Assembly (NCBI GenBank): GCA_048939995.1
Contig: JBHLOY010000028.1
Location: 1-20,279, forward strand
Direction: 5' to 3'
From: Promethearchaeota archaeon
GTDB taxonomy: Archaea > Asgardarchaeota > Lokiarchaeia > Sigyniarchaeales > SOKP01
DNA: 20,279 nt
The translations under genes and the position numbers were made by a program. This document shows positions 1 through 20,279 of the stretch, in pieces. How positions within the stretch are numbered: position 1 is the stretch's first letter; each line of letters starts with the position of its first letter. The notes beneath the pieces were generated by a model, which was not told where the DNA came from, did not search any database, and was given only the letters and a program-made list of their open reading frames with translations.

Positions 1-15
1 AGGTTATTGTACAAA

Positions 16-999
16 ATGGAATTGTTCCAAGCTTTTTGGGACGATCAAAAGAAACTTTTCCTTGAATTCGAAAAAGATAAAGAAGAACAATTTATTATTC
101 TACCTAATAAAATAAGATATTTGAATATACACTTTGAAATCTCTAAAATTCTAGATCAAGATATAATCTCGATACAGCCCCCTCTTATCATTTCAATAAA
201 AGAAATTTATCATTCGAATATGTGTTTATCTTTTTCTATTGACTTAGATGAATTTAGAAATGCAGAAGATCTTCAAATACAGATAACTCGCCTTGTTATA
301 TTTCTGAAAAGTGGTCATCGCATAGAATATACATTTACAGAAAGGTTTAACCTCTCTGATCTTTGGGTAAATTATGATTGTTATTCTGGTTATGATTTTG
401 AAGATTTAAGTTCAAAAAACCGGTATAAACAAAAAATTACAAAAGAGAGATTATATGAAGAAATTCAAAAGGATTTAACTAAAAATCAAGAAACAAAAAC
501 ATTAATCATTGAGAAGCAAAGTATAGAAAAAACTGTAGAAAATGATTCTTTTATTGAGATTATTAAAGAAAATAATGATACATTAAAGGTTATTGCTAAT
601 GAATTAAAAAATTTGACAACCGTTTTAAAAAGTCTTTCTTTTTTTAATCCAAACCAAAATTACTTACCTTCACTACAATCAACTGGTGAATCTACTGTTG
701 AAAGAAGAAAATCTCCTCCATCAAAGCCAAGGTTTCCTCCCCAAGGAGAGACTTCATCACCTAAAGTATTAGTTATTAAAGAAATGAAAGAAATTTTTTA
801 TAAGAATATTGAAAAGAATAATTCATTTAATATTAAAGATATCTTAAAACCTCTGACTGAGGATGAATTAAAACAAATTACTTTAAATGAGGAAGAATTG
901 AAAAAAAGAGAGGAAAAGGCTATTGAAAATCAAATTAAGCGATTCAATAAGGAAAAAGAAACATTGGTAGCATTAGAAGATTTGAAGGAGCCAAAATAA
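16..999 (+). CDS. Hypothetical protein with a globular N-terminal half, a Pro-rich linker and a charged helical C-terminus
   Basis: Long ORF (TTG at 7 or ATG at 16; the start is near the window edge). Contains RRKSPPSKPRFPPQ and an E/K-rich tail. No family recognised. Confidence 0.75.
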   Translation: MELFQAFWDDQKKLFLEFEKDKEEQFIILPNKIRYLNIHFEISKILDQDIISIQPPLIISIKEIYHSNMCLSFSIDLDEFRNAEDLQIQITRLVIFLKSGHRIEYTFTERFNLSDLWVNYDCYSGYDFEDLSSKNRYKQKITKERLYEEIQKDLTKNQETKTLIIEKQSIEKTVENDSFIEIIKENNDTLKVIANELKNLTTVLKSLSFFNPNQNYLPSLQSTGESTVERRKSPPSKPRFPPQGETSSPKVLVIKEMKEIFYKNIEKNNSFNIKDILKPLTEDELKQITLNEEELKKREEKAIENQIKRFNKEKETLVALEDLKEPK

Positions 1000-1032
1000 A
1001 TAATATTTTATTTTAATAAAAATTTAATTGAG

Positions 1033-1052
1033 CTAAAACATTTATTTATATT
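1033..1052 (+). promoter_or_regulatory. Putative BRE/TATA promoter of the GPN GTPase gene
   Basis: CTAAAACA followed by TTTATTTATATT about 20-30 nt upstream of a GGAGG ribosome-binding motif at 1071-1075. Confidence 0.45.
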
Positions 1053-1082
1053 TAATGGAAATTTTCGAAGGGAGGACAAATC

Positions 1083-1859
1083 ATTCTATTAAATTATTTC
1101 ATTGGTACTGCTGGAAGTGGAAAATCTTCTTTAACTGGTCAATTAAAAGATTATGTCTTAAATAGAGACCCCGAAATTAATGCTATTACTCTTAATTTAG
1201 ATCCTGGAGTTAAAATTTTGCCTTATACTCCAGATATTGATATAAGAGATTTTATTGTTCTAGAAGAAGTGATGATAGAATATGGATTAGGTCCTAATGG
1301 TGCAATGATATTATCTTCAGATTTAATGGTAAACTACCTAGATGAGATAAAAGATGAGATTGATGAATATAACCCTGATTGGATTTTTGTTGATACTGCC
1401 GGACAGTTAGAATTATTTGCTTTTAGAGATACAGGACCTTTAATTGCAAGTTCTCTAGGATTTGGGTACATACAGAGAGCTGTATCATTTCTTTTTGATT
1501 CAAATTTAGTACTCAGACCAAATGGTTTTATCTCAACATTGCTTTTGGCTGCTTCAGTTCAGTTTAGATTTAGAAAAATCTCACAAATAAATGCTTTATC
1601 AAAAGTAGATTTGATCTCAGATGACCAAATTGACATGATAGTTAATTGGAGTCAAGATTTTAAAGCACTAGAAGATTCTACAAATGAACGTGAAAGTGGA
1701 TTAATACGTGAATTATCAATGCTTATTTCAGACGTTTTTGTGCAAATGGGATCAACCTCAGAATTAATACCTTGCTCAATAAGAGAAGAAAATGGACTTG
1801 ATCTACTTTTTGGTGCATTACAAAGAGTTTTTGACTCTGATAAATCCAAATTTTATTAA
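1083..1859 (+). CDS. GPN-loop GTPase (archaeal GPN/PAB0955-like); start extended upstream of the ORF-track call to a probable ATT codon
   Basis: The frame upstream of 1218 is open and encodes ILLNYFIGTAGSGKSS (Walker A) and NLDPG. The ORF then has YGLGPNG (GPN loop), DTAGQLE (G3) and SKVD (G4). An in-frame TAA at 1053-1055 bounds it. GGAGG lies at 1071-1075. Confidence 0.9.
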   Translation: MLLNYFIGTAGSGKSSLTGQLKDYVLNRDPEINAITLNLDPGVKILPYTPDIDIRDFIVLEEVMIEYGLGPNGAMILSSDLMVNYLDEIKDEIDEYNPDWIFVDTAGQLELFAFRDTGPLIASSLGFGYIQRAVSFLFDSNLVLRPNGFISTLLLAASVQFRFRKISQINALSKVDLISDDQIDMIVNWSQDFKALEDSTNERESGLIRELSMLISDVFVQMGSTSELIPCSIREENGLDLLFGALQRVFDSDKSKFY

Positions 1860-1903
1860 ATTTTCACTAAATTTAATTATATAGAAAGAACTTGTAAAAT
1901 GAA

Positions 1904-3001
1904 ATGAAAATTATTGGACCAATAGCAGGAATAGGTTCAAGGTTACGACCTTTTACATTGAGTAAGCCGAAAACATTCATAAATATAGCTGGAAAAACCG
2001 TATTAGAACATATCTTAGATAAATTTGAAAACACTTTTGAATCAAATACTGAACTAATCCTTATCGTAGGATATAAGAAAGAGCAAATTACAGATTTTGT
2101 AAAAAAAAAGTATGAAAATAAATTCAAACTAGTTTTTAAAGAACAAACTCCGCGTGGATACAATGATGATGTCCCTTTCTTTTGGGGTTTAGCTGATGCG
2201 GTGTATTTAGCTAGCGATCAATTCAAAGAACGCTCTATTAGTTCTAAGGATGAAGATAAAAGGGAAGGTTCTTTAATTTTTCTTGCAGATATGATTCCTA
2301 TTGATGAATATTCATATATAATGTATCGCTATTTTGAATCCGATGTAGATGGGATAATTACAGTAATGGAAGTTCCCCAAGAGAATGCTAGTTCCTATGG
2401 AATTGTTTCTGTTGATGAAAACTCTATCATAAGGAAATTGGTTGAAAAACCAAAAGATTTTATCTCGAATTTAGCAATTGCTGGTCCTTATGCTTTCTCC
2501 TATTCAGCGACTAAAGCGCTTTTCAAGCATATTAAAGGCTATCTTAATAAAAAAAATGAAAATACAAAAGAAATATATTTAACTGAAAGTTTGCAAGATT
2601 TAGTCAATGAGGGTTTTAAGATAGCTGCGGTTAATTTAAAGCAAGGGATTCTAGATTTTGGTAGACCGTCTGAACTTCTAAATGGTAATAAGTATCTATT
2701 AGAACATTATTCTACTGGTAAGGAGGAATATAAAGAGTTTAATATTTCTGTTAAAAAATCCTTTATTAAAAACACTGTTTTTATAGGTAACAATTCTGAA
2801 ATAATTAATTCAGTAATTGGTCCATATGTATCCATAGGAGATTGTTCCAAGATCGAGAATTGTATATTAGATAATTGTGTAATTGAAAAAAATGCGGTTC
2901 TTAAAAATATAATCTCCAGCAGTTCTATTATTGGAAGTAATGTCCAAGTAGAAAATATTAGTAAGGATAATTTAATAATTGGAGATAAGAGTGTTTTCTA
3001 G
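1904..3001 (+). CDS. Sugar-phosphate nucleotidyltransferase (glucose-1-P thymidylyltransferase/NTP_transferase family) with C-terminal left-handed beta-helix
   Basis: N-terminal AGIGSRLRPFTLSKPK signature, YGIV...LVEKP and DFGRP motifs, and hexapeptide repeats (IINSVIGPYVSIG). Confidence 0.9.
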   Translation: MKIIGPIAGIGSRLRPFTLSKPKTFINIAGKTVLEHILDKFENTFESNTELILIVGYKKEQITDFVKKKYENKFKLVFKEQTPRGYNDDVPFFWGLADAVYLASDQFKERSISSKDEDKREGSLIFLADMIPIDEYSYIMYRYFESDVDGIITVMEVPQENASSYGIVSVDENSIIRKLVEKPKDFISNLAIAGPYAFSYSATKALFKHIKGYLNKKNENTKEIYLTESLQDLVNEGFKIAAVNLKQGILDFGRPSELLNGNKYLLEHYSTGKEEYKEFNISVKKSFIKNTVFIGNNSEIINSVIGPYVSIGDCSKIENCILDNCVIEKNAVLKNIISSSSIIGSNVQVENISKDNLIIGDKSVF

Positions 3002-3112
3002 ATATAAACAATTTAAAAATTAAGAATTTTAAAAAACGTTATTTACTTCTTTAAAATATATTTACTAAGGATCAAAATAAAAATAATGAAATCAACTTAA
3101 AAGTGATCTATA

Positions 3113-4441
3113 ATGCCATATAATATAGCTTTTGATGTTGCACATAAACCTCGAGGCAAGCTCGATGAAAATTTAAGTGAAATGAGAGATTTTCTCAATG
3201 ATAATGGATTTGTATGTTATAACTTTTTAGAAACTCCTATTACTCAAATCTCTTTAAAACCTTTTGATATATTAATATTTGTATGTCCAGATTTTGCTAA
3301 GATTTCCCCCATGGAAATAACAGAAATAGTCAATTGGGTGAACGAAGATGGTGGAGGCTTGCTTTTATTGTCTCATGCGGGAGGTGATAGAGGTAGGAGT
3401 AGCAATTTAAATGAATTAAGCCAGGAATTTGGTATAGCATTTGAGAATGATCAAGTATTAGATGAAACATATAACTTGGGTATGGAAAATATGCCTATTA
3501 TTACCTCATTTATACCACCGCATCCAATAACAAACGGAATAAATTCTTTGTGTTATCGTTCTGGATGTTCTCTCACCATTATAGGGTCTGCTTTCTCTAT
3601 TGCATCTTCTAATGAGACTTCAGAACCATTTTCAACGCCATTATTGTGCGTTTCTGAAGTAGAAAATGGTAGAGTATGTGCAATAGGTAGTTATGAAATG
3701 CTTCGAGATAAGGTAAGTGGTGGTTTTAATTATGATGATCACCCAAAGTTAATTTATAACCTATTTAACTGGCTTCTTTCTGATTATAGAATAGATTTAC
3801 ACTCAAAAGGAGAAATTCCTGAAATTGCCCCCCAACCAGAACAATCTCCTGTTTCAACTCCCGAATTTACCTCAAAAACAGTTGTTTCAACGCCTATTAA
3901 AAAAAAAACATTAGATATCGATTTTTCAATAAAAATAACAAAGAAAGAAGAATTAATTGAATTACTAAAAATTTTTCAAAACCAGATTAACAGGATACAG
4001 AATACTATAGATAAATTAATTAATTTTTTAGGAAGTTCTAATAATCAATCAGTAATATTACCCCCCCCACCTGCTCAGGAAGAAACAAATCAAGATCTTG
4101 GAATATTAGAACCACCTGATGATTTGAAACTAACAGAATTACCGCCTAAACCAGATAAATTAAAAAAATCAGAATCTGATATATTTATTGGCCTTCCATT
4201 AGAGGAAAAAGCTAAGTCCATTCCCAAAGCTAAGAAAAAGCAAAAAAAGAAAGATTTAATAGCAGAAAAAGATGCTTTAGAAAGCAAGTTAAATTCAGTA
4301 CGTAATTTATTAGATTTCGTTGAAAAGAAACATAAGGCAGGAACTATAGATAAGAAAGATTATGAAAAAAGGATAAATCAGCTGAAAGCAGACATTAATA
4401 GAACAAAAGAAAGAATTGATGAAATTAATAAACTGCTCTAA
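3113..4441 (+). CDS. GIFT (GldG/IFT52, class I GATase-like fold) domain protein with Pro-rich linker and coiled-coil C-terminus
   Basis: Motifs IAFDVAH, DILIFVCP, GGGLLLLSHAGGD, NLNELSQEFGIAFENDQV, HPITNGI, GRVCAIGS and NLFNWL match the GIFT/DUF4350-type pattern. No signal peptide or TM segment. Confidence 0.7.
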   Translation: MPYNIAFDVAHKPRGKLDENLSEMRDFLNDNGFVCYNFLETPITQISLKPFDILIFVCPDFAKISPMEITEIVNWVNEDGGGLLLLSHAGGDRGRSSNLNELSQEFGIAFENDQVLDETYNLGMENMPIITSFIPPHPITNGINSLCYRSGCSLTIIGSAFSIASSNETSEPFSTPLLCVSEVENGRVCAIGSYEMLRDKVSGGFNYDDHPKLIYNLFNWLLSDYRIDLHSKGEIPEIAPQPEQSPVSTPEFTSKTVVSTPIKKKTLDIDFSIKITKKEELIELLKIFQNQINRIQNTIDKLINFLGSSNNQSVILPPPPAQEETNQDLGILEPPDDLKLTELPPKPDKLKKSESDIFIGLPLEEKAKSIPKAKKKQKKKDLIAEKDALESKLNSVRNLLDFVEKKHKAGTIDKKDYEKRINQLKADINRTKERIDEINKLL

Positions 4442-4482
4442 GCTTCTTTAATTTTAAAAAAAGTATTTAGGATTATTTAAAA

Positions 4483-4962
4483 CTAATGATGACCACATCC
4501 ACAACCACAAGCTCCAGGAGGATCTGGTTCACAACCCGTTTCTATAATCTTAATTTTGAAATTTAGATTTTTTCCTGCTAAAGGATGATTCATATCTATT
4601 GTAACTGAATTATCTTCAATTTCAGTTATCCTTGCTATTGAATGACTTCCATTAGGTGCATCAATTCTTAAAATCATCCCTATTTCTGGTTCAATATCTT
4701 TTGGGAATTGATCTCGACCTATTTTATGTTGTAATGTTGGATTAAATTCTCCATAAGCCTCTGACGGTGGAAGAGTAATTGAAAATTCTTCTCCAGTATT
4801 TTTTCCAATCATAGCCTTATCAAAACCATTTATAACGTGTCCAGAGCCAACTTCGAACTTTAAAGGAACGCCATTATTTAATTCTGTGCTATCAAATATT
4901 GTGCCATCTTCTAAACGACCTTCATATTCAACTTTAATTATATCCCCTTTTTTTATTACCAT
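4483..4962 (-). CDS. slyD: FKBP-type peptidyl-prolyl cis-trans isomerase, SlyD-like, with short Cys/His tail
   Basis: YEGRLEDGTIFDST, PSEAYG and DMNHPLAGKNLNFKI motifs; C-terminal CGCGCGHH. Confidence 0.92.
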   Translation of the reverse strand: MVIKKGDIIKVEYEGRLEDGTIFDSTELNNGVPLKFEVGSGHVINGFDKAMIGKNTGEEFSITLPPSEAYGEFNPTLQHKIGRDQFPKDIEPEIGMILRIDAPNGSHSIARITEIEDNSVTIDMNHPLAGKNLNFKIKIIETGCEPDPPGACGCGCGHH

Positions 4963-5077
4963 ATAAATCTTATTTCCTTTTTTTAAGTAAAATAAATAAC
5001 CAGATTTAATAATTAAATTGTTTATAAATTAAAAATATATAGAATCTAATTCTTTAAAATAATAAATCCAAAAATTC

Positions 5078-5923
5078 TCATGATTTTGAGAATCCGCCAT
5101 GATGGAATTCTATACTAAAATCTTTTATTTTTTCTTTAAGACAAAAATCTCTTATTGCTTGTTCTATTATATCCCATCTCGAATGATTAAGCCTAAAATC
5201 TTGATATAATGATAATAACGCAGGATAATAATCTTTTATAAGCTTCATAATACGAGGAATATTATGGGGACGGAAATTAAGATTTTCAAACATATAATAG
5301 TCAGTATAGGGTTTTGATACTCTAATGATTTCTTGAAAGTTTGTTAGTTCTGGAAAGAACGGAGAAATAAATGTATATGTCCTAATACGATTCTTATGTA
5401 TTTCTTTTAAGGCCATCAGTCGCTCTAATGGTTTGGAAGCACCACGTTCAATTATATTAGAAAGATTTTCATCTAACGTACTAATTGAGATGCCAACTTC
5501 GATATTAGCGAATTTTTTAAATAAATCAATATCCCTGACGACAAACTTAGATTTAGTTAAAATTGTTATTTCTGCTTTTGTTCCAACCAGATTTTCTAAA
5601 ATTCCTCTGGTGTTTTTGTATTTTAATTCTAAAGGAATATAAGGATCAGTCACTGAGCTCAATAAAATCCTTTTATCATCATACTTTTGAGGTTTTATCT
5701 TTTTTAAATCGAATCTTTTTATATCTAAAAACTGTCCCCATTTATCTCCCTTATGATTTGTAAATCTTATCATAAATTCAGCATAACAATAAATACACCC
5801 ATGTTGACAACCGATATAAGGATTAATGACAAAATCAACGTCTGGTATATTTGACTTTGTAATAATGCTTTTAGCTTCTCGATATTGTATTTTCATTTTA
5901 CTAGATTCATTATTTCTAAACAA
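5078..5923 (-). CDS. Radical SAM protein, spore-photoproduct-lyase-like/Rv2578c-type family
   Basis: INPYIGCQHGCIYCYA (CxxxCxxC), SSVTDPY and ILTKS..VVRDIDL motifs. The start is TTG at 5923 or ATG at 5896. Confidence 0.88.
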   Translation of the reverse strand: MFRNNESSKMKIQYREAKSIITKSNIPDVDFVINPYIGCQHGCIYCYAEFMIRFTNHKGDKWGQFLDIKRFDLKKIKPQKYDDKRILLSSVTDPYIPLELKYKNTRGILENLVGTKAEITILTKSKFVVRDIDLFKKFANIEVGISISTLDENLSNIIERGASKPLERLMALKEIHKNRIRTYTFISPFFPELTNFQEIIRVSKPYTDYYMFENLNFRPHNIPRIMKLIKDYYPALLSLYQDFRLNHSRWDIIEQAIRDFCLKEKIKDFSIEFHHGGFSKS

Positions 5924-6508
5924 TTAAGATTGATAATTTGGTATAAATTCATATAAGACATCTTCTTCTAGTTTTAAAAGAAATTCTGAATTGATTTCAT
6001 TAATTGGAATTCGCTTTGTTCCTTTTATGTTAAAATCTTCATTCTCTATACCTAATTTATACCAATGTTTTAATAGGCCTATTCTCTTAAGATTATAAGT
6101 TTCTAAAAGATTAATTATAAACTTTATCCATTTTTCTATTTCTTGATTAACTTCAATAGGAACCTTCTTTCGACTTGATTTATGTAATTTAGATTTAATT
6201 TTTCCTCTAATCCAATTTTGAATCTGTTCATTTGTGCATCCTTTTTTCTTTAGGGTTTTTACCTTTTTAGATTTAATTAGCTTTTGATATTGTTGTAAAG
6301 GATTATTAGATCCAAGTACACTGTCACAATCACAATAATCCTTGGTCGCTCTTAAATACAAATCCCCTGGTCTTAATTGAGACTTTATTTTTTTATTTTC
6401 AATAGGAGAAAAATCCATATTAAACTCTACAAAAATTGGTTTTAAATCATCTAAATTTGTTTTCTCTGGTAGGGTTGACGTGATGTAATAACACAAATTA
6501 AACACCAT
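5924..6508 (-). CDS. Hypothetical protein, possibly metal-binding
   Basis: 194-aa ORF abutting the radical SAM gene, with N-terminal CYYIT, internal YCDCDS and LLKHWY. Confidence 0.75.
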   Translation of the reverse strand: MVFNLCYYITSTLPEKTNLDDLKPIFVEFNMDFSPIENKKIKSQLRPGDLYLRATKDYCDCDSVLGSNNPLQQYQKLIKSKKVKTLKKKGCTNEQIQNWIRGKIKSKLHKSSRKKVPIEVNQEIEKWIKFIINLLETYNLKRIGLLKHWYKLGIENEDFNIKGTKRIPINEINSEFLLKLEEDVLYEFIPNYQS

Positions 6509-6582
6509 ATATTTAATATTTTTGATACAAAAATTAAAAAATAAATTAAATAGAGATTAACCTGGAGTACGATCTGGTTACC

Positions 6583-7002
6583 CTACTTGATAACATCAGT
6601 TATAAAGCATGTTTCCATTATTTTTACTCCTTTAATTTGGGAAATTTTTTCTTCGATTAAAGGATTGAATTGTTCTATTGAAGGAATCTCAACTTTGACT
6701 AATAAGCCACAATCACCACTAAGGCGCCAAATGTCAGTTATTTCTTCAATTTGATTTAGTTCTTTCATAATTGTCTTTATTTCCTTGAAATCAGGTTCTA
6801 TCTTTACTGTAGCTCTTGTTTTAGGTTTTGAATTTATAACATATTCAATTGTATATCTCTTAATGATCCCTTCCTCTTCTAATTTTTTAACACGCCTTCT
6901 AACAGTAGCTTCTGTTTTACCTACTTGTTTACTTATATCATTAAAAGAGACTCTACTGTTTTCCTTTAATTCTTCAAGAATTTTTAAATCTATTACATCC
7001 AT
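6583..7002 (-). CDS. Lrp/AsnC family transcriptional regulator
   Basis: MDVIDLKILEELKENSRVSFNDISKQVGKTEATVRRRVKKLEEEGII HTH plus a RAM domain (LSGDCGLLVKV). GAGGT RBS upstream. Confidence 0.93.
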   Translation of the reverse strand: MDVIDLKILEELKENSRVSFNDISKQVGKTEATVRRRVKKLEEEGIIKRYTIEYVINSKPKTRATVKIEPDFKEIKTIMKELNQIEEITDIWRLSGDCGLLVKVEIPSIEQFNPLIEEKISQIKGVKIMETCFITDVIK

Positions 7003-7281
7003 TAATTTTACCTCATAGGATTAATTCTATGTATATGATATTATTTTACAGTTTCTCTATATCCTAATTATTAATTGTGATAAATCAGTATATATTTTTT
7101 TTCTTTTTACTATTAATTATAATACTAGTATTTCGTGGATTCTTCATTTTGTCGATAACAATAAAAACCTATGTAGTATTTTCACACATGATTTATAAAC
7201 TTCTATAAATTGTTTGATAATTTTTCAGATTTTCAATAAAATTTAATGGAATTAAGTAAATCTATATGAATTTTGATTATT

Positions 7282-7298
7282 TTAATTGTCACAATTAA
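7282..7298. promoter_or_regulatory. Palindromic operator candidate TTAATTGT-C-ACAATTAA upstream of the xylulokinase TATA
   Basis: Perfect 8-bp inverted repeat directly upstream of TTTTAAAA (~7299-7306), about 26 nt before the ATG at 7333. Confidence 0.45.
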
Positions 7299-7332
7299 TT
7301 TTAAAATTTAAGATAATACATTTTTTCAAAAT

Positions 7333-8952
7333 ATGAATTTTCTGGGGTTAGACTGTTCAACGCAATCGTTCACAACAATTTTAATTAATTTCCATACTAT
7401 AGTCTACAAAAATACAATCATCTTTGATAGAGATTTACCTCATTATAATACAAAAAATGGAGCATATTTCTTTGAAGATACTAAGAAAGTCCACTCAAAT
7501 CCTCTTATGTGGATTGAAGCATTAGAGCTAGCTTTTACACATTTAATGAATACTGAATTTGAACTGAAACAAATAAAAGCAATTTCAGGCTCAGGACAGC
7601 AACATGGAACAGTTTATTTAAATCGCAGTTTCGAAAAAACTCTGCAATCATTAAATCCTAAAATATCCTTAAAGGAGCAATTAAGAGATGCTTTTTCAAG
7701 AGAAACAAGCCCGATTTGGATGGATTCAAGTACATATAAGCAGTGTCAGGAGATTCGCCATAAATTAGGTGGTTTAAAGCCAACAATCAAAATTACCGGC
7801 TCAAACACATTCGAGAGATTTTCTGGCCCTCAAATTAGAAAATTTTATCAAGAAAATCCTGAAGCTTATGCCAAAACATCAATTATTCACTTAGTAAGTT
7901 CCTTTTTGGCATCTGTGCTCTTAGGGAGGAATGCCCCAATAGATCATGGCGATGGCGCGGGTATGAATTTAATGAATATTAAAACAAAACAGTGGGATCG
8001 AAGAGCTTTAGAAGCTACAGCTCCTAACTTAGGGAAAAAATTACCTTTACTTTGTAATTCTTATAATATTTGTGGTGTAATTTCTCCCTATTTTGTAGAA
8101 AGATATGGTTTTTCTCCTGATACTCGTATAATTGCATGGTCTGGTGATAATCCAAATAGTTTAATAGGAGTTGGAATAACAGGAAAGGGAAAAGCAGCGA
8201 TTAGTTTGGGGACTAGCGATACTTATTTTGGTTATATGAAAAAATTATCTTATGATCTAAGTGGAGAAAGTCATGTATTCGGTGCTCCGACTGGAGACTA
8301 TATGAGCTTGATTTGTTTCAAAAATGGTTCATTAACACGTGAGGAAATTCGGAATCAATATAATCTTTCATGGGTTCAATTTTCTGATATCTTAAATAAA
8401 ACTCCTCCTGGAAACTATGGAAAAATTATGCTTCCATATGTTTTCCCGGAAATTGTGCCTCTTATATTGGAACCAAAAGTATATCGTTTTGGATTTGAGG
8501 AAGATGATGTTGAAGGAAATATTCGAGGAATTATAGAGGCACAATTTCTTTCTATGAAGCTTCATTCTAGATGGATTGAAGAACAGCCAGATGAGATATA
8601 TGCAACAGGAGGAGCCTCTGAAAATAGAGAAATAATACAAGTACTTTCTAACGTATTTAATAAACCAATTAGAATCTTTGATATTTCTGATTCAGCTGCA
8701 TTAGGAGCCGCACTCAGAAGTGTTAAATCATATTACGATTCTCTTGAAAATGGAAAAACTTGGTTAAGCATGATTGATGAATTTTTAGAGTTCCAAAATA
8801 GTGAATTTATAAAACCTCAATCAGAATATAAAGAATTGTACGACGACATGCTTGAAGTATATAGAAATTGTGAAAACTACGTTTTAAAAAAGGGAGAAAA
8901 TCCAGAAAAACTGAGAAAGAATTTCATTAAAAAGCATTTTAAATTCATATAA
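7333..8952 (+). CDS. xylB: FGGY-family carbohydrate kinase, eukaryote-type xylulokinase (XYLB/Xks1-like)
   Basis: LGLDCSTQS, SGSGQQHGTVY, SPIWMDSST, ERFSGPQIRK, IHLVSSFLAS, DGAGMNL, SGDNPNSL, ISLGTSDT, CFKNGSLTRE and ATGGAS motifs. Confidence 0.85.
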   Translation: MNFLGLDCSTQSFTTILINFHTIVYKNTIIFDRDLPHYNTKNGAYFFEDTKKVHSNPLMWIEALELAFTHLMNTEFELKQIKAISGSGQQHGTVYLNRSFEKTLQSLNPKISLKEQLRDAFSRETSPIWMDSSTYKQCQEIRHKLGGLKPTIKITGSNTFERFSGPQIRKFYQENPEAYAKTSIIHLVSSFLASVLLGRNAPIDHGDGAGMNLMNIKTKQWDRRALEATAPNLGKKLPLLCNSYNICGVISPYFVERYGFSPDTRIIAWSGDNPNSLIGVGITGKGKAAISLGTSDTYFGYMKKLSYDLSGESHVFGAPTGDYMSLICFKNGSLTREEIRNQYNLSWVQFSDILNKTPPGNYGKIMLPYVFPEIVPLILEPKVYRFGFEEDDVEGNIRGIIEAQFLSMKLHSRWIEEQPDEIYATGGASENREIIQVLSNVFNKPIRIFDISDSAALGAALRSVKSYYDSLENGKTWLSMIDEFLEFQNSEFIKPQSEYKELYDDMLEVYRNCENYVLKKGENPEKLRKNFIKKHFKFI

Positions 8953-9017
8953 CATTTATATACTGTAATAATAAAATTGTTCTATCTTAACTAAATATTA
9001 AAGTAGGTGTTTTATTA

Positions 9018-9533
9018 ATGGAAATTAGAAAAATCTTATGTCTTATAAGTGGTATTTTAACTCTTGTTGCAACATATGTTTTTGCTTGGTTTATTGTTGA
9101 CATATTGGGTACTAATTATTATGGTCATGGTATAGGAGTAATAATGAGCCTTCCGGATACATTTGCAAATGCTGAAACAATTGCTATTAGTTGGGGTGTA
9201 CCCACTTTCGCGATTTATATTGTAGGAGGTTGCCTTATATTCTTCTTAATTTCAGGAGTTATAATGCTACTTGGATTAAAATATCGAATATTTGCAATTA
9301 TCGGATCAATAATGCCTATCCTTATAGCAATTGCTATTATCACAGGTCCTTTCAATGCTCCTCCAAATCTTATAGATTATATATCACTGTTTTCGAGTGA
9401 AAGTTTGGGAGGATTTCCCGTAAATCTAGCAATTGGACCTTCAGGATTCGGAGCCTCTGTATCATTAGGGAATTATTTATTACTTGGAGGAGGAATTTTA
9501 GGCATCATTAGCGGATTTTTACCTAAAGACTAA
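9018..9533 (+). CDS. Hypothetical membrane protein (about 4 TM)
   Basis: Four long hydrophobic segments; AGGTG RBS upstream. Confidence 0.8.
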   Translation: MEIRKILCLISGILTLVATYVFAWFIVDILGTNYYGHGIGVIMSLPDTFANAETIAISWGVPTFAIYIVGGCLIFFLISGVIMLLGLKYRIFAIIGSIMPILIAIAIITGPFNAPPNLIDYISLFSSESLGGFPVNLAIGPSGFGASVSLGNYLLLGGGILGIISGFLPKD

Positions 9534-9635
9534 GATAATATATAAAAGAGGAAATTTTAAGAAAAAAAGTAAATAATTTTTTTTTAATTTTCCATAAAAG
9601 ACTTAACCAAAAAACTCTTTTATTGATTTATAACT

Positions 9636-9776
9636 ATGTCCATCAAATTATTTCAAGGTGCAAGAAAAAGGAACATCCTTCTCATAATTTTAGCTACAAT
9701 AATTACCGTTTCAGTAATAATGGTCTTGATATTATTAATAATTTACTATTCTGATATTACTGGTGGAGGGGGATGA
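9636..9776 (+). CDS. Small single-pass membrane protein (46 aa), not in the ORF track; the terminal UGA may encode Sec
   Basis: MSIKLFQGARKRNILLIILATIITVSVIMVLILLIIYYSDITGGGG-TGA: basic N-region, about 25-residue hydrophobic helix and Gly tail. Confidence 0.6.
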   Translation: MSIKLFQGARKRNILLIILATIITVSVIMVLILLIIYYSDITGGGG

Positions 9777-9827
9777 ATATGTGCATCAATTGTGCATTCT
9801 TCTCTAAATATATTTACAAATCTAATA

Positions 9828-9887
9828 TGGGTATGACCCTTGGGAATAAATCTTAGTCTCAAGAGGACCCACCCAGCAAGGGTAACA
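9828..9887 (+). ncRNA. Structured RNA element: SECIS-like/K-turn hairpin, with an alternative stem + ACA fold
   Basis: GGG-UAU-GA-C[CCUUGGGA..UCUCAAGA]G-GA-CCC K-turn, with AAA 11 nt after AUGA. Alternative 7-bp stem ACCCUUG(9836-9842)/CAAGGGU(9877-9883) followed by ACA (9885-9887). GC-rich island in AT-rich intergenic DNA. Confidence 0.5.
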
Positions 9888-10011
9888 GAAAAATAATACC
9901 TCTAAGAATATCTTTTATAGTATGCTTGATTCTTATTTATTAATTAACAAAACCCTTTTAAATGCTTAATACCTCTTAAATTAAATCGTTTTGTTAAATG
10001 GTGAAAAATGT

Positions 10012-10809
10012 ATGTCAAAAGAGATCCCAGAAGCCGTTAAAGACGCACTTCGCAATATAGGACTAACTGATTATGAGATTGCCATTTATCTTACTCTTAT
10101 TGTAAAAGGGCCAATGGATGCTCGGGAATTATCAGAAGCGTCAGGAGTGCCCTACTCGCGTATATATAATATTCTAACACAGTTGGAAAAAGAGAAAATG
10201 TGGATAATTAAAGAAGAAGAATCGAGACCTAGTCGCTATTTTGCCAAATCTCCAGATGAAGCACTTGTGATTGCCAAAAAACAATATAATGACAGTTTTG
10301 ATAATTTTTCAAAAAATATAATTCATACTCTTACACCAATTTATCAATCTCATGATACTCCCATTAAGATTGCATTATATATCCATAGAGGCAGAGACGT
10401 ATGTATAAATCGGAGTTTAGCTCTGATTAATATGGCTAAAACAGCAGTTTATTTAATTGCTCCCGAGTATGAATTTTTAGAAGTTTTTCACCAAGACATG
10501 AAAAAAGCTCGAGCGAGAGGCGTTACAGACATCAGAATCTTAGTAGAAGAATCAGCTTTGAAAGATGACAAATTTAAGGAAATTCTCAAGAAATATAGTG
10601 AAATTTCAGAAATTAAGACTAGAGATCAAGTTTTTGGTACAGCTGTTATTATGGATGAAGGAGAAGATGCTTTTCTTATTTTAACACAGAAAATTTTCAA
10701 AAAACTTAGTTATTTTGGGGCTGTAACTGATCATATTGCTTTTGGACCAGCCGCAAATTACTATTTTAGCTATCTTTATGATACTGCAAAAATAGCCCAT
10801 ATTAAATAA
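10012..10809 (+). CDS. TrmB family transcriptional regulator
   Basis: LRNIGLTDYEIAIYLTL, ARELSEASGVPYSRIYNIL and SRPSRYFAKSP motifs; PLD-like effector domain. GGTGA RBS favours ATG 10012 over TTG 9991. Confidence 0.9.
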   Translation: MSKEIPEAVKDALRNIGLTDYEIAIYLTLIVKGPMDARELSEASGVPYSRIYNILTQLEKEKMWIIKEEESRPSRYFAKSPDEALVIAKKQYNDSFDNFSKNIIHTLTPIYQSHDTPIKIALYIHRGRDVCINRSLALINMAKTAVYLIAPEYEFLEVFHQDMKKARARGVTDIRILVEESALKDDKFKEILKKYSEISEIKTRDQVFGTAVIMDEGEDAFLILTQKIFKKLSYFGAVTDHIAFGPAANYYFSYLYDTAKIAHIK

Positions 10810-10854
10810 ACAAAATAAATTTCTAATCTAATCTTTCTTCAGGAATTTCAGATA

Positions 10855-11109
10855 TTAGAATTTAACTGTAATGGCTTTTTCGGGGCAAATCTCAACGCAT
10901 TTAAAGCAGCGTGTACACACAGAAGGCCATATCGCAGTAATTTTCCAATGTTGTGGATCATAAACGTTCTCTTCTTTAGCCTTTAGATCTTCATGCCTTA
11001 AAAAGACACAAGGATCGCATACTTTAAGGCATTTTTTACAATCTCTTGGATCGATCCTCCCTTCAGGACCACATTTAGAATAATCAATTTTAATTTTGGT
11101 TTTACTCAT
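10855..11109 (-). CDS. Ferredoxin-like 4Fe-4S protein
   Basis: C-x10-CKKCLKVC and CTRCFKCVEICP cluster motifs; GGTGA RBS just upstream. Confidence 0.85.
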   Translation of the reverse strand: MSKTKIKIDYSKCGPEGRIDPRDCKKCLKVCDPCVFLRHEDLKAKEENVYDPQHWKITAIWPSVCTRCFKCVEICPEKAITVKF

Positions 11110-11117
11110 TTTATCAC

Positions 11118-11990
11118 CTAATAATGTCCATTAAATCCATGAAATTCTTTTCTAGGAATAAGCTGTAAAGCATCATGTTTACATGCATGACGACAAACTC
11201 CACATCCAAAACATTTATCATAATCAACAATTACCCTTTTAATAGATGGAATGAAGCGGATTGCATTCCATTGGCACATCACTACACAAGACTTACATCC
11301 TTGACAATTATCTTGATTTAAATTGATGATATATTCCGCTTTAGACATGATCATGAGATCAAAGTCATTCCTTAAACGTAATGCGCCACACTCAGGACTT
11401 TCACAATTACAAATTGCATTTATGTATGGATATGGTTGATACCATACAGTAGATACTAATCCGTTTTTATTATGTTGTTCCATTCTTTCCACAGCTTCTT
11501 CTCGAGTTATTCTATATGCCCTTTCTTTCGGGATAAACCTCGGAAGTTTCTCCAAAACTTCTGAAAGTACACCAAAGTTAATACAAGATTGATAATTTAT
11601 TCCCCGTTGCATCTTTCGACACATACAATATGTTTCTACGATTGGTTCTGCTGCAAGTTCTGAAAGTATAATCTGAGCATCCTCCATTGGTATAACTTGT
11701 CCAATGTGACCATCAGCTCTAATCGGGTTAGGCTTTCTTATTGTTCCATGGATCATTCTCTCAACAGACCATCTCAAAATCTTCCCAATGAGTGGTATTT
11801 GTAATTTATATCCTAACCCTTTAGATGACAATCCAGCAATTTTTCTAATGTACACTGCTTCAAAATTCATCCATTGTTCAGTTAAGTATTCGCGAAAGGT
11901 ATCTTCATCGCCAAGTTCACTAGCAGAATAATTTTTAGCATTTAAATACCATTTCTGCCCAATCCCGTGTTTCATACACCAACGGCACAT
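11118..11990 (-). CDS. 4Fe-4S dicluster-domain protein
   Basis: N-terminal MCRWCMKHG, CMCR and ICNC..PEC motifs; C-terminal CQGCKSCVVMC and CFGCGVCRHAC. ATG 11990 (after GAGTGA) preferred over GTG 11999. Confidence 0.85.
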   Translation of the reverse strand: MCRWCMKHGIGQKWYLNAKNYSASELGDEDTFREYLTEQWMNFEAVYIRKIAGLSSKGLGYKLQIPLIGKILRWSVERMIHGTIRKPNPIRADGHIGQVIPMEDAQIILSELAAEPIVETYCMCRKMQRGINYQSCINFGVLSEVLEKLPRFIPKERAYRITREEAVERMEQHNKNGLVSTVWYQPYPYINAICNCESPECGALRLRNDFDLMIMSKAEYIINLNQDNCQGCKSCVVMCQWNAIRFIPSIKRVIVDYDKCFGCGVCRHACKHDALQLIPRKEFHGFNGHY

Positions 11991-12223
11991 ATCTATCACT
12001 CTTTTAATTTAAGAAAAATTAATAATCTATTTCCTAATTATTTGTATTAGTTATACATTAATTTTTAACTTATTTAAACTTTTTAACTTGCGACTTCAGG
12101 TAAGAATTATTAGTTCAAAAAATTAAAGACTGGTCTATTAAACTTTTAAGAATGATATTATAATTTATTTTTATTAAGAAATACTATATTAAATCAATTG
12201 AAATATTAAGGCTAGGAACTAAA

Positions 12224-12808
12224 ATGTATTGTCCAAATTGTGGTGAAGAGTTAAGAGATGAAAACCAAAGATTTTGTAGTCGTTGTGGAAGCAAAATTTC
12301 ATCTTCAAAGGAAATAGTTGAATTAGAATCAGAGCCAAAAAAAGAAACAATGCCAATAGTACAACAATCAAAACAAATATCCTCTGAAATTTTAGTTAGT
12401 CCCCAAAAAACACCAGTTAAAGGTGCTGTAGGACCTTATTCGAAAAAAAGTCTAGCTGATGGGATAATTTCGATAGGCATAACTGTAGTTGCTCTTTATT
12501 GTAGTTTTATTGTGTTTATGGTTGCAAGAACATTAACGCCTTACCTTCCATTATTCAGTTGGAATCCTGTAACTCGTCGAACAATTATGTTAACGATCTT
12601 AGCAGTTATTTATCTTGTCGGATTAATATTAGCAAATGCTGCAAGATCAAATAGTAAGAAGGCAAGAAGCTATGAACCTGAAAATGGTATTCAAAAAGCA
12701 GGGAATGTACTCGGAATAATCGGGACAATTATTAATTCAATAGCTATAGCAGTTATCTTGATAACTCTCTTTACCAGCATATTAAATTACGTACTGATCT
12801 TATTTTAA
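12224..12808 (+). CDS. Zinc-ribbon domain membrane protein (3 TM)
   Basis: MYCPNCG...FCSRCG zinc ribbon, a low-complexity linker and three hydrophobic helices. Confidence 0.85.
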   Translation: MYCPNCGEELRDENQRFCSRCGSKISSSKEIVELESEPKKETMPIVQQSKQISSEILVSPQKTPVKGAVGPYSKKSLADGIISIGITVVALYCSFIVFMVARTLTPYLPLFSWNPVTRRTIMLTILAVIYLVGLILANAARSNSKKARSYEPENGIQKAGNVLGIIGTIINSIAIAVILITLFTSILNYVLILF

Positions 12809-12957
12809 TTTTTTTTTTCCAGTTTAATTTTTTTTGTCCTTAAATGTTCCATCATTCCAGAGCCAATTTCTCCAGTATCCATATTTTTCATTATTACCAT
12901 TTGTTCAAAAAGTTCTGTGACTCCTTCTGAAGATTCTCTTGCAAACCGAATAAAAAG
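12805..12957 (-). pseudogene. 3'-end relic of an unknown gene (beta-strand-rich C-terminus ending ..GEIGSGMMEHL..)
   Basis: 50 open codons LFIRFARESSEGVTELFEQMVIMKNMDTGEIGSGMMEHLRTKKIKLEKKN*, with no 5' part. The stop overlaps the convergent gene's stop (TTAA 12805-12808). Confidence 0.45.
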
Positions 12958-13119
12958 TTAAAATTGATCCCAGACTCTAAGGGCCAATCAACTATATTAA
13001 TAGATACCGAGGAATATCTCAGGAAGAAATGTTCAATCAATCAAGAAAAAATTCAGGAATTATATCAATTAGGATTAAAAATTGAAAAAAAATTCAACTA
13101 TCCCCTTTATGATTTTTAG
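12949..13119 (+). pseudogene. Internal fragment of a PEP synthase/PPDK nucleotide-binding (PPDK_N) domain
   Basis: NKKLKLIPDSKGQSTILIDTEEYLRKKCSINQEKIQELYQLGLKIEKKFNYP(LYDF*) matches the segment that precedes the conserved PQDIEW motif, which is missing here. Confidence 0.65.
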
Positions 13120-13147
13120 GAATATAGAATAAAAATAGAAGGAATTT

Positions 13148-13594
13148 TTATTTAAGAAAAGCTCTTTTGCCTAAATATATGAAAAGTTCTGCTAATTCAA
13201 ATAAAGTAAGTGGATAAACTAACTGAGCCATGTCATTTCTTAAATCTTGTTTATTCTTACCTGCCGTGATTAATTTCTTTATATCTTCTACATAATCATC
13301 CATATTTAAGAATAATATTTCTATTTTGTCTGTACCCGTAAGTTCCGCTATTTCTTTATCTAAATGCTTCTCAACTTGATTTAATAAACCAAGCTTGAGT
13401 CTTGGGTCTAAACTGTATTTCTTTATTAAACGATTCATTTCTTCCAAGATGATATTTAAGCTTAGATTCCAATCCTTGTTTTCTTTGTATCGTACTATTA
13501 AAAGCTCTCCAATAATTGTCTCAAAAAGATTTTTCGGAACTTTTTCATCGAATTCAAATTCTATTCCGTTACTTAACTTAATCTTTTGAACCAT
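13148..13594 (-). CDS. Hypothetical helical protein (~148 aa)
   Basis: GAGGT RBS 5 nt before ATG at 13594 (MVQKIK...). No family recognised. Confidence 0.75.
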   Translation of the reverse strand: MVQKIKLSNGIEFEFDEKVPKNLFETIIGELLIVRYKENKDWNLSLNIILEEMNRLIKKYSLDPRLKLGLLNQVEKHLDKEIAELTGTDKIEILFLNMDDYVEDIKKLITAGKNKQDLRNDMAQLVYPLTLFELAELFIYLGKRAFLK

Positions 13595-13846
13595 TCTATA
13601 CCTCAACTTTTTTTTTTCTTAATAAATAATAAACTATATTTTTTTTAATGTTTTGGTAGATGATATTCTTTTAAGTACTATTGTTTTGTGGTTCAACAGC
13701 ATATCACTCTTGAATTAAAGAAAATTTATTCAAAATAAGTTGAAAAATTTAAGTAAACTATGAAAAAGCTTAAAGATGAATAGATTCACCAGAAATAGGT
13801 TTTATAATCAACCAAATAAACCTTTTCAGTAATATAATTAAATTTA

Positions 13847-14000
13847 AGGAAGGAGGAGAATCGGAAACCACGATACTTTTAAATTTTAAAAAGAGGAGAC
13901 GATTTATCTAATAACAGGGTTAAGGGTTGAGGTATTTGAGCCTTCCGGCTTTAGGTATAAGAATATATTTTCTATCATGGCGTTCCGACTCGTTGTTGAT
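13847..14000 (-). ncRNA. Putative novel structured small RNA (~150 nt)
   Basis: 18-bp end-closing helix (13973-13991 with 13858-13875) whose three non-WC pairs are G-U only on the minus strand. AGCC-GGAA-GGCU GNRA hairpin and an upstream BRE/TATA. Confidence 0.65.
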
Positions 14001-14022
14001 AGTAAAATATTAACTAAGCTCA

Positions 14023-14040
14023 TATTTAAATGTTTATTTT
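14023..14040 (-). promoter_or_regulatory. BRE + TATA box driving the putative ncRNA
   Basis: Minus strand reads AAAATAAACA-TTTAAATA. An A at 14000 lies 22 nt beyond the TATA, a typical archaeal TSS spacing. No long ORF starts there. Confidence 0.55.
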
Positions 14041-14158
14041 TTCCTAGGACAAAAAGGAAAATCTAATAAAATTGCGCTGGAAAGAAGATTGTATTGAAAT
14101 GCTATATTATTAGCTAATTTCATAAAATTCCTCAAAAATTTTCTAAATTAATACATAA

Positions 14159-14974
14159 TTAGAAGATCTTTCTTCGAATTTTCTTAATTAATTTATAACT
14201 CAAACTTATTTCATTTTGTTTAACTAATTCTATTAATTCATTTAGAATTATATACATCCCATATTTCTTCTTGAAAGGGTCTAAAATTTCTTTTAGAAAT
14301 CTCTTTTCCTTCATAACTAGATTAGCTGTTGAACCAACTTGCTTCAAGATTTCTTCTTTTAACACAGATTTTAAATTCTTATCATAAAATCTAGCTATCT
14401 TAAACCCTGAGAATTCAGTGCATAACAACTTCCAGCTAGGTACATCTACAAAATTAGAATTACGATAAAAAAAGAAATAAAACCTTGACTTAAGCATACC
14501 TCTTTTCCTTTTGTCTAATAATTTAGAATAATGTATAGCAAATGGGGTTGTAATTGAAAATTTCTTTTTGAATTGAATAAAATTTATGTAATAAACGCGT
14601 CCACCATACATTTTATGTAAAAAGCTTTCAGCAGGACTGATTTTTATTCCTTTTTCATCTCTTGGTGCCTTAGGAGATGCAACACATGATCCTTTCCCGT
14701 GTAATATCCATAGTACATATATACCTTTTTGATTGTAATCTTTGGTCCTATGAATTATCTCTTTCACCGTTATTGGAGAATTTTGAATCTCAATTACAAC
14801 ATGTTGATTACTATTCAATTTAAAATATATGTCTGCAAATCTATTTCCAAAGTATTTTTCAAGAGAAATATTCACTATATCATTATTCTCGCAAACCTTT
14901 TGATAAATAAGTTCTTTAAGAGCTTTATGAATTTTAGATTCTGCTGCTGTACTAATAAAGGGAAGTTTTTTCAT
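14159..14974 (-). CDS. CoiA-like PD-(D/E)xK nuclease-domain protein
   Basis: ESKIHKALKE, E..FGNRFADI, VVIEIQNS and RTKDY..KGIYVLWI match the CoiA nuclease motifs. GGAG RBS upstream. Confidence 0.75.
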   Translation of the reverse strand: MKKLPFISTAAESKIHKALKELIYQKVCENNDIVNISLEKYFGNRFADIYFKLNSNQHVVIEIQNSPITVKEIIHRTKDYNQKGIYVLWILHGKGSCVASPKAPRDEKGIKISPAESFLHKMYGGRVYYINFIQFKKKFSITTPFAIHYSKLLDKRKRGMLKSRFYFFFYRNSNFVDVPSWKLLCTEFSGFKIARFYDKNLKSVLKEEILKQVGSTANLVMKEKRFLKEILDPFKKKYGMYIILNELIELVKQNEISLSYKLIKKIRRKIF

Positions 14975-15028
14975 TATCTCCCTATTTAAGAAATTTAAAT
15001 CTTTATAAAAAGTAGACGAGCTAAGAGA

Positions 15029-15093
15029 ATTTCTATTTTAAATAGAAATCCATTAGACAAAAATGGATATTATTTATATATCATCAATGATAT
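15029..15093. promoter_or_regulatory. Three adjacent palindromes plus TATA in a divergent promoter region
   Basis: ATTTCTATTT-T-AAATAGAAAT (15029-15049), ATCCATT-N7-AATGGAT (15048-15068), TTTATATA (15073-15080) and ATATCAT-CA-ATGATAT (15078-15093). Confidence 0.5.
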
Positions 15094-15133
15094 TTCTTCA
15101 ATACCAAAATTAAAATATAAAGGTAATAGAACA

Positions 15134-15439
15134 ATGCTTTTAATGATAACTACATGGTATCCTCCTGAAAAGGCAATGGATATCGCAAAATTATATTTAA
15201 AACAACCTAGAGAAATACCTCATGTGACCAAATGGCGTATCTATAATACAGCAGCAGGAAGGGATGGAATGAAACAATATCATGTGATTTATACGGAAAG
15301 AGGCAAAGGAGAAGAAGCAGGAATGGCGCTAAACAAATATTTCCTTCCTTTTAGTCAAATTGAAGGTTTTCGAATCCAATTTGAAACATTACTAGGTGTT
15401 TCAGATAGCTATAATGCTATAGGAATGAAATGGGAATAA
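15134..15439 (+). CDS. Small ferredoxin-like-fold protein (DUF3303-like/dimeric alpha-beta barrel)
   Basis: 101 aa with a beta-alpha-beta-beta-alpha-beta pattern (MITTWYPP...IEGFRIQFE). AGGT RBS. Confidence 0.7.
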   Translation: MLLMITTWYPPEKAMDIAKLYLKQPREIPHVTKWRIYNTAAGRDGMKQYHVIYTERGKGEEAGMALNKYFLPFSQIEGFRIQFETLLGVSDSYNAIGMKWE

Positions 15440-15556
15440 AATATCAATTTCTAAATTTTTTTTTTTAAATATTCTCATTATTTTTTTTATAATACCATAA
15501 AATCACCTATCTGTTTTAAATTAAAAATAAAGACTTTCTATATATACATAAGAAAT

Positions 15557-16240
15557 ATGGCAGACAAACATTCTCAGAGCTTTTTTGGCCAATCAACTGG
15601 TTTAACTGTACTCAGTTCCACAAAAACAGATCCATTTATATTTTTCAAATGTATTCAGAAAAAAAGTGATGGAAATTGGGAAAAGCCGTCTTCTGGAGAA
15701 GGAAAAACCATAAAATGCAATTTAGACGAAATAGTAATGATAGTACAAGTTTTGAAAAGAAAAGAAAAAGCTTGGTTAAGTTTCCATAGCTTTAAAGATT
15801 CAAAAACTCCAATTTCGTTTAAATGGGATGAAAATGGGGGTAATAAGTTAATAATTACGATTGGAAAATATTCAAAAGTCTTAAATTTTTCCCAAATTGA
15901 GTTATTGAGACTCTTGTTAAAGCATATTCTAAAAGAAAAAATAAAGTACGCCACAACTTCAAATTCTATGGAAAAGAAGGTAAAATTAAATAAGGATAAC
16001 CAAGAAATATCACCAAAATTTGAAGAATTTATTTTATCTAATAATGAAAAAACAAGGCAAATTGAAGGTTCAATAAAGAATGTTACTGAAAAAGCTTTAT
16101 TTATTGATTTTAATGGAAAAAAAGAGATTTGGGTGCCAAAATCAACAATAAAATCCAATTATAATTTAGAAGACAATACAAATCAAATATTTGTAATTGA
16201 TGATTGGATTTTAAGGAAAAATAATTTATTGAATAATTAA
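15557..16240 (+). CDS. Putative single-stranded nucleic-acid-binding protein: Whirly-like N-domain plus small OB-like C-domain
   Basis: Duplicated four-strand + helix pattern with conserved-looking W and FH positions. C-terminal VTEKALFI..EIWVPKS..IDDWIL motif. Confidence 0.6.
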   Translation: MADKHSQSFFGQSTGLTVLSSTKTDPFIFFKCIQKKSDGNWEKPSSGEGKTIKCNLDEIVMIVQVLKRKEKAWLSFHSFKDSKTPISFKWDENGGNKLIITIGKYSKVLNFSQIELLRLLLKHILKEKIKYATTSNSMEKKVKLNKDNQEISPKFEEFILSNNEKTRQIEGSIKNVTEKALFIDFNGKKEIWVPKSTIKSNYNLEDNTNQIFVIDDWILRKNNLLNN

Positions 16241-17463
16241 ATCTTTACACTCCTTTCGAGATTTGGAAGAAATTTTTCGTTTAAAATTGTTTTAAGTTCG
16301 TTATTATAATCAATCATTTTTTTTGCGATTTCAGGATGGGATAGGAGTTGGATTTCTGCTTTATCATTCTGGTCCCATAACCGATAGGGAGTTTCTTCAT
16401 ATGGTACAATTTGTTTTACTTCCTTTATCCAGTCTGAGGGTAATTCGTTTTTTAATTCTATATCTAACATTTTTGCAAGAAACAAAGACCATGCTCTTGG
16501 AACAACACTCATTAAATATCCACCTCCACCAACAGCTACCCATCGATTTTGACAATAATCTCTAGCACAACTTCGCATTGTTTGAGCGATATCCCTATAA
16601 ACTGAGATTGAAAGGCCCATTTGAGTCAATGGATCATTAAAATGCGTATCAACACCGAGTTGGGTAAATAGTATGTCAGGATTATATGCTTCTAATAATC
16701 TTGGTACAGAATATCGGAATAATTTTAAAAACATTTTGTTGTTTGTACCTGGTAAAAGGGGAAAATTGATTGAATAGCCTTTTCCTAAACCTTCTCCAAT
16801 CTCATCTATATTACCAGTTCCAGGAAATAAAAATCTTCCACTCTCATGAAAAGAAATTTTTAGAACATTCGGGTCATCGTAAAACAGCCACTGAACGCCA
16901 TCTCCATGATGACAATCAATGTCTAGATAAGCGACTTTTATCTCTTTTTTCAGGGTTTTTAGATGTGCAATTGCAACTGCAATATCATTAAATATACAAA
17001 AGCCAGAAGCTCTATCCTTTATAGCATGATGCATGCCTCCTGCAGGATTAAAAGATATCTGGAATTCATTATCCTTCCAAACTAAGTCCGCTGCTGCTAT
17101 ACTAGCTCCACACACCAATGCTGATGCCTCATACATTCCTCTGAAAATAGGATTATCCCCAGGGCCTAATCCGTAAATATATGCTCCTTTAAACAAAGTA
17201 TTATCTCCATTTATGATGGGATCATCTGGGTTTTGACTTAATTTTGATACAACATTGACATACTCTGTAGCATGAATTCTTTCGATTTCCTCTTTAGTAG
17301 CTATTCTAGGTTCTATAATTTCTAAATTTTCACTATTCAAGAGTCCTAACTTTTCCATCAAACTATATGTTAGTTTAAGCCTCAATGGTCTAAGAGGATG
17401 CTGAGGACCGAAGTTATATGCTTGATATTTATCGGTATAAATTAATGCAACCTTTGCAGCCAT
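16237..17463 (-). CDS. acuC: Zn-dependent histone deacetylase-family lysine deacetylase (AcuC/class I-like)
   Basis: HPLRPLR, NPAGGMHHA, ASGFCIFND, DIDCHHGDGVQ, SFHE..FPGTG, QLGVDTH..DPL and GGGGY motifs are all intact. Confidence 0.92.
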   Translation of the reverse strand: MAAKVALIYTDKYQAYNFGPQHPLRPLRLKLTYSLMEKLGLLNSENLEIIEPRIATKEEIERIHATEYVNVVSKLSQNPDDPIINGDNTLFKGAYIYGLGPGDNPIFRGMYEASALVCGASIAAADLVWKDNEFQISFNPAGGMHHAIKDRASGFCIFNDIAVAIAHLKTLKKEIKVAYLDIDCHHGDGVQWLFYDDPNVLKISFHESGRFLFPGTGNIDEIGEGLGKGYSINFPLLPGTNNKMFLKLFRYSVPRLLEAYNPDILFTQLGVDTHFNDPLTQMGLSISVYRDIAQTMRSCARDYCQNRWVAVGGGGYLMSVVPRAWSLFLAKMLDIELKNELPSDWIKEVKQIVPYEETPYRLWDQNDKAEIQLLSHPEIAKKMIDYNNELKTILNEKFLPNLERSVKI

Positions 17464-17650
17464 GATAATTATTAGAATTTAAGGTCCTATTAATTTTTTT
17501 TATCTTTATTTCAAAACCATTTTTAAGAATAAAATTAAAATGAAAGAATAATCTTAACGCAAACACAAAAAATTATATTATATAAATATCATATAAAAAA
17601 ATAAAGTTATTTTAGAATAGATTATCGAAAACTAATTTTTGTTAGATATA

Positions 17651-18205
17651 ATGAGTCAGCGATTTAGAAAGTTTGTACATAGAGTTGCAAAGGATAATGA
17701 ATTCCAACCAATTAAAAATAAACTATTAAATTATTTACAAAAAGAGAGTGAAAATAAATATAAAAATTATCCACTTCTTTTGGAAATAATGAAATCCTAC
17801 TGGCCTCAGTACAAGGATGGTTCTAAAATTTCACACTTACTGAAAGACCATTATGAAGAGATTTTTAACTTCTACTTAAACACTATCTTCCCCTTTAGGA
17901 AAAGAGGCTTAAAGTTTAGTAATTGTGAGGCACCAACTCCAGTTGACTTTAAACTAGAATACTACTATCGATATAATAATAAAGAAATAGAAGTCATAAA
18001 AGAAGAAATGCAAGAACAAAATATTGAAGGAAAGGTTGAAGGTGTTTTAAAAAGACTTTTGATTTTTGCTGTCTCATCTTTTAGTCCAATGGTTGAACAA
18101 ATTTTTGGAAGACCATTTGCTTTCCAATTCTCTAGTATTGATGCTAATCAATACAATAGTGGGGAGTGGGAAGTTAAAGCAGTTATTTCCGCAAGAGAAC
18201 AATAA
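17651..18205 (+). CDS. Hypothetical protein
   Basis: ORF of about 184 aa (ATG 17651, or TTG 17639). No family recognised. Confidence 0.7.
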   Translation: MSQRFRKFVHRVAKDNEFQPIKNKLLNYLQKESENKYKNYPLLLEIMKSYWPQYKDGSKISHLLKDHYEEIFNFYLNTIFPFRKRGLKFSNCEAPTPVDFKLEYYYRYNNKEIEVIKEEMQEQNIEGKVEGVLKRLLIFAVSSFSPMVEQIFGRPFAFQFSSIDANQYNSGEWEVKAVISAREQ

Positions 18206-18221
18206 TAAATACATAAAATAA

Positions 18222-18653
18222 TTAGGATTTTGTCAAGTAAGATCCTAAATCCATTACCTCGCCATCTCCCTTTTTTACTTGGATTTTGCCTTTAATTCCT
18301 TTGACTTTCCTCTCAAGATATATTATGATATCTAAAGGAATCCTTCTTGGAACAGAACCTCTCTGTCTTATTATTGCGATCAAGTAATCGGCATTTTGAA
18401 TCACATCTGGACTTACTAAGTGGTTGAAAATCTGCTGATATATCATTGGCTCTTTCTCTTTTAAATTACTCAAGTAGGAATATGCATCAGGAGCTAAAAC
18501 ACTACGTAAAATAAAATCAATTTTTTCTGTAATTGTAACTACTCGGTTTTTAATAGCCTCTTCTCTCTTTTTTGCCTCCATAAAAGCTTGCATTTTCCTT
18601 AATTTAATCTTTTCTATTTCATGCTCTTCATCATTATTGTTATTTTCATTCAT
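18222..18653 (-). CDS. Divergent PDCD5/TFAR19-like (dsDNA-binding) protein
   Basis: EIEKIKLRKM and ILRSVLAPDAYSYLSNLK..EP resemble ELEEIRRRKL and ILRQILTPEARERLxRI..KP of the family. Confidence 0.7.
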   Translation of the reverse strand: MNENNNNDEEHEIEKIKLRKMQAFMEAKKREEAIKNRVVTITEKIDFILRSVLAPDAYSYLSNLKEKEPMIYQQIFNHLVSPDVIQNADYLIAIIRQRGSVPRRIPLDIIIYLERKVKGIKGKIQVKKGDGEVMDLGSYLTKS

Positions 18654-18665
18654 TTATTATCCCCT

Positions 18666-19583
18666 TTAAATATTAACAATTTTTAAAGCAATCTTCAAAG
18701 CTCTAATTCCATCTTCTAAATTAACAAGTGGTTCTCGATCATAAAGGAAGTTAATAATCTCTCTTTTTAATGGTTCATCTTCTCTTAAAGGAGTGTATTT
18801 AATATCTTTGGTTATTGGCCAATCACCTTGTAAATCAATACCTTTTCGAATGGTGATTTCTTGAGTTATAAAATCAGCTATTATTCCTCCCTGTTCACCA
18901 TTTACATCGATTCTTCTAAATTTTGATGGTGTAAGCCAATTAGATTCAATTTGACCTATTGCATTCCCAAAATCAAGAACTATAAAGGCGGCATCTGCAT
19001 GTTTTGTGTCTTTAAAGCATTTTTTTACGCCAAAAACATTAATTATCTCTACGCCTCCCATTATTTTTTCTTGAAGATAAATGTCATGAATAGATAAATC
19101 TAGAACAACCCCCATATCCCAATTCCTTTTTGGATATAAACCGACTCTCTTTGATGAAATTGAAATGATCTCACCGATTTCTGGTAAATTCTTTAATAAT
19201 TTATCAAATACGGGATTAAAGAGTTCAATAAATCCAGGCATTATTCGAATATCTTTAAAGTTCCTAAAGTAAATTAACTCATCTAGGTTTAATGCCATTG
19301 GTTTTTCCATTAGAATATCTATTCCATGCTGTGCGAATTTTCTTGCGATCGTCGGAATTTCTTTTGGAGGGGTAACTATACTTACTGCGGTAATATCCTC
19401 GTTCTTTATCATAGCATCAATATCAGTATAAGTGTTAATATCGTCATATTCTTCTTTAATCTTATCTAACTTTTTCGCCTCGCTATCACAAACTCCAACA
19501 AGATTAGAAAGATTATAAAAATTACGAACGTGTGCTCTGCCGAACCAACCTGCTCCGACCACAGCAGTATTCTTTTTCTTCAT
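18666..19583 (-). CDS. Gfo/Idh/MocA family oxidoreductase (UDP-sugar 3-dehydrogenase-like)
   Basis: VVGAGWFGRAH Rossmann motif, MEKPMA, GFIELFNP, GVVLDLSIHDI and ESNWLTPSKFR motifs. Confidence 0.9.
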   Translation of the reverse strand: MKKKNTAVVGAGWFGRAHVRNFYNLSNLVGVCDSEAKKLDKIKEEYDDINTYTDIDAMIKNEDITAVSIVTPPKEIPTIARKFAQHGIDILMEKPMALNLDELIYFRNFKDIRIMPGFIELFNPVFDKLLKNLPEIGEIISISSKRVGLYPKRNWDMGVVLDLSIHDIYLQEKIMGGVEIINVFGVKKCFKDTKHADAAFIVLDFGNAIGQIESNWLTPSKFRRIDVNGEQGGIIADFITQEITIRKGIDLQGDWPITKDIKYTPLREDEPLKREIINFLYDREPLVNLEDGIRALKIALKIVNI

Positions 19584-19676
19584 TGCATTTAAATAGACTT
19601 TTTATTATTTAGAATAATTACTTGTAAAATAAGAATTTTGCGTTGAATAATAACTTACATTAAAGGATCTCAACAA

Positions 19677-20009
19677 CTATACTAAGAATCTTCTTCGATA
19701 TTGAATTGCTCTAAATCTTTTAATAGCAAGAACAATCATAATTATACTTATTCCGTGATATATTACCATAACTAAGAATTGTGAAGAAGTTATTATTCGT
19801 GACAAATAAACACCATCAAGGATAAAGGTGATAATCATTAATGATGATGATATAAGAAAAATCAACCCAAAAAACCCTATAAAAAAACAAGATGTGAGTT
19901 TTAATCCATAATCCATTTCTACTCCATATTGACAATCAATGCATTCCCCTTTGAAATATAAAAAGTCCTCTTCCGAAATTTCTTGACCACAATTAATACA
20001 ATAAGGCAT
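19677..20009 (-). CDS. Zinc-ribbon membrane protein (2 TM)
   Basis: YCINCG...ECIDC followed by two hydrophobic helices. AGGAG RBS. Confidence 0.8.
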   Translation of the reverse strand: MPYCINCGQEISEEDFLYFKGECIDCQYGVEMDYGLKLTSCFFIGFFGLIFLISSSLMIITFILDGVYLSRIITSSQFLVMVIYHGISIIMIVLAIKRFRAIQYRRRFLV

Positions 20010-20138
20010 TAGATTCTCCTTGATTAATTATTGCCTAGTATTGATGATCTAATCCTCTAAGAAACTATTTAAATATATCGGACAATTGATTATAGTTGGA
20101 GTGATCTTATAAAGTAAAAGATGGTCCCTCCTCCCGGA

Positions 20139-20166
20139 TTCTCATCCCTTCTTAATGGAAAGAAAA
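20139..20166 (-). other. 28-nt T-loop tRNA intron (59/60) with strict bulge-helix-bulge
   Basis: CCCGG-CTCA-AAT-TTTCTTT...GAAGGGA-TGAG-AAT-CCGGG: two 3-nt AAT bulges flank the 4-bp CTCA/TGAG helix. Confidence 0.85.
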
Positions 20167-20188
20167 TTTGAGCCGGGGACCTCACGGT

Positions 20189-20236
20189 ATCGGTTGACGT
20201 ATTTTCATTGGTAAAAACCTTAATACGCGATTAAAT
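20189..20236 (-). other. 48-nt canonical (37/38) tRNA intron with relaxed BHB
   Basis: Central helix CTGT/ACCG with one mismatch, ATA bulge, and internal stems CGTATT/AATACG and GGT/ACC. Confidence 0.8.
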
Positions 20237-20279
20237 CTACAGCCGCGCGCTCTAACCAACTGAGCTAAGGAGGGGATAA

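Follow-up and report, generated by a model that had tools for sequence, protein, structure and literature searches.

Between the genes for a CoiA-like nuclease and a hypothetical protein of 148 amino acids, the genome of Promethearchaeota archaeon GCA_048939995.1 (the source genome, hereafter G000) contains a foldable element that raises two questions: whether it is a gene for an RNA, and what such an RNA would act on. A sequence-only reading had proposed a novel Asgard noncoding RNA (ncRNA) with its own promoter, serving as an anti-Shine-Dalgarno (anti-SD) regulator, a protein sponge or an RNP scaffold. We compared the element across f1, the Lokiarchaeia family of G000, and beyond. Coordinates without another label refer to the window, that is, the whole stretch of 20,279 nucleotides analyzed on contig JBHLOY010000028.1; the same stretch holds an ORF at 1218-1859 that presumably resembles a GPN-loop GTPase, with its start after the P-loop.

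Anatomy of the RNA gene

On the minus strand, the element folds at -31.7 kcal/mol (z -3.2; 1 of 200 shuffles). The 18-bp closing helix of the sequence-only reading, with one bulged C and three G-U pairs, can be read from the sequence and is part of the MFE as well as the centroid fold, and its G-U pairs are strand-specific. Its 5' arm (13973-13991, minus strand, as for all parts of the gene) shows covariation in helices 1 and 2, and its 3' arm (13858-13875) covaries as well. Upstream of the BRE/TATA lies a conserved palindromic box at 14061-14038, absent from the earlier reading and composed of a TTTCC half-site and the palindrome TTKTC-N4-GAMAA, with conservation across 74 distinct promoters of the family and in the second family described below (f2). 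The TATA box TTTAAATA follows at 14023-14030 and is conserved as TTTAWATA in homologs; the usual archaeal spacing predicts a transcription start near 14000.

The interior of the RNA alternates single-stranded and paired segments. Invariant block A (UAUUCUUAUACCUAA, 13951-13970) is followed by a variable hairpin (helix 3, 13939-13950) in which all four pairs change on both sides, by invariant block B (AUACCUCAACCCUUAACCCUG...UAGAUAAAU, 13902-13936), which is the main seed region discussed below, and by a conserved anti-SD-like RUCUCCUCUUUUU block (13888-13901), whose counterpart in f2 is AUCUCCUUUUU. In relatives, block A carries an intron site at two positions and block B at seven. The hairpin, read earlier as AGCC-GGAA-GGCU with a GNRA loop, is likewise in the sequence, and both predicted structures (MFE and centroid) contain it, but its GNRA loop is not conserved: homologs have GAAA, UUAG, UUCG and also longer loops, and the hairpin is missing from the shortened RNA of genus g18. 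The CCU motifs occur at the positions claimed for them. Among the small AU hairpins, all of them weak, AGAA/UUCU is missing from the centroid fold. The 3' CUCCUCCUUCCU tail (13838-13857) is a pyrimidine- and U-rich segment that varies freely in sequence and behaves like a terminator, which it probably is. The ORF of 24 codons lies where it was placed (13904-13978), but it is rejected as a gene because its frame is not conserved; in homologs it falls in frame 0, 1 or 2, and several have early stops or no ATG.

Distribution and covariation

A covariance model recovered the RNA in 105 of the 126 f1 genomes, spread over 12 of the 13 genera and with rare exceptions as a single copy per genome, and had no match in 24 genomes outside f1. 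By BLAST and nhmmer, G000 itself has a single copy. With the intergenic region as a BLAST query, relatives match over the promoter and the RNA, and the flanks diverge except in the closest relatives; the f1 genera that were compared share 93-98% identity in 16S. The upstream and downstream genes change independently among homologs, which marks the RNA gene as stand-alone, and the box, the TATA and the U-tail are conserved although the neighbors change. A fixed RNP with the CoiA-like neighbor is not supported, as the neighboring genes vary.

Across 68 distinct sequences, 94% of cells in the alignment are paired and 15 of the 18 pairs have changed on both sides, a result that leans favorable, given related sequences and an alignment made to fit the structure; none of 500 shuffles reaches it, and slid partners pair at 26-51%. 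The pyrimidine-rich loop of ~65 nt is nearly invariant, with 50 columns at 97% or more. The interior inverts the pattern usual for structured RNAs, in that the unpaired blocks are invariant and the hairpin between them varies. Tandem or paralogous copies (L174:333-927, L115, L106, L107) were seen in three genomes: G051 has three, and G157 and G084 have two each. The two in G084 differ in which of the loop blocks they retain.

No Rfam family matched at the RNA, either in the window or at four divergent homolog loci, and there was no covariance-model match to the tRNA, SRP, RNase P, C/D, H/ACA, Y, vault or telomerase classes. A tRNA search of the window found none at the RNA, and the RNase P and SRP RNA genes of G000 sit elsewhere in the genome. 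A Y RNA in a Ro60 RNP was considered and rejected, as the genome, at 98% completeness, has no TROVE protein and the bulged C varies among homologs. We found no description of this RNA in the literature, and it is outside all catalogued families. Judged from this conservation, a free-standing ncRNA of ~145 nt is almost certainly real, and the earlier proposal of a new Asgard ncRNA driven by a promoter of its own is supported: the element is covarying, free-standing, single-copy and without an Rfam family.

The two models, R1 and R2, had no credible homolog in families f3-f7 among the genomes searched; an apparent homolog in f6 lies inside a nitrilase gene and is a false positive. Viral contigs gave no matches to the RNA.

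The promoter box

From its position, the upstream box is probably an activator site. In genus g1, it also occurs in reverse orientation 62-82 nt before the start of the TFB-X gene introduced below, downstream of a TATA; other genera are without it there. The top score in a scan of G000 is the same box with a TATA before a gene for a helix-hairpin-helix protein (C11:71865-71890, L198). In Candidatus Lokiarchaeum ossiferum (G055), which belongs to the same order as G000 and to a different family, box and TATA precede a ribbon-helix-helix gene (L162:1501-1522) that has no tblastn match in G000. These box-bearing genes are possible members of a regulon, and its regulator may be among them.

Introns inside the loop

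In relatives, the invariant blocks are interrupted by 26 distinct insertions of 28-33 nt at nine loop positions, and these are the only large insertions in the blocks. Each can be folded with four exon bases against four intron bases; a bulge of 3 nt comes next on either side, with the cut behind the second of its bases. The central helix has four of four pairs in 21 of the 26 insertions and three of four in the other five (null mean 0.8, maximum 5 of 5000). The flanking helix on the exon side, which the strict hBHBh' form includes, is limited to 0-2 exon pairs, so that only the relaxed motif is present. [quoted passage not shown] The BHB geometry with its many G-U pairs fixes the minus strand as the transcribed one, and such introns imply a loop that has to be uninterrupted at the RNA level rather than a site on the DNA.

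The TFB-X leader as a probable target

Among matches of the loop to ribosome-binding sites in G000, there are two outliers, namely a hypothetical Zn-ribbon gene on C11 and TFB-X, a transcription factor B paralog (Pfam TFIIB; C19:64459-65346) that a tree places as an f1-specific duplicate. G000 has seven TFB paralogs, on C5, C11, C17 and C19, and these genomes carry 7-10. Duplications within f1 gave rise to three of those in G000 (C19, C5 and C11:380916), a group of which genus g18 has a single member.

Block B is antisense to the TFB-X leader. Over 33 TFB-X leaders, pairing with the loop averages -21.2 kcal/mol versus -13.9±0.8 for shuffled loops (0 of 200), compared with -13.5 versus -11.4 for the sister paralog P2 and -8.9 for all G000 genes. 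When the discovery genus is left out, the mean is -21.3 versus -11.6 for shuffled leaders and -15.6±0.45 for shuffles that keep the SD-containing last 22 nt. Genomes within one genus are not independent. Ranked against the genes of G000, 11 of 12 genera are within the top 2.4%. TFB-X ranked first among 24 gene families. Leaders of different genera match different parts of the loop, with registers that shift over ~40 nt: perfect sites of 14, 16 and 18 nt are found in the TFB-X leaders of G088, G080 and G084, in registers unused in G000, and the leaders of genus g22 use the RUCUCCUCUUUUU block. Pairing peaks at -15 to -11, on the SD, and reaches -40. In G088 and G094, where an intron interrupts the seed, the leader matches the spliced junction, and pairing is -25.6 and -25.2 with the spliced RNA versus -17.8 and -17.2 with the unspliced one.

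A target-blind pattern search also matched TFB-X in five genomes, three of them not sampled before; the genome-wide counts of the search pattern were near control. A recurrent match to the pattern in genus g28 has no ORF behind it. For about six of the 33 TFB-X leaders, pairing does not exceed that of ordinary genes. In the five genomes of genus g18, the shortened RNA is kept and no TFB-X ortholog was found, so TFB-X is not its sole role. These comparisons make it very likely that the RNA pairs with the TFB-X leader. Given pairing, repression of translation would be a likely outcome, and the complete reading, a trans-acting small RNA (sRNA) that represses translation of TFB-X, is in our judgment fairly likely.

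Two other top matches in G000 did not hold in orthologs, showing that a top rank in one genome is insufficient: the RFC small subunit (-10.9 versus -9.8, 8 of 150) and C13:41349-42197 are both unconserved there. The Zn-ribbon gene (C11:29108-29983; L384:1606-2484) has an 18-nt perfect antisense site to block A at its ribosome-binding site, in the closest relatives only, which points either to recent acquisition of a target or to the copying of a stretch. The gene downstream of the RNA has a conserved GUUGAGGU / AGUUGAGGU before its start (13595-13606), with a 10-nt loop match in G000; this is probably its own SD (family mean -12.5).

A second family and cultured Lokiarchaeia

The promoter box led us to f2, where 10 of 14 genomes have a gene built on the same plan. 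It consists of the box, a TATA, a closing stem, AUCUCCUUUUU, a CCCUCU block, a hairpin and an UUUGUUUUGUUUGU block, and the stem core is UCGGA/UCCGA in P. syntrophicum and its genus. The f2 gene often adjoins a gene of the HDAC family, as in part of f1. In the two cultured Lokiarchaeia, it lies at about 1549500-1549620 (+) of the P. syntrophicum chromosome and at about 5152240-5152395 (+) of CP104013.1 in Ca. L. ossiferum. The f1 and f2 RNAs are probably homologous on these grounds, a relationship that is short of proven since the seeds differ.

There is no TFB-X in f2; instead, leaders of another TFB clade, chosen after inspection among about seven paralog clades, pair with both arms around the hairpin. 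In P. syntrophicum, where the TFB leader lies near 1106290 (-), this pairing is -16.6 (top 0.3%, 0 of 100 leader shuffles). It is -16.1 in G052 and -16.6 in L. ossiferum, and weaker in G054 and G037; two of six genomes are weak. Cognate pairs give -17.8 and -13.9, versus -7.6 and -8.2 for crossed ones. The L. ossiferum paralog paired by the f2 RNA (L474, around 1475) has no in-frame ATG, and alignment suggests that it starts with AUU behind a GGGGG SD.

Proposed mechanism and alternative explanations

In the mechanism we propose, the end-joining stem would hold the long pyrimidine-rich loop open, and the loop would base-pair with the leader and SD region of the TFB-X mRNA, masking the ribosome-binding site and repressing translation. 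In intron-bearing genes, the tRNA splicing endonuclease would have to excise the intron before the seed becomes continuous. A transcription factor bound at the promoter box is the probable activator of the RNA; in genus g1, this one factor may turn the RNA on and TFB-X off, as a feed-forward shut-off. Lineage-specific extra targets such as C11:29108-29983 may exist, and further targets or binding of Lsm proteins, for which G000 has four genes, are probably behind the invariance of the whole loop. The broadest form of the proposal, an sRNA switch that predates the split of the two Lokiarchaeia families, shuts off specific TFB paralogs and is gated by the tRNA splicing endonuclease where introns are present, is tentative, and we hold it somewhat less probable than its opposite.

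Several readings would dispense with a specific mRNA target. A general anti-SD RNA, a mimic of the 16S 3' tail or a chaperone of rRNA folding would agree with the 5- and 6-mers of the loop, which are antisense to SD-enriched words beyond shuffles (p about 0.0005), and with an 11-nt antisense match including G-U and an 8-nt match in 16S (L066, at about positions 994 and 1029). The start regions of G000, however, have no genome-wide excess of loop matches of 8-12 nt, on which a general role fails; UCAC, which would pair with the most frequent SD core, GUGA, does not occur in the loop, and the 16S matches are no longer than those in flanking spacer DNA. We therefore regard such a role as very improbable, and the anti-SD proposal survives in a specific form, with one strongly conserved target in the TFB-X leader. 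Less credible still is that the RNA gene and the leader share a DNA-level protein site, or match by chance in AU-rich sequence. Pairing computed with the reverse complement does beat shuffles (z -4.9, versus -6.7), and the wobble bias is small (8 G-U-compatible versus 2 A-C changes, 30 transversions); against this, introns break the motif in the DNA of the RNA gene in many lineages while the leader matches the spliced sequence, registers shift between genera, and shuffles that keep composition or SD fail to reproduce the match. At the bottom of the scale we place a template RNA for a telomerase-like repeat-adding reverse transcriptase, a small-peptide mRNA and a MITE. The CAACCC motif and ring layout superficially resemble ciliate telomerase RNA, and AACCCUU occurs twice, but G000 has no RVT_1 gene and no TTAAGGG arrays, and the repeat is missing from f2 homologs. 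The ATG inside the stem would suit a peptide, were the frame conserved, and the terminal inverted repeat would suit a MITE, were it not for the single copy, an interior better conserved than the ends and the strand-specific G-U pairs.

Two further readings leave the pairing or the loop in place and change its meaning. Pairing with the TFB leader may be real and non-repressive, stabilizing or activating the mRNA, or making the leader a sponge that titrates the sRNA. Methanosarcina mazei sRNA154, which stabilizes some targets and blocks others (PMC5867862), provides a precedent, and pairing extends upstream of the SD; since the SD itself is the most consistently paired segment, we consider this unlikely. 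Slightly less likely, in our estimate, is that the RNA is primarily a protein sponge or RNP scaffold for Lsm/Sm, KH or other pyrimidine binders, with TFB pairing secondary. This reading would account for the invariance of the whole loop, of which each TFB-X leader uses only part, for the persistence of the RNA in g18, and for the U-rich tracts in both families beside the four Lsm genes. It leaves unexplained the perfect antisense sites of 14-18 nt in the leaders of one paralog, in shifting registers and across splice junctions, and the varying neighbors argue against a dedicated partner gene. Sponge and scaffold functions may be secondary roles of the RNA.

Separately, the 16S gene at L066 has a 10-nt sense match to the loop in conserved sequence, at about 1334, which does not exceed matches in spacer DNA; the 16S of G000 itself is unassembled.

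Comparison with known systems

In the literature, we found no regulatory sRNA with a described target for Asgard archaea. Among bacterial sRNAs, RsaE/RoxS use C-rich anti-SD seeds, GcvB has a G/U-rich seed for C/A-rich enhancers, and DsrA, RprA and ArcZ act on rpoS, as activators. By description, the unpaired C-rich seeds of f1 resemble those of RsaE/RoxS and the GU-rich seeds of f2 that of GcvB, and DsrA/RprA/ArcZ share with the Asgard RNA the control, here a proposed one, of a promoter-selectivity factor. No homology to any of them is apparent, the promoter here is archaeal, and to our knowledge none is spliced by the tRNA endonuclease. With 7-10 TFB paralogs per genome, the RNA would offer a concrete control point for their deployment; if the proposal is true, the outcome would be a change of promoter choice like that brought about by sigma factors, and a splicing-dependent small-RNA control over basal transcription in Asgard archaea.

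The closest archaeal counterparts are M. mazei sRNA162, sRNA154 and sRNA41 (PMC3510493; PMC5867862), which are likewise intergenic, have their own promoters and place single-stranded seeds on ribosome-binding sites in trans; the targets of sRNA162 include the mRNA of a transcription factor (PMC3510493; PMC5867862). The Asgard RNA has no sequence or Rfam match to them and differs in that its seed is an invariant ~65-nt loop held by an end-to-end stem and conserved across the family, is often interrupted by introns, and is directed at a general transcription factor. Pyrobaculum asR1 (PMC3388794) is likewise a small RNA antisense to the 5' end of one mRNA among those of several TFB paralogs. In contrast to asR1, which is cis-encoded inside tfb1 with full complementarity (PMC3388794), the Asgard RNA has its gene at another locus, and its pairing is partial, with a register that changes from genus to genus.

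The introns follow those of archaeal tRNAs, rRNAs and a few mRNAs, the known BHB substrates (PMC7714728), in the 4-bp central helix, the 3-nt bulges cut after the second base, the hairpin form of ~30 nt, and repeated gains at non-canonical positions (PMC7714728; PMC2738675; bioRxiv 10.64898/2026.10.13.758758); Asgard tRNAs themselves gain BHB introns repeatedly (bioRxiv 10.64898/2026.10.13.758758). They differ in that the exon-side helix is mostly missing and in their host, a regulatory ncRNA, which is not among the substrates in those papers. Introns of the tRNA endonuclease would thereby extend to a regulatory RNA, with at least nine insertion positions, and offer a fresh approach to the origin of BHB introns in Asgard archaea, the question left open by the 2026 preprint.
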